Positions 1 to 64,000 of a stretch of 64,000 bases of DNA are shown piece by piece. The notes below the pieces were generated by a model. That model searched no databases. It saw only the letters and a list, made by a program, of their open reading frames with translations, and was not told where the DNA came from. Both the position numbers and the translations under genes were made by a program. Each line of letters begins with the position of its first letter. Position 1 is the stretch's first letter. The stretch covers positions 160,001-224,000 of the forward strand of contig CAWGYA010000007.1 of NCBI GenBank assembly GCA_963826715.1, written 5' to 3'. The stretch comes from Candidatus Bathyarchaeota archaeon. Its GTDB lineage: Archaea > Thermoproteota > Bathyarchaeia > Bathyarchaeales > Bathycorpusculaceae.

Positions 1-563
1 TGTTGGTGTATAGAAACTGTTGATTTTGCATCATTGACCGTTATGCCAAAGTTAGCCCAATCCCAACCATTGCCTTGTTCTTTAGCTATTCCGTCAATGT
101 AAACGGTGGGGTTGCTATTGTTTGAATTATATAACTGAGAATAGTCTAGTCGTTGAGTGCCTTTTCCTACAACGGAATAGTTAAACCAGCTATCGGCTTT
201 GAAGAAATAATTGCCCAAGTCAGTTAGATAGAAGTTGTATGAAACAATGGTTACATTGCAGTTATGAGCAGAAATGCCTAATCCTGTTGTTCCATTTCCT
301 GTAGAAAAAAGGTTAAAACTCCATAGTGATGCTACATATCCGTCATCTGTGGCATTATGGGCAGGATAAAATCCAGATGTGTCATGATAACCACCAAAAG
401 AAGCACCTTTTTGGAGAATGATTGTTGCATTCTCATCGGGGATAGCATACAGGGTAGTGGTTTCTATGACTGTAGGATCTGCATTTGCAGATTGAAAGGT
501 AGCTATAGATATTAGGAATAATGCAACAAGCAATAAAACGGAAATCTTGCCGATACAACCCAT
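1..563 (-). CDS. Secreted/cell-surface protein, partial (runs off the left edge); paralogue of 22937-23815
   Basis: Not in the ORF track; translated by hand from ATG 563: MGCIGKISVLLLVALFLISIATFQSANADPT...ISAHNCNVTIVSY...WFNYSVVGKGTQ...VYIDG...ITVNDAKSTVSI. Has a signal peptide and is open to position 1. Confidence 0.8.
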   Translation of the reverse strand, partial: MGCIGKISVLLLVALFLISIATFQSANADPTVIETTTLYAIPDENATIILQKGASFGGYHDTSGFYPAHNATDDGYVASLWSFNLFSTGNGTTGLGISAHNCNVTIVSYNFYLTDLGNYFFKADSWFNYSVVGKGTQRLDYSQLYNSNNSNPTVYIDGIAKEQGNGWDWANFGITVNDAKSTVSIHQ

Positions 564-597
564 ACTCAGTATTAGAAATCGTTTATGATAAAAAGCT

Positions 598-619
598 TTC
601 AGCAAACTCTCTTGACTAA
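598..619 (-). promoter_or_regulatory. Palindromic element type A directly upstream of BRE/TATA
   Basis: In gene orientation TTAGTCAAG-AGAG-TTTGCTGAA followed by AGCTTTTTATCA; matches copies at 9956, 18843 and 26604. Confidence 0.6.
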
Positions 620-884
620 GCTAAGTCATCGTTCACTTTGTTGCGGAAGAGGGTTGAACTCAAATCCTCTGGCACATCTGGGTTGTCAGTGGCATAATTA
701 TCGCGGGAAATCCTTACATAATGCTTAATTATTTTTCCAAAAATTCTTTGAAATCAGTTTTGCTCAGTATTCCTGCGTGCAATTGCTTAAAAGCGAGCGC
801 TTATTAGTGTAATTTATTGGTTAGCCTCTTGCAAGCAAGCGTTTAGTTTCCTCGCCTCCTTAGCGGGAGAGTGAACGGTTTGCA

Positions 885-1193
885 GTGGTTTCTGTCATTG
901 TACATAATTTTGTTATGGTGTTGTTTATGCCTCATAAAAGAAGTTATCAGGGTAAAATTATTCAGCGGCAGCGAGAGCAAGATTTCAAAGCGATAAAGAT
1001 TCAGCGTAAGGCGGCTTGCCAATACATTAGGGAGACCGAGTTTCGTGATCACTTGATCGGCGAGACCGTTTGTCGAACTGATACTAATTCGATTACCGAT
1101 AAGTTGGCAAAGCTTTTTGGTCAACCTGAATCTGAAGCGATTCCTAACGTTGAGCCCGGCTTAGTTCTTATTGGACCCATTGAGGAGTTTTAA
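885..1193 (+). CDS. Hypothetical viral protein (likely start ATG 927)
   Basis: ORF at the head of a co-oriented, tightly packed operon. Confidence 0.55.
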   Translation: MVSVIVHNFVMVLFMPHKRSYQGKIIQRQREQDFKAIKIQRKAACQYIRETEFRDHLIGETVCRTDTNSITDKLAKLFGQPESEAIPNVEPGLVLIGPIEEF

Positions 1194-1198
1194 TTCTG

Positions 1199-1453
1199 AT
1201 GCCTGAAGAGTCATGGCCTGATTATAGTTTATGCCCCAGTTGCCCTGAGATCAAGCGCAAGATTGACCGTATAGATCTGGCTCTTTTGGGAGAGGATGGC
1301 ACTGGCTTAAACGGGGGCATTGTTAAGGCTATAACGGATTTGCAGAAGAAGAGTAAGGTTTCGGCGAGTTGGGCAAATTTTGCAAAACCAATCGCCATTG
1401 GTGCTGTCACGTCGATTGTGACTTTTCTGTTAACTTACGCTTTAGCTCATTAA
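1199..1453 (+). CDS. Small membrane protein (coiled segment plus C-terminal TM helix), possibly holin-like
   Basis: C-terminal hydrophobic stretch IAIGAVTSIVTFLLTYALAH; position upstream of the terminase genes. Confidence 0.55.
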   Translation: MPEESWPDYSLCPSCPEIKRKIDRIDLALLGEDGTGLNGGIVKAITDLQKKSKVSASWANFAKPIAIGAVTSIVTFLLTYALAH

Positions 1454-1469
1454 TTTAGGAGAGGATTGT

Positions 1470-1655
1470 TTGGAACCTGAAGAGTTTATTGGAGAAATAA
1501 AGAAGACCTTTAGCCGTGCATGTGCTTTGCCTGATTGGATGCAGCAGATTCTCTTAGAAGACATAAACGCCGCTATAGAAAACCGCATCCGCACGATGGA
1601 ACTGATCATTCAAGCTAAACCAATTGCTGCAGAGACCTTGAAACCTGGACAATAA
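1470..1655 (+). CDS. Hypothetical viral protein
   Basis: AGGAGAGG SD-like motif upstream; tightly packed in the operon. Confidence 0.55.
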   Translation: MEPEEFIGEIKKTFSRACALPDWMQQILLEDINAAIENRIRTMELIIQAKPIAAETLKPGQ

Positions 1656-1679
1656 CACAATCCGAAGGGAGAGAGTAAA

Positions 1680-1940
1680 TTGGCAAAAAGATCCACTTTT
1701 GAACAGTCCTTAGCTATCTTGGAAGTTGTGCGAACGCCAAAGATTCTAACGCATATTATGTATAAAACTAACGTTAACTGCAGTGTACTCAAGCCACTTC
1801 TTGAGGACCTAATGAAGAAGGATTTAATCACAACAGTTGAGATTCGCAGAGGAATTTCACGAAGGCACTATATCATTTCTCAAAAAGGCATAGACGTTCT
1901 TTGCTCTGTTAGAAAAGCATCGGAACTGCTGCAAGCTTAG
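1680..1940 (+). CDS. Archaeal winged-helix transcription regulator
   Basis: ILEVV...THIMYKTNVN...L..L...LI......YIISQKG pattern typical of archaeal wHTH proteins. Confidence 0.8.
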   Translation: MAKRSTFEQSLAILEVVRTPKILTHIMYKTNVNCSVLKPLLEDLMKKDLITTVEIRRGISRRHYIISQKGIDVLCSVRKASELLQA

Positions 1941-1953
1941 AGGGTATAATTGC

Positions 1954-2454
1954 TTGTCAATTTCCATGGAAGAGGCCTTAGGTCTTAAGAAATCGGAGCC
2001 CAAGGTTGAGGAGTCGCCAGCAGAGGAAGAGGATAAAGAATACTCGCCTGCTGAGCTTAAGAAAATTCAGCGGGATAAAATTATTCTTGAGGAGACGGCA
2101 AATAAGGGCTCGACTATCCCTGAGATTTGCGAGATTTTGCGAGAAAAAGGGCATCCCACAAGTCAAAGAACTATCTGGACAGTTCTGCACAGTGACCGCG
2201 CCACTAAACTTAGGGAGGAGATGGAGCGCGCGCAGTGTAGGGACATTGCTCTATTGCGTGCTTATGCCTTGCAAGATAGGGATTTGAAGGCTTTAGCTGC
2301 GGCGATAGCAGCGCGCGGGCAGTCGATTAAGAACTTGACACCTAACAATCAGCCCAATGTCAATGTTGATGTCAAAGTAGACAATAAGATTGACGTCAGC
2401 AAAGAAGTTGCCGAAATCATAAAGTTTAGTCGTGAAGAAGATGCTGGCAAGTGA
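1954..2454 (+). CDS. Putative terminase small subunit
   Basis: HTH-like core (TIPEICEIL...SQRTIW); overlaps the start of the large terminase (GTGA). Confidence 0.6.
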   Translation: MSISMEEALGLKKSEPKVEESPAEEEDKEYSPAELKKIQRDKIILEETANKGSTIPEICEILREKGHPTSQRTIWTVLHSDRATKLREEMERAQCRDIALLRAYALQDRDLKALAAAIAARGQSIKNLTPNNQPNVNVDVKVDNKIDVSKEVAEIIKFSREEDAGK

Positions 2455-3758
2455 AAGCCGATGTTTTGGGGTACGCTCTTAGAGATGGGCAGCTAAAGAT
2501 CGTTGGCTCCGTGCTAGATCCCAATGTTAAGCGGCTTATCGTTAGTGCAGTGACGCAGTATGGCAAAACGAGGGCAGTAGCCATTGGTGTTTTGCTCTAC
2601 ATTTTAGCGAATGAAAACAAGCGAATCTTGTTCATCGCGCCAACCATCGATCAAACCAATATTATCCGTAATTATGTCTCAGAGCATATTGCGGCAAGTC
2701 GTCAGCTGGCTTCTTTGGTAAATCGACCTAGGCGCAGCAGCCCTGAAGACTTAAAAAATGAGATGAGCAAGAAGCGTCTAACGCTCAAAAACGGCTGCGA
2801 AATCATTACATTAACAGCCCATGGCGCCGGAGAAGAACCTGGGAAGCAGCTGATGGGTTTTGGCGGCGACGTCATCGTCGTTGATGAGGCTTGCCTAATT
2901 CTTGATGAGGTTTATCGTAAGCGTATTAAGCGCATGTTGGGCAGTAACCCAGACAGCAAACTCATCATTTTGGTTAATCCGTGGCATCGGCGCAATTTTG
3001 CTTTTAGGGCTTGGCGGAATCCGAAGTTTAAGAAGATCCATATTGATTGGCGTCAAGCCGTCTTAGAGGGGCGTGTTACTGAAGAATTTATCGAGGATAT
3101 GCGCCAAGAGCTTTCAGATTATGAGTTTAAGGTGCTCTATGAGAGTGAGTTTGCGGAGGATTCTGAGGATTCTCTGATTCGTTGGGATTGGATCCAGCGT
3201 GCTCTCGTGAAGAAGGTTGAGTTTTCGGGTGCTACGCAGACGGTTTGGGGTTTAGATGTTGCTGAGCAAGGCAAGGACCTCACCGTTCTTACACGTGCAG
3301 AGACTGATGGCGTGCATTACGCTGTGACTGGACAGCAACATATCCAGGAGCGGGAAACAATGCCCACAGCAAATCGAGTGGCGGCTATTGTTCCAAAAAA
3401 TGAAGCCCTGCATGTTGATAGCATCGGTGTAGGCGCTGGCGTGTACAGTCGGCTGTCTGAAATGGGGTATAGAGCAGTTTCTGTTAGGGTTAGTATGTCT
3501 CCAACTTGTGAGGAAGATCGCTATCTGAATGAGAAGTCGCAGCGGTTTTGGAAGCTTCGCTCAATCTTTGAGCAAGACCTGATTAGCATTCCAAACAATC
3601 CACATCTAATTAGCCAGTTGTCACAGATACGCTATGAATTCACAGCTGCTGGCAAAATCCGCATTGTTGATCCGGAGGGTAAGAGCCCAGATTTTGCAGA
3701 TAGTTTAATGTTAACGCTTCTAGATTCGAGAAAGAGACCCAAGGCGGCAAATGCATAA
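2451..3758 (+). CDS. Terminase large subunit
   Basis: Walker A (VTQYGKT), Walker B (VIVVDEA), coupling motif (LVNP), RNase H-like nuclease motifs (GLDVA..G.D, VDSIGVGAGV, SPDFADSL). Confidence 0.95.
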   Translation: MKADVLGYALRDGQLKIVGSVLDPNVKRLIVSAVTQYGKTRAVAIGVLLYILANENKRILFIAPTIDQTNIIRNYVSEHIAASRQLASLVNRPRRSSPEDLKNEMSKKRLTLKNGCEIITLTAHGAGEEPGKQLMGFGGDVIVVDEACLILDEVYRKRIKRMLGSNPDSKLIILVNPWHRRNFAFRAWRNPKFKKIHIDWRQAVLEGRVTEEFIEDMRQELSDYEFKVLYESEFAEDSEDSLIRWDWIQRALVKKVEFSGATQTVWGLDVAEQGKDLTVLTRAETDGVHYAVTGQQHIQERETMPTANRVAAIVPKNEALHVDSIGVGAGVYSRLSEMGYRAVSVRVSMSPTCEEDRYLNEKSQRFWKLRSIFEQDLISIPNNPHLISQLSQIRYEFTAAGKIRIVDPEGKSPDFADSLMLTLLDSRKRPKAANA

Positions 3759-3898
3759 TGAAAAAAAGGTTAGGAAAAATCTTTGCAGGCAAAAACAGAG
3801 CTGAGGGTGCGGATCGCTTTGCCGATTTTGACCCAGAGTTTAAGGACCTACAGAAGCAGGGCGCAATTAGGGTTTTAAGTACTGCATCGGATCGGTAG
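3758..3898 (+). CDS. Small hypothetical protein, 46 aa (MKKRLGKIFAGKNRAEG...)
   Basis: ATG overlaps the terminase stop (TAATG); the ORF fills the gap to the portal gene almost exactly. Below the ORF-track cutoff. Confidence 0.5.
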   Translation: MKKRLGKIFAGKNRAEGADRFADFDPEFKDLQKQGAIRVLSTASDR

Positions 3899-3904
3899 AG
3901 AATC

Positions 3905-5287
3905 TTGAGTGAGAAAAAATCTTCCTGGAAGGGTTTGTCGCATTACGCTAAAGTGCTAGTTTACGGCAGCGCAGCGAGTTCTCCCAAGATAGGCAAAGGC
4001 GACTTCGGAACCTCCAATACCCCAACAGACAGCGAAAACTATGCTAGTATGGATAAGGATTACCGTTGGTTTCGCCAAGATGAGCTTGTCCGCCGATGCA
4101 CGATTATTAATGCTTGTTTTACTGCGTTGGCAGCTGGATTTGAGACCACTCTTGAGCCAACAAAGCCCATAGCAGATGAAAACGAAAAGAAAACCTTCTT
4201 AGAGAAATATCAGTACGTCAAGGATTATGTCGACGCAATAAACAAAGCAGTAAACTTTGATCAGGTTCTTTTTGTAGCCCAAATTAAACGGAGCATCTTT
4301 GGGAAATGCGGGTTTGAGATCGTCTTTAAAACCGACGGCAAAACTCCCGCGTACCTGATTAGCCTTCAGAGCCCAAAGTTAACTCCCAAGAAAAACAAGG
4401 ATTGGGAACTCACAGGTTTCAAATATACTGGCATCAAAGAGGGCTATGATGTCGATGAAGTCCTGTATTTTGTTAACACTCAGCTCGAGAACGATTTCTT
4501 GGGGTTGAGCGATGTTGAACCTATCCGTTCAACCTGCAAAGCCAGGAATTACTTGCTCGATAAGGATTTCCCCGAGATTACCCGTCGGCTTTGGGCACCC
4601 TATACTTTGCTTGAAGCGGATACCGCCGATATGGCTGATGATGATGAGACTGCTTTTCTTAAGGATCTGGCAAAGATCGCTGAAGCGGGCAAGAGTACTG
4701 CAATTAACAAGTCTGTAACTGCCCAAGTGGTAGAGTTTCGCATTAATTTGGGGGGGCTTGTGCAGTTGATGGATAAGCTTGAGGAAGGAGTTATCCGAGC
4801 GTATGGTACACCGCGTTTTTTGATTAACAAGACTCCGGAGAATAGGGCAACAGCTTATGTTGAGTTTGAAGCTTACGTTGAGGGGGTTATCAAGCCTAAT
4901 CAGCGTTACTTTAAGCGTGCTTTGGAGTGTGAGATGTGGTATGATCGGTTAGCGAGGCTTGCCATGGAAGAACATGGAGAGAAAATTGCCAAAGGTGTTG
5001 CTCTTCCAGTTAAGGTGAAGCAAAATTTCAAGCCAGTTAAGGCCTCTGATATCTATGCGATGGCGGCAGCGGTTGCAAGTCTGTATGGTAACGGTAGCGG
5101 GGTGTTGGCTGAGTTCCCAGAGATTGCTTTTGAGATGATGAATTGGGACCAGGAGTTGCTTAAGGCAAAAGCGGACTCTGCTTTGTCTCCCGGTAAAGCA
5201 GCGGTTGTTAGGGGCGAAGATAAGGAGGGCAAATATGAGGAGTATATTATCCGTCGCCGATTGCCTGCAGCTCATCAGCACAGTTGA
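3905..5287 (+). CDS. Portal protein
   Basis: Position after terminase and 460-aa size. IFGKCGFE, DEVLYF...GLSDV and YGTPRFLI segments resemble portal proteins. Confidence 0.85.
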   Translation: MSEKKSSWKGLSHYAKVLVYGSAASSPKIGKGDFGTSNTPTDSENYASMDKDYRWFRQDELVRRCTIINACFTALAAGFETTLEPTKPIADENEKKTFLEKYQYVKDYVDAINKAVNFDQVLFVAQIKRSIFGKCGFEIVFKTDGKTPAYLISLQSPKLTPKKNKDWELTGFKYTGIKEGYDVDEVLYFVNTQLENDFLGLSDVEPIRSTCKARNYLLDKDFPEITRRLWAPYTLLEADTADMADDDETAFLKDLAKIAEAGKSTAINKSVTAQVVEFRINLGGLVQLMDKLEEGVIRAYGTPRFLINKTPENRATAYVEFEAYVEGVIKPNQRYFKRALECEMWYDRLARLAMEEHGEKIAKGVALPVKVKQNFKPVKASDIYAMAAAVASLYGNGSGVLAEFPEIAFEMMNWDQELLKAKADSALSPGKAAVVRGEDKEGKYEEYIIRRRLPAAHQHS

Positions 5288-5549
5288 CGTCATAGAGGTC
5301 CTTGAAGCCTTCAAGCGCATCCCAGACCAATTTCGGAGTTTTACTTTCTTTGGCGCTGATGACCGCTGGCTGTACATTAAATCTGGCCACCCGAACCTTT
5401 GCGAGAACTGTTTGGGCTATGATGGTGAAGTCTTCTACGGTGATAGCCTAAGATCAGAGTTTCCGTATCTTCGAATTATTGATGAGAACACGATTAACCC
5501 CAATGTTCACCCCCATTGTGAATGTCTTCTGATTCGGATTTCAGCGTAA
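5205..5549 (+). CDS. Minimal SPP1 gp7/Mu gpF-like head morphogenesis protein (true start uncertain)
   Basis: CENCLGYDGEVF and NVHPHCECLL match the CxxC..DG / HPNCRC signature; position after portal. Confidence 0.7.
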   Translation: MLGAKIRRANMRSILSVADCLQLISTVDVIEVLEAFKRIPDQFRSFTFFGADDRWLYIKSGHPNLCENCLGYDGEVFYGDSLRSEFPYLRIIDENTINPNVHPHCECLLIRISA

Positions 5550-5580
5550 CAGGATTTCAAATTACTAAGAGGTAAAATGT

Positions 5581-6630
5581 TTGTTAAAACAGCATAGCCA
5601 CGAACTAGTCTTCATTGCTGGTTTGCATCGGCTTGATGCTGCCAACAAGAAGGCAGTGTTCTACTTGATGAATACTAGCCGGAACCGTAATCGCTGGGGA
5701 GTCACGCAAAAGGCACTCGATGAGGCTTTGCCGTCGCTGTTAAAGAAGCCTCTAGGCATGGGTAAGGACTACAAGCTGGGGCATTTTCCCGATGAGGAAA
5801 GCATGAATGTTGGGTTGTTCTCGGCTTTTGAGAATAAGGGCAACTATGCATTGGGCACGGTCGACATAACGGATGATAAAGTCTTAGCGATGCTTGAAGC
5901 TGGCGAGTTAGGACCGATAAGTTCAGTCATCCTTCCGTATTATGATACTTGCAGCGTTTGCGGTGAAGTTTTAGATGCTAACTGGGAAAATCACCCTTGC
6001 ATAGCCGAAAATAAGGCATTCTCAGAAGTGCAATCGTTCGAGTTTCACCGTTTCGATTTTGTGGATGTGCCAGCGTATCCGCAAGCGGGCTTCATGAATT
6101 TTGCCTCCAAACGAGAGGATAATAGTGTATCCCTTGCGCTTCTGGCAGGCGTCTACAGCAATTCACGGTCTCCAAATTTACAGGAGCAAAATAAAGTGTC
6201 CGAAAAACAAGAGAATGAAAAAATAGCGGCACTTGAGCAGAGGGCAACCAAAGCCGAAGCTGACCTCAAGAAAGCACAAGACGACGCATCAGCCAATGCA
6301 GCCAGAGTCAATGAGCTCAGTGCAGAACTCAATGCAATCAAAGATGAAAAGCACGCTGGTCTGGTAGAGCAAGCCTACCGTGCACGTGTCGAAGCTGGCA
6401 TCGCAGGCGAAGAGAAAGCAGACAGAGAAATGCTTGCTGGCTTAGATGATAAGAACCTTAAGCTTTTCTTTGTTGAGGCTGGGAAAATCGCTAAAGTTGT
6501 TTCTACTCAAGGGATTCAATCCCCCAAGAACAAGTATCAGGCGGGTGAGGAAGATGAGCTTGCAGCTGCAGTCGCAGCCAAAAGAGCAGAGCTTGGCTTA
6601 CCCGAAATAAAAAAACAGGAGAAAAAATAA
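5581..6630 (+). CDS. Prohead protease-scaffold fusion
   Basis: N-terminal protease-like region (SRNRNRW, H, FVDVPAYP) and C-terminal Ala/Glu/Lys coiled coil; position before the capsid genes. Confidence 0.8.
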   Translation: MLKQHSHELVFIAGLHRLDAANKKAVFYLMNTSRNRNRWGVTQKALDEALPSLLKKPLGMGKDYKLGHFPDEESMNVGLFSAFENKGNYALGTVDITDDKVLAMLEAGELGPISSVILPYYDTCSVCGEVLDANWENHPCIAENKAFSEVQSFEFHRFDFVDVPAYPQAGFMNFASKREDNSVSLALLAGVYSNSRSPNLQEQNKVSEKQENEKIAALEQRATKAEADLKKAQDDASANAARVNELSAELNAIKDEKHAGLVEQAYRARVEAGIAGEEKADREMLAGLDDKNLKLFFVEAGKIAKVVSTQGIQSPKNKYQAGEEDELAAAVAAKRAELGLPEIKKQEKK

Positions 6631-7089
6631 ATGACGTTAGGAGATTATGGACTCAAATCCGCTCTGTTAGTCGTTGAAAAAATGACTATGAAGAGCAACA
6701 CTGACGCGTTAAAGGGCAAACTCTACGCTGACGACGGCGCAGGATTAGTTCTCGCAACCGCTGCCCTAGCTGCAATAACAAAGGTTGTTATGGCAAACGA
6801 AGATCACGACTACAGCGAAGAAACAGACCACGATATCAGCGTAACGGTGGTGGGCTTGGTTGAATGCGCAAAAGTTGCAGGGTCCGGTTTAGCACGCAAG
6901 GGCGATAAAATCATGATTTCTGCAACAGCAGGAGAATGCACCAAATTCGTTGCGGGCGATGTTACTGCTACAGTCAACGAATCCACAGTTGAAGCAGCTA
7001 ACCTAGTTAACCTTGGCAAGATCGGCACAGCTTATGAAACATCAGCCGACGCAGATACCACACAGAAGATGTGGTTAGGAGTCTTCTAA
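6631..7089 (+). CDS. Capsid decoration/cement protein
   Basis: Small Ala/Gly-rich beta protein (KGDKI...IGTAYE) between scaffold and capsid. Confidence 0.65.
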   Translation: MTLGDYGLKSALLVVEKMTMKSNTDALKGKLYADDGAGLVLATAALAAITKVVMANEDHDYSEETDHDISVTVVGLVECAKVAGSGLARKGDKIMISATAGECTKFVAGDVTATVNESTVEAANLVNLGKIGTAYETSADADTTQKMWLGVF

Positions 7090-7090
7090 G

Positions 7091-8044
7091 ATGTCTCATC
7101 CAGTTAGGGTCTTTAAATCCGCTGTAGACGGCAAATTCTACAAAGCAAACTACTCAGAACGTGGACGAAACGCAAGCTTAACTGCCGGTGGAATCGTTTC
7201 CCCAAGTGACGTTGAAGCAGTTGAAGCCGTAACAATCCTTGAGCAAGTATTGGGCTACGCATGGCCAGCTTACAATCTGCGTTCGATCTGCCGTACCATC
7301 CAGATGGATAACTTGCAAGAACGCATAGACGTCGCAACTAAATCCACTGGTCAACGCAAAGTTAAGCCCATGCAGGAAGCCGAGATAAGCAAAGATGCAT
7401 TCGCACCAGTCAACTTTGACCTCTGGAAAAACGTAGTGCACGTTGCTGTCGCCGATGAGGCAGGCATGAAATCAGCCCACAACATCCTGCAGTTGCAAAC
7501 AGAAGCTGCCGGCAGAGATGTAGGTCGCATGGAAAACCTCGACATCAAAGACATAGCCGAAGCCTGCACAGAAAAAACCTCCAGCACCCCATACGTGGAT
7601 TGGGCAGCAAAATCAAGCGGCATAAGCACAAACGACCCCTTCGACGCCATCATACCCGCCATCGACTACATCCAAGGAAAAGGCTGGCCTGTTGACTTCA
7701 TGGCACTACACCCCACAATCTACAGCAAATTCATCCGCAACACACACGTCAGAGAACTAGTCCATGCGGGCATTGCAAGTTTAGGTCCAAACGGCGGCGC
7801 TTTCACACTGCCAGGCTACCCAACCATCAAGATTGTCACTGACTTCGCATTAACAGAAACTCCAGATGGCACGCATGGCCCACTCATTGGCAGCTCAAGT
7901 GCTCCAGGCTTGGTTTTCGGTGAAGGTCCAACGATGGCAGCGCAGTACAGAGACGAAGCCAAAGGCTTTGACGGCTACATCATCCGCAAATGGCAAGAAC
8001 CCAAAGTCGTCATACAAGACGCCATCACAAAAATCTGCACCTAA
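7091..8044 (+). CDS. Major capsid protein (HK97 fold)
   Basis: 317 aa, canonical position, DFMALHP..Y and PGYPTIKIVTD segments; followed by a T-rich terminator. Confidence 0.85.
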   Translation: MSHPVRVFKSAVDGKFYKANYSERGRNASLTAGGIVSPSDVEAVEAVTILEQVLGYAWPAYNLRSICRTIQMDNLQERIDVATKSTGQRKVKPMQEAEISKDAFAPVNFDLWKNVVHVAVADEAGMKSAHNILQLQTEAAGRDVGRMENLDIKDIAEACTEKTSSTPYVDWAAKSSGISTNDPFDAIIPAIDYIQGKGWPVDFMALHPTIYSKFIRNTHVRELVHAGIASLGPNGGAFTLPGYPTIKIVTDFALTETPDGTHGPLIGSSSAPGLVFGEGPTMAAQYRDEAKGFDGYIIRKWQEPKVVIQDAITKICT

Positions 8045-8045
8045 A

Positions 8046-8061
8046 CCCCTTTTTTTCTTTT
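8046..8061 (+). terminator. Oligo-T terminator after the capsid gene
   Basis: ACCCCTTTTTTTCTTTT immediately after the stop codon. Confidence 0.5.
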
Positions 8062-8067
8062 CAGTGA

Positions 8068-8673
8068 TTATTTTGGTAATGAGATCCCGTTGATGGGATC
8101 GTAGGGCGCATAGTAGAGGTACTGGGTTGAATTTTGTTTTTGCGTAAAGGTTAGTTGCAGTCCATCGCTCATAAAGAATATGAAATTTGTTGGGGTTCCG
8201 CAGTGTACGTTAATAGTTGTGCTGTTCAATATTTTAGCCGTGTTTACATATTCTAAGTATGAGGCAATTGTTTTTCCCCCGCCTCCACGATGGTAAGCGT
8301 ATTGGTGAGCATCGACTACGTTAAAACCTTGGGACCTCAAATCATCAATGTACCACTGAACTTTGGTTCTTCTTTCAGCGGACGCCAAAGCGTTTGGGGT
8401 AAGCAACACTACAAGCAGAATAATGCTCGTCAAAAAAACGGCTGTAAGTATTTTTACGCTCTTTTGGCTGGGGCTTCTTTTCCACAAATATAAGAGCATA
8501 GGGATTCCTGTTCCCAAAATTAGCCCCAAAGATAACAGTTGAGTGATCGGTCCCCAAGTATCAGGAGAATTGCTTGAACGTGGGTATCCCCATTCCAAGA
8601 GCGCAACCATTGCAACACCTATGATTATCAAATAGCAGATTGCAATGGCTGCCTTCTTTAACTTAGACTGCAT
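8068..8673 (-). CDS. Membrane protein (3 TM plus extracellular domain), accessory insert
   Basis: Three hydrophobic helices; antisense within the virion operon; TTTATAAG TATA-like element upstream. Confidence 0.75.
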   Translation of the reverse strand: MQSKLKKAAIAICYLIIIGVAMVALLEWGYPRSSNSPDTWGPITQLLSLGLILGTGIPMLLYLWKRSPSQKSVKILTAVFLTSIILLVVLLTPNALASAERRTKVQWYIDDLRSQGFNVVDAHQYAYHRGGGGKTIASYLEYVNTAKILNSTTINVHCGTPTNFIFFMSDGLQLTFTQKQNSTQYLYYAPYDPINGISLPK

Positions 8674-8762
8674 TGATTTCCAATCTATTGAACAACCGGT
8701 GTTTGCTTATAAATTCTGCCTTACATTGTCCAATTAGCGCCCGCGGAAAACCACCGCATCCC

Positions 8763-9920
8763 CTAACTAATTTCTTTCTTACGGCTATTGCGGTAAACCA
8801 AAAGGGCAGCAACGCCAACAACTAACGCTGCTACAGTAACAGCCGCAGCAACCATGATTGGAAAACCATTCTGATTCGAGTGAGGTGTTGGCGAAGGAGA
8901 TGGTGACTGAGCATCAATTGGTGCATACGCTTCATTAACGGCATATCCCTCACCCGATGACAAGATGTTGCCACCAGCACCTCCAAGAGCATACATAGTA
9001 TTATCTACAACTGCTACTGCCAATCTATCTCGAGCAGTTAACATAGGAACACCAACACTCCAAGAACTATTTTCAGGGTTGAAAACTTGAAGCATATTCG
9101 TTCTGCTGCCGCCTGTCCCCTTCTCGCCAAGTTGTCCACCAACAAGATAGATTCTTGCAGAACCAAGCGGATCCGTAAGGGTGCATGCTGCTGAATTTAG
9201 CATAGTTGTTTGCATCGGAATTCCAATAGTCCAAGAGTCAGTCGTGGAATCATAAATTTGGGTAATATTCAAATTTCTCGGGTCGTCGGAATTACCTTGA
9301 CCGCCCAGTACATAGATTTTGTTGCCAATTACTGTCGAAGAAAAAGAAGCAACAGGATAAGGTATAGGTTGTTTTGTTTCCCACTTCTCGCTAGTTGGGT
9401 CATAGACTTGATTTGTAGAGACCGCTGAATTTGGTCCACCTGTTATGCCACCAATCAAATAAATTTGGCCATTGACTACGTTTGCTTCAAAATTTGCCCG
9501 CGGGGTAGGCATTGGCTGTTTTATTTCCCAGGCATTGGTTGCAGGGTCATAGACTTCAATTGCTCCAGTAACTGAAGAACTGAAGGGAGCGCCCCTACCG
9601 GTTAAGCCGCCAATGCAGTAAATCTTACTTTGATATGCTGCTATGGCAAAGCTAAACCTCGGAGTGGGCATTGCTGCTTTGATTGTCCAGGTATCGGTTA
9701 TGGGATCATATTCTTCAGTATTGTTTAGATCGGTAAAACCTCCGATAGCGTAAATTTTTCCATTTACCTCGGCGGCGCCTAAAGATGTTCTTGCGGTTGG
9801 CATAGGCTCTTTGGACACCCAAGTGCCTATATCCCCATCAGCTCCATAAACAGGAGTAAGGACTACAACACCCGATATAAGAAATAAGGCAACAAGCAGC
9901 AGAGCATGGCTTTTTCTCAT
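8763..9920 (-). CDS. Kelch-repeat beta-propeller surface protein with signal peptide and C-terminal TM anchor
   Basis: Six repeats of MPTPR...KIY.IGG...YDP.T..W; P/S/T linker; anchor AALLVYRNSRK. Confidence 0.92.
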   Translation of the reverse strand: MRKSHALLLVALFLISGVVVLTPVYGADGDIGTWVSKEPMPTARTSLGAAEVNGKIYAIGGFTDLNNTEEYDPITDTWTIKAAMPTPRFSFAIAAYQSKIYCIGGLTGRGAPFSSSVTGAIEVYDPATNAWEIKQPMPTPRANFEANVVNGQIYLIGGITGGPNSAVSTNQVYDPTSEKWETKQPIPYPVASFSSTVIGNKIYVLGGQGNSDDPRNLNITQIYDSTTDSWTIGIPMQTTMLNSAACTLTDPLGSARIYLVGGQLGEKGTGGSRTNMLQVFNPENSSWSVGVPMLTARDRLAVAVVDNTMYALGGAGGNILSSGEGYAVNEAYAPIDAQSPSPSPTPHSNQNGFPIMVAAAVTVAALVVGVAALLVYRNSRKKEIS

Positions 9921-9955
9921 GCTTAGCTCTTGACTGCGTTTGAAATAAAAGCTTT

Positions 9956-9977
9956 CTCGTAAAGCTTTCTTGACTAA
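9956..9977 (-). promoter_or_regulatory. Palindromic element type A upstream of the Kelch gene BRE/TATA
   Basis: In gene orientation TTAGTCAAG-AAAG-CTTTACGAG followed by AAAGCTTTTATTT. Confidence 0.65.
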
Positions 9978-10135
9978 AGGCTAAAAAATTGTTGAGACTT
10001 TGGTGGTTCTTTATGACTGATCAGAAATATGGTTCTTTGGTTAATGTTCAGGTTATGGCAGGCGTGACTGTAAATGTTGACGTGAGCTCCGTCGCTTCTG
10101 TTTCTGTTATTGGTTAAGTTATTAGTAGATTTGGA

Positions 10136-10504
10136 GTGATATGGTTGGTTTCTGTTTGTCCTGACGATGTACGCGACGTCCTAAATGTTACTTCCTCAGA
10201 AATAAGCGATGCCAAAGTTGCCAAGATGCTCAAAAGGGCAGCGGTAACTTTGAGCCTGGAGCTTTTCGTTGAGATTGACTATGCAGACTGTACTGATGCC
10301 CAAAAAGAAGCCATTACACTCTTAGCCGCCGTTTATGGCATCTGCTTCTTAACTGGAGGCTCAGCGATCGGCTTGAACTTTCAAGTAGGAGACCTAAACG
10401 TTAATCCATCTTCGAGTTTGCCAAGCTTAGAGGTGCTTGAAGGCGAGTTTTCACGTTTACTCAACAAGTTAAAGCGAAAGATGCCCAAAATCGTGGAGGC
10501 TTAG
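10136..10504 (+). CDS. Head-tail adaptor (HK97 gp6/SPP1 gp15-like); likely start TTG 10145
   Basis: DDVRDVLN...ISDAKV..L..A helical pattern and a GDL.V beta hairpin; first gene of the neck module. Confidence 0.75.
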   Translation: MIWLVSVCPDDVRDVLNVTSSEISDAKVAKMLKRAAVTLSLELFVEIDYADCTDAQKEAITLLAAVYGICFLTGGSAIGLNFQVGDLNVNPSSSLPSLEVLEGEFSRLLNKLKRKMPKIVEA

Positions 10505-10508
10505 CGCT

Positions 10509-11900
10509 ATGGGTACTGTTCCTGAAGCCTATTACCAATTTATCATGACTTATGCACCTAATGTTTACGTTATCCCGCCTAGTACACCGGATCCAGCTTT
10601 TGGCAAAGGTGTTTTAGCAGCTAGTTTTGCTCTTGATTTTCTCTGTGAAGCCCAATCGGTACCGCAATTCGAAGGTAGAAAAACCGAAATTTTTGATAAG
10701 ATCGTGAGTTTAGCCGATTGGGTTCTAACTCAACAGAATCTGGATCCCGCGAGAAAAGCTTACGGTGGCTTTAGAAGTGCAGAAGAGAGTACCTACTACT
10801 ACAGTGTTGACGCTTGCAGAGTTATCTCGTCTCTTCTTTGGGCTTATAGATTAACAAGCGATTCACGTTACTTGGATGCTGCTAAGTTAGCAGGCGGGAC
10901 CTTCCTAAAAACAATGCAAGACCAGCAGACATACGGTGGCTTTGCCAGAGCCGTCACGATTGGAGATGCTTGGCTTCTGCAATTAGACGTCGAATGCCTC
11001 TATGGACTAATTGGCTTAAAGATGCTAGCAGAAGAATTCGATGTTGCTAACGATGCACTCTACCAGGGGATTATGAGCAATGCAATTGGCTTTTTGAGAG
11101 AGGGCTTTGAAAATCTATGGTTAAACTATGATCCTTCAGATAACAAATGGCACAGAGTAGGCCTCAGCGAAAATCAAGTTTACGATGATCCATTTGCCTA
11201 TGCACTGCTTGGTCTATATACGGTTGAAGGTTGGAGTGTTAGTTGCCAAAAAGTCTACGATGCCCTAAATAACATTCGAGCTAGCTCAACTTATCCAGCT
11301 TATGACCCTGCAGTTTGTTGGGCGGGATACATAGATGTTGTCAGCAGGTTTGTTGCAAGCGATTACTATGATGCAGTCACTAGTGGGATTTTGTGGAAGA
11401 TTCGCAAAGGCCATGACCAACCTAGCTTAGAATTGAGCGTGAAAGTGATCGAGAAGCACTTTGATGAGTTTATGTTCTGGGGTGTAAAGCATATCGATTA
11501 CAGTTGCGTGGAAAATAAATGGGCTATGGCTACAGTTTGCTGGTTAGCTCAGTTGCTCCTAAACTATGAGGAGCCTAAAACACAATTTACAAAGATTCTA
11601 AAAAGCAACGGCGAGGCGGTTGTGCTTTATCCTGTCCGAGAAACCGCTGATACAGTGACTTATGGTGAGCCGCTTGATTTGTTGGCTGTTGTTTCTGCGC
11701 TTAGAGCTGAGCAGGTGCTAATTGAAGCAGGTTATTATCTGAATGATTACTTGGCGTTCTACACTTTCTTGCCTGTTAGAGTGCATGACAAGATTCGCCG
11801 TCAAGGTGAAGACTATGAGGTGCAGACTGTGACGCCTTATACATTTGCTAATCAGCGTCTCTACTTCAAGAGCATAAATCGGAGGTTGCTTGGGACTTGA
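10509..11900 (+). CDS. Fusion of an (alpha/alpha)-barrel glycoside-hydrolase-like domain and a C-terminal head-closure (stopper) domain
   Basis: Repeated helical hairpins (LADWVLTQQ...GGF; AYRLTSDSRYLDAAKLAG.FL). The last ~100 aa (GEAVVLY...HDKIRRQGEDYEVQTV) resemble SPP1 gp16-type stoppers, and the gene sits in the stopper position. Confidence 0.65.
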   Translation: MGTVPEAYYQFIMTYAPNVYVIPPSTPDPAFGKGVLAASFALDFLCEAQSVPQFEGRKTEIFDKIVSLADWVLTQQNLDPARKAYGGFRSAEESTYYYSVDACRVISSLLWAYRLTSDSRYLDAAKLAGGTFLKTMQDQQTYGGFARAVTIGDAWLLQLDVECLYGLIGLKMLAEEFDVANDALYQGIMSNAIGFLREGFENLWLNYDPSDNKWHRVGLSENQVYDDPFAYALLGLYTVEGWSVSCQKVYDALNNIRASSTYPAYDPAVCWAGYIDVVSRFVASDYYDAVTSGILWKIRKGHDQPSLELSVKVIEKHFDEFMFWGVKHIDYSCVENKWAMATVCWLAQLLLNYEEPKTQFTKILKSNGEAVVLYPVRETADTVTYGEPLDLLAVVSALRAEQVLIEAGYYLNDYLAFYTFLPVRVHDKIRRQGEDYEVQTVTPYTFANQRLYFKSINRRLLGT

Positions 11901-12913
11901 GCGCTACAGTTCCTCCTGAAAATCCTATGTCTACTGTTCTGCGCCTTATTGGTAACCGTATTAGAGTTGTTAAGGATGACAACTCAGTAGCAACCGTAAG
12001 ATGTAGTGAGGAAAATTATGATCGAGAATTGCTAAAAGGCATCGACGGTCACATCACCTGCAGTTTAGTGGATAGGCAGGATCAGAAGCTTAACAACAAT
12101 GGTACAAAACGGCGTAAAGTTGTATTTCTCAAGGTTTTGACTACCTCAGCTAATCGGGAGTTGCCTTCCGCTGATCCAGGGCGTACTATGCGGGATAAAA
12201 TCGCAACGCAAATTAACAATATTATCAGGGAATGCAGGCAGATTCCTTACATAACAACCTACAATTTCTATGGACTCGGCTACCCCGAAGGGGCACCCCA
12301 TAAAGCCAAAGATGCTGATGCCTCTTCAGAACTGACGCCCTCTGCAGCATCCTGGCTGGAGCTTGATGCGAGCAATTATCAAAAAATCTGGGCTAATGAC
12401 GATGTCTTGCACAGCAAAGTCACCTCCGTGACAGGGCAGTATCCTCAGATGTTGTTCTGTTTTAAAATCGGAAAAAGCGTAAACACTGACCTGCAGCCTC
12501 TCAAAACTTGCCTCAAGCAAATCATGCTCACTTGGATAGGCTACGGCATAGTAGCAGCAGGTGTAGATGGCGCCACAATTAAGGTTTGGAACAGCCAGAC
12601 GAACACTTGGACTAATGCGGCCTCCGGAACAGGGAGCGCAAAAGAAACACTTTCGATAACGTTAACAGAGAACCTCACAAACTACGCGGATGCAAACGGC
12701 TATCTCTGGCTCATAGCGAGAACTACAAATCCCAGCTCTGGAGCTGCTGCTACTTTGTACTGCGATTTTGTTCAATGTGTAATCTATGTCCAAGGCTTAA
12801 GCTACATCGATGTGGTGAGCGACAAGCCCTCAGATATCATTGATGTTAAGCCCTTTCTCTTCAAACATGAGTTCCAGCTTCGGGGCTTCTACTTCGAGGA
12901 TATATTATTGTAA
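11897..12913 (+). CDS. Tail terminator with an inserted beta-rich domain
   Basis: Sits before the tail tube gene. The N-terminal ~117 aa and C-terminal ~40 aa look terminator-like and flank a Thr/Ser/Trp-rich insert ending LYCDFVQC. Confidence 0.55.
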   Translation: MSATVPPENPMSTVLRLIGNRIRVVKDDNSVATVRCSEENYDRELLKGIDGHITCSLVDRQDQKLNNNGTKRRKVVFLKVLTTSANRELPSADPGRTMRDKIATQINNIIRECRQIPYITTYNFYGLGYPEGAPHKAKDADASSELTPSAASWLELDASNYQKIWANDDVLHSKVTSVTGQYPQMLFCFKIGKSVNTDLQPLKTCLKQIMLTWIGYGIVAAGVDGATIKVWNSQTNTWTNAASGTGSAKETLSITLTENLTNYADANGYLWLIARTTNPSSGAAATLYCDFVQCVIYVQGLSYIDVVSDKPSDIIDVKPFLFKHEFQLRGFYFEDILL

Positions 12914-12926
12914 CTGGTGACAAAGA

Positions 12927-13793
12927 ATGGTTGAGACCTATAGTGCAGACCAAGAACGCATCTACTACGTAGCTGAGACCGTAAAAGGCACAACACCCGC
13001 TAACCCCTCGATGCTTGGTGTTCCTCATGAATCAGTCAATCCAGGCTTCAATGCAGGCAATCTGCTTTTGCGTAGTGGCGGAAGCTATGATTTGTTCGCC
13101 ATCAAGAAAGGCACTCGTGTGCCCTCCCTCAAAGTTTCCTACATCGTGCCCTCGGCAGCACCAATAGATCTGCTACAATACGTCAAGATTGACTTGGATA
13201 AGACCTTGAGCGTTCAGGTCCTCTATCATAAAGGCTCTTTTGCATCAGCAACCGACATCCTCTCGCTGCTATACACTTACATGCGCATAGGCAAGGCAAG
13301 CGTAAGCTGCGAAATAGACGACGTCCTAAAATGCAACCTGGAAATGGTCGGGCAAAACCTCGTCACGGGCACAGCAAAATTGTCCGGTGCCACCTTCACC
13401 GATTATGCTGGGGCAGTGGCATTTAACGAAACAGACGTCACCATAGGTGGCTCACTAAACGATCGTGTTATGGGCTGGAAATTCGACGTAAACAATAACC
13501 CCAAGCAGGTGCCCGTTATCCGCAGCACCAACGGCTACCTAGCCAAGTACATTCCTTTTGGCAATCGGCAGCTGAGCGGTGAAGTCCGATTCGAATTTGA
13601 GAGCAAAGCAGAGATGGACAATGCCCTCGCTGATACCGAGTTTAACATTAGGTTTGGGCTTGGCGGCACAGCATATGCTCAGATGGATGCGGCAAAATGG
13701 AGCAACGTAACCAGCGAGAAGTGGCTTGATGACCTAATCGCGGTTAGGGCACAGTTTGACGCTAAAGGACCGCTTAGTATAGCGGCAAGTTAA
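12927..13793 (+). CDS. Major tail tube protein
   Basis: YVAETVKGTTPANP N-terminus and FDVNNN...GNRQLSGEV motif typical of non-contractile tail tubes. Confidence 0.8.
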   Translation: MVETYSADQERIYYVAETVKGTTPANPSMLGVPHESVNPGFNAGNLLLRSGGSYDLFAIKKGTRVPSLKVSYIVPSAAPIDLLQYVKIDLDKTLSVQVLYHKGSFASATDILSLLYTYMRIGKASVSCEIDDVLKCNLEMVGQNLVTGTAKLSGATFTDYAGAVAFNETDVTIGGSLNDRVMGWKFDVNNNPKQVPVIRSTNGYLAKYIPFGNRQLSGEVRFEFESKAEMDNALADTEFNIRFGLGGTAYAQMDAAKWSNVTSEKWLDDLIAVRAQFDAKGPLSIAAS

Positions 13794-13806
13794 CGGTGAT
13801 CTAAAA

Positions 13807-14235
13807 ATGGAGACTGCGAAAGTAAAAATCGACAGGCGTTTTGGCGAGCAATATGTAGGCGAGTATGAATTTCGCCAAATTACTCAAGGAGAATACGAGC
13901 GGGTGCTCATTAGCTATATGGATGCAGCGGGCAAAGTTCCCAAACAAGACATTCTCAAAGTCAACAGGGAATGCCTCTTTATGGCACTTGTCAGCCAACC
14001 CGCCAATAAACCGCTCTACAAAGACCTCATAGTTCAAGGGCGCCTCCCCTACGGTCTCTCATTGAAACTGCAGGAAATCTACGACACCGTAAATGGGATT
14101 GACGTTGAGGAGCAACGTTTTTTATCGTCGCCATCCGAGGAAAACGACCAAACCCCCGACTCACCAAGTTTGTCATGTGTGAGCGGTTTGGATGGACAGA
14201 AGCCGAGTATAACGCCACAAGCCGCCAGGCAATAG
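13807..14235 (+). CDS. Tail assembly chaperone (G form)
   Basis: Position after the tube gene; contains slippery heptamer T TTT TTA at 14118-14124. Confidence 0.8.
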   Translation: METAKVKIDRRFGEQYVGEYEFRQITQGEYERVLISYMDAAGKVPKQDILKVNRECLFMALVSQPANKPLYKDLIVQGRLPYGLSLKLQEIYDTVNGIDVEEQRFLSSPSEENDQTPDSPSLSCVSGLDGQKPSITPQAARQ

Positions 14236-14336
14236 TCGAGTTTTCACTGATCCTGCGTACTTTAGATAAGATGGCCGCTGACGAAGCCAAAAAAGCTGAA
14301 CAGGAAAAAGGACATGTCAGTCGAGGTAACATTTGA
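14118..14336 (+). CDS. -1 frameshift extension of the tail assembly chaperone (GT form)
   Basis: The -1 frame is open from the heptamer to TGA 14334-14336 and reads IVAIRGKRPNPRLTKFVMCERFGWTEAEYNATSRQAIVEFSLILRTLDKMAADEAKKAEQEKGHVSRGNI. Confidence 0.75.
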   Translation, partial: FFIVAIRGKRPNPRLTKFVMCERFGWTEAEYNATSRQAIVEFSLILRTLDKMAADEAKKAEQEKGHVSRGNI

Positions 14337-14682
14337 CATCCAAGGCGTGGACGATTTTGTCCAGTCAATGCAACGTCTAGATAAGGCTATGCAGGAGCAG
14401 GTTCGCAGATGGCTCTATGATTGGGCACAGCGGGTAGTTGCTGAGGCAAAACGCAATGCTCCTGTGCGCACGGGTTACCTTCAAAGCAAAATATACGCTA
14501 TGGCGCAAGAGTGGGTTGTTGAAATCGGGGCAGGGGCAGCTTATAGCTACTTTGTTGAGTTCGGAACCCGCTACATGACAGCCCACCCGTTTCTTTATCC
14601 TGCAATTCAAGAGTTTCTCCCCGAGTTAGAAACCAACATCATAGGTGCAATTGAGCAGGCAAAAGCGGAGGCTGGTTTGTGA
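14314..14682 (+). CDS. HK97 gp10-like tail completion protein
   Basis: AKRNAPVRTGYLQSKI and YFVEFGTRYMTAHPFLYPA signatures. Confidence 0.9.
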   Translation: MSVEVTFDIQGVDDFVQSMQRLDKAMQEQVRRWLYDWAQRVVAEAKRNAPVRTGYLQSKIYAMAQEWVVEIGAGAAYSYFVEFGTRYMTAHPFLYPAIQEFLPELETNIIGAIEQAKAEAGL

Positions 14683-15221
14683 GTTTTCGAGAAATCACTT
14701 TGTCTATTCGGGCAATTAACCGAGCTAGCAGCGAGTTTAATCGCATTCAAACAGACGCCCAGCTCATGACAGCCCGTATCAAAAGCTTCGGCGCAGCTCT
14801 CGCTGGGTTAGGCGCAGCGGGCACAGCCATCGGGTACATGGCTAACCAATTTGGGATCCTAAACGATGAGCAAACCAAAGTTTTCACAGGCACCATGATG
14901 CTTGTCTCAGTCATGGGCATGTTCCTACGTACAAGCACCGGATTAGCTATAGCTCAAAAAGTCTATTCTGCCGCGTGCGCGTTTGCAACTGCCGTCCAAA
15001 ACGCACTCAACATCAGCTACGCAACCTTCCTGGCACTTACAGGTGTAGGCATCGCTGTGATTGCCGCAGCAGCTGGAGCCATGTATGCCTTCGCCAACAG
15101 CATGAATACGGCGACGGCAAGCGTCCAAAACTTCAATGCGACGGCTGCCGAGACGCCCACCAGGGTTAGGGGTATTACTCGGGCAGGAGACGCAGAGCTG
15201 GCAAGGCGAGGGATCGAATAA
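14679..15221 (+). CDS. Very short tape measure protein (180 aa)
   Basis: TMP-like N-terminus (ITLSIRAINRASSEF), Ala/Gly-rich amphipathic helices, position before the hub gene. Confidence 0.7.
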   Translation: MSFREITLSIRAINRASSEFNRIQTDAQLMTARIKSFGAALAGLGAAGTAIGYMANQFGILNDEQTKVFTGTMMLVSVMGMFLRTSTGLAIAQKVYSAACAFATAVQNALNISYATFLALTGVGIAVIAAAAGAMYAFANSMNTATASVQNFNATAAETPTRVRGITRAGDAELARRGIE

Positions 15222-17711
15222 ATGTCCACGGCTACTCCAAGTATTGCCCTTGTTTTTGGCGCGGTAATGCCTCCGCAAAACGATGTCGTTGAGATGTTGG
15301 TCCATTTAGGCTGCAGCAAAGAAGTCAGCAGCTACGAACTAACGTTGCACAACCATGACGGCAAGTACAGCCCAGGCGGATCAACACCCATAACCGTGGG
15401 AACGGACGGCTCAATCAGCGTAGGGCGCACACCAAACTGTCCCCTGCTCATGACGCTGCGAGTGGAAAAGGTCTGTTACCAAAGCTCGCCAACTGAGAGC
15501 TACATTACTGTTTCTGGGCGATGCTGGGGGGAGCGGCTGTTCCGCCGAGTCGTCACAGCAACCTATTCGGGCATGAAGGGCGAAGAAATAGTTAAGGACC
15601 TGATGGATTACTATGCAGGTCTTAGCCACAACAGAAGCGGCATTGAACTTGTTGAAAACACGGACACAGCCTATACGGAATTGGAGTACGAGGACTCGCC
15701 CGTCTGGGACATCCTTAAGTACGTTGCCGAATCCGCCGACAGAACAGGTGTTATAGGTTTTGACTTTCGGGTAGCGCCAGATGGCAAATTCGAGTTTTTC
15801 CCCAAGCTCTCAAAAACTAATTCAGCTGTAATCACCGAAAACATTGATACCACAGCAGAATACGAAAAGGACATCACTCGGATCAGAAACAAAATTTTAG
15901 TTTGGGGTTTAGCTGACAAAAGTCTCCCAAGTAATAAAGTTGCTTGGACACGCAGCCTAACAACGCCCGAGGGCACTTGGACAGCAAGCGCTGGAACTGC
16001 AAGCCTTGACGGCTCAGCGGCACCGGACGGCGGCGCCTGCATTAAACTGTATGCACCCAACAACTACTTTGGCAGCGCCAATTTCACGTTAAACACGGGA
16101 AACCTGCTAGACTGCGAAAAATACCCTATCTTAGCAGTCATGCTCGAAGCAGAGAATACATTTAGCGGAACAGGGCAAATCACCCTCTACGACAACACCT
16201 ATAAAACCGCAGATAAAGAAATCTCCATTAGTCCTGACGGTTCTTGGCATAATTTTGAGACTGGTGTCGGTTCTACATATAAAAATCAGTGGAATTGGGT
16301 GCAAGATGGCTTTGACTGGACAAAAATTCTAGTCATTCGCATTACCTTCTATTATCCTGGTGTAGGAACGGGAAGCTTTTGGATTCATCAACTCTACATA
16401 GGCGGCCGCCGATATTGCGGCATCGCTGAGAATGCAGAAAGCCAGACAGCCTACGGATTAAGGGAATACGTTGAGGTCGATGAGGAACTTTGGAGCGATG
16501 GCGAATGCAACAGGCGAGCAGCTTCACTTTTGGCTTATCTCAAAGACCCAGCTGAGCATCTGCACATAGTTAGCAACGTCTTGGATTATGGGACGTCGCC
16601 GATTCTAGGCGCGGATAAGGTGCCTGTGCAGTTGCCAGTTGAAGGCGTCAACAGCCAATTTAGGGTTGAATGGGCTGAGTATAGAGTGCCAAAAGAGGAC
16701 CCGACAAAGCTGGAAATAACTTTGGAGCTCGGCAAGGAACCGCCGCACCTAGCCGATTTCCTCTATGGCTTGCGCACCCATACACCAAACGTTGAAAAAC
16801 TTAGCCGAACCAAGCTTGGCAAACGAGGCATCCCCGTATCCTCTGGCGGAAGCGGAGGAGGCGGAACAGCAAGCAGTTACTTTAACAGCAATGTGGAAAT
16901 CGACAAAACCTCACCTGTGCTGAATTTGTTAACTAGCCGTAATCATAAATCTGCTTTAGGGTTTGATGGCGCCAACACTTTTCTTGCAGCCTATACCGGG
17001 GACCTGATTCTAAATTCGGCGCTCAATCATCTTATTCGTCCTAACTCAGATGGCAATGATGACCTGGGCAATGGCACTTTCCGTTTTGGCTCGCTTTATC
17101 TTAAAAATAAGCTGTATGTTGCAGGCTGGGAAGTTGTTGCTGACACGGGCAGAGTTAATATGCATTCATTGCCTCGTGACGTCGCGGGTTATGTTTTGGA
17201 GGCTCAAGGGGCAGGTTTCTATCCAATGTATGTTGACCCGAACGGGAGGTATATTCCAGCAGCTCACAGCCATCAAAGTCTTGTTCGTGGAGCAAAATTT
17301 GTAGAGCTTGATGCGACTAATGCTGTAGCCAACTTTTATGACGGCGCTAACCTAAAAGGCGCAGTAGGCCATGACGGAGCAAACTATTTCGTAGTTGCAT
17401 ACACCGGAGACCTTGTTTTAAAGGGTGCAAACGGGATCATTAGGCCAAACTCTAGCGCGAGTGATGATTTGGGGAATGCAACTTTTCCTTTTGGCAATAT
17501 CTTCGTTAATGGAGTTGGCAGTTTTGGCTGGGTGAACGTTGCGGGTTTTACAGTGATTAATTCCTCAAGGCAGCTCGTCAATACCTCAGTTAGCGCTTTG
17601 AGCATAGATAGAGATGGCGTGACTGAAGATGTTGCCGTGGCAAAAGTCGGCGGCGGGACTAGAACGTTACATTTTCAGAACAGCCGATACACCGGATATA
17701 CAGATTCCTAA
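15222..17711 (+). CDS. Baseplate hub/tail-tip protein with an inserted putative carbohydrate-binding domain and a duplicated C-terminal receptor-binding region
   Basis: gp27/Mu gp44-like hub pattern (ITVSGRCWG...WDILKYVAE...DFRVAPDGKFEF, ESQTAYGLRE), Gly linker, two copies of G.DGAN.F..AYTGDL.L...IRPNS...DDLGN.TF.FG. Confidence 0.75.
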   Translation: MSTATPSIALVFGAVMPPQNDVVEMLVHLGCSKEVSSYELTLHNHDGKYSPGGSTPITVGTDGSISVGRTPNCPLLMTLRVEKVCYQSSPTESYITVSGRCWGERLFRRVVTATYSGMKGEEIVKDLMDYYAGLSHNRSGIELVENTDTAYTELEYEDSPVWDILKYVAESADRTGVIGFDFRVAPDGKFEFFPKLSKTNSAVITENIDTTAEYEKDITRIRNKILVWGLADKSLPSNKVAWTRSLTTPEGTWTASAGTASLDGSAAPDGGACIKLYAPNNYFGSANFTLNTGNLLDCEKYPILAVMLEAENTFSGTGQITLYDNTYKTADKEISISPDGSWHNFETGVGSTYKNQWNWVQDGFDWTKILVIRITFYYPGVGTGSFWIHQLYIGGRRYCGIAENAESQTAYGLREYVEVDEELWSDGECNRRAASLLAYLKDPAEHLHIVSNVLDYGTSPILGADKVPVQLPVEGVNSQFRVEWAEYRVPKEDPTKLEITLELGKEPPHLADFLYGLRTHTPNVEKLSRTKLGKRGIPVSSGGSGGGGTASSYFNSNVEIDKTSPVLNLLTSRNHKSALGFDGANTFLAAYTGDLILNSALNHLIRPNSDGNDDLGNGTFRFGSLYLKNKLYVAGWEVVADTGRVNMHSLPRDVAGYVLEAQGAGFYPMYVDPNGRYIPAAHSHQSLVRGAKFVELDATNAVANFYDGANLKGAVGHDGANYFVVAYTGDLVLKGANGIIRPNSSASDDLGNATFPFGNIFVNGVGSFGWVNVAGFTVINSSRQLVNTSVSALSIDRDGVTEDVAVAKVGGGTRTLHFQNSRYTGYTDS

Positions 17712-17861
17712 TTTTCTAAAGTTTCGGTTGGCATGTTTGCCATAAACCTGCAGGCGCGTTTGTTATGCGCTTCCACTGCTTTCTTTTATAAGTCTTTTAA
17801 ATCGCGGGTAAAGCAGAAGCCGCTGCAATCTGCTTCATAGTACTTAATCAAAACCTGTTTT

Positions 17862-18656
17862 TCAGAAGGCTTGTGTCGGTGGAGGAGGGGGTGGTAGTGT
17901 TCTTGCTCTCATCGAATAGTAGTAGAGAGTTATGGCTATTGCGAAGATTGGTGTTATGAGCGCCGTCAGAATGCTCGATATAAGCGGACCAACTACTCCA
18001 AGTGGTCCGGTGAATAATACGAAGGAGACGAATACGAAAACCCCATTTATTGCATAGACAATAATAGCAAGCAAAAGCAACAAACCGAAGGTTTTTAGCC
18101 ATCTGTTGCTAACAAGCTCGCGACTTCTGGAGAGGCTTCCAAAAACGCCTGTGCCCTCAAGCATTATAGCTGGGTAAACAAGCGAAAACATAAGTGCGAG
18201 AATTATTCCTGGAACAACCAACGCAACAAATCCGAGAACGATAAGAATACCTGTGATAATGCTTGCTGCCAACAAGAGCAGCAACTTTGTCAAAGTAAAA
18301 TTGAAGGATGTTTGCAGGTTTGCTTGTCCTCTCTCCAGTAAATCTGAAGTGAATTTTGTTGTGATTCCTGTTGTGAAGCTGTAAGTGATCCAGCTTACGA
18401 TTCCGGATAAAAATAGAGACGTAACGGTCGCTGACAAGAAGGTTGGAAACCAAGCTAGTAGTTGCTGCGATGTTGGATGTAATGGTGCTTCAGGAATGAC
18501 TATGGCTGACCTCACAACTATAGTTGCCAATCCTGTAACGATTCCTGCAACCAAGAAGGGAATCAAGTACTGTACAAAATTTCGCGAATACAAATTGAAG
18601 GTCTGTGATAATATTTCACCAATTGAGAGTTCGCGTTGGAGATTTTTATTTTCCAC
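17862..18656 (-). CDS. Multi-pass membrane protein
   Basis: LSIGEIL..TF.LY..NF N-terminus, about 6 TM helices, SLSRS.ELV motif, poly-Pro tail. Confidence 0.8.
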   Translation of the reverse strand: MENKNLQRELSIGEILSQTFNLYSRNFVQYLIPFLVAGIVTGLATIVVRSAIVIPEAPLHPTSQQLLAWFPTFLSATVTSLFLSGIVSWITYSFTTGITTKFTSDLLERGQANLQTSFNFTLTKLLLLLAASIITGILIVLGFVALVVPGIILALMFSLVYPAIMLEGTGVFGSLSRSRELVSNRWLKTFGLLLLLAIIVYAINGVFVFVSFVLFTGPLGVVGPLISSILTALITPIFAIAITLYYYSMRARTLPPPPPPTQAF

Positions 18657-18842
18657 TAACTTGTCCTCAGTTTGCTGATATACTGTTTAGAACTTATAAC
18701 ATTTATGAGGTCATTCTTGCTGCTCATTATGTGTTTTTGTTCTTGTTGTTTTTTAGGTGTTGTTTATCGACAGAATCTTTTTCATGGGAAACCTTTGTCA
18801 GAAAATTTGATTTTTCCTAAACTACTCGACTATGCTAAATGC

Positions 18843-18864
18843 TTAGTCAAAGTTTCTTGACGAA
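18843..18864 (+). promoter_or_regulatory. Palindromic element type A
   Basis: TTAGTCAAA-GTTT-CTTGACGAA followed by AAAGCCTTTAAAA (BRE/TATA), 45 bp before ATG 18910. Confidence 0.65.
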
Positions 18865-18909
18865 AAAGCCTTTAAAATGAAAGCATTCTATCAATATATC
18901 TGATAAAAT

Positions 18910-19851
18910 ATGAGAGCGCATATTTCTTTACTTAGGATCTGCCTCATTGTTTCTCTTTCAATCGTCGCATTACCAGTTAATGCGCAAGAATTAGAACCGC
19001 TCAACCTAACAATCAAGCCAGATGGAAGCATTGAACCAGACACTGATGTTGTTTGGCTTCAAAGAAACGGAAGCACCTACACCTTTGTAGTAGATATTCT
19101 TGCTACCATAACAGTTCAAAGAGCAGGAATTACAATAGACGGAGCAGGACATACCCTTCAAGGCAACTTCAAATCATCAGGCCTGGGAGGGATAAATTTG
19201 GTGGGACATGACGAGACCTTCAACGCTTACGGCAACGTCTTAGTGAAGAATCTTCGCATCTGCAATTTCCTGGAAGGCATACGCACCCCCTCAAACAACA
19301 ACAGTTTCATAGGCAACCGCTTCGAAAACACCCGCATACACATTCTGGGGGGACCAGCAGGAAACGTCGTAAAAAACAACTATTTCATAAACTCCTCAGT
19401 ATTTGTCGATTACAACTACGGAGGACACGATGTCATAACTGAAAACAACTTCTTTGACAGCGGCACGCTAGTTGATTTAGCAGATGCCCCCTTTGTAGAT
19501 AAGAACTACTGGAGCAACTACACCATAAAATATCCTAACGCCACCGAAGTTGAAGGGTTGGGAATTTGGAACACACCTTATGTAGATGATAGATACTCGT
19601 GGGCAACGGGCAGAAGCATTGATTACCATCCGTTAGTTAACCCGATAACCGATTTCGAGATTCCTAACTTCGGCATCCTGGCAATGCCGACATTGACACC
19701 GTATCCAACCTTTAATACTGGTCCAAAACCACCCAAGACAGACTCTCTTCTACTAATCTTAGTCGTAGCATCCATATTGGCAGCGGCTGCTTTGGGTGCG
19801 GGTCTGATAGTTTATAGGAATAAGCGTAAGCATGTCTTAGCTGCCGGATAA
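18910..19851 (+). CDS. Right-handed beta-helix (NosD/pectin-lyase-like) surface protein with C-terminal anchor
   Basis: Signal peptide; ITIDGAGHTLQG; Asn ladders; NYWSNY...GIWNTPY...DYHPL; anchor GLIVYRNKRKH. Confidence 0.85.
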   Translation: MRAHISLLRICLIVSLSIVALPVNAQELEPLNLTIKPDGSIEPDTDVVWLQRNGSTYTFVVDILATITVQRAGITIDGAGHTLQGNFKSSGLGGINLVGHDETFNAYGNVLVKNLRICNFLEGIRTPSNNNSFIGNRFENTRIHILGGPAGNVVKNNYFINSSVFVDYNYGGHDVITENNFFDSGTLVDLADAPFVDKNYWSNYTIKYPNATEVEGLGIWNTPYVDDRYSWATGRSIDYHPLVNPITDFEIPNFGILAMPTLTPYPTFNTGPKPPKTDSLLLILVVASILAAAALGAGLIVYRNKRKHVLAAG

Positions 19852-19999
19852 TATTTTTTCCATTCTTACTGTATTTCGTTAGCTGATATTTTTCGTTAGA
19901 ATCTTTTTTGGGCAAGCTGGGCTGCATACAAAAATTTAAGTTCTAAATTTGTTTTCGAACTAATTTTTTTCTTGTTAATGCTTTTTGGAGGTGATTTGT

Positions 20000-20194
20000 T
20001 TGGTTGATGAGATAGAGGTTTCTGAGAATAAGGAAGCCCTGATTGTTTTGGCTGGCACAGTTGCGGGCGCTGCTACTACGTTTGTTGCTTCTTTGCCGAT
20101 TCCGCTGGAGATTAAGGCGCCGGCGACTGCGTTAGCATCCACTGTAACAGGGGCAATTCTGCTTTACTGGAAGAGTAAAGTCAACAAGCAGTAA
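20000..20194 (+). CDS. Small two-TM protein, holin-like
   Basis: Strong SD GGAGGTGA before TTG 20000; two hydrophobic helices, basic C-terminus; T-rich terminator follows. Confidence 0.55.
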   Translation: MVDEIEVSENKEALIVLAGTVAGAATTFVASLPIPLEIKAPATALASTVTGAILLYWKSKVNKQ

Positions 20195-20356
20195 GCATCC
20201 ACTTTTCTTTCTTTTTAGCGCAGTCTAAAGGTGTTTCCATTTTCACAAACCCCTCTCCCCTGCTTCCAACATACGCTTTTACAGCGCTTTTTTTAAGGAC
20301 TATCAGCATATGCATCGCCCGATGGATGTCTGAATCAAAATGAGAAGTGAAAGTCA

Positions 20357-20668
20357 GTGAAAGAGATTCAAATGTCAGACGAACTTTACATAAAATTTCG
20401 TGAATTAGCTGCCCGTATCACCTTAGTAGAGGGTAAAGAAACAACCATCGTTGATGCATTAGAACTTGTTACCGTGCCCCTGAAAGCTTTCGGCGAACCC
20501 GAAGAACGGATGCCTGAAAATCTGCAGAAATACCAAAAAATAGTGGAGGAAAACAAGGATCTTGCACAAGAGAATCTTGAAATGTTGTTATCGGGCTTAA
20601 TACGCGACTACAATGATTTCCTTGACACTAAACAGAATCCCCAAGAGCCAAACCAGACAAACATCTGA
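20357..20668 (+). CDS. Hypothetical protein (possible RHH-like N-terminus)
   Basis: KEIQMSDELY..FRELA pattern. Confidence 0.55.
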   Translation: MKEIQMSDELYIKFRELAARITLVEGKETTIVDALELVTVPLKAFGEPEERMPENLQKYQKIVEENKDLAQENLEMLLSGLIRDYNDFLDTKQNPQEPNQTNI

Positions 20669-20683
20669 GCTTTTTTTAGTCAG

Positions 20684-20920
20684 TTATTTTTTTGGCTTAG
20701 CGGTAGCTCTGGCTTCTTCTTCATCTGCTTTTCTTTCGTCTTCCTCGATTTCTTTTAGCAAGTCTTCGTCTTCAACTAGGCAAGTGTTCTCCTCATCCAC
20801 TTCGACGGCTCGGTCTTGGATCCGATGTTTCGCTATTGCAATCGCTTCTTCTTTGGTGTTTGCATCCACAATTTCTGAACAATATTCAATTATAAAGTAG
20901 TTCTTTTTTGGTTTGGACAT
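20684..20920 (-). CDS. Small acidic hypothetical protein
   Basis: ATG start with GGAG upstream; VDANTKEEAIAIA motif common in mobile-element proteins. Confidence 0.6.
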   Translation of the reverse strand: MSKPKKNYFIIEYCSEIVDANTKEEAIAIAKHRIQDRAVEVDEENTCLVEDEDLLKEIEEDERKADEEEARATAKPKK

Positions 20921-21282
20921 AGGTTAATCTCCATTATGCTGAGCCTTTACTATCTTATTATGTCTAACGAAAAGTTTGGGCATATGGGGCGCTCGTTTGA
21001 TTACTCGCAGACGGCACCTACATCGCAGTCTCGCCAGCACCAGAAAACATCAATGCACTACTCGCAGCAGTAGCATACATCTGCGGCTAGCCGTTACCAA
21101 CCTTTCGGGAAAACCTCTGATTACTTTGCTAGCATTTTAAACGCTGATTCTGCGAAATTGGCGAAGCTGATTAGGCTTGTTGAAATGCTTCAGCAAACAA
21201 AGGTTACCTGTTTTTGGTTAAACTTTAGCTCATAGTCCAAAATGCTTATAGTTGTCATTATACATTTTATTAACTGACCATT

Positions 21283-21732
21283 ATGTCTGAGAAAACAGTC
21301 TCAATCCTTCGAGCAATAGGAAACCCGAACAAAGCAAAAATAATCGCGCACCTGGCAAAGCATAGAGGTGAGACGGCTGAAGGCATTGGAAAACACTTAG
21401 GCTATCCGCTACCAACCGTTTACAAGTACCTTCGAGAGCTTGAAGCTGCAAGCGTTGTAGAGAGCGAAGCTAAAGGCAACACAAGAGTGTATTTTGCTGG
21501 CGATTTCAAGCTTGAAGTTTCTCCTGAGAAGTTAATGGAGGCGTTCGAGGAACAAACGATGATGGATCTCCACAAAGGCCGATTTGGGGCTAAGGGCATA
21601 GAGAAGTTTAACAACGTTGCAGCTAAAGCGAAAGCGGGAAAGATGACTTTTAGGCAAGCAGCCGCCACACTGGGAATAACCTACTACGAGTTTATCTCAC
21701 TTTTAGAAGAAGCCGGCGCTCTGGATGCCTAA
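21283..21732 (+). CDS. Antitoxin: ArsR-type HTH fused to a UPF0175-like C-terminal domain
   Basis: AIGNPNKAKII...LPTVYKYLRELEAAS and GKMTFRQAAATLGITYYEF; overlaps the PIN gene. Confidence 0.75.
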   Translation: MSEKTVSILRAIGNPNKAKIIAHLAKHRGETAEGIGKHLGYPLPTVYKYLRELEAASVVESEAKGNTRVYFAGDFKLEVSPEKLMEAFEEQTMMDLHKGRFGAKGIEKFNNVAAKAKAGKMTFRQAAATLGITYYEFISLLEEAGALDA

Positions 21733-22234
21733 GCGTCTTGTAGTAGATTCGTCAGTTCTCATATTCTATGATAGAAAGAGGAAATTAGAGGATTTCTTGC
21801 AGGCGAAAAAGAAAGAAAACTATAAAGTCATAATTCCAAAAGCGATAGCACAGGAAGTCGTTGATGAACCAAAAGAGTTTGCAAGAGAAATCAAACAAAC
21901 AGCTCCCGAATCCGCAAAGCAAATACTTGATTCTGTGAAAAGGTTCAACACTGCCATTGAACAAGGACTTATCCAAGTAGAAAATGTGAATTATAGAGAA
22001 TATTCGAAAGTAATAGATAACGTTAGAAAACACTTAAGCAGGCTCGATGCTACTCCGGAATACGCGGTAAAGAAGGGCGACCCAGAACTCATAGCGCTTG
22101 TTATTCAACTCTACGGTGAAGCTAAAGAGAAGGTCTTTGTTGCAACATTGGATAAGGGGTTGCTAAAGGCGCTCAAGCCATTTGGAGGCTTAGTTGATTA
22201 CGAAGTCATGGTCCAAAATTCCATCCATAAATGA
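21725..22234 (+). CDS. PIN-domain (VapC-like) toxin
   Basis: LVVDSSVLI, IPKAIAQEV, GDPELIAL, ATLDKGL acidic PIN motifs. Confidence 0.85.
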   Translation: MPKRLVVDSSVLIFYDRKRKLEDFLQAKKKENYKVIIPKAIAQEVVDEPKEFAREIKQTAPESAKQILDSVKRFNTAIEQGLIQVENVNYREYSKVIDNVRKHLSRLDATPEYAVKKGDPELIALVIQLYGEAKEKVFVATLDKGLLKALKPFGGLVDYEVMVQNSIHK

Positions 22235-22261
22235 AATTAAGAGCATTATTTCGATCTAATT

Positions 22262-22586
22262 TAGCGCTGTGGGACCATGTGATTTGGGTCGCTGATTGGG
22301 GTTTCCGCCATTTCGGCTTGGACTTGAGTCATGTTAACGGGGATTGCTTTAGCTGGGTTAAAGGGCGGCAAGGTAGGCCAGGACCAGTTTCGGTCGCGGT
22401 TATGCTTGGAATTTTTAATGGTGCCAAAGCATGCTGAGAATTAGCTAATGTTGCATTAGAGTTTGAGAACTGGATTAGGTCAAGCCCTAATGGCGTATTG
22501 GATTGTATTGATTGTGCGAGGACCGTTACAGTAAAGGCAGTGATAAATAAAATTACAAGCAAACTAGTTGCTATTATTTTCTTTAT
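22262..22586 (-). pseudogene. Probable degraded secreted-protein gene
   Basis: SD GAGGTG followed by ATA (no ATG) and the signal-peptide-like KKIIATSLLVILFITAFTVTVLA; short, with an apparent frame change near 22380. Confidence 0.35.
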
Positions 22587-22936
22587 CTTTTTTCACCTCT
22601 ATACTCAAATCTCAATCGGCAAAATTACCGCTAAACTAAACTGTGATAAGCAATTTGAGTTTTTTCAAGTTATTTACTCCTTTGCAGTTTTATCATGAAC
22701 CATAGGTTAACTGTTAATAGTCCCCAAAATAACCAAAAAGGTGTGTTCAAATACCAAAAAATACCTTGAACAGCCGAAAGGCTACCGTTGAAGTATGCAT
22801 AATGTTGAGCACTAATTCCTATTGGACCCAATGACTAGTTATTAGAATTGTATTAGTGCCATTCATCGCATTCCAAATTGTGGCGTTAGAGTAAATAAAA
22901 AGCAAACTTAGGATAATATTTGTAACGATTAAATAT

Positions 22937-23815
22937 TTAACTATTTTTTGCGTGTTTCTCAACCTCCAAATATTGCTTGCCCTTTTTTTTGTTCAGCATT
23001 AATTTCAAGCGATGTCTGTTTGTGAATAAGGCAACTGAGACTATGACAGCACTTGCCATAGCAACAAGCAGTAAGTAAGGTAACCAGACGGGTGAGATTG
23101 AAGCTTTAGTAGTCGATAAACTGGAGTCTATCAGTGATTGATCTACAGGCGCAGGCACAGGCGCCCAAGCGTATTTGATGCTAACATTTGAAGTAGCTCC
23201 CTCAACTATGAGTCCTGTGCCGTATGGAATCACTCCATCGGTAAAGTTCAAACTGGATGTGTTATAATCTGCTTGTTTGCCATCAATGCAAACCTCAACA
23301 CCCAATGGCCAAGTGAACGTTCCATTAATGGTATCTTGAGAAGGCTCTGTCCAATTTGCCAGATTGAACCGGATTCTAATAATTTGCTCTCCAATACCAG
23401 CTACTGTGTAATTTAGCCAGCCCTCTGTTAACCATGAACCCCTATTCTGGTTGTCACTTCCATCTGGGGTTAGAAGCCGTTCGAAACTGGTTATAGTGAT
23501 ATTGCTGTCTTGTGTTGTTATGTTTAGGTTTGCGGTTGTTGGGCTGTCAGAGAGGATATCGGCGTGTTGTGGGTCAAGTTGTAGGTGAGTAAAAACCCAT
23601 GTGTCATCGACGAGAGTGGCGTTACTATAATATCCTGTCTCGTTGAAACATATGGTGCCGTTTGTTGTCGGGATGGTAAATTGGGTTTCTGACGTGAACG
23701 CCATCGAAGTTGCGATGCTTGTAAATATGTTGGTTTCGTACGCTTTTATGGGAAAGAAGACATACGACAATGCTAAGATTACACAAAGTGCTACAATGAT
23801 ATTTCTGCATTTCAT
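22937..23815 (-). CDS. Cell-surface protein with signal peptide and C-terminal TM anchor; paralogue of 1-563
   Basis: Signal peptide, many N-x-S/T sequons, WLNYTVAGIGEQ, CIDG, C-terminal TM plus basic tail. Confidence 0.85.
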   Translation of the reverse strand: MKCRNIIVALCVILALSYVFFPIKAYETNIFTSIATSMAFTSETQFTIPTTNGTICFNETGYYSNATLVDDTWVFTHLQLDPQHADILSDSPTTANLNITTQDSNITITSFERLLTPDGSDNQNRGSWLTEGWLNYTVAGIGEQIIRIRFNLANWTEPSQDTINGTFTWPLGVEVCIDGKQADYNTSSLNFTDGVIPYGTGLIVEGATSNVSIKYAWAPVPAPVDQSLIDSSLSTTKASISPVWLPYLLLVAMASAVIVSVALFTNRHRLKLMLNKKKGKQYLEVEKHAKNS

Positions 23816-23887
23816 TGTTGTTACCTCTTGCTTTTGACACAATACACTGATGTGGGGCGGTACTTAATGCGATGTTTTAGAACGAAC

Positions 23888-23905
23888 TGTTCTTTTTTTA
23901 GAACA
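23888..23905. promoter_or_regulatory. Palindromic operator type B (TGTTCT-N6-AGAACA)
   Basis: Perfect palindrome 17 bp upstream of GCATTAAGTA (TATA) of the 23815 gene. Confidence 0.7.
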
Positions 23906-23929
23906 TGCTTTACTAGAGGAAGTCATTAT

Positions 23930-24262
23930 CTACCGATTAATTTCCTTCTTGAGGCTTCTTTCTGAAAATAACAAAAGAGCAGCAACTATCGCAACTACTA
24001 TAGCGGCAACAGCAAAAAGAATTGAAACTATATTGCCACTTAATGGGGTAGTTTGCGCCACTGGGGGTGATGTCGGCAAGGGCGTCATTGTAGAATTAGG
24101 ATTTGAGGTAGGTTGAGGGTTTGGGGGACCTTGCGAAGCATCTTGGGGCAAAAAACTTACCGATCCTGCAAGCAATAAGGCTAATGCGATTGCAAGAATG
24201 GGCGCGAACAGCATTTTCTTTCGGAGCAGGCTCATAATTTCAACCTTACCTACGATACTCAT
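23930..24262 (-). CDS. Small two-TM protein with a Pro/Thr-rich linker
   Basis: N-terminal and C-terminal hydrophobic helices around GPPNPQPTSNP...; divergent from the wHTH-TM regulator. Confidence 0.7.
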   Translation of the reverse strand: MSIVGKVEIMSLLRKKMLFAPILAIALALLLAGSVSFLPQDASQGPPNPQPTSNPNSTMTPLPTSPPVAQTTPLSGNIVSILFAVAAIVVAIVAALLLFSERSLKKEINR

Positions 24263-24305
24263 GAAAACACGCAGTCGGTTATTTAATGCTATATTTTATT
24301 GAAGG

Positions 24306-24323
24306 TGTTCTAATTTTCGAACA
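24306..24323. promoter_or_regulatory. Palindromic operator type B
   Basis: TGTTCT-AATTTT-CGAACA, 16 bp upstream of GCATTAAATA of the 24262 gene, in the divergent gap before the regulator. Confidence 0.7.
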
Positions 24324-24393
24324 GGCTACATGAGTAACTGTTGAGGGTAGCTCTTAAATTATTGTTGCGCTTTGTTTTGGCATGTGAAAGAGT

Positions 24394-24816
24394 TTGGTTG
24401 ACGATGACCCCAAAGAAGTGCTAAGAGGAACTACTCTTGAAGTTTACCGTTTTCTGTTAAAAAGCAACAAGCCTATTGGAACAAGGGAACTTCAAAGAGC
24501 TCTAAACCTTAGCAGTTCCTCGGTAGCCACGTACCATCTATCTAAACTTGAAGATGCCGGGCTTCTAAGAAAGGAGCCTGGCGGTTTCACCGTTAGCAAA
24601 TTCCTTTTGGAAAACAGCATCAAAATAAATCGTTTTCTAGTTCCAAGATACTTTTTTTATGCGATATTTGCCATAGCAATTCTCATAATAGAATTGACAA
24701 TTATGAAGCCGGCTGTTCTTTATCGTGAATACGTTTTTTCGTTGGTTGCAACCGTTATACTCACCTTTTTCTTTTGTTACGAAACACTAAAAACTTGGCG
24801 ACGGGGCAATTTGTAA
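24394..24816 (+). CDS. Membrane-anchored winged-helix transcription regulator (wHTH plus 2 TM)
   Basis: IGTRELQRALNLSSSSVATYHLSKLEDAGLL HTH followed by two hydrophobic helices. Confidence 0.85.
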   Translation: MVDDDPKEVLRGTTLEVYRFLLKSNKPIGTRELQRALNLSSSSVATYHLSKLEDAGLLRKEPGGFTVSKFLLENSIKINRFLVPRYFFYAIFAIAILIIELTIMKPAVLYREYVFSLVATVILTFFFCYETLKTWRRGNL

Positions 24817-24850
24817 TAGATATCAGGTCACAGGCAAATATTACTAAACC

Positions 24851-26506
24851 CTACCTTCTATTTATCACTGAAGATCGCCGTCTCCTTTTTGCTCTAATGA
24901 CAATGATAGTTACTGCGGCTATGATTGCGGCTGCAACTAATAGTCCGATTATAAGTGGAGTTGAAAAGGAAGTGGCTGACTGGTTCCAATAGTATATTTG
25001 GCTGTATTTTTCAGTGATGTTATAGGCTGGGTCGTCATAGACTATGTCTAGTTTTGAGCCGTATTGCGCCAGTTTGTTTTGGAGCTGGTTCCAGATTTGC
25101 TGTGACGTATCATTTGGTTTCCACAATCCCCAAATCGTGTCGTTTGTATGCCTCATGCCCCATCCATAGTCTTGGGGTAAAACCAATGCTGCTTCACCTG
25201 TAATTCCGCCATGGACAACCTTGGGGTTTTGCACTACATCGTTCCAGAAGCGCTGGAGAGCTTGGAAATGCTCAGTCTGTAATGTTCCATAGGGATCAGT
25301 CATGTTTTCAGCGTAATTAAAAACCACAACATACTGAGCGCCACACTCATAAGACAAGTGCATTTGATCATACATTTCATCTCCGCTGGGTAAATAGGGC
25401 GGCTGATTGTATTTCCAATCTATGATAGTGCCCCAATTTTTACCCTGCAAATTCGCCGATCCTCTTACAAGACCGATTTCTTGGGCAACAGTATTATTCC
25501 AGCCTAATTCAGCAAAGACTGTATCATAGCCAATTTGGTAGTCCCACCAATAAAGAACATAGTCAGAAGTGAAAAGCTTAACGTCATCTCGATTAGCTAT
25601 CCAATCTGTTGTCGCTTGCTGGTTTTTTAAATAAGACGCGGCTACTGCGGATAAATCATCCATTGTTTGGAATGGACGTGAATCCCAAAGTTGTCGGTAG
25701 GGTTCAAACTGGGAAATATTACCCATATCCGTCACCGCTACAAAAAAGGGTTTATTTAACAATTGGTTGAGAACAGTTCCAGTTGTTCTCCAAGAGTCAT
25801 TATTTGCGTTCGGAGAGCTTGTTTGTTTGAGCACGGTTCCATTTGTCAAGTAAATCACATATTCATTGTTTTTTGCAAGAGCGATGGTTCCATTCGGAAA
25901 ATAGTTAATCATCGTGTAATTGCCTGCCGCCAAGTCAGCATACTGTACATTAATCTGTCCTGAAAAGTCAGGACTATAAAGGAATGATTTACTCGTCATG
26001 ATTGAGCCAGAGGTTTGGCTGACGGTGAGGTCATGGCTGCTTACCGACACATTGCCTATATTGGGTACGTTATCCAAGCGCATGATTCCATCGAATGCTT
26101 TTCCGCTAGGTTCATCTCCATAGTATATTCCCAAGAAGTGGTTGCCCCATCGTTCCTGCGCTGTATCGATAAAGGCAGCGGTTTTATCCCTATTTGTCTC
26201 GTATGAACCGAAATAAACGATGATATCTAACCCTGATTTAACAGCATAATCGCAAGTTTTAACCAATTCGTCGATATTACCCTGTAGGGGACCTGAAGCT
26301 ACAACAAACAGGTTAGTATAATCTTTAACTTTATCAATCAGTATTTTCGCATCGGCGGCGTTGTCCCCGCCGAACGTTACGCCAACATGAAACGGCTGGC
26401 TATCTTGTGCGTTTGCATTACCTACGCTGTTAACTGCAAAAATATTTACTATAAAAATGGCTATTAAAAGCACTGCAAACGCCGAAAATAGTTTTGCTCT
26501 TTTCAT
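24851..26506 (-). CDS. Secreted, C-terminally anchored glycoside-hydrolase-like (TIM-barrel) protein
   Basis: Signal peptide; FLGIYYGDEP, LFTSDY and VFAELGWN strands typical of clan GH-A-like barrels; C-terminal TM plus RAKRRRR. Confidence 0.65.
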   Translation of the reverse strand: MKRAKLFSAFAVLLIAIFIVNIFAVNSVGNANAQDSQPFHVGVTFGGDNAADAKILIDKVKDYTNLFVVASGPLQGNIDELVKTCDYAVKSGLDIIVYFGSYETNRDKTAAFIDTAQERWGNHFLGIYYGDEPSGKAFDGIMRLDNVPNIGNVSVSSHDLTVSQTSGSIMTSKSFLYSPDFSGQINVQYADLAAGNYTMINYFPNGTIALAKNNEYVIYLTNGTVLKQTSSPNANNDSWRTTGTVLNQLLNKPFFVAVTDMGNISQFEPYRQLWDSRPFQTMDDLSAVAASYLKNQQATTDWIANRDDVKLFTSDYVLYWWDYQIGYDTVFAELGWNNTVAQEIGLVRGSANLQGKNWGTIIDWKYNQPPYLPSGDEMYDQMHLSYECGAQYVVVFNYAENMTDPYGTLQTEHFQALQRFWNDVVQNPKVVHGGITGEAALVLPQDYGWGMRHTNDTIWGLWKPNDTSQQIWNQLQNKLAQYGSKLDIVYDDPAYNITEKYSQIYYWNQSATSFSTPLIIGLLVAAAIIAAVTIIVIRAKRRRRSSVINRR

Positions 26507-26603
26507 TCAACAGCTCTCCTTTAGCTTCTAATTACCGGTAAATACAGCATTAGGCTTCTTATTTTTATCCCTAATTCGAAGTGTTCTAATCTTTAGTGCA
26601 GTC

Positions 26604-26625
26604 TTGGTTAAGAAACCTTGACGAA
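26604..26625 (+). promoter_or_regulatory. Palindromic element type A
   Basis: TTGGTTAAG-AAAC-CTTGACGAA followed by TGCACTTATATC (TATA), before GTG 26674. Confidence 0.65.
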
Positions 26626-26673
26626 TGCACTTATATCTTTAATGAGTGCCTAACAAATTGTAGAGATGATGAT

Positions 26674-27570
26674 GTGAACAAGCATTGGGTTCTGCCAATC
26701 AGCCTTGCCTTTCTTTTGTCCATGGTTGCCACTATTCCAGTTATCAATGCACAATCAGTTGGCAATATAGTGATCAACTCCGACGGCGCCTTCACAGGGA
26801 CAGATGCCATTAACCGCAAGGGTAACACCTACACTTTAACGGCAAACATTTCAGGCAACATACAAATTCAGAGGAGCAACATAATAGTAGACGGCGCAGG
26901 GTATTCGCTTAACCAAGGTGGAATAGACCTAACAAACGGAATAGGGCAAGACCCAACACGTTCTACCATTATCAATGTAACAATCGAAAACTTGTATGTC
27001 GAAAGCGGCAGCATAGGCACTAATGGGGGTGGAAATTACACTTTCTACGATGACTACATACCTTCTATCCAGTTTTTAGGAGACTGTATTAACAATAACA
27101 TAACTTTCTGCACCGTTGAAGCAGTATCATTTGATTACGGAGGAAACGCAACATTAACTGAAAATAACCTCGGTAGCGTCTTAGTATGGTTAAGCTTTGG
27201 CGGAGTTGCTGACAGAAACTATTGGAGTGATTATTTAACAAAATATTCTAATGCTACAGAAATAGACAGCACGGGAATAGGTAACACGCCCTATGTATAT
27301 TCTATAGTAGAAACACAGACGCCCTTAATCTATAAGGACAATCATCCGTTAATGAAGCCAGTTGCAATTCCGTTGATGGGTTCAAATACTTTAAGCCCAT
27401 TAACCCCAACACCTACTATAACACAGCTTCCTACAGTTAATACTGGTGCAGAAACACCACAGACAGAGTCTATAATTATTGTCGCTATTACCTTTGTAAT
27501 CGCATTAGCGGTGGCTGCTGGTTTGTTTTACTATTTCAGGAAACAGAAGCATGGAGCTGTACAAGGATGA
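26674..27570 (+). CDS. Beta-helix (NosD-like) surface protein with C-terminal anchor; paralogue of 18910-19851
   Basis: IIVDGAGYSL, NYWSDYLTKYSNATEIDSTGIGNTPY, DNHPLMKP, PTVNTG linker, GLFYYFRKQKH. Start moved to GTG 26674 because a promoter lies in the longer ORF's 5' part. Confidence 0.85.
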   Translation: MNKHWVLPISLAFLLSMVATIPVINAQSVGNIVINSDGAFTGTDAINRKGNTYTLTANISGNIQIQRSNIIVDGAGYSLNQGGIDLTNGIGQDPTRSTIINVTIENLYVESGSIGTNGGGNYTFYDDYIPSIQFLGDCINNNITFCTVEAVSFDYGGNATLTENNLGSVLVWLSFGGVADRNYWSDYLTKYSNATEIDSTGIGNTPYVYSIVETQTPLIYKDNHPLMKPVAIPLMGSNTLSPLTPTPTITQLPTVNTGAETPQTESIIIVAITFVIALAVAAGLFYYFRKQKHGAVQG

Positions 27571-28247
27571 AAAGAACAAAATTGGCGGTAATAGTCATTT
27601 TAGCGCTAGTAATTTCAGTGCCAGCGCTTCTACAAGTTAATTTGGTAAGAGCGCATTATTATCCACCGCCCTCCATTGAAATCTTTTCGCCAATCCCTGC
27701 TCCCGACGTTCATTCAACTGCATCTGTTCCACTTCAGGTTCGTGTTAACGTCTTAACAGACGACGCTGCCATTACTTTCATCCGTTATAGTCTGGATGGA
27801 GGAGCCAACGTTACACTTACCGATTTAACAAGAGAAGACGGGCTTTATTATTGGACTACTACAAAAGGCGTTTTTGCACATGGCAATGCTTTCAGTACAC
27901 AAGCCTCTTTGGACAACGTAGACGAAGGCAATCATACGCTTATCGTGTACTCGCACGCTGCTGATGGTAAAGAAATGTCGCGAACACGAGAGTTTAAAGT
28001 GGACTACAACTATGTGCCGCCTCAACTACCACCTTTAACATTGCCCAATGGCACATCAATGCAACCAGCGACTTCATCAGCCCAAACTGAAACACCCATA
28101 ACAACAAACGCAGATAGTTTCCAACCCTTCGAAGACCCTGCATTATTCATAATTATAGCTTGCATTTCGGTATCGCTGTTAGCAGGAATACTGTTCTTCA
28201 GAAAAAAACCTAAAGGTTTTATGAAATTGAAGGACAAAGAAAATTGA
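27567..28247 (+). CDS. Ig-like domain surface protein with C-terminal anchor
   Basis: Signal peptide; PPSIEIFSP, YSLDGGANVTL, EGNHTLIVY; anchor GILFFRKK. Confidence 0.8.
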   Translation: MKRTKLAVIVILALVISVPALLQVNLVRAHYYPPPSIEIFSPIPAPDVHSTASVPLQVRVNVLTDDAAITFIRYSLDGGANVTLTDLTREDGLYYWTTTKGVFAHGNAFSTQASLDNVDEGNHTLIVYSHAADGKEMSRTREFKVDYNYVPPQLPPLTLPNGTSMQPATSSAQTETPITTNADSFQPFEDPALFIIIACISVSLLAGILFFRKKPKGFMKLKDKEN

Positions 28248-28331
28248 GTGTACCAAAACGTTGGTCGCTTGTTCTAAACTGTAGCATTAAATATCACTTT
28301 AAAGCTTAGATAGACTGGGAATGCCACCTAA

Positions 28332-28865
28332 ATGAAAATAACTCGAAAGCATACGCTATTACTAGTTGTTATTCTTTTAATTGCCCTTTTCTTAGTCTTA
28401 ACCGTTTTTTTGGCGAGTAATCAACCAGTGGCCTCTTCTCCCCAATCAGAAGGTAGTGTCTATCTTCATTTTCCAAGTGATTACCAAGGAGGCGAAGAAA
28501 CCAAGGCTTACTTGATTGACTCACAACTTTATTATGGAAATTACAACCAAAGCTTCACCCGCTCAGGCGCCACAGGCTCTTATTCTATTAACAATGGCGA
28601 TGCGTGCGTTATCATAAATGGAACAATTAGAAATGACTACTCCAAAGATTACTATTTCAGCATAACAGCAAATGTTTACAATTCTACAAACCAAAAAATC
28701 GGACCAATTCTTACCGCAAACTCGCCACAGCCAGGTTTCACCATTACTAAAGTGAGCAACAGTTCAATAGGAACATTTGAAATACAAATACCATACGACA
28801 GAAAAGACATCGCAAACTACGACCTTCTTCTCGCATTCGAACCAACCGAAACCCCACCCCCTTAG
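28332..28865 (+). CDS. N-terminally anchored extracellular beta-sandwich protein
   Basis: N-terminal TM; IINGTIRNDY...ITANVYNSTNQKIG; type-B half-site TGTTCT at 28270 before GCATTAAATA. Confidence 0.75.
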   Translation: MKITRKHTLLLVVILLIALFLVLTVFLASNQPVASSPQSEGSVYLHFPSDYQGGEETKAYLIDSQLYYGNYNQSFTRSGATGSYSINNGDACVIINGTIRNDYSKDYYFSITANVYNSTNQKIGPILTANSPQPGFTITKVSNSSIGTFEIQIPYDRKDIANYDLLLAFEPTETPPP

Positions 28866-28986
28866 GAGATTTGACTTGAAAAGCCCAAGCGTCCAACCAA
28901 ATAATGCAACTGTTAACGCGATTCCTATAGCGCTAGCAATAGTTACGGTTGCTGGTTTGTTGGCGTACTCCAAAAAACATAAGCCG

Positions 28987-29622
28987 ATGAAGTTAAGTGA
29001 GCTGAGTAAAGGTTTGGCTTTAGCTTTTGTTCTAACATTGGTTGTGTCAAGCCTAATGATGGTTGAATCTGCAGTCGCTCAGACACCTACACCTGTTGCA
29101 ACTTTGACACAGTCAGAACCAACTGTTTCTTTTGCTCTTTGGCATACAAATTCATCTGTTATTCAGCCACCAGCAGATGAACTTGAACATATTCCTCCAA
29201 TCTGTGAAATAGTGTTTCCTGAAAATCAAACTGTGTTGCAAGCAAGCAACTTTACATTAACAGTAGATGTGGCTTCGTATTTTTGGACGATTGATAGTGT
29301 TTATTACCAAGCGGATTGGCAAGACGGTATTCACCAGCTTTTTGGTATTCAGACTAATTATGTAAACTCATTAAACGCCTCAATTGTCGCAACGTTTCAA
29401 CAGATTCCTTTCGGTAATCATACATTGACCGTTTATGCTAATACCCATGATAACTCCCATAGCAATGCCACAGTTACATTTTCAACCGAAAGGTTCACAG
29501 AAAAACCTCAGCCTTCTTCGTCTTTTTCCGTCGTAGCTGTTGTTGCTGTCATCTTAGTAGTTTTCGGAATAAGTGTAGGTTTTATGCTTTATAGAAGGCA
29601 TCGAAAAACCGCTAACCCCTGA
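28987..29622 (+). CDS. Ig-like domain surface protein with C-terminal anchor
   Basis: Signal peptide from MKLSELSKG; PPICEIVFPEN, GNHTLTVYAN; anchor FMLYRRHRK. Confidence 0.8.
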   Translation: MKLSELSKGLALAFVLTLVVSSLMMVESAVAQTPTPVATLTQSEPTVSFALWHTNSSVIQPPADELEHIPPICEIVFPENQTVLQASNFTLTVDVASYFWTIDSVYYQADWQDGIHQLFGIQTNYVNSLNASIVATFQQIPFGNHTLTVYANTHDNSHSNATVTFSTERFTEKPQPSSSFSVVAVVAVILVVFGISVGFMLYRRHRKTANP

Positions 29623-29668
29623 ATTAAGGCCTTTTCTCAATCAAATGTATAATCACCCAATCGCTTGC

Positions 29669-29707
29669 TGTTCTTTTAGCGGAACAGATTGTTCTCTAAG
29701 GAGAGCT
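29669..29707 (+). promoter_or_regulatory. Tandem operator type B
   Basis: TGTTCT-TTTAGC-GGAACA-GAT-TGTTCT-CTAAGG-AGAGCT upstream of the 29782 gene. Confidence 0.65.
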
Positions 29708-29781
29708 AAAAGTAACTCTAGCATACTCTATTTTGAGCAGAAATAAAGAAAGCTCTGTAACTAAGGGGAAATGATGACTAA

Positions 29782-30234
29782 ATGAAAACCAAAGTAAAAG
29801 TTTTAGCTATAATAATTTCAGCAATAGTCATAGCAACCATTGGATTTACTGTTGAATTTAGTGTTATACCAACCGAAACACAGTCTATTTCTTCACTAAT
29901 AACAACGCCAACGAAACCTATAACAAATAATGTGACAGTCTCAGGTTTAATTATTAGCCACGGCTTAACTGTCCCACCTACCGAAGTGCAATTCATAAAC
30001 ACAGAAACCCATGAGGTTTACAAAGCGCCAATAAGTCAGCCACAATATTCCTATGCTATATCTCTTCCAGTTAATCAAACGTATGGTATAGAAGGCGACT
30101 GGAACGGCAGGACATTTAACGCTACTGGAATACCGATGGGTGCCATAACAATGAGATGTGACAATGGTTTACCAATTCTAAATCTATACAACGCCAACAG
30201 CACAATGATACAAAATCTTGTCGTTGGGCAATAA
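29782..30234 (+). CDS. N-terminally anchored extracellular protein
   Basis: N-terminal TM and a beta-rich domain (VTVSG...YAISLPVNQTY). Confidence 0.75.
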   Translation: MKTKVKVLAIIISAIVIATIGFTVEFSVIPTETQSISSLITTPTKPITNNVTVSGLIISHGLTVPPTEVQFINTETHEVYKAPISQPQYSYAISLPVNQTYGIEGDWNGRTFNATGIPMGAITMRCDNGLPILNLYNANSTMIQNLVVGQ

Positions 30235-30570
30235 GAGTAAGTAAACCTTTTCCCACGGCTAGAATACACTTTCATTTTAAGGCATGCTGTTTAGTGGTCC
30301 CTTTGCCTGCGACTGGTGAAAAGCATATTTCTCTAATTATGGACGCAGTTGCGGAAAAAGCTCTCATCAGTCTCCAGCTTAATATCCCCTGTCTTGAGCT
30401 TCAGCGTTGACTATATGTTAATTCTTATAAAGTGGCTTGGTGATAGGCCTATTTTGTGTAGGCCGCTCTGTGGAAAGCGGTAAGTTTCAATCTCTTCCCG
30501 GGGCTGCGGGCTTGCTAGTTTACTTCAAGAAACGCAAATACTACAGTCAATAGCAAAGAAACAAAACAGA

Positions 30571-30767
30571 ACCCTTGGCATTCACCCGCTTATCCGCACG
30601 GATTCTACAGAGTATAACATGCGGCTGGCAGGAATGCTTTCTCCAAAGGAATGCGTCTCAAGTACAGTCGAGGCCTAATTAAAGATGACAAAGTAATCTC
30701 AGGAGTGGACAAGAAAGAAGTATTCACCGCTTTATAATTGACCTGCCCTTTGCCACATGATCGCGAG
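30571..30767 (+). pseudogene. Family X DNA polymerase (pol beta thumb) remnant
   Basis: Reads LIRTDSTEYNMRLAGM, then after a frameshift AFSKGMRLKYSRGLIKDDKVISGVDKKEVFTAL*LTCPLPHDRE. Matches the PolX pattern TGS..HN..L...A..KG..L...GL...E.EVF..LGL...P..RE. Confidence 0.65.
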
Positions 30768-30822
30768 ATATTAGAAACAAACCTCTTTGGCAAAAATAGA
30801 ACCCAAGCGACAACTGATTTGG

Positions 30823-31242
30823 TTAACGGTATTGTTTGGTCTTCTTGTATTCATCGTATTTGTAGAGGGTTTCGGATATTTGGCTGCGTATAAATTGCTC
30901 TGGACTGCGGAAAGGTGAACCCATTTCTTTTAGGGCTTCATCGAGCTCATCATACTGCTCACGAGAAACTTCTAGGAATTCGTTATCGTTTTTCAATCGT
31001 TCTAGTCGGTAGCGTATGGCATCACGGACAAAGTCCTCTTTGTTGGTAAAGCCTATGTCTTTGTTTTCTTCAATGAAGTTTTCCACTTTGGCAATGACTT
31101 CAGACGGAAGAATAACCGACTGCTCTAGGAGAGCGTTTATAGCGTCTTGGTAAGTTTGCATTTTGTTAGTCTCAGCGGTGAGCTCGCCTAGGAGACCGGT
31201 TAGTTTGCTATGTATGTCGTCTGAGATTTTTATTGCTTTCAT
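30823..31242 (-). CDS. Ribbon-helix-helix (CopG-like) regulator
   Basis: MKAIKISDDIH.KL and SVILPSEV...GFTNKEDFVRDAIR; divergent from 31348. Confidence 0.75.
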   Translation of the reverse strand: MKAIKISDDIHSKLTGLLGELTAETNKMQTYQDAINALLEQSVILPSEVIAKVENFIEENKDIGFTNKEDFVRDAIRYRLERLKNDNEFLEVSREQYDELDEALKEMGSPFRSPEQFIRSQISETLYKYDEYKKTKQYR

Positions 31243-31347
31243 GCCGTATTTCTCCTGTGAACAGAAGTATGATTAGTAGGATTAGATTTATAAGGTTTCT
31301 CATAGTAACGGAGTTAACTAAGTTAACCATAAGGGGAATTGTGAGAA

Positions 31348-31560
31348 ATGAAAGCAAAAGTCGCCTTCACTATCGATCAAGAGGTTCTAAAAGAAATAGA
31401 CGCCTTAAGGGACCTAGCAACGCGAAGCGCTTTCGCCAATGAAATCCTCAAACAAGGACTCAAAGCATACAAGGCAACTCATAAGCGACCTAAGGCGCCA
31501 TTTCCAGCCGTGACCTTTGATACGGCTGAGGAAACAGCGTTAGCGAGGGAGAGACCATGA
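31348..31560 (+). CDS. Ribbon-helix-helix DNA-binding protein
   Basis: KVAFTIDQEVLKEIDALR...RSAFANEILKQGL. Confidence 0.75.
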   Translation: MKAKVAFTIDQEVLKEIDALRDLATRSAFANEILKQGLKAYKATHKRPKAPFPAVTFDTAEETALARERP

Positions 31561-31796
31561 CGGAGCGACATAAGGTTTGCCCCTTAGCCGCAGCCCATCC
31601 TCAACAGGAAAACAGCGATTGCCTAGGCGAAGCGTGCGCATGTCACGTAAAAATGCAAAAGCCCCGCTTAATGCAGACAGGCAATACCAGCATTGTTGAT
31701 CCAGAGAGTTTCTATCGCTATGTCGGATGCGGACTGGTAGCACACATTCCTTGGGAACTTGTCAACTTCGAAAAGATTCCAGAACTAGACAAGTAA
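31557..31796 (+). CDS. Small Cys-rich protein
   Basis: CPL...CLGEACAC...GCGL; overlaps the previous stop (ATGA). Confidence 0.6.
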   Translation: MTERHKVCPLAAAHPQQENSDCLGEACACHVKMQKPRLMQTGNTSIVDPESFYRYVGCGLVAHIPWELVNFEKIPELDK

Positions 31797-31840
31797 ACTA
31801 ACCAATCACAAGAAACTGAAATAACAAAGGGTGGGAGGGA

Positions 31841-33109
31841 ATGGTTGGATATTCAGGCGGGGTTAAGTCTTCTGACGTTTTTGGCACCTTCTCCAGCATG
31901 CCCGCTTGTGGATCCACGCTTCAAGAAAGCATCCCCCTAAACCCACCTTGCCCTCAATGTAACTCAAAACGGCTATGGCGAGACTCCAAACGTTACACAG
32001 CCGCAGGAGACGAAATACAAAGATGGCTCTGCCGAGACTGTGGCTTACGTTTTAGCGATCCAATGGACCTCAAAAACTCATGGACCAATAAGGAAAGGGC
32101 GCATCGGACCAATCAACCCAATGAATTAAAAACGGCACAGGGAATACTATACTCAAGCCAAATATGCGCAATCGAGGCGAAAAATTTGGATGCAGAACAA
32201 CAGACCACTGGAGTTCTGCGGAGCAACAATCAAGCAGACATCAAAGGCAAAATCATTGAACACGCTTTCTGGATGCAAAAAGAAGGATACGCCGAAGCAA
32301 CAATCTCACGCCGCATACGGTTCCTAAAAACAATGATGAACAAAGGAGCCAACCTAGCAGACCCCGAATCACTCAAAGAAATGATAGCCAGACAACAAAA
32401 CTGGCAAGTCAAAACAAAAGACATCGCCGTCGAAACATACAGCCTCTTCCTAAAAATGCAAGGCTTAACCTGGAACCCACCAAAATTCAAAAGCGTCAAA
32501 AAACTGCCATTTATCCCCACAGAGCAAGAAATCAACAGCCTAATCGCCGGCAGCAACAGAAAAACCGCAATTTTCCTACAGCTACTCAAAGAAACAGGAA
32601 TACGATGCGGAGAAGCCTTCCTACTCAAATGGACCGACTTCAACTTCGAAAACAGAACCGTCGACATAACCCCCGAAAAAGGCAGCGAGCCAAGACAACT
32701 ACCAATCTCAAGTCAGCTAATAGCAATGCTAAACAGCCTACCAAGAGACCACGAAAAACCCTACGGATGCAGCGAACGACATTTCGCAAGAGCCTTCCGC
32801 CTACAAAGAAGCAGAGTAGCATTCAACCTCAAAAACGACCGCTTAAAGAAAATCCACTTCCACACCCTACGCCACTGGAAAGCCACCACTGAATACGCTA
32901 AAACCAAAGACATCTTACACGTCATGAAAATACTCGGCCACAGAAACATCCAAAACACCCTACTCTACACACAGCTCATAACTTTCAAAAACGACGAATT
33001 CCACAGCGCAACCGCCAAAACCGTAGAAGACGCACAAAAGCTCGTTGAGGCAGGATTCGAATATGTATGCGACTTTGGAGAAGTAAAACTATTCAGGAAG
33101 CGAAAGTAA
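31841..33109 (+). CDS. int: Tyrosine integrase with N-terminal Zn-ribbon
   Basis: CPQC...CRDC; catalytic R (TGIRCGE), K (PEKG), HTLR, LGH and Y (TLLY); adjacent to the tRNA. Confidence 0.92.
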   Translation: MVGYSGGVKSSDVFGTFSSMPACGSTLQESIPLNPPCPQCNSKRLWRDSKRYTAAGDEIQRWLCRDCGLRFSDPMDLKNSWTNKERAHRTNQPNELKTAQGILYSSQICAIEAKNLDAEQQTTGVLRSNNQADIKGKIIEHAFWMQKEGYAEATISRRIRFLKTMMNKGANLADPESLKEMIARQQNWQVKTKDIAVETYSLFLKMQGLTWNPPKFKSVKKLPFIPTEQEINSLIAGSNRKTAIFLQLLKETGIRCGEAFLLKWTDFNFENRTVDITPEKGSEPRQLPISSQLIAMLNSLPRDHEKPYGCSERHFARAFRLQRSRVAFNLKNDRLKKIHFHTLRHWKATTEYAKTKDILHVMKILGHRNIQNTLLYTQLITFKNDEFHSATAKTVEDAQKLVEAGFEYVCDFGEVKLFRKRK

Positions 33110-33159
33110 AATGACAAAAAAATCGAACAAAATCATCGCCAATGGGGCCACTGGAAATG

Positions 33160-33238
33160 TGGTGGGGCCGCTGGGATTTGAACCCAGGATCGCTTGCACC
33201 CCAAGCAAGTATCCTAATCCATGCTAGACGACGGCCCC
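33160..33238 (-). tRNA. tRNA-Pro(GGG), CCA encoded
   Basis: Reverse complement GGGGCCGTCGTCTAGCATGGATTAGGATACTTGCTTGGGGTGCAAGCGATCCTGGGTTCAAATCCCAGCGGCCCCACCA. Anticodon stem CTTGC/GCAAG, T-loop GTTCAAATC. Confidence 0.95.
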
Positions 33239-33589
33239 GCGGGATACATGCTTTTCAAAGGAGCTAAAAGAAACACAGCAAGCAATCATAAAAACCTTAA
33301 CCTTTCTTTAAATCAACTCTAAGTGTGAAAACCGTAAAAAAGCAGAGTGAAGGAAAGTTTAAACAAATAAACAGCTCAACAAAGCGTCAATGGTGAGCTA
33401 AGATAGTTGGTACTTTCAATCCTCCGTTTGTAATTTGCTAAAATAGCTTATTCACTCTGGATTATAAGTAAAACTTGCTCTTCCATCATTTTTGTGATTT
33501 AATATAAAAATTATTACAAAATTTTACCCAGATTTAATGAAAGATATATTAAAGCAACGAATAATTTATAGAATGATCAAATTAGTTAT

Positions 33590-33889
33590 GTGGGTGAATT
33601 TATGATAAATTTCGAAGAACTTGTGGGTTTAGACATAGTAACTTCTGAAGCTCGGATCATTGGAAAAATTAAAGGCGCAAAAGTTGATACCGCGAATTGG
33701 GAGATAAAGTTTTTGAACGTAAGGCTTACTGGCGAGGCAGCTGAGAGTCTTGGTATGAAGAAGAGATTTAGAAGTTGTCAGATATGCATTCCAGTTGGTA
33801 TGGTTATAGCAGTTGCGCACGTGGTGACTATTTCACGTTCATTATCAGAGTTGGAGAGTTCTCAAGAAATCGCAGAATGCAAAGATTAA
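33590..33889 (+). CDS. PRC-barrel domain protein
   Basis: ELVGLDIVTSEARIIGKIKGAKVDTANWEI. Confidence 0.85.
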   Translation: MGEFMINFEELVGLDIVTSEARIIGKIKGAKVDTANWEIKFLNVRLTGEAAESLGMKKRFRSCQICIPVGMVIAVAHVVTISRSLSELESSQEIAECKD

Positions 33890-34033
33890 ACTCCGAAGCC
33901 TTTAAGTACTAAAATTCGACAGCATTTCCAACTCACTCTTAGTTGGACTGAAAATACTCTTCCAAAGGTACCTCCCTCACTTTGTATCTTGCCTTTTTTT
34001 AACCTAGGAAAAAGTGTTAACTGGAAAAGCAAA

Positions 34034-35053
34034 CTATGCTTCTGTGACTTTTGCATTTTTTAAAACATTAACGTTGCCAGTTCCCTTAGTTACGTAACCC
34101 ACTTCACAGTGACGGACTTTGTGTTTATCAAGTTCACTCTGCAAATTATCCGAATCTGCCTTCGCTACAGCCAAGAGGATACCACCCGCGGTTTCCTTCG
34201 CTTCACCCGATAGAAGTGGGTAACCGAAGAGGTCGGCAAGTTTAGGCGTGCCTGGAATTACCCAGAGGGTATCGATGACTATATCCACATTGCTTAGAAC
34301 CGCCATGTTGGCTGAGTGTCCCTTAAGCCCAAAGCCAGTGACATCCGTAGCGGCATGCACTCGAACCTTTTGCATTACCTCTGCAACAGGTTTGTTAGAG
34401 GTAATCATCCCCGATATAGCACCGCTAACAGCTACCTCTACCATATCCTCGGGAACATCAATCAAGAGTTCTTTGCCCTCCTCATCTTTGCGCAAACGAT
34501 AAGCAGCCATGGCGGGTGCAATTCCTAACGGTTTGGTAAGGAATAATTTATCGCCTACTTTGGCACCTTTCGTGTAAACGATTTTTTCGGGGTTACCTAT
34601 ACCTGTTGCTGCTCCACCAATAATGGGCCAGGGGTTGCGAATAGTATGCCCGCCCACAACAGGGGTGTCCATTTCTCTACAAAAGTCGCCAAAACCTTTG
34701 AGCATACCGACAGCGATTTCGCTGGGCATGTTTTCAGGAAAAGCCATTATTGTGAGGACAGAGGCAATTTTGGTGACTCCGAGTGTATAGATGTCGCTTG
34801 TGACGTTGCTGCCCGCAATACGCCCCTGAATTTCAGGTTCATCAACCATCGGAGTGAAAAAATCAAGCGAGTTTAAAACCGCTATTTCATCAGCGATTTT
34901 GATTACACTGCTATTTTCCCACGGACCAGCCAAAACGTCGGGTTTAAATTCTTGTGTTAAGCCTGCTTGGTCAAGTAATTCGCCAAGTTGATACTGCGGT
35001 AATTTGCAACTGCATCCATGAACGGGAACAGCTTTGGTTAATCTATAACTCAT
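34034..35053 (-). CDS. selD: Selenide, water dikinase (selenophosphate synthetase), Cys form
   Basis: GCSCKL (TGC codons), DFFTPMVD, SDIY, GGHTI, LTKPLG, ATDVTGFGLKGH. Confidence 0.92.
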   Translation of the reverse strand: MSYRLTKAVPVHGCSCKLPQYQLGELLDQAGLTQEFKPDVLAGPWENSSVIKIADEIAVLNSLDFFTPMVDEPEIQGRIAGSNVTSDIYTLGVTKIASVLTIMAFPENMPSEIAVGMLKGFGDFCREMDTPVVGGHTIRNPWPIIGGAATGIGNPEKIVYTKGAKVGDKLFLTKPLGIAPAMAAYRLRKDEEGKELLIDVPEDMVEVAVSGAISGMITSNKPVAEVMQKVRVHAATDVTGFGLKGHSANMAVLSNVDIVIDTLWVIPGTPKLADLFGYPLLSGEAKETAGGILLAVAKADSDNLQSELDKHKVRHCEVGYVTKGTGNVNVLKNAKVTEA

Positions 35054-35132
35054 TTGGTTTTCCCCAATATGAAACATGTAGTTTTACATTATAAAACTTT
35101 TAAATTGCCCATACAGAAAGGAGGAGGAGCCA

Positions 35133-36434
35133 TCAGGCTTGCTTTTTGCCCTGGATTATTTCTAGGAAGGCCTCAATGCGGGTTTGAATTTGAGGGACGT
35201 CACCCATGGCGTAGTCAGTTTCGATTTTAAGCATTGGCAGCCCTTCTGCTTTTAACCCTCGCTCAACTTTAACGGCTTCCACATTGTAGTCATGGCAGTT
35301 TTGCAGGGTATAATATATTACCCCATCCGCCCTGAATTGTTTGGCAAGGTCAAGTACATTTTTTACTCGTCGATCGTTGGGGGTGAAGCATGCACAAGGA
35401 ATCTGGCTATACTTCTCAACAATAGCCCAAAGTAAATCATTTATTCCCTCACCCTTGGGCTCAACAAGTTCTGAGAAGTAACGAGTGCCAACACAGCTTT
35501 CTTCCACCACCACTGTAGCACCTGTTGCTTGCGCTATACTGTGGATTTTCCAGTTGGGAATCGCCATTGGGCAGCCTGAAATCATCAACCTTGGAGCATC
35601 TTTAGCCGCAATGCCGCTGCCGTTTTTGATGCGTTCTTCAAGTTCATCACAGAGCTCGTTAACTTTAGCGGTAAAGCGCACGGGATCATCGTTGAAACTA
35701 ATTTGGTTAATAAGTAAAGCATCTAATCCGCTGATGGGCGAGGGGCTGTTTGCCCGTAAATCGCTTAGGCGTTTTAGGGCTTTGCGTTTGCCATTGATTA
35801 ATCCAATGGCAGTTTTGAGTTTCTCGGCGGTTATTTTGTTTCCTGTAAGTTCCTCAAGCTTGGTTTTAAATGCTTCAAGCTCTTTGAACCAGAAATCTTT
35901 ACCCTGTTGCGAGTCGGGTTTGTGCGGTACTTCTATAACATAAGTTGGAATAAGCTCGTTTAGTAGCTCGTACACTTTCTTCTTACCATCGCAGGTGGTT
36001 TCACCAACAACGAGGTCGCTAGATTGAAAGTAGGGGCAAGTGCCATTGAGTTTGAAGCCATAAAAGGACTTTATTAGAGGACAGAGGTTTCGGGGTAGGA
36101 TGGCTTCAGCATCGGGAACCGAGAAATCTGCTCCGCCGCATAAACCCACCATTGACGCATCCGCAGCGTAAGCGAGTTCTTCTGGTGCGTAGATGCAGAA
36201 GGCACCGATGACTTTTTTACATTTTGCACGTTGGTCATTTAATTCTTTTATGCGTAAGCCGTGGATTTCGGAGACGACGAAGTCAAAATAATCCATTTTT
36301 TTGGGGCGATTTTTTTGGGCGAGGTAAATATCTGTATAAAACTGTCCTAGGGTGTTTAGGAGTACGTTGTGTTTTTCAATGTCGATTCCGATGCTCTTCC
36401 ACATTTCAACGTATTTTTCTGACATAGAGTTCAC
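35133..36434 (-). CDS. Double-cubane cluster protein (2-hydroxyacyl-CoA dehydratase family)
   Basis: MDYFDFVVSEIHGLRIKEL, FCIYAPEE, GLCGG, NLCPLIKS, CPYF, GETTCDGKKK, EESCVG, CACFTPN, ETDY. Confidence 0.85.
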   Translation of the reverse strand: MNSMSEKYVEMWKSIGIDIEKHNVLLNTLGQFYTDIYLAQKNRPKKMDYFDFVVSEIHGLRIKELNDQRAKCKKVIGAFCIYAPEELAYAADASMVGLCGGADFSVPDAEAILPRNLCPLIKSFYGFKLNGTCPYFQSSDLVVGETTCDGKKKVYELLNELIPTYVIEVPHKPDSQQGKDFWFKELEAFKTKLEELTGNKITAEKLKTAIGLINGKRKALKRLSDLRANSPSPISGLDALLINQISFNDDPVRFTAKVNELCDELEERIKNGSGIAAKDAPRLMISGCPMAIPNWKIHSIAQATGATVVVEESCVGTRYFSELVEPKGEGINDLLWAIVEKYSQIPCACFTPNDRRVKNVLDLAKQFRADGVIYYTLQNCHDYNVEAVKVERGLKAEGLPMLKIETDYAMGDVPQIQTRIEAFLEIIQGKKQA

Positions 36435-36509
36435 TTGGTGATGTTGAGAGATAGAAAATCAGTACTTATTAAAATTATTGATAATTAAAATTAAAAAAAA
36501 TAATAATGC

Positions 36510-36734
36510 CTACTGTTTTTTAATCAGCACCACAAACTCGGCGTTATCCTTATGCGCCTGCACTACCTCATGACCGTTATTCTTAACCCAGCGCTGAATA
36601 TTATCAAACTCCAATTCACCCTCACCAGTAACTTCCAAAAGCTCTCCAACAGCCAACTCTCCCAACCTACGTTTGGTGAGTGCCACAGGAATGGGGCACA
36701 TTTTACCTTTAACATCAAGCTTTTCAACGCTCAC
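36510..36734 (-). CDS. tusA: TusA/SirA-family sulfur (or selenium) carrier
   Basis: LDVKGKMCPIP motif. Confidence 0.85.
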   Translation of the reverse strand: MSVEKLDVKGKMCPIPVALTKRRLGELAVGELLEVTGEGELEFDNIQRWVKNNGHEVVQAHKDNAEFVVLIKKQ

Positions 36735-36747
36735 GAAACCCGCTCTC

Positions 36748-37104
36748 CTAGAATGTTAGGACTTTATCGCTGATAGTTGTCCACTCAACCAGATCATGAA
36801 TGGTTGCAAGTTTAACGCCTTCAAAAAGGTCATCTTGGGTTAGCCCACGTGCTTCTGCGCAAACAGCGCATCCTTTTACTTCCACGCCGCCCTTGACCAG
36901 GTCTTCTAACATCTGACCATAGTTGGTCAAGCCCTGGGCAGGTTTTTGTCCTTTTTTAGCGAGGTAAACTCCATTTTCGAAGAGCCAGATTCTGACTTTG
37001 TGGCCTTCCAAGTCAGCGGTCCATGCGAATCGGAGGGCTGATAGAGCACGTTCTTTTGCGTAGGGGGACTCAAAAATTATCATGGTAAAATTCGCCATGT
37101 ACAA
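36748..37104 (-). CDS. DsrE/DsrF-family protein
   Basis: ESPY, IWLFENGV, CAVCAEARG. Confidence 0.85.
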   Translation of the reverse strand: MYMANFTMIIFESPYAKERALSALRFAWTADLEGHKVRIWLFENGVYLAKKGQKPAQGLTNYGQMLEDLVKGGVEVKGCAVCAEARGLTQDDLFEGVKLATIHDLVEWTTISDKVLTF

Positions 37105-37210
37105 TCTAACTCTAAATTGTTCTAATAGCTCTTATTAGAAAATCGAATATAAGGCTTATCTTTGCACAGAAACGGAATACAAATATAAACATACAAAGAA
37201 AACAATAAAC

Positions 37211-38158
37211 GTGGGGATAGACAAGCGCATGGAAACAATTCGTTTTGATTACTTAAACACTTTCTTAACTGTAGCTCGAACACATAGTTTCTCAATTGCG
37301 GCCAAAGAACTAAAAACAAGCCAAGGCACTGTCAGCCACCAAATAGCTGCGCTAGAAGAATGCTTCGGAGCAGAACTTTTCAAACGGACATCAGATGGCA
37401 CAGAGGTCACTGAAGCAGGTAACACCCTAAAAGAAGTCGCACAGCTAATCCTCCAAGAAATACAAACCGCTAAAGCCAAAATCTCCGCAGCCGAACACAC
37501 CCTCTCAGGAGTCATTCGCATAGTCGCAAGCACTATACCTGAAGAATACATAATACCCGGGCTAATCGCTGAATTCCAAAAGAATTTTGCTGACATCAAA
37601 TTCAAAATAACTGCACAAGACAGCTTAACCAGCCTAAAAGGTCTACAGAACAATATCTTTGACTTCGCAGCAGTGGGCACAAGACTTGGCTTCGAAGAAA
37701 AATTTGACTACATAGAAATAAGTGAAGAAAATTTGGTCCTCATCACAGCATGCAACCACCCTTTAGCCAAGCGCAAAACAATCAAACTCACTGAAATAAC
37801 AAATTACCCCTTCATTAACCGCGAAGAAACCTCAGGCACAAGAATAGAAATAGAGACACTTATGGAAAAAAATGATATCCAACACAGTATTCCTCAAGTT
37901 GCCTTTGAATTAGGCAGCACTGAATCCGTGGTAACAGCGGTTTCTGAGGGCAGAGGCGTTAGCATAATCTCTTCTATCGCCGCCGCAAAAGCCTCCGCGG
38001 CAGGATTGGTTAGAGTTGTAAATATTGAGGAATCCAAAGGCACACGCAAAATTTACATGGCAAGACCAAAAAGGGCACTGCTTAAACCATCTGAGGCATT
38101 TTGGGAGTTCTGTCGCAGTTACAAGTTCAAAAATCAAGCCATTATTTGCCCGATATAA
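37211..38158 (+). CDS. LysR-family regulator (selenium-metabolism-associated type)
   Basis: SFSIAAKELKTSQGTVSHQIAALE HTH; ASTIPEEY, REETSGTR, LGSTESV; divergent from the selD operon. Confidence 0.88.
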   Translation: MGIDKRMETIRFDYLNTFLTVARTHSFSIAAKELKTSQGTVSHQIAALEECFGAELFKRTSDGTEVTEAGNTLKEVAQLILQEIQTAKAKISAAEHTLSGVIRIVASTIPEEYIIPGLIAEFQKNFADIKFKITAQDSLTSLKGLQNNIFDFAAVGTRLGFEEKFDYIEISEENLVLITACNHPLAKRKTIKLTEITNYPFINREETSGTRIEIETLMEKNDIQHSIPQVAFELGSTESVVTAVSEGRGVSIISSIAAAKASAAGLVRVVNIEESKGTRKIYMARPKRALLKPSEAFWEFCRSYKFKNQAIICPI

Positions 38159-38236
38159 TTTTATTTTCATACCGATTTGCACAATTAACTTCTAGGAGAA
38201 TTTTGATAGAAGCCTGAAGAAAACAAAAATGACAAG

Positions 38237-38560
38237 TTAGAAGTCTTCTAATTTAACCCATATTTTACCGGATTCCACTTTGAAGGGAAAAGTAACAAGT
38301 ACATAATCCGGCGCCTCTTCATATTCTCCCGATTCAAGATTAAATCGCCAATCATGACAGGGGCACACGATTACATTGCCATCTAAGGTTCCTCCAGAGA
38401 AAGCACAGCCCATATGAGGGCATCGATCGTCGATGACATGAATTTTGCCGTTATGTTTGATGAAAAGCACAGGTGTACCTTCAATGCGGACAAGCTTCAT
38501 TTTGTCTTCTTCAAGCTCAGCCTCATCCAAAGCTGCAGCATATCCCTCATCATCCGACAT
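38237..38560 (-). CDS. Rieske [2Fe-2S] ferredoxin
   Basis: CPHMG and CPCHDWRF motifs. Confidence 0.9.
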   Translation of the reverse strand: MSDDEGYAAALDEAELEEDKMKLVRIEGTPVLFIKHNGKIHVIDDRCPHMGCAFSGGTLDGNVIVCPCHDWRFNLESGEYEEAPDYVLVTFPFKVESGKIWVKLEDF

Positions 38561-38707
38561 ACATAGTTACCCTTCTAAAGTTAATTTTCTATGTATTATA
38601 TTAAGATTTTAAAGTCGCCATTTTTGAAAAATGCTTTTTTTAGCGCTTAATTTTCACAACAAAAGATCTATTAGCAGTAAATTGTCACTCTAACGGGAGG
38701 ATACTAC

Positions 38708-40273
38708 GTGGATACATCCAAGCTCAACATCGGCAAGGCTAGACCTCTTATACTTATTGTTTTGGATGGTTGGGGGCTTCAGCGAAAAAAACTTGGAAAC
38801 GCCATAGCCCAAGCAAAACTTAAAGAAATCAATAGAATCTGGAACGAATATCCCCATACCGTCCTTAAGGCTTCAGATGGCGCCGTTGGGCTTCCCGAAG
38901 GCGTAATGGGAAACTCAGAGGTTGGTCACCTAAACTTGGGAGCTGGACGCGTAATCCCACAGGACCTAGTCAGAATAAACAAAGCCATCAAAGACAGCGA
39001 CTTCATGCATAGCTCAATCCTCAACAAATACCTGCAAGAAGCCAAAAAGGCTGGTCAAAATATACATTTTATGGGGCTATTATCTGACAGCGGAGTTCAC
39101 AGTGATATAAACCATTTATTTGCCTTGCTAACGCTTGCTAAGACTTTAGGCTGCTCAGAAAACGTCTGGATTCATTGTTTTCTTGATGGTAGAGACACTG
39201 CACCTAAAATAGCTGAAAAATACATAATCGCCCTAGAGAAAAAAATCGAAGGTTTGTCTGTTGGAAAAATTGCCAGCGTAATGGGGCGCTTCTATTCTAT
39301 GGATAGAGATTGCCGGTGGGATCGAACCGCCAAGGCATATTATGCCATAGCTTTAGGTAAAGGATTAAAAGCAAAATCCCCTCTGGAGGCTTTAGCACAA
39401 GCGTACCTGCGAAATGAAAACGATGAATTCGTTCAGCCAACAGTGATAGAGAATCATAAACTGAATTATAACGGGTTTAACGAAAAAGATTTAGTGGTAT
39501 TCTTTAATTTCCGCTCCGATAGGCCAAGACAGCTTGTCCAAAGTCTCTATGCAAAGGAATTTAACGCTTTTGACCGAGAACGTTTTTTTAAACCCCAAAT
39601 TGTCTGCATGACTCAATACGATAAAAAATTTAATCTACCCGTAGTTTTTCCACCTTTGCAGATAAAGAATGGTTTAGGGGAACTTCTCAGTGATCTTGGG
39701 TTGCGTCAGCTTCGAATAGCAGAGACAGAAAAATATGCCCACGTCACTTTCTTCTTTAACGGAGGCAGAGAAACTCCCTATAAGGGCGAGGACCGGGTTC
39801 TTGTTAATTCCCCTAAGGTTACAACATATAATTTGCAACCCCAAATGAGCGCTTACGAAGTAACAACGATTCTCATTGAGAAAATTAAATCAGAAATTTA
39901 TGATTTCATACTTGTTAACTATGCAAACCCCGACATGGTTTCACACACCGCTGATTTTCCAGCCACCATAAAAGCCCTTGAAGTAGTCGATGAATGCTTA
40001 GCAAAAGTTATCTCAGCTTCAGCTGAAGTTGGGGGTCTATGCATAGTAACTTCAGACCATGGACATGCTGAGCAGCTAATCGATTATAAAACGGGTGGTC
40101 CCTGGACAGCACACACATTGAATCCCGTGCCGTTTATTATAGTGACAGACGCAAAACTGAAGTTGCGTCAGGGTCAACTAGGCGATGTAGCCCCGACAGT
40201 TCTGGAATTAATGAATATTGCACAGCCAAAAGAAATGACTGGACGTTCCCTAATTAACAACTCTCCAACTTAG
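38708..40273 (+). CDS. gpmI: 2,3-bisphosphoglycerate-independent phosphoglycerate mutase (bacterial type)
   Basis: LDGWG, MGNSEVGH, DGRD, AETEKYAHVTFF, NPDMVSHT, SDHG. Confidence 0.95.
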   Translation: MDTSKLNIGKARPLILIVLDGWGLQRKKLGNAIAQAKLKEINRIWNEYPHTVLKASDGAVGLPEGVMGNSEVGHLNLGAGRVIPQDLVRINKAIKDSDFMHSSILNKYLQEAKKAGQNIHFMGLLSDSGVHSDINHLFALLTLAKTLGCSENVWIHCFLDGRDTAPKIAEKYIIALEKKIEGLSVGKIASVMGRFYSMDRDCRWDRTAKAYYAIALGKGLKAKSPLEALAQAYLRNENDEFVQPTVIENHKLNYNGFNEKDLVVFFNFRSDRPRQLVQSLYAKEFNAFDRERFFKPQIVCMTQYDKKFNLPVVFPPLQIKNGLGELLSDLGLRQLRIAETEKYAHVTFFFNGGRETPYKGEDRVLVNSPKVTTYNLQPQMSAYEVTTILIEKIKSEIYDFILVNYANPDMVSHTADFPATIKALEVVDECLAKVISASAEVGGLCIVTSDHGHAEQLIDYKTGGPWTAHTLNPVPFIIVTDAKLKLRQGQLGDVAPTVLELMNIAQPKEMTGRSLINNSPT

Positions 40274-40299
40274 TGAAATAGTGCAGGACTAACGTTAGC

Positions 40300-41244
40300 T
40301 TAAGGTTTAAGCCCTAATATTTTTCTAATTTCATTTTGTGTTTGTTTAGGTTCACCGGTAGTGTTGACAAGGTATGCGTCGCACTGACTTAGAAGACGGC
40401 GGAAAAAGTTTGTGCGCAAAGCCATTTTGCGCTCATCACGCACCAGTTGGTGAGGATTGCAAAAGTTATTTTCGGAAAGATAAGTAATAGCTTGTTCTGT
40501 GCTAAGGGGCGTAATAATGTTTTGGTCTGAAGGATCTCGCTTAAGCATTATAATCTTATGAAGAGTTGTCATGGGTACAACTCCTCCCGCGCCAACTATC
40601 CAACGGATATTTACGATTGCTCTGCCACGGTTGTCAAACAGAGTCTTATCTACCAACCGCTCATACTCATTCCAGATTTTACCGATATCTGCTTGTATGT
40701 AGGTGTTCTTCTCTGAACCAAATGCCAACGGTTCTCGAGTGCTGAGACGCACAAAGTACCAATCATCACTAATCAGACGTGCAGTGGGGATTCGAAGTAA
40801 CCCCCAGGAATGAGTGGTTTTGCCTGTGCCCGACGGCGCAATTATAGATACACCAAGACAACCCACGTCTATAGCTGCGCCGTGTACCGAATAGATATGG
40901 TGCTCATCCTCTAAAACGTCTCCTGCAACTGAGAGTGCGATACTTTTTATCCATCCGTAATAGTTCAGGTTAATGAGGAACGCAGTTTTAGTATAGGCAT
41001 CATACTTGACGCTTAAGGGTTGATTGGGTTCAGAGAGGACGATAAGGCGTCCATGAGAGCGAGTATTTTCGTTTGCTGTATAGAAATTATCTTCCCATTT
41101 ATCTTTGGTTTCAATTGAGTCAGTCAAAAGTTTGACGCAACAGCCATAAATATCGGCTTTATTGGCGTACAATAAACGCGGTTCATAAGTTTCGTAGAGA
41201 GCATCTTTCTCTTTAGAATCGATTAATTGTACAGTATAGCTCAT
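40300..41244 (-). CDS. HPr-kinase/PEPCK-like P-loop protein
   Basis: VHGAAI, APSGTGKTTHS, LISDDW. Start ATG 41244 preferred. Confidence 0.75.
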   Translation of the reverse strand: MSYTVQLIDSKEKDALYETYEPRLLYANKADIYGCCVKLLTDSIETKDKWEDNFYTANENTRSHGRLIVLSEPNQPLSVKYDAYTKTAFLINLNYYGWIKSIALSVAGDVLEDEHHIYSVHGAAIDVGCLGVSIIAPSGTGKTTHSWGLLRIPTARLISDDWYFVRLSTREPLAFGSEKNTYIQADIGKIWNEYERLVDKTLFDNRGRAIVNIRWIVGAGGVVPMTTLHKIIMLKRDPSDQNIITPLSTEQAITYLSENNFCNPHQLVRDERKMALRTNFFRRLLSQCDAYLVNTTGEPKQTQNEIRKILGLKP

Positions 41245-41321
41245 TTGGCTTTCTCCAAATCTATAGATACTTGAAATGAAAAGAGAAGGATAAGGATTCC
41301 GTGCGAATAGGTTACTGGCAT

Positions 41322-42776
41322 TCAACCTCTAAGTGTGGCAAAGAAGCCCCGTACCACATCTTTCATTGATTGCAGCAGCGGATGCCGGATGGAGCCTGGC
41401 GTAAGATTCTCGAGGCGATCTACACGGAAGTAGATAGGGGGATGAGGGTCCAACCCAAGCCACTCCTGAATACGGTAGGAAGGTACACGTTCATAAATCA
41501 GACGCTGGAAACCAATTTTCTCTAGTGATCCCGCCAAAATCTTAGGATTACCTACCACCAAGGCTGAGACCAAGTCAGCGCGTGCCTCAAAGAATTTTGC
41601 GATGAAAAAAATCACAACCATAACTACCCAGAAATACGCGAAGAATAAAAACGACGAGAAAATCATCGGAAACAATGGGAAGAGCACATAAAAGCGAAAG
41701 AGAAACTCCGTAGAAACCAAACCATAAAGTATGAGAGGGTCTCTGCCCCGAAGGTGACCAAACTCATGCCCTAAAACCCCTAGCAATTCATCCTCTTCGA
41801 GCTGCACAAGAATGCCAGTTGTAATAAGCACCAACCCCCTCTTGGGGCTTGGACCAGAAGCGGCAGCGTTTGGAACCATGGTGTTTGAAACAACAATTTC
41901 AGGTATGGGAAAATTAAAGCGGTCAGCAATATTTCTAACTAGTTCATATACGTTAATTTTTTTGGCTTTTAAATTATCGACTTCACATGGAACCCCATGC
42001 TTAAGAAAAATTTTTTGTGCAGATCCAACATCGACTTCACCGTTTTTTGAAATTACTTCATCGTAAATTTCTTTTTTAATTGCTATTAAGGTTTCTTTGG
42101 GGTATGTCTTGTTAAAGCTATTTTTTTCGCTCACGGGCAGATAATATTCTAGTAAATGGATAATAGGGTTTTTTTCCGTAATGTGCCAGTCCGCGCTACG
42201 AGCGATAAAGCGGTTAGAATAGAAAACGAACCCAAATTGGATACCAATTAAAATCAAAGGTGCAATCCAAAAGGCGCCAGGCACAATTGTGGATATTGTT
42301 ATGAAGATAATCATTCCAAATACGATGAAAACCACAAAGAACAACACCTGGGTTTCTAAAAATAGGCGGTTGAAAGATTTCTCAGGTTTAGTGAAAGCTT
42401 CGGGCACAATTTCCTCGCCTTCTCGCCAAGCAAAAAAAACAGTTGCATCGCGTGTATTCTGCGAGAAAACCTGCATCGCAATAAGAACGTCTTGTTTAGC
42501 CTCTTCCACGGTTGTGTGGGATGCAACAGATGTAAGGGGGTTAACTTGTAATTCAAAGGGTGTGCCGCTTTTTAATTCTACCCCAACCAGACGGTTGCCT
42601 TGAGAGTCTACAACTATGTAAGATAATTTTTCTCCTTTAGGGGATGATTCCCGAACTATGTCGGTAAAGCGCTTTTTTTGGGTAACTATATACTGGGTAT
42701 AAATGAAATCGAATAGTTTTTCATAATAACTTGGCGGGACTTCAGGAGTTATGTTATAAGTAAAACGCGCGGACAT
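41322..42776 (-). CDS. M48 (HtpX-like) membrane zinc metalloprotease
   Basis: PNAAASG, GHEFGHL, FEARAD, HPPIYFR. Confidence 0.88.
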   Translation of the reverse strand: MSARFTYNITPEVPPSYYEKLFDFIYTQYIVTQKKRFTDIVRESSPKGEKLSYIVVDSQGNRLVGVELKSGTPFELQVNPLTSVASHTTVEEAKQDVLIAMQVFSQNTRDATVFFAWREGEEIVPEAFTKPEKSFNRLFLETQVLFFVVFIVFGMIIFITISTIVPGAFWIAPLILIGIQFGFVFYSNRFIARSADWHITEKNPIIHLLEYYLPVSEKNSFNKTYPKETLIAIKKEIYDEVISKNGEVDVGSAQKIFLKHGVPCEVDNLKAKKINVYELVRNIADRFNFPIPEIVVSNTMVPNAAASGPSPKRGLVLITTGILVQLEEDELLGVLGHEFGHLRGRDPLILYGLVSTEFLFRFYVLFPLFPMIFSSFLFFAYFWVVMVVIFFIAKFFEARADLVSALVVGNPKILAGSLEKIGFQRLIYERVPSYRIQEWLGLDPHPPIYFRVDRLENLTPGSIRHPLLQSMKDVVRGFFATLRG

Positions 42777-43063
42777 ATCTAACCTTCAAAACCTATACTA
42801 AAAACATGTTTTTCTATTTATAACTGTATTGCTGACAACAACTTCCTCACCAAAGCTGCAGTCGAAAAAAATTATCTGAGCATAAACAAAGGGGATAGAG
42901 TTTATTAAGATCGAAAATCATTGTACGATTAATGCTGGAAAGCAGAAAAAAGTTCTAGTCACCAATTAACCTTTAAATTATGGTTGATTTAATCTAGAAT
43001 TTAGCGGCAAACAAATAAAATTAAAGGCTTTAAAAAACTGATTATATACAGGAGGAATAGGAC

Positions 43064-43462
43064 GTGGCAGTTTCCAAAAAAACTATCTTAGTTGTCGATG
43101 ACGACAAATCTATACTTCGAACATTTTCCCGTATTCTTGAAAAAAGTGGATATGAAGTTGACACTGCAGAGACCGGAAAAGAAGCCATGCAGAAAACCGA
43201 GAATCGGCAATATGATTTAGCACTTGTAGACATAAGATTACCTGATATAGATGGGACAGATTTGTTAGCGAAATTAAAAAAGCAGCTTCAGCAAACTGTT
43301 AAAATAATGATTACGGGTTTTCCATCGCTGGAAACAGGCGTTAAAGCACTTGATGAAGGTGCAGATGCTTATTTGGTTAAGCCAGTGAAGCCGCAAGAGC
43401 TTCTTGTTCTGCTGGAAGAGAAACTTAAGAGCCGGGAAGAAGCCGCAAAAGTAAGCCATTAA
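43064..43462 (+). CDS. Stand-alone response regulator receiver
   Basis: ILVVDDD, LVDIRLPD, ITG, YLVKP. Confidence 0.92.
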   Translation: MAVSKKTILVVDDDKSILRTFSRILEKSGYEVDTAETGKEAMQKTENRQYDLALVDIRLPDIDGTDLLAKLKKQLQQTVKIMITGFPSLETGVKALDEGADAYLVKPVKPQELLVLLEEKLKSREEAAKVSH

Positions 43463-43649
43463 TTGGTAACTATTCCAAAAATAATTAGTTATCGACTGAT
43501 TTCCTTAATTATTTTAATCCATTCCCCATTATATCCCTGGTTGGTTGATGGAAAACTAAGTTACTTTAATAGTCAACCTGCCTCGGGCTGATTGGACAAT
43601 GAATAGCATATAGTTAAAGAGTTGAAGAAAAAAATCCGATGGGACCCAG

Positions 43650-46538
43650 TTATTCTATATAAATAGCAGGTTGATAGGGCATAGCCATTGCTGAACGATT
43701 TTTAGGATCAAAGCGGTGCTCGTCAGATTCTCTATACACAGATATTTCAGCTTTGAATCGGTCATGCATAAAATCTGCAGCTTCTAAAAGATTTTCTCTC
43801 TCGTTAGCTTCACCGATTTTTAATATTTTGGTCTTGCGTTCGCTCGACACTTTAGTTAATGCCTTAATGATTCTGGGAACCATTGGTGCAATTTCTTTCA
43901 TATGTACCTTAAAGGTTGAATCCTTGGCGAATTCTTTCATAAGCTCATTAATTTTAGCTTCACCAGCAACTGTTTTCTTGAGAACTTTTAGATATACCTG
44001 CCATTTCCAAGAAGCCGCAATATAGTAGTATATCCGATGTGGAGTGATTTTCATAGCTTTTAGGATATTGTTTGTGTCATCCATCACGTCAATAATAAAA
44101 TTCTCCTGTTCTTCCGCAGCCACATCCACAGTATCTGCATTGAATTCAGGCCATTTTGCGACGCTGATGAATCCTTCCTCACCGTTCTGGCTCCAGAGTT
44201 CCTCGCACATGAATGGCGCAAAGGGAGCAAGCATTCGAATCCACACTTTTACCGCATCACCCAATGCTTTGGCTTCTGTGTTTCCTTTCCGCTGAATATA
44301 CCAACGCAAATCATTCCATGTTTCAAATAGTGCTGTTTGCAATGCAGTTCGCGTTTTAAGTTCATCTAGGCTTGCCGTGACTTCGCTTATGCGTTTCTGA
44401 ATTCGGCTAGTAAGCCAACGCTCCAATGCCGTATTCTCCGCATTTTTAGCTGAAGCAAGAATTGATCCTGCAAAATCCATCAGCGCCTCAAATTTGCTTT
44501 TGAGGTCGGAGACATTTTCAGCACGCCAGTCAGGATCATCCATGCCTTCTGCACCTAAAAGCAAACCGCAACGTGTGGCATCAGCACCATATTTTTCTAC
44601 AGCCCCCTTCATAGTGATGAAGTTTCCTTTGCTCTTATGCATCCCTTGCCCTTCAATCATCAGCATGCCATTGACGCCGATGGCTTTGGGCCAGTGCTCT
44701 CGGGGAAACAGCGCTGCATGATGGAATATGCAGAAACTTAGATGATTGGGTACCAACTCTTTTGCAGAATTACGTAGATCAAATGGGTACCAATAAAGGA
44801 ATTCACTACGCATAGCACACAGCAAGGTTGGGGTTATTCCAGCCGTTTGTAGGTCTTCTGGTTCTCCTCTGCCAAAGAAAATGTAATCAAAAACTTCAGG
44901 CGTTAGCGATTCGGCATTGATCTTGTTCTGTTTAATGTGCTTGTTTATGGTGTAGAACGCCATGTAGACCGTGCTATCACTGAGGGTTTCAATTATCCAG
45001 CCTTTTCCCCCAGGAAGTGGTGTTCCAAAGCCCGTGGTTCTGGCGCAAGCCCATTCCCGAAGCCAATCAATCACGGTATTAAACCAGGGCTTAGCTGTTT
45101 CGGGGAAGATGTTTAACTGCTCCACAACCTCATGTGCAAGTTCTTTCCATTTGGGGTCTGAGTAGTTAAGGAACCACTGGTCCGAAAGGATCTTCACAAG
45201 ACACGGTGTCATGCAACGGCAAACCACAGGGTCCGCCAGATCATACATGATTTCGGCAACTCCAAGTTTCTTGAAGTCAGTGATTAGGAGATCTTTAGCT
45301 TCGCGAATTGATTTGCCTGCATGTTGTCCGCAGTTAGATTTCAAGATGCCGCCGTGGTACTCTTTTTTGTAGAGTTCTTTGGTAGCTTGGTCAGCTTTTG
45401 CGTCGTTTTGATCGACTATTCCCATTTTATCGACGATTTCAACGGCAGGGTAATCGCCAACTCCATCAACTTTAATGATCGAGATGGGCTTAATTGCAAG
45501 AACTACTACTGGGTCTATGCCGAACTGCCTGAGAACCTCAGGTTTTCGTTGCAAATCTCGTAAAGCAAGCCAATCGTAGGGTGCATGGGCTGGAACACTG
45601 TAAACTACTCCAGTTGCGGTTTTCGGGTCAACAAACCACCCCGGGAGAATAGGAAACTTTAGGTTTGTAACTGGATTTGTGACTGTTTTGCCGATCAGTT
45701 CTCTACCCAAGAAACAATGCTTAACTTCGACCTTGCGCTCTTGTTCTTTAAGTTTTTCAGCAGCTTCTTGGCTAACTATCCAACACTCACCGTTAACCTC
45801 TGCTTCGACGTAAGTAGAGTCAGGATTGATCCACATATTGGTGATACCATAAACAGTTTCGGGTCGGAGAGTCGCTGCTGGTAAAAACGTTTTCTCATCC
45901 AATCTGTACTTTATTAGCGTATACTCCTCTGGAGTAACACCTTCACCACTTTGACGGTCGTGGTCGCCTGTAGGAGACTGGTCTTTTGGGCACCAAACCA
46001 CTGGGTGGGTGCCGCGAGTGACATAGCCTTTTTCTTTAAGGTTTTTGTACTGCCACTCAATGAATTTTTGAAAGGTCGGCATAATCGTTGTAAATTCGCG
46101 TCGCCAATCAACCGAGAAACCAACGCTTTTAACGGCTAAACGACCTTCGTCAGTATAATATTGAGCCATGTAAAGGGGGTCAACGAACTTCTGGAGTTCG
46201 CTTTCGGGTACGCCATCGACTTCGCGTAGTACTTTGATGTAAGCTTGATCTCCTCTCGCCACACGCTGAGATGCGCCTAAAAGAGGCTGACCTGTCCAAT
46301 GCCAACTCCATGGCCAAAGTACATTGTAGCCTTGCATGCGTTTGAATCTGGCGTAAGCATCTACGCGGGAAGCAGTAAAGGTGTGCCCAACATGGAGTGG
46401 ACCGTTCATATATGGAAATGGAAAGGTAACTAATTTTTTTTGGCGATTAGGGTCGGGGTTGGCTTCGAAGAGATGTGCTTCTTCCCATTTCTGTTGCCAT
46501 TTCTGCTCCATTTGTTTGGTTTGGCTCATAAAACCCAC
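43650..46538 (-). CDS. leuS: Leucyl-tRNA synthetase (archaeal type)
   Basis: PYMNGPLHVGH, ATLRPET, GVVYSVPAHAPYD, MHKSKGN. Confidence 0.95.
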   Translation of the reverse strand: MGFMSQTKQMEQKWQQKWEEAHLFEANPDPNRQKKLVTFPFPYMNGPLHVGHTFTASRVDAYARFKRMQGYNVLWPWSWHWTGQPLLGASQRVARGDQAYIKVLREVDGVPESELQKFVDPLYMAQYYTDEGRLAVKSVGFSVDWRREFTTIMPTFQKFIEWQYKNLKEKGYVTRGTHPVVWCPKDQSPTGDHDRQSGEGVTPEEYTLIKYRLDEKTFLPAATLRPETVYGITNMWINPDSTYVEAEVNGECWIVSQEAAEKLKEQERKVEVKHCFLGRELIGKTVTNPVTNLKFPILPGWFVDPKTATGVVYSVPAHAPYDWLALRDLQRKPEVLRQFGIDPVVVLAIKPISIIKVDGVGDYPAVEIVDKMGIVDQNDAKADQATKELYKKEYHGGILKSNCGQHAGKSIREAKDLLITDFKKLGVAEIMYDLADPVVCRCMTPCLVKILSDQWFLNYSDPKWKELAHEVVEQLNIFPETAKPWFNTVIDWLREWACARTTGFGTPLPGGKGWIIETLSDSTVYMAFYTINKHIKQNKINAESLTPEVFDYIFFGRGEPEDLQTAGITPTLLCAMRSEFLYWYPFDLRNSAKELVPNHLSFCIFHHAALFPREHWPKAIGVNGMLMIEGQGMHKSKGNFITMKGAVEKYGADATRCGLLLGAEGMDDPDWRAENVSDLKSKFEALMDFAGSILASAKNAENTALERWLTSRIQKRISEVTASLDELKTRTALQTALFETWNDLRWYIQRKGNTEAKALGDAVKVWIRMLAPFAPFMCEELWSQNGEEGFISVAKWPEFNADTVDVAAEEQENFIIDVMDDTNNILKAMKITPHRIYYYIAASWKWQVYLKVLKKTVAGEAKINELMKEFAKDSTFKVHMKEIAPMVPRIIKALTKVSSERKTKILKIGEANERENLLEAADFMHDRFKAEISVYRESDEHRFDPKNRSAMAMPYQPAIYIE

Positions 46539-46660
46539 TGATTAAAGGTTTGGCTATTAAGAGTTTTGCTTTGGTGATACTGTAGTTGTGTAGTTCAAGT
46601 TAACGGGTTCATGAAAAAAGGTTTTACGTTTATATATTACGACTTACGACTTTACTTGTT

Positions 46661-47467
46661 GTGAGCTCGGGGACTAAAATGAAAAAACTTGTCATAGCCA
46701 TAATCCTCTCATTCCTTATTTCACTACCAGTATTCACCACCACAGCAACCGCCATAACAGGCAATCTAAACCCCGACTCAAAACCATACGTGGGCGTAAT
46801 AGTCCTCCTTGACGATCAACAACAACCGATTGGCTATTGTAGCGGATTCCTAATTTCCCCGACCATCATGGTAACTGCAGGCCATAGCTTACTCAACGCA
46901 CAATACGTAAGAGTCAGCTTTGACCAAGGGGGCACTATCTACGAAGGTACACCAGAAACTTATTCTTCATACGTTCCTACGCTTTCGGGAAACAGCGAAT
47001 TCCAAACAAGCGACATAGGGCTAATAAGATTTGAACAGCCCGTTTCAGGGATTACAGATTTTCCAGTATTACCCACCATAGGCTTTACTGAAACATTGAA
47101 CCATAAAACAGATTTAAAAGTCATCGGTTACGGAATGCAATACCAAACAACACCAAGAAACAATGGAGTAACTAATTCGTGGATGGGCCAAGTTACTCAA
47201 AACAGTGCAACAGTACAATTGTTGAATGCAAACTTTGCTGGTAGCGATAAATATCTAAAAGTAACCGCTAATAACGCCCAAGGCAAAGGAGCAGTAGCAT
47301 TCGGAGACTCAGGCGGACCCGTTATTTACACCGATATGAATGGTAAAGACATCGTGTTAGCCCTTAACGCATTTGTTTCAAGCGCTAACTGCAATGGAGT
47401 AAGCTACCATACTAGACTCGATACAGAAGAAGTGCATAAGTGGCTTGAGGAGCCCTACTTGATTTAA
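46661..47467 (+). CDS. Secreted S1 (chymotrypsin-fold) serine protease
   Basis: Signal peptide from MKKLVIA; triad motifs TAGH, DIGL, GDSGGP. Confidence 0.9.
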   Translation: MSSGTKMKKLVIAIILSFLISLPVFTTTATAITGNLNPDSKPYVGVIVLLDDQQQPIGYCSGFLISPTIMVTAGHSLLNAQYVRVSFDQGGTIYEGTPETYSSYVPTLSGNSEFQTSDIGLIRFEQPVSGITDFPVLPTIGFTETLNHKTDLKVIGYGMQYQTTPRNNGVTNSWMGQVTQNSATVQLLNANFAGSDKYLKVTANNAQGKGAVAFGDSGGPVIYTDMNGKDIVLALNAFVSSANCNGVSYHTRLDTEEVHKWLEEPYLI

Positions 47468-47503
47468 ATCTGCTAATTCAGAACAGCGAAAGAGGTGAAA
47501 AAT

Positions 47504-47560
47504 ATGAATACAAAAAGAGCAATCAAAAAAGCAAAACCAATAACCTTCGGCGGTTGGTAA
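47504..47560 (+). CDS. Putative 18-aa precursor peptide MNTKRAIKKAKPITFGGW
   Basis: SD GAGGTG at 47492-47497, ATG 47504, TAA 47558-47560, then an AGGG/CCCT hairpin and T-rich tract; directly upstream of the prenyltransferase. Confidence 0.6.
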   Translation: MNTKRAIKKAKPITFGGW

Positions 47561-47633
47561 ACAATCATCTAAGGGTTAAATCCCTCACTTTATTTCCTAA
47601 AATTACAAATACAAAGACGATTCAATATCAATT

Positions 47634-48632
47634 ATGCAATCAAACTCTCTCACGGCCTTGGCTATAGAAATCATTGATAGGCATGGTAGTTTCGCGCTCA
47701 ATGAAGCTTCAAAATATATTTTGGAGAACAATGGTTGTGAAGGACTTATTTCTAAAGCATTAAAATATTATGCAAAGATGATTTTTCCGAGAGTTTTGCC
47801 TATCTTTCCAGCATTAATTGAATTATCCTGCGGATCGGTGGGTGGCAAACCCAATGAAACAAACCAAATAGCAACTGCAATGCTTCTAATTACCGCTTCG
47901 GGCGACATCCATGATGATATTATAGATAGGTCCACTCACAAGTTCCAAAGAAAAACTCTCTTTGGTAAGTACGGAAAAGACATTACTCTTCTCGCCGGAG
48001 ATGCCTTATTAATGCAGGGAATGGAATTACTCCAAAACAGCCTAGAACTTTTCCAACCTAAACAAAGAAACCAAATCTCCAAATTGATGACAAAAGCCAT
48101 GTATGAAATAACCGAAGCAGAAGCCATTGAAACTCAATTGTGGAAAAAAATTAACGTAAGACCAAAAGAATACTTTGAAGTAATAAATCATAAAGCAACA
48201 GTCGCGGAACTACACTGTAAGATTGGCGGAATAATCGGAGATGCGGACGAAGTTGCTTTAGAATGCATTTCTCGTTACGGTAGAACGATTGGTTTGTTAT
48301 CAACGATGAAAGATGAATTCTTGGATCTTGAGAATTTTGATGAATTTACAGATCGTGTGATCCACGAAATGCCGCCATACCCTGTTATTTGTGCTTTTCA
48401 AAATGAAGACATTAAAAATAAATTTATTCCAGTTATGAACCGTGATAAATTGTCAAAGAATGACGTAGCCTCAATTGCACAGGCGGTTTTAACCTCTGTT
48501 GAAGTGAAAACGCTAAAAGTCAAGCTGAGACAGATGGCTGAAAAAGAACTGTTGTATAATTATCTCTTGAAAGATAGCAAAATGGGAAAAGAGGCGGCAA
48601 TTATACTTGAGGCACTAGCTATTGAATTATAG
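47634..48632 (+). CDS. Degenerate trans-isoprenyl diphosphate synthase homologue (ComQ-like candidate prenyltransferase)
   Basis: FARM DIHDDIID, LLAGDALL and HKAT are present. The second motif is DEFLD, and the GKRxRP and RRG motifs are absent. Confidence 0.8.
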   Translation: MQSNSLTALAIEIIDRHGSFALNEASKYILENNGCEGLISKALKYYAKMIFPRVLPIFPALIELSCGSVGGKPNETNQIATAMLLITASGDIHDDIIDRSTHKFQRKTLFGKYGKDITLLAGDALLMQGMELLQNSLELFQPKQRNQISKLMTKAMYEITEAEAIETQLWKKINVRPKEYFEVINHKATVAELHCKIGGIIGDADEVALECISRYGRTIGLLSTMKDEFLDLENFDEFTDRVIHEMPPYPVICAFQNEDIKNKFIPVMNRDKLSKNDVASIAQAVLTSVEVKTLKVKLRQMAEKELLYNYLLKDSKMGKEAAIILEALAIEL

Positions 48633-48855
48633 CTAATTAAAAAAGTGCTTACCAACCGCCAAAAGTTCGAGTTAGTTTTTTGTTTTTCAAAGCTACTCCT
48701 TCCTCATTTGTAGTTTTGTAGTACAATAATACTTAAAAAGTTAGCGGTTGTAGGACACATCTACACTTCAATTTCAATCTAACCCCATAATACTGTTTAG
48801 TAATTCTGAATCCTTAATAATTCCCACGTTATAGGATGATTTAATGCGATAACGA

Positions 48856-50187
48856 ATGTCAAACAACGTACCCCTAAAGTCATCAAGGTTCAGCCTAACA
48901 AATGCTTCAGTCAGCAGCTTTTTGTTAGTGAACGCTTTCGTATGGTACCTTTGCGCGTTTAAATTTTTGCAAGATACAATTAACCTAAAAGGAATCTCGA
49001 GTGATTTATCACTGTTAGTAATAGGTGTAAACTTTTTAGCCTTTATTTTCTTTGGTTTTCTCACAACATGGCTTATTAACCGATTTAGTGACAGAAAAAA
49101 ATGGCTAAAATATTGGCTGATTGCAGGTCTTTTTGTCTCTGCAATATTTTTCTTCCTAAACTCAGCTGATTTTATAACTTTAACATTATTAGGCTGCACA
49201 ATAGGTGCATATTTTGGATTAGGAATGCCTGTGGTAGCCGGCTATTTTACTGCATGTACCGAACCAAAAAACAGAGCAAAATTTGGAGGCGCAGTAATTC
49301 TTTTATTAGTAGTATCTGTTCCAACTTTGACCATCATAGGAGCTTCAGAAACCTATCTAACTCCACTTGTCTTAGGTTTATGGTTAGTGATCGGTTTGGG
49401 ACTTTTATCGTTCAAAGCTCCCGAAAGTAAGGCTGAGCCAAAGAATCGGGCATCTTTTCGTTCTATCTTCTCAAATAGGTCTTTCTTGCTTTATATTTTG
49501 CCCTGGTTAATGTTCTCGCTAATAAACGACTTAGCCTCACAAGTAATCTCAAATTCCTTTAGTGGTTTTCCCTCATTCTTTTCACAAGGTTATGTGGTTT
49601 TCACAAATGTCCTAGCAGGAATTTGTGCACTCGCTTTCGGCTTTTTAGCAGACAAAAAAGGCCGAAAACGATTGGCTTTGGTAGGTTTTGCTCTCTTAGG
49701 AACGGCATACGCCGCCTTAGGTCTTTTTAACGGAAACTACGCTGTCGCATGGTTTTATGCAATCACCGATGGTGTCGCTTGGGGAGCATTCACCATGCTA
49801 TTCATAACGACACTATGGGGCGATATTTCTCAAGGCAAGAACGGTGAAAAATACTACCTTTTAGGAATTTTACCTTATCTTTTTTCAGTCTTTGCAGGCG
49901 ACTCAATGGGTGCATACTTAGCCCAGAACAACCTTATTTCGGAAACAACTGTCTTTTCTTTTGCTGCCTTCTTTCTATTCGCAGCAACATTACCTTTGTT
50001 TTATGCTCCCGAAACATTACCTGAGAAAGTAATCAAAGATTTGGACATTATGAGTTACGTGGAGAAAGCAAAGAAGAAAGCAGATGAAGGCACCAAAAAA
50101 ACCCGCAAAGAAGATAACTCCAATACCTCAATAGAAGATGACAAAAGCTACGAAGAAGCTAGAAAATTAGCAGAAAAATACTATTAA
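48856..50187 (+). CDS. MFS transporter
   Basis: About 12 TM helices; GFLADKKGRKR motif A; APETLP. Confidence 0.88.
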   Translation: MSNNVPLKSSRFSLTNASVSSFLLVNAFVWYLCAFKFLQDTINLKGISSDLSLLVIGVNFLAFIFFGFLTTWLINRFSDRKKWLKYWLIAGLFVSAIFFFLNSADFITLTLLGCTIGAYFGLGMPVVAGYFTACTEPKNRAKFGGAVILLLVVSVPTLTIIGASETYLTPLVLGLWLVIGLGLLSFKAPESKAEPKNRASFRSIFSNRSFLLYILPWLMFSLINDLASQVISNSFSGFPSFFSQGYVVFTNVLAGICALAFGFLADKKGRKRLALVGFALLGTAYAALGLFNGNYAVAWFYAITDGVAWGAFTMLFITTLWGDISQGKNGEKYYLLGILPYLFSVFAGDSMGAYLAQNNLISETTVFSFAAFFLFAATLPLFYAPETLPEKVIKDLDIMSYVEKAKKKADEGTKKTRKEDNSNTSIEDDKSYEEARKLAEKYY

Positions 50188-50211
50188 GCATGCGCAAGGT
50201 TAAGCATAAAC

Positions 50212-51342
50212 ATGTTCTTCCACGTGATACTCACCAGTGACTGCAACTTGCAATGCAAATACTGCTTTGGGGAGAGCCTTGATGACTTCGATGAGGCCTT
50301 CGGGGGAGACATAAAAATAGACTATGAATTACCACGAAACCTGAACTACGATCTGACGATGCTTAAGCACTTTTGTAGCCAGGATCCAGATTGTGTGCTT
50401 ACTTTCTATGGCGGTGAACCTCTGCTGCAAACAAGTAAACTGAGGGAAATAATGGACACCATCACACCTAAGCATTATATGATGCAGACTAACGGCTTGC
50501 TTCTTGACAAGCTCGAAGCTAAATACATCAATCGCTTCCACACTTTATTAGTATCAATTGATGGTGAAGAAGCCCTAACTGACCACTACCGTGGCAAAGG
50601 CACTTTCCGCAAAGTCATAGACAATCTAAAGCTGATTAGAAACAATGGTTTCAACGGTGAATTGATCGCGCGGATGACTATTATGGAGGAAACTGATATT
50701 GAAAAACAGGTCAAATGGCTCCTTCAAAATGATGAATTCAGCTTCACTTCAATTCATTGGCAGCTAAATGCTGGTTTTTGGGGAAATGATTTACCCAGGC
50801 GCAACTTTGAGCAGTGGAGCAAAAGTAGTTACATTCCTGGAGTTTACGCGCTGGTCCGTTTCTGGGTAGATTTCATGGACAAGCAAGGTAAGGTTTTGAA
50901 GTTATATCCCTTGTTGGGTATAGCAAACTCCCTTTTGCATGGAGAGAGGGATTGCCTTATGCGGTGCGGCGGAGGCTGGACAAACTATGCTATTCAAACT
51001 GATGGCTATCTAATTCCGTGTCCTACCATGTGGGGCATGAAAGACTATTATTTAGGGCACATAAAAAATACAAATCCGCTAAAACTGCGTAAAATGTTTG
51101 TTGAACAGAAACCCTGTAGCGAATGCAAAATCATAGGTATATGTGGAGGACGTTGCCTATATACTAACATAACCAAACGTTGGGCCGATCAAGACTATAC
51201 CAAAGTTTGCCAAACCGTTGAACAACTCATCGCTGCAGTGGAAGCTGAAATGCCCAAAATACGAAACCTGATACATGAGGGCAGAATTGGGCTAAGCGAT
51301 TTTGATTATGTAAAATATAACGGCTGCGAAATTATACCATAG
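50212..51342 (+). CDS. Radical SAM/SPASM enzyme (resembles the AF0577-type putative peptide-modifying family)
   Basis: CNLQCKYC, FYGGEPLL, QTNG, VSIDG; SPASM Cys set CGGG...PCP...CSEC.....CGGRC...C. Confidence 0.85.
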   Translation: MFFHVILTSDCNLQCKYCFGESLDDFDEAFGGDIKIDYELPRNLNYDLTMLKHFCSQDPDCVLTFYGGEPLLQTSKLREIMDTITPKHYMMQTNGLLLDKLEAKYINRFHTLLVSIDGEEALTDHYRGKGTFRKVIDNLKLIRNNGFNGELIARMTIMEETDIEKQVKWLLQNDEFSFTSIHWQLNAGFWGNDLPRRNFEQWSKSSYIPGVYALVRFWVDFMDKQGKVLKLYPLLGIANSLLHGERDCLMRCGGGWTNYAIQTDGYLIPCPTMWGMKDYYLGHIKNTNPLKLRKMFVEQKPCSECKIIGICGGRCLYTNITKRWADQDYTKVCQTVEQLIAAVEAEMPKIRNLIHEGRIGLSDFDYVKYNGCEIIP

Positions 51343-51391
51343 CTTTGTGGGGTATCCACTATATTTCATTTCCTGATTTCTCTCAGAAATA

Positions 51392-52519
51392 TTATTTTGA
51401 TAATTTTTCTTCTTGAGAGATATTGTGTTTGTTTTCATTATCGGTTTTCTTTCTTGCTTTCTGAAGGCGTCTCCTACTGATGAAGTTTGAGTCTGGAGCA
51501 AGAACTGTAAATTGAAAAGCAATGTATGACAGAACAGTTTTAATGAAGAAAATCACTACTCCACTTAGCAAAGCCACAGATGCTCCTATGGCGAAAGGAA
51601 CACCCAGCGCGTTGTAGATTTCACTTGAAATTATTTGAGCATACCCAATAAAAGCATATCCTTGAGCTTCAACATTACCTGCGACTGAACGAACTATTAC
51701 AACCTTGTCAAGTGGAATTAGTTGTCCAAGTGATGCGAACACAAAAAGTAAGGCGAGGACTTCAAATCCCCACGCAAAAAATGAAAGTATCATCGGTTTT
51801 ATAAGCACTCTAGTGTTTTGCAACAACTCCTTCATGCCTTCATGATAATCATCCAACGCTTTTTGCACCTTAATTTCCAATAGCGCGAGTCTTTTGCGAT
51901 TTCTACCCAGGGACGATATGAACCCGAATAGAGTACTGACAAACTTCTTTGCGCTGTTAGGTTTAAAACTAGCAAGGAGCAGTATGAAAAGCGGCAGAGT
52001 TAGAAGGAACATTATGCTCCCAAGAGTTATGAGAAGAGAACCTTCGAGAGTGTAGTTCAGTAGAAGCAGAATAATCCCAAGAATCATGCTGCCTAAGTTG
52101 AATATTGCTTCATATACATTCTTTGCAACAACCGAAGCTACAGCTTTACCACTTTCTATCTTTGGGTCTTTATTGAGAATATATGCTTTAAATAAGTCGC
52201 CTGACCATCCTCCCGGAATCAAATTATCTACAAATACTCCGACCCAATAGAGAATGTATGTTCGGCGAAAACTTAACCTAATCTTTAAGGTTTTGAGGAG
52301 CTGGAACCAAACTAGAGTGTGAAAAGTTAATGATATTAAGACGCTAGCGATTGCCAAAGCATAGATGCCTATGTTTACTTTTTCTATAACCGCAATTAAT
52401 TCGGCCAGACCAACGAAGTACAGAAGATAAAAAATCAGTCCTGTGTAGCCAAGTAACGCTGAAATAAGTATCCATTTTTTAATCGAAGGGCTAATCAAAG
52501 GATGTTGGTCTTTTGTCAT
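51392..52519 (-). CDS. Lysylphosphatidylglycerol synthase TM-domain (flippase-like) protein
   Basis: GVFVDNLIPGGWSGDLFKAY; multiple TM helices. Confidence 0.8.
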   Translation of the reverse strand: MTKDQHPLISPSIKKWILISALLGYTGLIFYLLYFVGLAELIAVIEKVNIGIYALAIASVLISLTFHTLVWFQLLKTLKIRLSFRRTYILYWVGVFVDNLIPGGWSGDLFKAYILNKDPKIESGKAVASVVAKNVYEAIFNLGSMILGIILLLLNYTLEGSLLITLGSIMFLLTLPLFILLLASFKPNSAKKFVSTLFGFISSLGRNRKRLALLEIKVQKALDDYHEGMKELLQNTRVLIKPMILSFFAWGFEVLALLFVFASLGQLIPLDKVVIVRSVAGNVEAQGYAFIGYAQIISSEIYNALGVPFAIGASVALLSGVVIFFIKTVLSYIAFQFTVLAPDSNFISRRRLQKARKKTDNENKHNISQEEKLSK

Positions 52520-52649
52520 ATAATCTATCGTAGGAAAGACGGAAGCTGGAATATATCAGGGTTACCAAATTTAATCTTCCACTAAATTAAAATCTGTTTT
52601 TCAAATCCCGCTTTCCTTATATAAACAGAAAACACATTAAGCCCTTAAG

Positions 52650-53168
52650 GTGCATAGTTTGCCCAAACTCGTTGCTGTTGTGGGAGCAAAGCATTCAGGC
52701 AAAACTACAATTATAGAGCATTTAATCGCGGAGATCAAAAGTCGAGGTTACACAATAGGCATTATTAAAGAGATGGTGCGCATCCCTAGCATAGATACAC
52801 CAGCTAAAGAAACTGATCGATATGCTAAAGCAGGCGCAGAAACTATCGTTGCAGTCCCGCAGAAAGAAACGGTATTTTTCATCAAGAAAAAGCTTACCTT
52901 AAAGGAAATTATGCTTCACTTAAAAGGCATAGATTTTGTGATTTTAGAAGGCTTTGAAATTGAAGCCTCAATCCCCAAAATTGTTGCCGCTAAAACCTCT
53001 GAAGAAGCCCACAGTTACCCAGCCAAGACCATTGCAGTCTCAGGCATAATCACCGATTCAGAAACAGAAACTAAGCTCGCTTTGGACTTAAAAATTCCGT
53101 TGCTTAGTAGTTTTAGTGAAATAAAGCAATTGGTTGATATAGTTGAGCATAAGGCGTTGGTTTTTTAG
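52650..53168 (+). CDS. mobB: Molybdopterin-guanine dinucleotide biosynthesis protein B
   Basis: VVGAKHSGKTT, ETDRYAKAGA, DFVILEGF. Confidence 0.85.
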   Translation: MHSLPKLVAVVGAKHSGKTTIIEHLIAEIKSRGYTIGIIKEMVRIPSIDTPAKETDRYAKAGAETIVAVPQKETVFFIKKKLTLKEIMLHLKGIDFVILEGFEIEASIPKIVAAKTSEEAHSYPAKTIAVSGIITDSETETKLALDLKIPLLSSFSEIKQLVDIVEHKALVF

Positions 53169-53677
53169 TTGACTTGGATCGCTGAGATGCCCCTAACCCA
53201 CCGTTGGGCATAAAGGTCATCACCGATGATTAACCGCAAGGGTCCCTCGCCGCCGTCTTTTAACAGCGTGAGAGGTGTGTCATCTTTTTTATAAGCGATT
53301 AGGGTGTTTTGGTTTTGTGCTTCCTCCATTGTTATAGTTGCTCCATAGCCGTCTTGAGCTTGCACAAAAACCGAAATGCCATTGATATTTGCTTGAGCTT
53401 GATTGAGTAGGTCTTTTAAGCAAACCCCTGTGTAATTGAAGACGCCATTATCTTCTGTTCTGCTACTGGAAGTCAAGCTCACCTGTATGGTCTTTGAAGG
53501 ATAAGATTCTAGTTCGGCAAATGTTAGAGTGATGGGATTGTGGACGTCGCCTTTAACCTGGAGTGAATTAAGCTGTGAATTATCGGGGTGCGTGTAAATA
53601 TAGAGAGGGACGGCCACTAGGATTAAAATTAATAAAAATATAAGGGCCCTTTTGGTATTTTTTTGCATTTTAGTCAC
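53165..53677 (-). CDS. Membrane-anchored sulfite-oxidase-fold (Oxidored_molyb) domain protein
   Basis: N-terminal TM; LQVKGDVHNP, YTGV.LKDLL, AQDGY, GPLRL, WVRGI. The canonical Mo-ligating Cys is not evident. Confidence 0.75.
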   Translation of the reverse strand: MTKMQKNTKRALIFLLILILVAVPLYIYTHPDNSQLNSLQVKGDVHNPITLTFAELESYPSKTIQVSLTSSSRTEDNGVFNYTGVCLKDLLNQAQANINGISVFVQAQDGYGATITMEEAQNQNTLIAYKKDDTPLTLLKDGGEGPLRLIIGDDLYAQRWVRGISAIQVN

Positions 53678-54607
53678 CTATGAAACCGTTATCTCAGACA
53701 TCCATCTGACCCAGTTTTGACCCCATTTAAACTCTTCAGTGGGTACAAACAAACGGAATGGTGCTCCATCATTGGGCGGGATGTATTTTCCGTTTTCTTG
53801 GTAACCAATTAACATGTCGTTACTTTGTACTTGTGCGAGAGTGAATTCTCTACTGTAGCCATCGATGGCAGTTACCGTGATTTTGGTTGCGTTTGAAAAT
53901 ATACCACTTGCCTGAAGTACGCTCTCGACAGTAACCCCGGTCCATTCTGATGTTCGCTGAGGTTCTCCACCAGGAGCAAAAGGGGCATTTACAGTTTTTA
54001 CTTCGTAGTTTGTAATGTTGTTTCCTGTCAGTACCATTGGATATGTAACTGAGCCATTGACGGTTATGGTCCAGGGATCTATGTTAATTTCCGCGACACT
54101 TTTAACGTTAAAGTTAGACTGTAAGCCTGGTGTAATGAGTTTTAGTGGTCCCTCGGATGTATCAGTTATCCAATGTCCATCTTTAGCTAAAGCTAAAATG
54201 AATTCGTTTCCCGAATATTGGGTACTGTTGTATGCTTGATAGGTGTTTATTGTTCGTTTGAAGCCGTCAGAGGAAATGATATTGATGAAGCCAGCGTTCC
54301 AGGATGCATTTGTTTCATTAAGAAGTTGTGTTACCGATACTCCTAGATATGTTGCAGTTTCATCTTTAATTGTAGTCGTGACTTTAGTCAAGTGCATACG
54401 AATTAAATCTGATATGCTAAGTGTCTTTTCAACTGCAACGTCCCCCGTGATCCTTAGTTCTGCGTTCGGAGAATTTCCGAATGGGATTTCTTGATTAGTT
54501 GTTTGAGGTTTGTTGATGTTGGTTAAATAATAAAGTGATGATCCCAGAGCAACTACCACAACGATAATTGTCATAATGGTTAAGACGATTTTTGTGTTTT
54601 TATGCAA
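53678..54607 (-). CDS. Membrane-anchored tandem sulfite-oxidase-fold domain protein
   Basis: Two repeats (YLGVSV..LL...SSDGF...GPLKL; WTGVTV...AIDGY...GAPFRL..WVRW); no Cys. Confidence 0.75.
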   Translation of the reverse strand: MHKNTKIVLTIMTIIVVVVALGSSLYYLTNINKPQTTNQEIPFGNSPNAELRITGDVAVEKTLSISDLIRMHLTKVTTTIKDETATYLGVSVTQLLNETNASWNAGFINIISSDGFKRTINTYQAYNSTQYSGNEFILALAKDGHWITDTSEGPLKLITPGLQSNFNVKSVAEINIDPWTITVNGSVTYPMVLTGNNITNYEVKTVNAPFAPGGEPQRTSEWTGVTVESVLQASGIFSNATKITVTAIDGYSREFTLAQVQSNDMLIGYQENGKYIPPNDGAPFRLFVPTEEFKWGQNWVRWMSEITVS

Positions 54608-55091
54608 TTTTTTTTCCTCCTAATCCAAGGGACCCTACTCTGACAAGAAGCATATTCGCGATGAACCCACCGACAAAACCACTGATTGCTGCAATTACAC
54701 TTAAAAAAGCAAGCACAACCCACGGCAAAAAAAGTACCGTAACGCCAACAAGTACAGTTCCTACAACGTTTGCCAGACTGGATGCCCCCATACAACATGC
54801 AAGGCAGCATGCTCTATGTCTAGAAAATAAAAAGAAAACGTCGATAGCTAAGCCCGGGGCAAGGTATATTATGAAATTAAGCAAGCCAAAGTTGCCAAAG
54901 GGTAGAATTAAGCTAATGAATGCTTGAGTAAGCGATACTAAGGATGCGGCGCCGATTTTACGGACAAAGCCAAACGCCATAATTGGCCACATCATGTATA
55001 ATCCGCCTAAAACAGCTCCTGTCGGGATGTAAGCTGCTCCTATGAATGGTCCCAATAACGGGTGAAGAAGATTTTTGGTTGCTAAGCCCAA
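54600..55091 (-). CDS. ECF transporter S component (frame stays open upstream to about 55170)
   Basis: GGLYMMW, VRKIGAA, YLAPGLAID. The upstream in-frame segment TVDLVIISLFASLG is typical of S-component N-termini. Confidence 0.75.
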   Translation of the reverse strand: MGLATKNLLHPLLGPFIGAAYIPTGAVLGGLYMMWPIMAFGFVRKIGAASLVSLTQAFISLILPFGNFGLLNFIIYLAPGLAIDVFFLFSRHRACCLACCMGASSLANVVGTVLVGVTVLFLPWVVLAFLSVIAAISGFVGGFIANMLLVRVGSLGLGGKKIA

Positions 55092-55182
55092 GCTTGCAAA
55101 AAGTGAAATAATTACTAGATCTACTGTTGCGATTCTTAGGTTGCTGTTGCGATTGGTTTGGTTTAGCAGATTCTTAAAGCTC

Positions 55183-55206
55183 CGATATTATATCTTGGTA
55201 ATATCG
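55183..55206. promoter_or_regulatory. ModE-like operator CGATATTA-N8-TAATATCG
   Basis: Perfect 8-bp inverted repeat between the TATA-like TTTTAAT and the ECF-S gene, right downstream of the ModE-like gene. Confidence 0.7.
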
Positions 55207-55241
55207 AGAAATTAAAACGTTACCATTAAAAATTCATGTAA

Positions 55242-55571
55242 TTATGAAATTTCTTTAAGAGTGGCCTCCAGTTTAGCCTGAGCTTTTCTAAAACGAAATA
55301 CCAAATCCTTTCCGACCATGGTTACCTCTGAGGAACCGCCGCCTTTTGCGCCACCGCGAACTCGTGTAACCAATGATTCCTCAAGCCGATCTTCTGCAAG
55401 CGTTATTCGGTGAAGTGCATAACGATAGGACATCCCTAATTCTTTGGCAGCCTCTAATATTGAGTGGTGTTTGTCTATTGCCTCTAGAAGTTGCGCTAAG
55501 CCATCCCCGAAGACTGCTTCGTTTTTCCCGTTTATCATCCAAAGTTTAAAATTGTAACTCAGTGGGTGCAT
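55242..55571 (-). CDS. ModE N-terminal-type wHTH regulator
   Basis: VFGDGLAQLLEAIDKHHSILEAAKELGMSYR...RGGAKGGGSSEVT. Confidence 0.88.
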   Translation of the reverse strand: MHPLSYNFKLWMINGKNEAVFGDGLAQLLEAIDKHHSILEAAKELGMSYRYALHRITLAEDRLEESLVTRVRGGAKGGGSSEVTMVGKDLVFRFRKAQAKLEATLKEIS

Positions 55572-55743
55572 TTCGCATTCACTAAAGTTAGTTAAGGTTT
55601 ATGCAAATAAATTTAATGCCAGTTTGTGTGGGTTTGGCTCTATTACGGTTCGCTTTTTTTAATGTTGAGGTTGCTTTGATGATCCAGCAACACTTTTATA
55701 GCATATATATTGTATATACAATTAATATTATTGCCGAACACGT

Positions 55744-56643
55744 TTGCAAATGGAGAACGGAAGTGCTAGAAAAACTATGCAAAAATTAGAACTCAACCAA
55801 ATTGTTGAAAAAGAACAACTTAATTCTGTAACTAAAAAAATCACCGTTTACGCTCCTGATATTGCAGCAAAAGCCAAAGCTGGGCAATTCGTAATCTTCA
55901 AAGTACATCAGGACAGCGAACGCATTCCCCTAACTTTATCCTCTTGGGATAAAGAAAAAGGCACTATCTCCCACATATTCCAAGAAGTAGGTTTTTCAAC
56001 AAAAGAACTCGGCGCACTTGAAGTCGGACAAAAAATCCAAAGCGTAGCAGGTCCATTGGGAAACCCGAGCGAAATCAAAAACTTTGGAACCGCTGCAGTA
56101 ATTTGCGGAGGCTTAGGTACAGCCGTGGCTTACCCTGTAGCTAAAGCCCTCAAAGAGGCCGGGAATAAAGTCATATCCATAATCGGTGCGAGAAGCGCTG
56201 AACTATTCATTTTGGAAGATGAAATGAAAGCGGTATCTGACGAGGTCTTCTTAACCTCAGACGACGGTACAAAAGGACAGAAAGGGTTTGTCAGTGACGT
56301 GCTTAAATCCTTGATCGCGAAAAATTACGACTTTAACATAGTTTTCGCTATTGGACCCCCCATTATGATGAGCGTAATAGCAGACATCACGCGACCCTAC
56401 AAAATCAAAACTATTGCCAGCCTAAACCCAATAATGGTAGATGGCATGGGGATGTGTGGTGCCTGCCGGGTTTCGATTGGTGACAAAACCCAATTCGCCT
56501 GCGTGGACGGACCAGAATTTGACGCTCACCAAGTTAACTTTAAAGAGCTAATGCAAAGGCTCAAATGTTACTGCACTGAAGAAAAACATGACGCCTTAAC
56601 AACTCAAAAACCAGGAGGAACATGCCAATGTCACAGCCAATAA
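55744..56643 (+). CDS. nfnA: NADH-dependent reduced ferredoxin:NADP+ oxidoreductase small subunit (NfnA/SudB)
   Basis: ERIPLT, GPLGNP, GGLG, MVDGMGMCGACRV...CVDGPEF. Confidence 0.9.
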   Translation: MQMENGSARKTMQKLELNQIVEKEQLNSVTKKITVYAPDIAAKAKAGQFVIFKVHQDSERIPLTLSSWDKEKGTISHIFQEVGFSTKELGALEVGQKIQSVAGPLGNPSEIKNFGTAAVICGGLGTAVAYPVAKALKEAGNKVISIIGARSAELFILEDEMKAVSDEVFLTSDDGTKGQKGFVSDVLKSLIAKNYDFNIVFAIGPPIMMSVIADITRPYKIKTIASLNPIMVDGMGMCGACRVSIGDKTQFACVDGPEFDAHQVNFKELMQRLKCYCTEEKHDALTTQKPGGTCQCHSQ

Positions 56644-58061
56644 AAGAAACCCCTAAACACCAAAACCGATTAAAAGCAGTTGAAGTCCAAAAACAGGAAC
56701 CATCCGCCCGAAGCAAAAACTTTGATGAAGTCGTTTTGGGCTACAATGAAGAGCAAGCTCAAGCTGAAGCTTCTCGGTGTCTAAACTGCCCTAAACCCTT
56801 CTGTGTGGAGGGATGCCCTGTCAGCGTGGAAATCCCCAAATTCATTGCGCTAATCAAACAGAAAGACTATGACGCAGCAATCAAACAAGTCAAAGAAAAA
56901 AATAGTTTACCGGCCATCTGCGGTAGAGTTTGTCCGCAAGAAGAGCAATGCCAAAAAAGATGTATTCTTGGCAAGAAAGGCGAACCTGTTTCCATAGGAC
57001 GCCTTGAACGCTTCGTTGCCGATCTTGAACAGAAGAAAGGCATATCTGCCCAAGCTGTTCCAGCGTTAAACGGCAAAAAAATCGCAGTTGTCGGCGCAGG
57101 ACCCGCTGGCTTAACAGTTGCCGCAGACCTTGCCAAACTCGGTTACAAAGTCACAATATATGAAGCGCTCCACACTGGAGGAGGCGTCTTAGTTTATGGT
57201 ATCCCAGAATTCAGATTACCCAAACGGATTGTGCAAGCCGAAATCGATTACATCCAAAAACTCGGGGTTGAATTACAGCCTGACTATCTAATCGGTAGAA
57301 TATTTACCGTCGAAGAACTTTTTAAGAAAGGCTTCAGTGCCGTCTTTATTGCCACGGGTGCAGGACTGCCTAAATTCCTCAATGTTCCAGGAGAAAACCT
57401 AAACGGAATCTATAGTGCCAACGAATTTCTCATCCGTGTTAACTTGATGAAATCGTATGACTTCCCAAAAAACAAAACGCCTATTCGCGTCGGCAAGCAA
57501 GTGGCGGTTATAGGGGGCGGCAACGTAGCTTTAGACTCAGCGAGATGTGCGCTGCGTTTAGGTGCTGACAAAGTAACAATAATCTATCGCCGTACAAGAA
57601 ATGAAATGCCTGCACGCCAAGAAGAAATCGAGAACGCTGAAGAAGAAGGAATAGTTTTCAAGTACTTAACTGCCCCGCTTAAATTCATGGGAGATGAGCT
57701 AGGGAATGTTAAGATCATGGATACAATTTCAATGAGACTTTGCGACTCAGATGACACTGGAAGACACCAAGTTGCTCCAATCGAAGGCTCACAAGAGGTT
57801 ATGGATGTTGATACAGTAATAGTTGCTATCGGGCGCACCCCAAACCCCATCATACAGGGGACAACACCGGGTTTGAAGACCCAACGCGGTGGCATTATAG
57901 CTAGCGACGAGAACTTCAAAACCAGCATCGATGGCGTATATGTAGGTGGCGACATCGCAACAGGCGAAGCAACCGTTATCAGTGCTATGGGTACAGGTAA
58001 AACTGCGGCTAAGGCCATCCACGAATATCTCTCTAAGGAAAAACAAAAACCCAAAAAATAA
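56622..58061 (+). CDS. nfnB: Nfn large subunit (NfnB/SudA, GltD-like)
   Basis: RCLNC..PFCVEGCPV, CGRVCPQEEQC, GAGPAG, YGIPEFRLP, GGGNVALD. Confidence 0.9.
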   Translation: MPMSQPIKETPKHQNRLKAVEVQKQEPSARSKNFDEVVLGYNEEQAQAEASRCLNCPKPFCVEGCPVSVEIPKFIALIKQKDYDAAIKQVKEKNSLPAICGRVCPQEEQCQKRCILGKKGEPVSIGRLERFVADLEQKKGISAQAVPALNGKKIAVVGAGPAGLTVAADLAKLGYKVTIYEALHTGGGVLVYGIPEFRLPKRIVQAEIDYIQKLGVELQPDYLIGRIFTVEELFKKGFSAVFIATGAGLPKFLNVPGENLNGIYSANEFLIRVNLMKSYDFPKNKTPIRVGKQVAVIGGGNVALDSARCALRLGADKVTIIYRRTRNEMPARQEEIENAEEEGIVFKYLTAPLKFMGDELGNVKIMDTISMRLCDSDDTGRHQVAPIEGSQEVMDVDTVIVAIGRTPNPIIQGTTPGLKTQRGGIIASDENFKTSIDGVYVGGDIATGEATVISAMGTGKTAAKAIHEYLSKEKQKPKK

Positions 58062-58095
58062 ACTGCTAACTTTTTGTTAGCCTCAAAATTTTTCT

Positions 58096-59142
58096 TTATT
58101 GTTTTATTTTTAATTCATAATTTTCAGGTGAGGCTTCTTTAAAAGCTCGGTTTACTGCTGTTTCGGCTATATTGAAGGTGCAATGAGCAATTCGTTTGAT
58201 GTTGTCGCGAATCGAACATATTCCGCATACCAACTCTGCACTTTTTTGTGGTCCTGTAAAGGCGCGGGAAGTAATTTCAACATCAATTTTATCCATTTTC
58301 TGGCGGAACTTCATGATTCTTACTGCGTTGTTGACGTCTTTTGCGAAGAAGGCTTCAACCGCCTGTACGTAAAGATTTGTAACTTCTGTTCCTGCGCTGA
58401 CCATAAGAGCCAATACGTCATTGGGAATGGTTTGTTGGACACCGCTTAGCATGATTATGTGGCGAGTTATGTCCGAGGCGTAATCAGAGGCATGTTCCAT
58501 ATGGGTGACAAGCATCTGATGGTCCATACAGTCCAACGGGTCAACGTGTAACTCCTTGGCTAAATGTGGGTCTTGACCTGCATTACGCAAAATTCTGATA
58601 ATGAAGAAGGCAAATTGATCCACATCGTCATCAAGAGAAAAGGAGGATTTCGCAAGCGCTACATCATTGTTTTTAAGGGCGGTTAAAGCGCCTTCGCACA
58701 TTGACCTTGAAATTAGATGCATACGTTGAAGTGCCTGCTCGAGAGATGCTTTAGACTCATCCATGAGGCTTTGGATATAAACGCATTTTGCATCAGCCTC
58801 CATAACTCTAAGATAAAGGCGCCCAGCCATGTTGCGGATGGCTTTGGTTTGAGGTACAGTGAAAATATTGTCAGATGTAAGCATAATGCCTGTGTAACCG
58901 TTGAGGAAGGCGCCCAGAATCTTTTGGGTTATGTAAATTTCCTCTTCGTTTTGCCCCACAGCTAATGTAATTTCTTTTAGATCAGATTTCTTTGTCGCGC
59001 TGGGGTAGATAACCAAAGAGCGGTCTTTTTGAATGTTGACGATAACAGTTTGTCCTTTTTTGAGGTCGTTTAGCTGCATCCAATCTTTTGGAAGGGAAAC
59101 TACTAGCGAGGATTTCCCCAGGGACATGATTTTTCGTTCCAA
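58096..59142 (-). CDS. phoU: Phosphate uptake regulator (AbrB-PhoU)
   Basis: RKIMSLGKSSLVVSLPKDW AbrB domain plus two PhoU domains (DDDVD). Confidence 0.88.
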   Translation of the reverse strand: MERKIMSLGKSSLVVSLPKDWMQLNDLKKGQTVIVNIQKDRSLVIYPSATKKSDLKEITLAVGQNEEEIYITQKILGAFLNGYTGIMLTSDNIFTVPQTKAIRNMAGRLYLRVMEADAKCVYIQSLMDESKASLEQALQRMHLISRSMCEGALTALKNNDVALAKSSFSLDDDVDQFAFFIIRILRNAGQDPHLAKELHVDPLDCMDHQMLVTHMEHASDYASDITRHIIMLSGVQQTIPNDVLALMVSAGTEVTNLYVQAVEAFFAKDVNNAVRIMKFRQKMDKIDVEITSRAFTGPQKSAELVCGICSIRDNIKRIAHCTFNIAETAVNRAFKEASPENYELKIKQ

Positions 59143-59493
59143 TTCTAATTCACAACTCGGCAGATATTAACTGTTAATACTATGTCGCATTAAATATATA
59201 TTATGCGTTAGTTGATTAGAGAAAATCCAGTTGACAAATAACAAGCTTCGTTAACTTCCAGAATTAAAGAAAAAAAGTGTTACATTTTACTAATTGTTGA
59301 CCAAACTAAATTTAGAAAGAAAATTACTACACTTGAATAAAGGAAAGCAGCCTCATTTTTATCAGCATTGAAAACTAACTCTTATAACCCGATGATTTGC
59401 TGGTTTTAGAAAAATTCGCAATCCCACTTCATTTTATCGGGAATTGACGGGCAGATTCAATGGAACAGATTTAAGTGGTAGACCAAGTCTTGT

Positions 59494-60339
59494 TTGATTA
59501 TGTTCCAAATCAAAAAATTGCGCAAGATCGACTTTACTTTTGCAGTAGAGTTAGCAAATACTATGGATTGGAACATGGCCCCTGAAGATTTTGAATTCAT
59601 GAACATGCTGGAGCCAGAAGGTTCTTTTTTGCTTTATAACGGATCAGAGAAGATTGGTATAGCTACAGCTATCAGCTATGACAAATTAGGTTGGTTCGGT
59701 AACTTAATTGTTAAGAAAGAATACCGTGGAGGGGGCGGCGGTAGCGCCCTTGTAGATCACGCCGTTAATTTTCTGTGCGGCAGGGGTGTCAAAACTATTG
59801 GTCTTTATGCATATCCCCATCTCGTTGACTTCTACACCGGCTTAGGCTTTAAGCAAGATGAGGACTTCTCAGTTTTACAATCCACAATTGTTAGGACGGT
59901 TGCTGCTGAAAAGCTTCCTGAAATCGAAAAAAGTCAGCTCTCTAAAATAATCAAATTTGATAAGGATTGCTTCGGCGGCGATAGAACACGGCTGCTCAAA
60001 GCAATACTTCCTGAAGAAGACAACCTAAGTTTTCAAGTTACTGAAGACGACCAGATTGTTGGATATGTTGCGGTCACAGTTTATCCGACGTTGGCTTGGG
60101 TTGGACCTTTAATTTGTCAATCCCATAGAAGCGATGTTGCACGTTCGCTTGTAATGGCAGCATTATCTCGTCTAACCGGAAAAAATGTGTATTCTGTAAT
60201 TCCAAAAAATAATTCTGTTCTCTTTGACACATTTGTAAATGCAGGGTTTAGGGAGAATTTTTTTGTGAAACGTATGTTTTGGGGTCAACCTACAGGACAA
60301 AATTGTATATACATGGCTGAATCTTTAGAAAGAGGCTAA
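59494..60339 (+). CDS. GNAT acetyltransferase (YitH-like, two domains)
   Basis: GWFGNLIVKKEYRGGGGG, FYTGLGF, DCFGGDR, WVGPL. Confidence 0.85.
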   Translation: MIMFQIKKLRKIDFTFAVELANTMDWNMAPEDFEFMNMLEPEGSFLLYNGSEKIGIATAISYDKLGWFGNLIVKKEYRGGGGGSALVDHAVNFLCGRGVKTIGLYAYPHLVDFYTGLGFKQDEDFSVLQSTIVRTVAAEKLPEIEKSQLSKIIKFDKDCFGGDRTRLLKAILPEEDNLSFQVTEDDQIVGYVAVTVYPTLAWVGPLICQSHRSDVARSLVMAALSRLTGKNVYSVIPKNNSVLFDTFVNAGFRENFFVKRMFWGQPTGQNCIYMAESLERG

Positions 60340-60343
60340 GCTT

Positions 60344-61705
60344 ATGGAAGATTACTGCAGAATTATGCTAGAGGATTTTCTGAATAATTCTTTTATGACC
60401 GTTGAGGCTTTAGTGGAAAAAATATCTGTTGTTAAGGGGCAAAACATTGATCGAAAAGTAACTTTGTTTCGCTACGTCAAAGGAGAAAAAGTATCTATAC
60501 CATTTGAAGGCGACCACTTTTTTTTGCGGGGCTCAGTTGAATATACCAATCCCCAAATAACAATTGAGGAAATTCAAGGAATAGTTGCGACGAGGTTACT
60601 TGAAACCTGCAGCAATTATTTTTACGAGGCGGGATTGCATAAACCAGATAAGCGTGATGTTGACGCAATCTATGAGGCACTGCAGAAACCGACTAGCGGT
60701 TATATTGTTCCTTTTTTATTAAACACCGACGACGTAGAGGCTGATCGCTACTCGATTAATCCGCTTCGACATTCAATTGTTGAGAGCGGGCAGAGCGCCT
60801 TTCCTGTCGTTAACGTAAAAACTGGAATGTTAAAAATTGACTGTGAATACGTCAAAAAATATCTTGGAAAACTCATTTCTCAAGAAGACCTTGATCTAAT
60901 TGAGAGTGAACTCAAAGAAAGCAGCGGATCCTACATAGATCTGGTTGATTCGATTAAGTATCGTCAACTTCAAGAATTAACAGGGTTCTGTGGCATGAAT
61001 CTCTCTCTCTATACGCTACGGATGCCTCTTACAACTCTCCAGGCGGAAAGCGAGGATGGCTTGCTTCACCACATTATTAGCGAAAGTAACCGTGACTACA
61101 AATCAGTAGAAGAAGCATACACTTGCATGGGTCGCAGTATGAATAAACGCACAACACTGCTGACGGTGCCACATTCAAAGCAAGGATTCGGGTCCAAACG
61201 TGCTGCTCGAGGCAAACTCCATTTTGAAGATGGCAAATTACAAAACGTAACTGTCAAATACCAAACTACACCGCTTTATCCCAACGGAATCGACCCAAAA
61301 GATGTTTCTACAGCAGTCTGCGAAGACAACTTTGTGGTCGCAGGCGAAAAACTCTCCAATTACAACTATGCGGAGACACCATCATCTCCTCAGTTTTTCC
61401 TCTATATGATTGGATCCCCTGAGGATGCAGCAGTCTGGCATGGCGTGGGCGCTTTCGCTTCTTCACAACTTCTTCAAAGTTACTCATCTGCTCGCAACGC
61501 CTGCAAGGTCGGGACGTTAATTAGGGATTTAAGCCAGAAGTACCGTGTTAACATGGGTGTTCCATTACAATTTAATCTTGTACCCGACGGCATGTGGCGC
61601 CACCCTAAATACAACAACATAGACGCAAGTGTGGGTAGCGTTGAAAATCTTGCTGATCTAGTAAAAAGAGGCATGAGAGTTGAGTTTCTCTCTGATTTCA
61701 AGTAG
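60344..61705 (+). CDS. Hypothetical protein (453 aa)
   Basis: Long ORF in an operon; no motif recognised. Confidence 0.75.
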   Translation: MEDYCRIMLEDFLNNSFMTVEALVEKISVVKGQNIDRKVTLFRYVKGEKVSIPFEGDHFFLRGSVEYTNPQITIEEIQGIVATRLLETCSNYFYEAGLHKPDKRDVDAIYEALQKPTSGYIVPFLLNTDDVEADRYSINPLRHSIVESGQSAFPVVNVKTGMLKIDCEYVKKYLGKLISQEDLDLIESELKESSGSYIDLVDSIKYRQLQELTGFCGMNLSLYTLRMPLTTLQAESEDGLLHHIISESNRDYKSVEEAYTCMGRSMNKRTTLLTVPHSKQGFGSKRAARGKLHFEDGKLQNVTVKYQTTPLYPNGIDPKDVSTAVCEDNFVVAGEKLSNYNYAETPSSPQFFLYMIGSPEDAAVWHGVGAFASSQLLQSYSSARNACKVGTLIRDLSQKYRVNMGVPLQFNLVPDGMWRHPKYNNIDASVGSVENLADLVKRGMRVEFLSDFK

Positions 61706-61716
61706 GAGCCATCAAT

Positions 61717-62247
61717 TTGCCTGGGCTTGAATACATTTTCTTCCGGGTTCTTAGAGTATTCCGCCGTTTGCCAATTAACCCTCTGAGTATTGGTAACCAA
61801 AAAGGTTTTTTCCTCGACTATTTCAAGGGCTTTGATAAGGTTCCTGCAGTGAGGAGGGTATTTGGTGAAAAAACTACACATATTCTCACCCACTTAAAAG
61901 TCGAGTTTACATGGCTTAACGGCTACATGTTCGTCGATGGCTCCGACGGACATCTTGTTATAAGCAAAGGCTACTTTAACAGGGGGGATAAAACTGATAT
62001 TTACCTCGACTTGATCCACGAACTTTGTCATGTAAAGCAATTTATGGCTGGACATGAACTCTTTGATCCCAGTTATGACTATGTTGACCGCCCCACAGAG
62101 ATTGAAGCGTATAAGTATGCGGTCTGTGAGGCGCGGCGGCTAGGTTTTGACAAAGAGCGAATTATGTGTTACCTTAAAACTGAATGGATGAGCAACCACG
62201 ATCTCAAAAAACTAGCTAATAATATTGACTTAGAAAAGACAGGTTAA
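61717..62247 (+). CDS. HExxH zincin-like protein
   Basis: LIHELCHVKQ and PTEIEAY. Confidence 0.7.
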   Translation: MPGLEYIFFRVLRVFRRLPINPLSIGNQKGFFLDYFKGFDKVPAVRRVFGEKTTHILTHLKVEFTWLNGYMFVDGSDGHLVISKGYFNRGDKTDIYLDLIHELCHVKQFMAGHELFDPSYDYVDRPTEIEAYKYAVCEARRLGFDKERIMCYLKTEWMSNHDLKKLANNIDLEKTG

Positions 62248-62283
62248 AAAAGGAATAGGGGTTCTGTAATTTTGCTCTCAGTT

Positions 62284-63483
62284 TTACATCTCCAGGGCTT
62301 CTTTATAAACGCTTAACATTCTATTTGCACATAAATCCCAACTGAAATTCTCGCAAACAAACCTTCGACCCTCAGCACCCATTTTTTCCCTCAAAGACTT
62401 ATCCGAAAGAACCTTCAATAAATAAGCTGCCAATTCTTCACAATTGCCGCTTTTAACTAAAAACCCCGTTTTCCCGTCGCGAATAGTTTCACAAACTCCG
62501 CCGGTCCCAAAGCCAATTACAGGTATACCGCATGCCTGTGCTTCTAGCAAAACAATACCTTGACCTTCCTGAATCGAAGGTAAAACAAAAACGTCAGCGG
62601 ATTGGTACACACCCGCGAGTAATTTTTCTGTTAGGTTTCCTAGGAACACAAAGTTATCTACGAGACCTAATGCTTTTATTGAATCCTTAAGTTTAGCCTT
62701 AAGCGGTCCTTCACCAACAATTAGAAACTTTGTGTTGATTTGTTCTTTAACAACCTGTTTTGCTGCCTCAATAAGAAATGGCAAGCCTTTTCTTAGAATT
62801 AAGCTGCCTACAAACAGCACACAAGGCTCGGCGCCTAAGCCGAAGAGCTCTCTTGCAGTTTTTGCATCGCCAGGCTTGAATTTTTCTAGATCGACTCCGT
62901 TGGGGACAATCCGAACCTTCCCAGTGTCTATGCCATAGAAACTCTGAATCTTACTAAGGGAATATTTGCTTATAGTCACTATTAGTGATGCATCTTGGGC
63001 AGTTTGTTTTTCTAGTTTGGATAGATATGCCATAAAAGTGTTGGTCACTCGTGCCTTTAGCGATGGGTAACCGCTTAGTTTTGCTTGTTGATACTCGTCA
63101 GCTAGAACGCCATGGATGGTGTGAATGAAAGGTCTTTTGCTCCCGTTTTGCTGAAGTTTTTTGGGAAATCCATATCCGCTCACCGTGTGGGCTTCATAAA
63201 CGTCAGCTTGGATTTCACTGGCTTTTTTGGTTAGGCTACGGTTAAAAAACCAGTTGTCGAGGGGGAATACTTTATCGCTTGCATAGAGGGGAATTAATTT
63301 TATTTCTTCGATAGATATGGGTTCTTTAAAACCTGTTTTAGTGCCGCTGTAAATGGTGGTTTCTGTTTGAGTTTGTAGCCGCTTAGCAGTTTCTATGATA
63401 CGTCGCTCTACGCCTCCATAGTAAAGGTGAGGCGGCTGGGTATTGAAAACTGCTAACTGAAATTTTGTTAATATTTCCCGCAT
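62284..63483 (-). CDS. Glycosyltransferase family 4
   Basis: GGVER, VPNGVD, FVLPSIQEGQGIVLLEAQACG. Confidence 0.92.
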   Translation of the reverse strand: MREILTKFQLAVFNTQPPHLYYGGVERRIIETAKRLQTQTETTIYSGTKTGFKEPISIEEIKLIPLYASDKVFPLDNWFFNRSLTKKASEIQADVYEAHTVSGYGFPKKLQQNGSKRPFIHTIHGVLADEYQQAKLSGYPSLKARVTNTFMAYLSKLEKQTAQDASLIVTISKYSLSKIQSFYGIDTGKVRIVPNGVDLEKFKPGDAKTARELFGLGAEPCVLFVGSLILRKGLPFLIEAAKQVVKEQINTKFLIVGEGPLKAKLKDSIKALGLVDNFVFLGNLTEKLLAGVYQSADVFVLPSIQEGQGIVLLEAQACGIPVIGFGTGGVCETIRDGKTGFLVKSGNCEELAAYLLKVLSDKSLREKMGAEGRRFVCENFSWDLCANRMLSVYKEALEM

Positions 63484-63784
63484 TAAGTGTCTGCTTGTAT
63501 GTTATGAATTTAAAAATATAAACTCTGCACTCGGCTTAGAATAAAATTCGAATTTGGTTGAATTACTTCCTTAGTTGTACTTCTTTTGACTTTTAGTTTA
63601 TTTTTTAGTCGACAATAGAAGGAATTCAAAAATTATTATACTCAGTTTTAGAGAAAATTCATTTTTTTCAAAAATTTTCAAAGGAATCTTGAAAATAGTT
63701 TTTCTATTTTTCTCAACAATTGGTTTTTTTTTAACTCTGTTAATTATAATACTTCTTTTTTAAACAAAAGAAAAAATAGTGAGA

Positions 63785-64000
63785 TTATCTCACATAGTCG
63801 TCGAATGTCCAGAAGTGTTCTTCTTCTTGGACTATGATGTCTTCGAACATGCGCCTTGTAGTTGTGTCACCGAGCTCAAGGGCTTTAGCGATGATTTTTC
63901 GGTAAAGGGTAATTGTGTCACTTTCGAGTTTGTGGTCAAGCGCAAGAAAGTCCTGGGCAGTTTCACCTACAACTGGCAGAGTTTCTGGCTTTGTTACTGC
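63785..64000 (-). CDS. Ferritin/bacterioferritin-like protein, C-terminal part
   Basis: Hand translation: ...LDHKLESDTITLYRKII...GDTTTRRMFEDIIVQEEEHFWTFDDYVR*; ExxH motif. Confidence 0.8.
   Translation of the reverse strand, partial: AVTKPETLPVVGETAQDFLALDHKLESDTITLYRKIIAKALELGDTTTRRMFEDIIVQEEEHFWTFDDYVR

What the first reader, a model, noticed from the sequence alone, without database searches (positions are those of the whole stretch)
47492..50187. Candidate archaeal ComQ/ComX-like prenylated-peptide system: tiny Trp-terminal peptide, degenerate prenyltransferase and MFS exporter
Seen: an unannotated 18-codon ORF (47504-47560, MNTKRAIKKAKPITFGGW) with a strong SD, a Lys-rich leader and a C-terminal FGGW. 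It is followed by a short hairpin/T-tract, an isoprenyl-diphosphate-synthase-fold gene 73 bp later, and then an MFS transporter. The enzyme keeps the first DDxxD (allylic diphosphate/Mg site) but has DEFLD at the second motif. It lacks both the N-terminal GKRxRP and the RRG after the first motif. Known: those basic motifs bind substrate diphosphates, notably IPP, in chain-elongating synthases. Bacillus ComQ is an IPPS-fold enzyme with a degenerate second motif that prenylates a Trp near the C-terminus of the ComX pheromone. Inference: this enzyme prenylates the Trp of the adjacent peptide, which is exported as a lipopeptide signal or RiPP. I know of no such system described in archaea.
Basis: partly seen in the sequence, partly recalled or inferred. 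Interest (0 to 1): 0.9.

Follow-up and report, generated by a model that had tools for sequence, protein, structure and literature searches.

The report
Archaeal mini-peptide prenyltransferase gene module
Two tiny tryptophan-ended peptide genes flank a remodelled isoprenoid-synthase-like enzyme and a membrane transporter in this soil archaeon, a module conserved across its class that probably makes an exported lipid-tagged peptide, something not yet described in archaea.

Summary
The 18-codon ORF (47504-47560) exists. A second one ending in the same TFGGW-stop lies convergent, 16 nt after the enzyme's stop (48649-48690, minus strand). These are the only two FGGW-stop tails in the 2.64 Mb genome.

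The organism is a Bathyarchaeia archaeon. Similar basic, Trp-ended mini-ORFs lie within 350 bp of the enzyme in 69 of 77 public loci and beside none of 8 canonical synthases. Differences in their F-G-G-W-stop codons are all synonymous. The two peptides of one locus share their last four residues in 11 of 14 loci.

The enzyme keeps the first Asp-rich motif. It has lost the basic motifs that, from recalled knowledge, bind IPP. An MFS gene follows in 75 of 79 loci. The radical SAM neighbour is only loosely linked.

A related module occurs in Methanomethylicia, there with an Rce1-like protease.

Best reading: a trans-IDS-derived peptide prenyltransferase that works like ComQ or PalQ but fails their residue hallmarks. 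The chemistry is untested, and four related peptides lack Trp. I found no description in print.

The parts
47492..47498 (+). Shine-Dalgarno-like GAGGTGA, 5 nt before the ATG of precursor A
   Evidence: Read. GGAGGTGA or GAGGTGA stands at the same distance before the orthologous ORFs of 4 other loci.
47504..47560 (+). Precursor peptide A, 18 aa (MNTKRAIKKAKPITFGGW). It has a Lys/Arg-rich N-terminal part, an AKP junction and a TFGGW tail. An alternative GTG start lies at 47495.
   Evidence: Orthologues lie upstream on the same strand in related loci. Codon differences in the F-G-G-W-stop codons are all synonymous.
47634..48632 (+). Trans-isoprenyl-diphosphate-synthase-fold enzyme, the putative peptide prenyltransferase (332 aa)
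   Evidence: PF00348 at 73.6 bits. The best NCBIfam synthase model gives 93.7 bits against a cut-off of 468. AF2 pLDDT is 94.6. The Foldseek top hit is 1wy0, TM 0.84. The family alignment A1 has D94, D95, D98, K103, T108, G216 and D231 invariant.
48649..48690 (-). Precursor peptide B, 13 aa from a TTG start (MKNKKLTRTFGGW as printed). It is convergent with the enzyme, and its stop lies 16 nt after the enzyme's stop. GGAAGGAG lies at 48696-48703, 5 nt before the TTG. The frame is open up to 48726.
   Evidence: Convergent orthologues lie just downstream of the enzyme in most related loci. The TTG start with GGAAGG before it is kept in 4 of 5 close loci.
48856..50187 (+). MFS-type membrane protein (443 aa), the putative exporter
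   Evidence: PF07690, E 1.3e-11. A homologue is present in 75 of 79 related loci, and 73 of them lie downstream on the enzyme's strand. It also accompanies a paralogous module (L004).
50212..51342 (+). Radical SAM/SPASM protein of family TIGR04084. It is a frequent neighbour, and its membership of the module is uncertain.
   Evidence: 293.7 bits against a cut-off of 225. It is adjacent in 53 of 79 loci. It is single-copy and also present in 11 relatives without an enzyme match. It is absent beside 18 modules that have at least 2.7 kb of downstream sequence.
46661..47467 (+). Secreted trypsin-fold serine protease (268 aa), an optional neighbour
   Evidence: PF00089, E 3.6e-12. A homologue is present in 19 of 79 loci and beside the paralogous module L004. 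Its specificity is unknown.

Best explanation
This is a three-part module: mini-precursor peptides, a remodelled trans-isoprenyl diphosphate synthase, and an MFS membrane protein. It most likely makes an exported, Trp-prenylated short peptide.

Shown:
- The two mini-ORFs are conserved coding sequences tied to this enzyme family.
- Their last four or five residues are hypervariable between species but concordant within a genome.
- The enzyme keeps the allylic-diphosphate/Mg site (DDxxD, K103, K185).
- It has lost the basic residues that, from recalled knowledge, bind IPP.

Inferred:
- The enzyme binds a prenyl diphosphate made by the genome's canonical synthase.
- It ionises the donor and transfers the prenyl group to the indole of the Trp at or near the peptide's C-terminus.
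- The basic N-terminal part with its conserved (I/V/P)(I/V)R or AKP element acts as a leader, for recognition and later removal.
- The MFS protein exports the lipopeptide.
- The product acts outside the cell, as a species-specific signal or a membrane-active agent.
For: (1) Rarity. The genome holds only 2 FGGW-stop tails, and both flank the enzyme.

(2) Conservation. Basic, Trp-ended mini-ORFs lie within 350 bp of the enzyme in 26 of 30 loci and 69 of 77 loci. The background is 0.19-0.23 candidates per kb, which is about 0.2 expected per locus.

(3) Controls. The count is 0 of 8 beside canonical RRG/GKRxR synthases, 1 of 4 beside one other paralogue family and 0 of 5 beside another.

(4) Coding signature. 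In the last six codons of 10 ORFs there are 102 synonymous against 37 non-synonymous codon differences. All differences in the F-G-G-W-stop codons are synonymous, while the flanks are unalignable.

(5) Core co-variation. In 11 of 14 loci with both peptide types the last four residues are identical. The observed mean is 3.57 of 4. The permuted mean is 1.73, and the highest of 2000 permutations is 2.78.

(6) Enzyme residues. D94, D95, D98, K103 and D231 are invariant. The GKRxR positions are non-basic, RRG reads K-F, and FQ reads S-T. The genome has a separate canonical synthase scoring 212 bits.

(7) Transporter. An MFS gene is present in 75 of 79 loci. The 4 loci without it have 0-1287 bases of sequence downstream of the enzyme.

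(8) Wider range. A related module occurs in Methanomethylicia. There, 8 of 9 loci carry convergent mini-ORFs with a P-(V/I)-R-x-W core. In 8 of those 9 loci a membrane protein with invariant EExxxR, FxxxH and HxxxN motifs lies directly upstream, and one of these 8 proteins hits Pfam Rce1-like at 7.4e-7.

(9) Precedent. All characterised trans-IDS-like peptide prenyltransferases act on Trp, and PalQ prefers GW or GGW C-termini (review PMC13290415, sections 2.4 and 3.4 read).
Against: - No biochemical, transcript or peptide evidence exists. No RNA run holds the locus.
- Four related loci carry the homologous convergent basic mini-ORF without Trp. Two of them have Tyr in the tail and two have no aromatic residue there.
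- The hallmark residues of known Trp prenyltransferases are missing. The Gln upstream of the second motif is T/S/V/L here, and ComQ's Asn is Asp here.
- The second motif remains D[E/D]xxD as in true synthases, so a second metal or diphosphate site is not excluded.
- The nearest sequences and folds are genuine GGPP synthases.
- MFS and radical SAM genes persist together without the enzyme in 3 relatives, so the MFS protein may have another task.
- I could not run an enzyme-peptide complex prediction.
Confidence: 0.6

Rival explanations
1. The peptides are substrates, but the chemistry is not Trp prenylation alone. Either the enzyme modifies another site, or the adjacent radical SAM/SPASM enzyme is the main maturase. 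It could, for example, form an Arg/Lys-to-Trp cross-link as in streptide, with or without prenylation.
For: - The radical SAM gene scores 108.9 bits to PapB-type peptide maturases and 293.7 bits to TIGR04084.
- It lies 25 nt after the MFS gene and is adjacent in 53 of 79 loci.
- An Arg or Lys is conserved 3-7 residues before the Trp.
- Four homologous peptides lack Trp but keep the Arg.
Against: - The radical SAM gene is single-copy and present in 11 relatives without an enzyme match. It is also present in Sulfolobus acidocaldarius.
- 18 modules with enough downstream sequence lack it, including the window's two closest relatives.
- It is absent from the Methanomethylicia modules.
- Paralogous modules duplicate the enzyme, peptide and MFS genes but not the radical SAM gene.
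Confidence: 0.15
2. The mini-ORFs are real small proteins but not substrates. They could be regulators or partners of the enzyme or transporter. The enzyme would then make a non-peptide isoprenoid that the MFS protein moves and the radical SAM enzyme modifies, for example a lipid.
For: - The enzyme's closest relatives are GGPP synthases.
- D[E/D]xxD is retained.
- The locus sits at a stable position beside LeuRS in 35 of 79 loci, as a core gene would.
- SPASM radical SAM enzymes that modify archaeal lipids exist (PMC11186832, passages read).
- MFS and radical SAM genes occur together without the enzyme.
Against: - This does not explain the hypervariable but internally concordant peptide tails.
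- It does not explain the near-constant Trp.
- It does not explain the Rce1-like protease in the Methanomethylicia version.
- It does not explain the loss of the IPP-binding residues, which rules out ordinary chain elongation.
Confidence: 0.15
3. The mini-ORFs are not genes. They are chance frames or DNA/RNA signals such as terminators.
For: They are unannotated and absent from the 15-billion protein collection, as the 21-aa and 25-aa frames. There is no expression data.
Against: - The substitutions follow a synonymous pattern.
- SD motifs and the stop position are conserved.
- The ORFs are conserved across genomes of 23-50% G+C.
- Only two FGGW-stop tails exist in the genome.
- There is no Rfam match above chance, and the local fold is not significant.
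Confidence: 0.02

Closest known systems
PalQ/PalX of Paenibacillus alvei (PMC10853753, section 2 part 1 read; review PMC13290415)
   Same: Both are trans-IDS-derived enzymes next to their precursor gene. The acceptor Trp is at the very C-terminus, and Gly before it is favoured (GW, GGW). That is exactly how the window's two peptides end. The first Asp of the second motif is kept.
   Different: PalX is a longer NHLP-type precursor whose proposed core starts at residue 73, whereas these precursors are 13-21 aa with a basic leader. The Gln upstream of the second motif is not conserved here. A histidine kinase neighbour is present there, while an MFS protein is present here. That system is bacterial and this one archaeal. 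In many relatives here 1-3 residues follow the Trp, which abolishes PalQ activity.
ComQ/ComX of Bacillus, and StheQ/StheX of Sphaerobacter (bioRxiv 10.64898/2026.08.29.745113, abstract and passages read)
   Same: Both pair an IDS-fold enzyme with an adjacent short peptide carrying Trp near the C-terminus. The cores vary between strains or species. The first motif DDxxD is kept.
   Different: ComQ-type enzymes have the pseudo-second motif NDxxx, and changing Asn to Asp removes 90-98% of activity. Here Asp is invariant. ComX and StheX are much longer (StheX has 69 aa). No ComP/ComA-type two-component genes lie nearby. Profile scores place this family nearer to archaeal GGPP synthase (145 bits) than to the one solved indole prenyltransferase, Ord1 (106 bits).
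Canonical archaeal GGPP synthase (for example PDB 1wy0, and the genome's own gene at G000:C8:1084984-1085751)
   Same: They share the fold (TM 0.84), the first Asp-rich motif, the Lys of the KT motif, and an acidic second motif.
   Different: The GKRxR, RRG and FQ residues are lost. Identity to the genome's own synthase is 23%. This family forms a separate clade in the quick tree (99 SH-aLRT). It is always paired with mini-ORFs and an MFS gene.
Yeast a-factor pathway (recalled; PMC2134810 seen in a search listing only)
   Same: It produces a short exported prenylated peptide pheromone whose C-terminal residues after the prenylated residue are trimmed by Rce1 or Ste24. The Methanomethylicia version of this module pairs Trp-plus-3-residue tails with an Rce1-like protein.
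   Different: There, Cys is prenylated by an unrelated alpha/beta heterodimeric transferase and export uses an ABC transporter. No homology is implied.

Membership tests
trans-isoprenyl diphosphate synthase superfamily (PF00348 fold) | All-alpha synthase fold and first Asp-rich motif DDxxD | tested here: met
   PF00348 at 73.6 bits. AF2 pLDDT 94.6. Foldseek 1wy0, TM 0.84. D94, D95 and D98 are invariant in 28 sequences.
chain-elongating trans-IDS (GGPPS/FPPS) | N-terminal GKRxR(P) and the second Arg of RRG, which bind IPP (role recalled) | tested here: not met
   The aligned positions are non-basic. RRG aligns to K103-F104, and position 104 varies in the family.
chain-elongating trans-IDS (GGPPS/FPPS) | FQxxDDxxD second motif | tested here: inconclusive
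   FQ reads S-T and is variable in the family. The acidic part is kept as D[E/D]xxD with D231 invariant.
chain-elongating trans-IDS (GGPPS/FPPS) | Reaches a curated NCBIfam equivalog cut-off | tested here: not met
   The best model, IdsA, gives 93.7 bits against 468. The GGPP_syn model gives 79.9 bits against 500.
ComQ family (Trp prenyltransferase) | Pseudo-second motif beginning with Asn (NDxxx) | tested here: not met
   D231 is invariant in 28 of 28 sequences. The ComQ/StheQ motif is taken from the preprint.
ComQ family (Trp prenyltransferase) | Adjacent gene for a short peptide with Trp near the C-terminus | tested here: met
   Two such genes flank the enzyme. They are conserved in 69 of 77 loci.
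ComQ family (Trp prenyltransferase) | Neighbouring ComP/ComA-type sensor kinase and regulator | tested here: not met
   None of the six neighbours scanned is a kinase. A PadR-like regulator is present in 21 of 79 loci (Pfam-checked on one locus only, L080).
ComQ family (Trp prenyltransferase) | Groups with ComQ in a joint tree, or matches InterPro IPR033965 | not testable with these tools
   No tool gave me ComQ, PalQ, StheQ or ChrPC sequences. The tree holds only archaeal sequences.
PalQ-type C-terminal Trp prenyltransferase | Conserved Gln upstream of the second motif, paired with its first Asp | tested here: not met
   The column aligned to the canonical Gln is T228 here and T/S/V/L/I/G in the family. 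The Asp is present.
PalQ-type C-terminal Trp prenyltransferase | Acceptor Trp is the last residue, with Gly preferred before it | tested here: met
   Both window peptides end GGW-stop. Over the wider family, 0 residues follow the last Trp in 29 of 94 candidates and 1-3 residues follow in 65 of 94.
Peptide prenyltransferase (any) | Transfers a prenyl group to the peptide | not testable with these tools
   This needs an enzyme assay or mass spectrometry.
TIGR04084 radical SAM/SPASM | Score over the curated cut-off | tested here: met
   293.7 bits against 225.
CPBP/Rce1-like intramembrane protease (Methanomethylicia neighbour, not in the window) | EExxxR, FxxxH and HxxxN motifs (recalled) and a Pfam PF02517 match | tested here: inconclusive
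   The motifs are invariant in 8 of 8 sequences. Only 1 of 8 hits PF02517, at 7.4e-7. There is no PDB sequence match, and the AF2 model has pLDDT 53.

The most novel reading that the evidence does not exclude
Bathyarchaeia and Methanomethylicia use species-specific, Trp-prenylated penta- to heptapeptides as secreted pheromones. This would be an archaeal counterpart of ComX and of yeast a-factor. The precursors, at 13-21 residues, would be unusually short for a RiPP. The transferase would have been recruited independently from archaeal GGPP synthase. In Methanomethylicia an Rce1-like protease would trim a 'W-a-a-X' tail after prenylation.
Probability: 0.22. Interest if true: 0.95.

Novelty: new variant of a known kind. 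Interest (0 to 1): 0.8.

Why it matters
Peptide prenylation by synthase-derived enzymes is known only from a few bacteria. Peptide signalling in archaea is almost unknown.

Bathyarchaeia are among the most abundant uncultured archaea of soils and sediments, and this module is common in them. In the window's own family 11 of 16 sampled genomes carry it.

If the chemistry holds, it would be, to my knowledge, the first archaeal prenylated RiPP. It would use unusually short precursors. It may be an independent evolution of a peptide prenyltransferase from the lipid pathway.

Databases currently name these genes 'geranylgeranyl pyrophosphate synthase'. That misleads metabolic reconstructions.

The related module occurs in Methanosuratincola. 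An isolate of that genus exists (PMC12244365, abstract seen), so the idea can be tested directly by mass spectrometry.

Tried and rejected
Hairpin and terminator after peptide A: not beyond chance.

Known RNA families over 47300-48950: only one chance-level hit, E 0.97.

Expression: the look-up of sequencing runs listed 4 DNA soil runs of one study and no RNA holder. I laid no reads.

The tree is IQ-TREE's quick search, because the careful search did not finish. It holds 72 rows. I dropped L014-L016 (truncated or broken). From L031-L109 I kept only every third locus scoring at least 330 bits.

Enzyme-peptide complex prediction: not run. Complex prediction asks for chains of 30 residues or more, and the peptides have 13-21.

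Radical SAM gene as a GDGT ring synthase: rejected, because that enzyme is a B12-binding radical SAM (abstracts). As Gms: unlikely, because Gms has an extra N-terminal six-helix domain. Its function stays open.

Trypsin-like neighbour as the leader peptidase cutting after Lys or Arg: not supported. Reading the translation, the residue six positions before the catalytic Ser is Ala rather than the Asp of trypsin (the rule is recalled).

CPBP assignment of the Methanomethylicia neighbour by structure: the AF2 model was too poor (pLDDT 53.2), so I made no fold search.

The search of protein representatives: not used, because canonical synthases would swamp the counts.

Literature: searches found no archaeal trans-IDS-like peptide prenyltransferase. 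Subscription papers are not in the library, for example the 2026 Natural Product Reports review cited in PMC13290415. Supplements were closed, so a mention there cannot be excluded.

Full report
OBSERVATION.
- An 18-codon ORF at 47504-47560 reads MNTKRAIKKAKPITFGGW-stop.
- GAGGTGA lies 5 nt before its ATG.
- A 332-aa gene starts 73 nt after the stop (47634-48632).
- An MFS gene lies at 48856-50187.

On the minus strand, 16 nt beyond the enzyme's stop, a frame ends in the same TFGGW-stop (48649-48726). Its likely start is the TTG at 48690, which is preceded by GGAAGGAG. This gives a 13-aa peptide.

In all six frames of the 2.64 Mb genome there are 275,126 stops. Eight tails end GGW-stop and only two end FGGW-stop. 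Those two are these ORFs. The 'hairpin/T-tract' is no better than chance, and no Rfam family matches.

THE MINI-ORFS ARE CODING. I compared five close loci, each with both peptides.
- Differences in the F-G-G-W-stop codons are all synonymous (TTC/TTT; GGC/GGT/GGA; TAA/TAG).
- Over the last six codons of the 10 ORFs there are 102 synonymous and 37 non-synonymous codon differences. All the non-synonymous ones fall at the fifth residue from the end.
- The flanks cannot be aligned.
- The SD motif, the unusual TTG start of the downstream peptide, and the stop position are kept.

THE ENZYME. It matches PF00348 at only 73.6 bits. It stays far below every curated synthase cut-off; the best is 93.7 bits against 468. 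The AlphaFold model is confident (pLDDT 94.6). The fold is that of GGPP synthases (1wy0, TM 0.84). The free-tryptophan farnesyltransferase Ord1 ranks 16th.

In an alignment of 28 family members, D94, D95, D98, K103, T108, G216 and D231 are invariant, and the second motif reads D[E/D]xxD. I aligned the enzyme to P. horikoshii GGPPS and to the genome's own canonical synthase (23% identity).
- The GKRxR positions are non-basic.
- RRG aligns to K-F.
- FQ aligns to S-T.
- The Lys of the KT motif is kept.

From recalled knowledge of FPPS and GGPPS structures, the lost residues bind IPP and the kept ones bind the allylic diphosphate. The genome has exactly one other PF00348 gene. It is a canonical one of 212 bits with GKKWR, RRG and FQMQDDILD.

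COMPARATIVE GENOMICS. Contig titles identify the lineage as Bathyarchaeia. Of 245 pattern matches, 227 encode a relative, and 79 loci were kept.

I searched for ORFs of 10-30 aa with at least 3 Lys/Arg in the first ten residues, at most one acidic residue, and Trp in the last four.
- Such an ORF lies within 350 bp of the enzyme in 26 of 30 loci from relatives.
- It does so in 69 of 77 loci from the public contigs. Two further loci had no whole enzyme ORF. The two sets overlap.
- The background is 0.19 per kb in the own genome and 0.23 per kb in the rest of the loci. That is about 0.2 expected per locus.
- Controls: 0 of 8 canonical synthases, 1 of 4 of a KDDIVD paralogue, and 0 of 5 of a WDDIID paralogue.

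Two layouts recur. A longer peptide lies upstream on the enzyme's strand and carries an AKP or GKP junction. A shorter one lies convergent just downstream and carries an (I/V/P)(I/V)R element. Among the candidates the last Trp is followed by 0-3 residues. Gly precedes it in 24 of 31 upstream candidates and 27 of 63 downstream candidates. These lists contain some false candidates.

Of the 8 loci without a candidate, 5 do carry a convergent basic mini-ORF. One was excluded only for its acidic residues. Four lack Trp: two end with a Tyr-containing tail and two have no aromatic residue in the tail.

CORE CO-VARIATION. Fourteen loci have both peptide types. In 11 the last four residues are identical, and in 9 the last five are, although these tails differ between species. 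The observed mean is 3.57 of 4. The permuted mean is 1.73, and the maximum of 2000 permutations is 2.78. The loci are kin, so this is descriptive rather than a strict test. In the window the two tails differ at two synonymous sites, so recent gene conversion is not the cause. A conserved N-terminal part with a hypervariable C-terminal part is the leader/core pattern of ribosomal natural products.

NEIGHBOURS (79 loci).
- MFS: 75 loci, of which 73 lie downstream on the same strand. The 4 loci without it have 0-1287 bases of downstream sequence.
- Radical SAM/SPASM TIGR04084: 53 loci.
- LeuRS: 35 loci.
- Trypsin-fold protease: 19 loci.
- PadR-like regulator: 21 loci (Pfam-checked on one locus only, L080).

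A paralogous module in a relative again has protease, peptide, enzyme and MFS genes (L004).

The radical SAM gene is single-copy and found in 49 of 61 relatives. It is present in 11 genomes without an enzyme match and in Sulfolobus acidocaldarius. It is missing beside 18 modules with at least 2.7 kb of downstream sequence. In enzyme-less genomes it sits with the MFS gene (3 loci), next to LeuRS without the MFS gene (1 locus), or with none of the reference genes (6 loci). I therefore treat it as a possible but unproven member of the module.

WIDER RANGE. I searched 301 genomes of the phylum with a profile at E <= 1e-55. It found the family in 41 genomes: 11 of 16 in the window's own family, and 15 of 24 in a family outside the class. 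One protein from that family carries the names Methanosuratincola or Methanosuratus.

There, 8 of 9 loci carry one or two convergent mini-ORFs of 13-17 aa with a Y-N-P-T-P-(V/I)-R-x-W core followed by 1-5 residues. These loci range from 23% to 51% G+C. The loci usually also hold an MFS gene.

Directly upstream in 8 of the 9 loci lies a membrane protein with invariant EExxxR, FxxxH and HxxxN motifs. One of the 8 matches Pfam 'Type II CAAX prenyl endopeptidase Rce1-like' at 7.4e-7. There is no PDB sequence match, and the model is poor. This protein is not found in the Bathyarchaeia loci or in the own genome. Five further loci from other families of the phylum had no such peptides.

MECHANISM.

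Shown:
- The unit of peptide(s), enzyme and MFS gene is conserved.
- The peptides are coding sequences.
- The allylic-diphosphate site is retained and the IPP-site residues are lost.
- The core is hypervariable between species but concordant within a genome.

Inferred:
- The enzyme ionises a prenyl diphosphate and alkylates the indole of the terminal or near-terminal Trp.
- The basic part serves as a leader.
- The MFS protein exports the product.
- A protease removes the leader and, in Methanomethylicia, the residues after Trp.

The chain length, the position on the indole and the biological role are unknown.

COMPARISON WITH KNOWN SYSTEMS. The module works like PalQ/PalX and ComQ/ComX. The window's GGW termini match PalQ's preferred motif (PMC13290415, section 3.4). 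It is not a member of either family by their hallmarks. ComQ and StheQ have NDxxx with an essential Asn, whereas Asp is invariant here. The Gln shared by ComQ, PalQ, ChrPC and Ord1 is not conserved here. The family's profile scores 145 bits to an archaeal GGPPS and 106 bits to Ord1. In a quick tree it forms its own clade apart from the canonical archaeal synthases (99 SH-aLRT). This fits an independent recruitment but does not prove it.

NOVELTY AND LIMITS. Public annotations call these proteins GGPP or heptaprenyl synthases. The Atlas clusters are 'polyprenyl synthetase' of Bathyarchaeota. The mini-ORFs are not in the protein collection. Seven literature searches and four papers read in part gave no archaeal case. 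A survey of archaeal RiPPs (PMC12144867) contains none of the words prenyl, tryptophan or Bathyarchae.

Everything here is comparative. No expression data were available. No complex prediction was possible. Supplements and subscription journals could not be checked.

Noticed in passing
L142:4040-5029 (-) and its counterparts in L143, L144, L151-L155: In Methanomethylicia a membrane protein with invariant EExxxR, FxxxH and HxxxN motifs sits directly upstream of the enzyme. One of 8 hits Pfam Rce1-like at 7.4e-7. The peptides there carry 1-5 residues after Trp, often three (a 'WaaX'-like tail).
   Followed up: partly
L122-L126 (for example G030:C1:823528-824232): A sister paralogue family has W-DDIID and K-x-F-K-P-T in place of RRG. 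It scores 165-207 bits to the enzyme profile but has no nearby mini-ORF (0 of 5). Its function is unknown.
   Followed up: no
L112-L114, L116: Another PF00348 paralogue keeps RRG but has no GKRxR match and no second Asp-rich motif by my pattern search. It is nearly identical across four genomes of the genus.
   Followed up: no
L015 / L070 (G029:C8:43094-44081); G010:C1:67067-68065; G010:C15:92940-93746: Decay of the module. The enzyme is split into two ORFs in one genome while the upstream peptide ORF is kept. In another genome an enzyme copy has 9 stops and the radical SAM gene has 4 stops.
   Followed up: no
L019 (G042:C13:75581-77633), also G300:C31: Two enzyme genes lie in tandem, with a single convergent mini-ORF after the second.
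   Followed up: no
L051, L072, L100: Three contigs filed under bacterial MAG names (Limnocylindrales, Sulfotelmatobacter, Caldiserica) carry the archaeal module. Binning errors are likely.
   Followed up: no
L080, L093, L095, L100: These loci carry homologous convergent basic mini-ORFs that keep the P-(V/I)-R element but have no Trp. The tails hold Tyr in two loci and no aromatic residue in the other two.
   Followed up: partly
window 50212-51342 and relatives: The TIGR04084 radical SAM/SPASM protein is a single-copy gene in 49 of 61 relatives and is also present in Sulfolobus acidocaldarius. I found no paper on its function.
   Followed up: partly
L110:2414-3514 (-): The genome's canonical synthase gene overlaps the end of a 366-aa ORF that looks to me like a type 2 IPP isomerase. 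This rests on recall and was not scanned.
   Followed up: no
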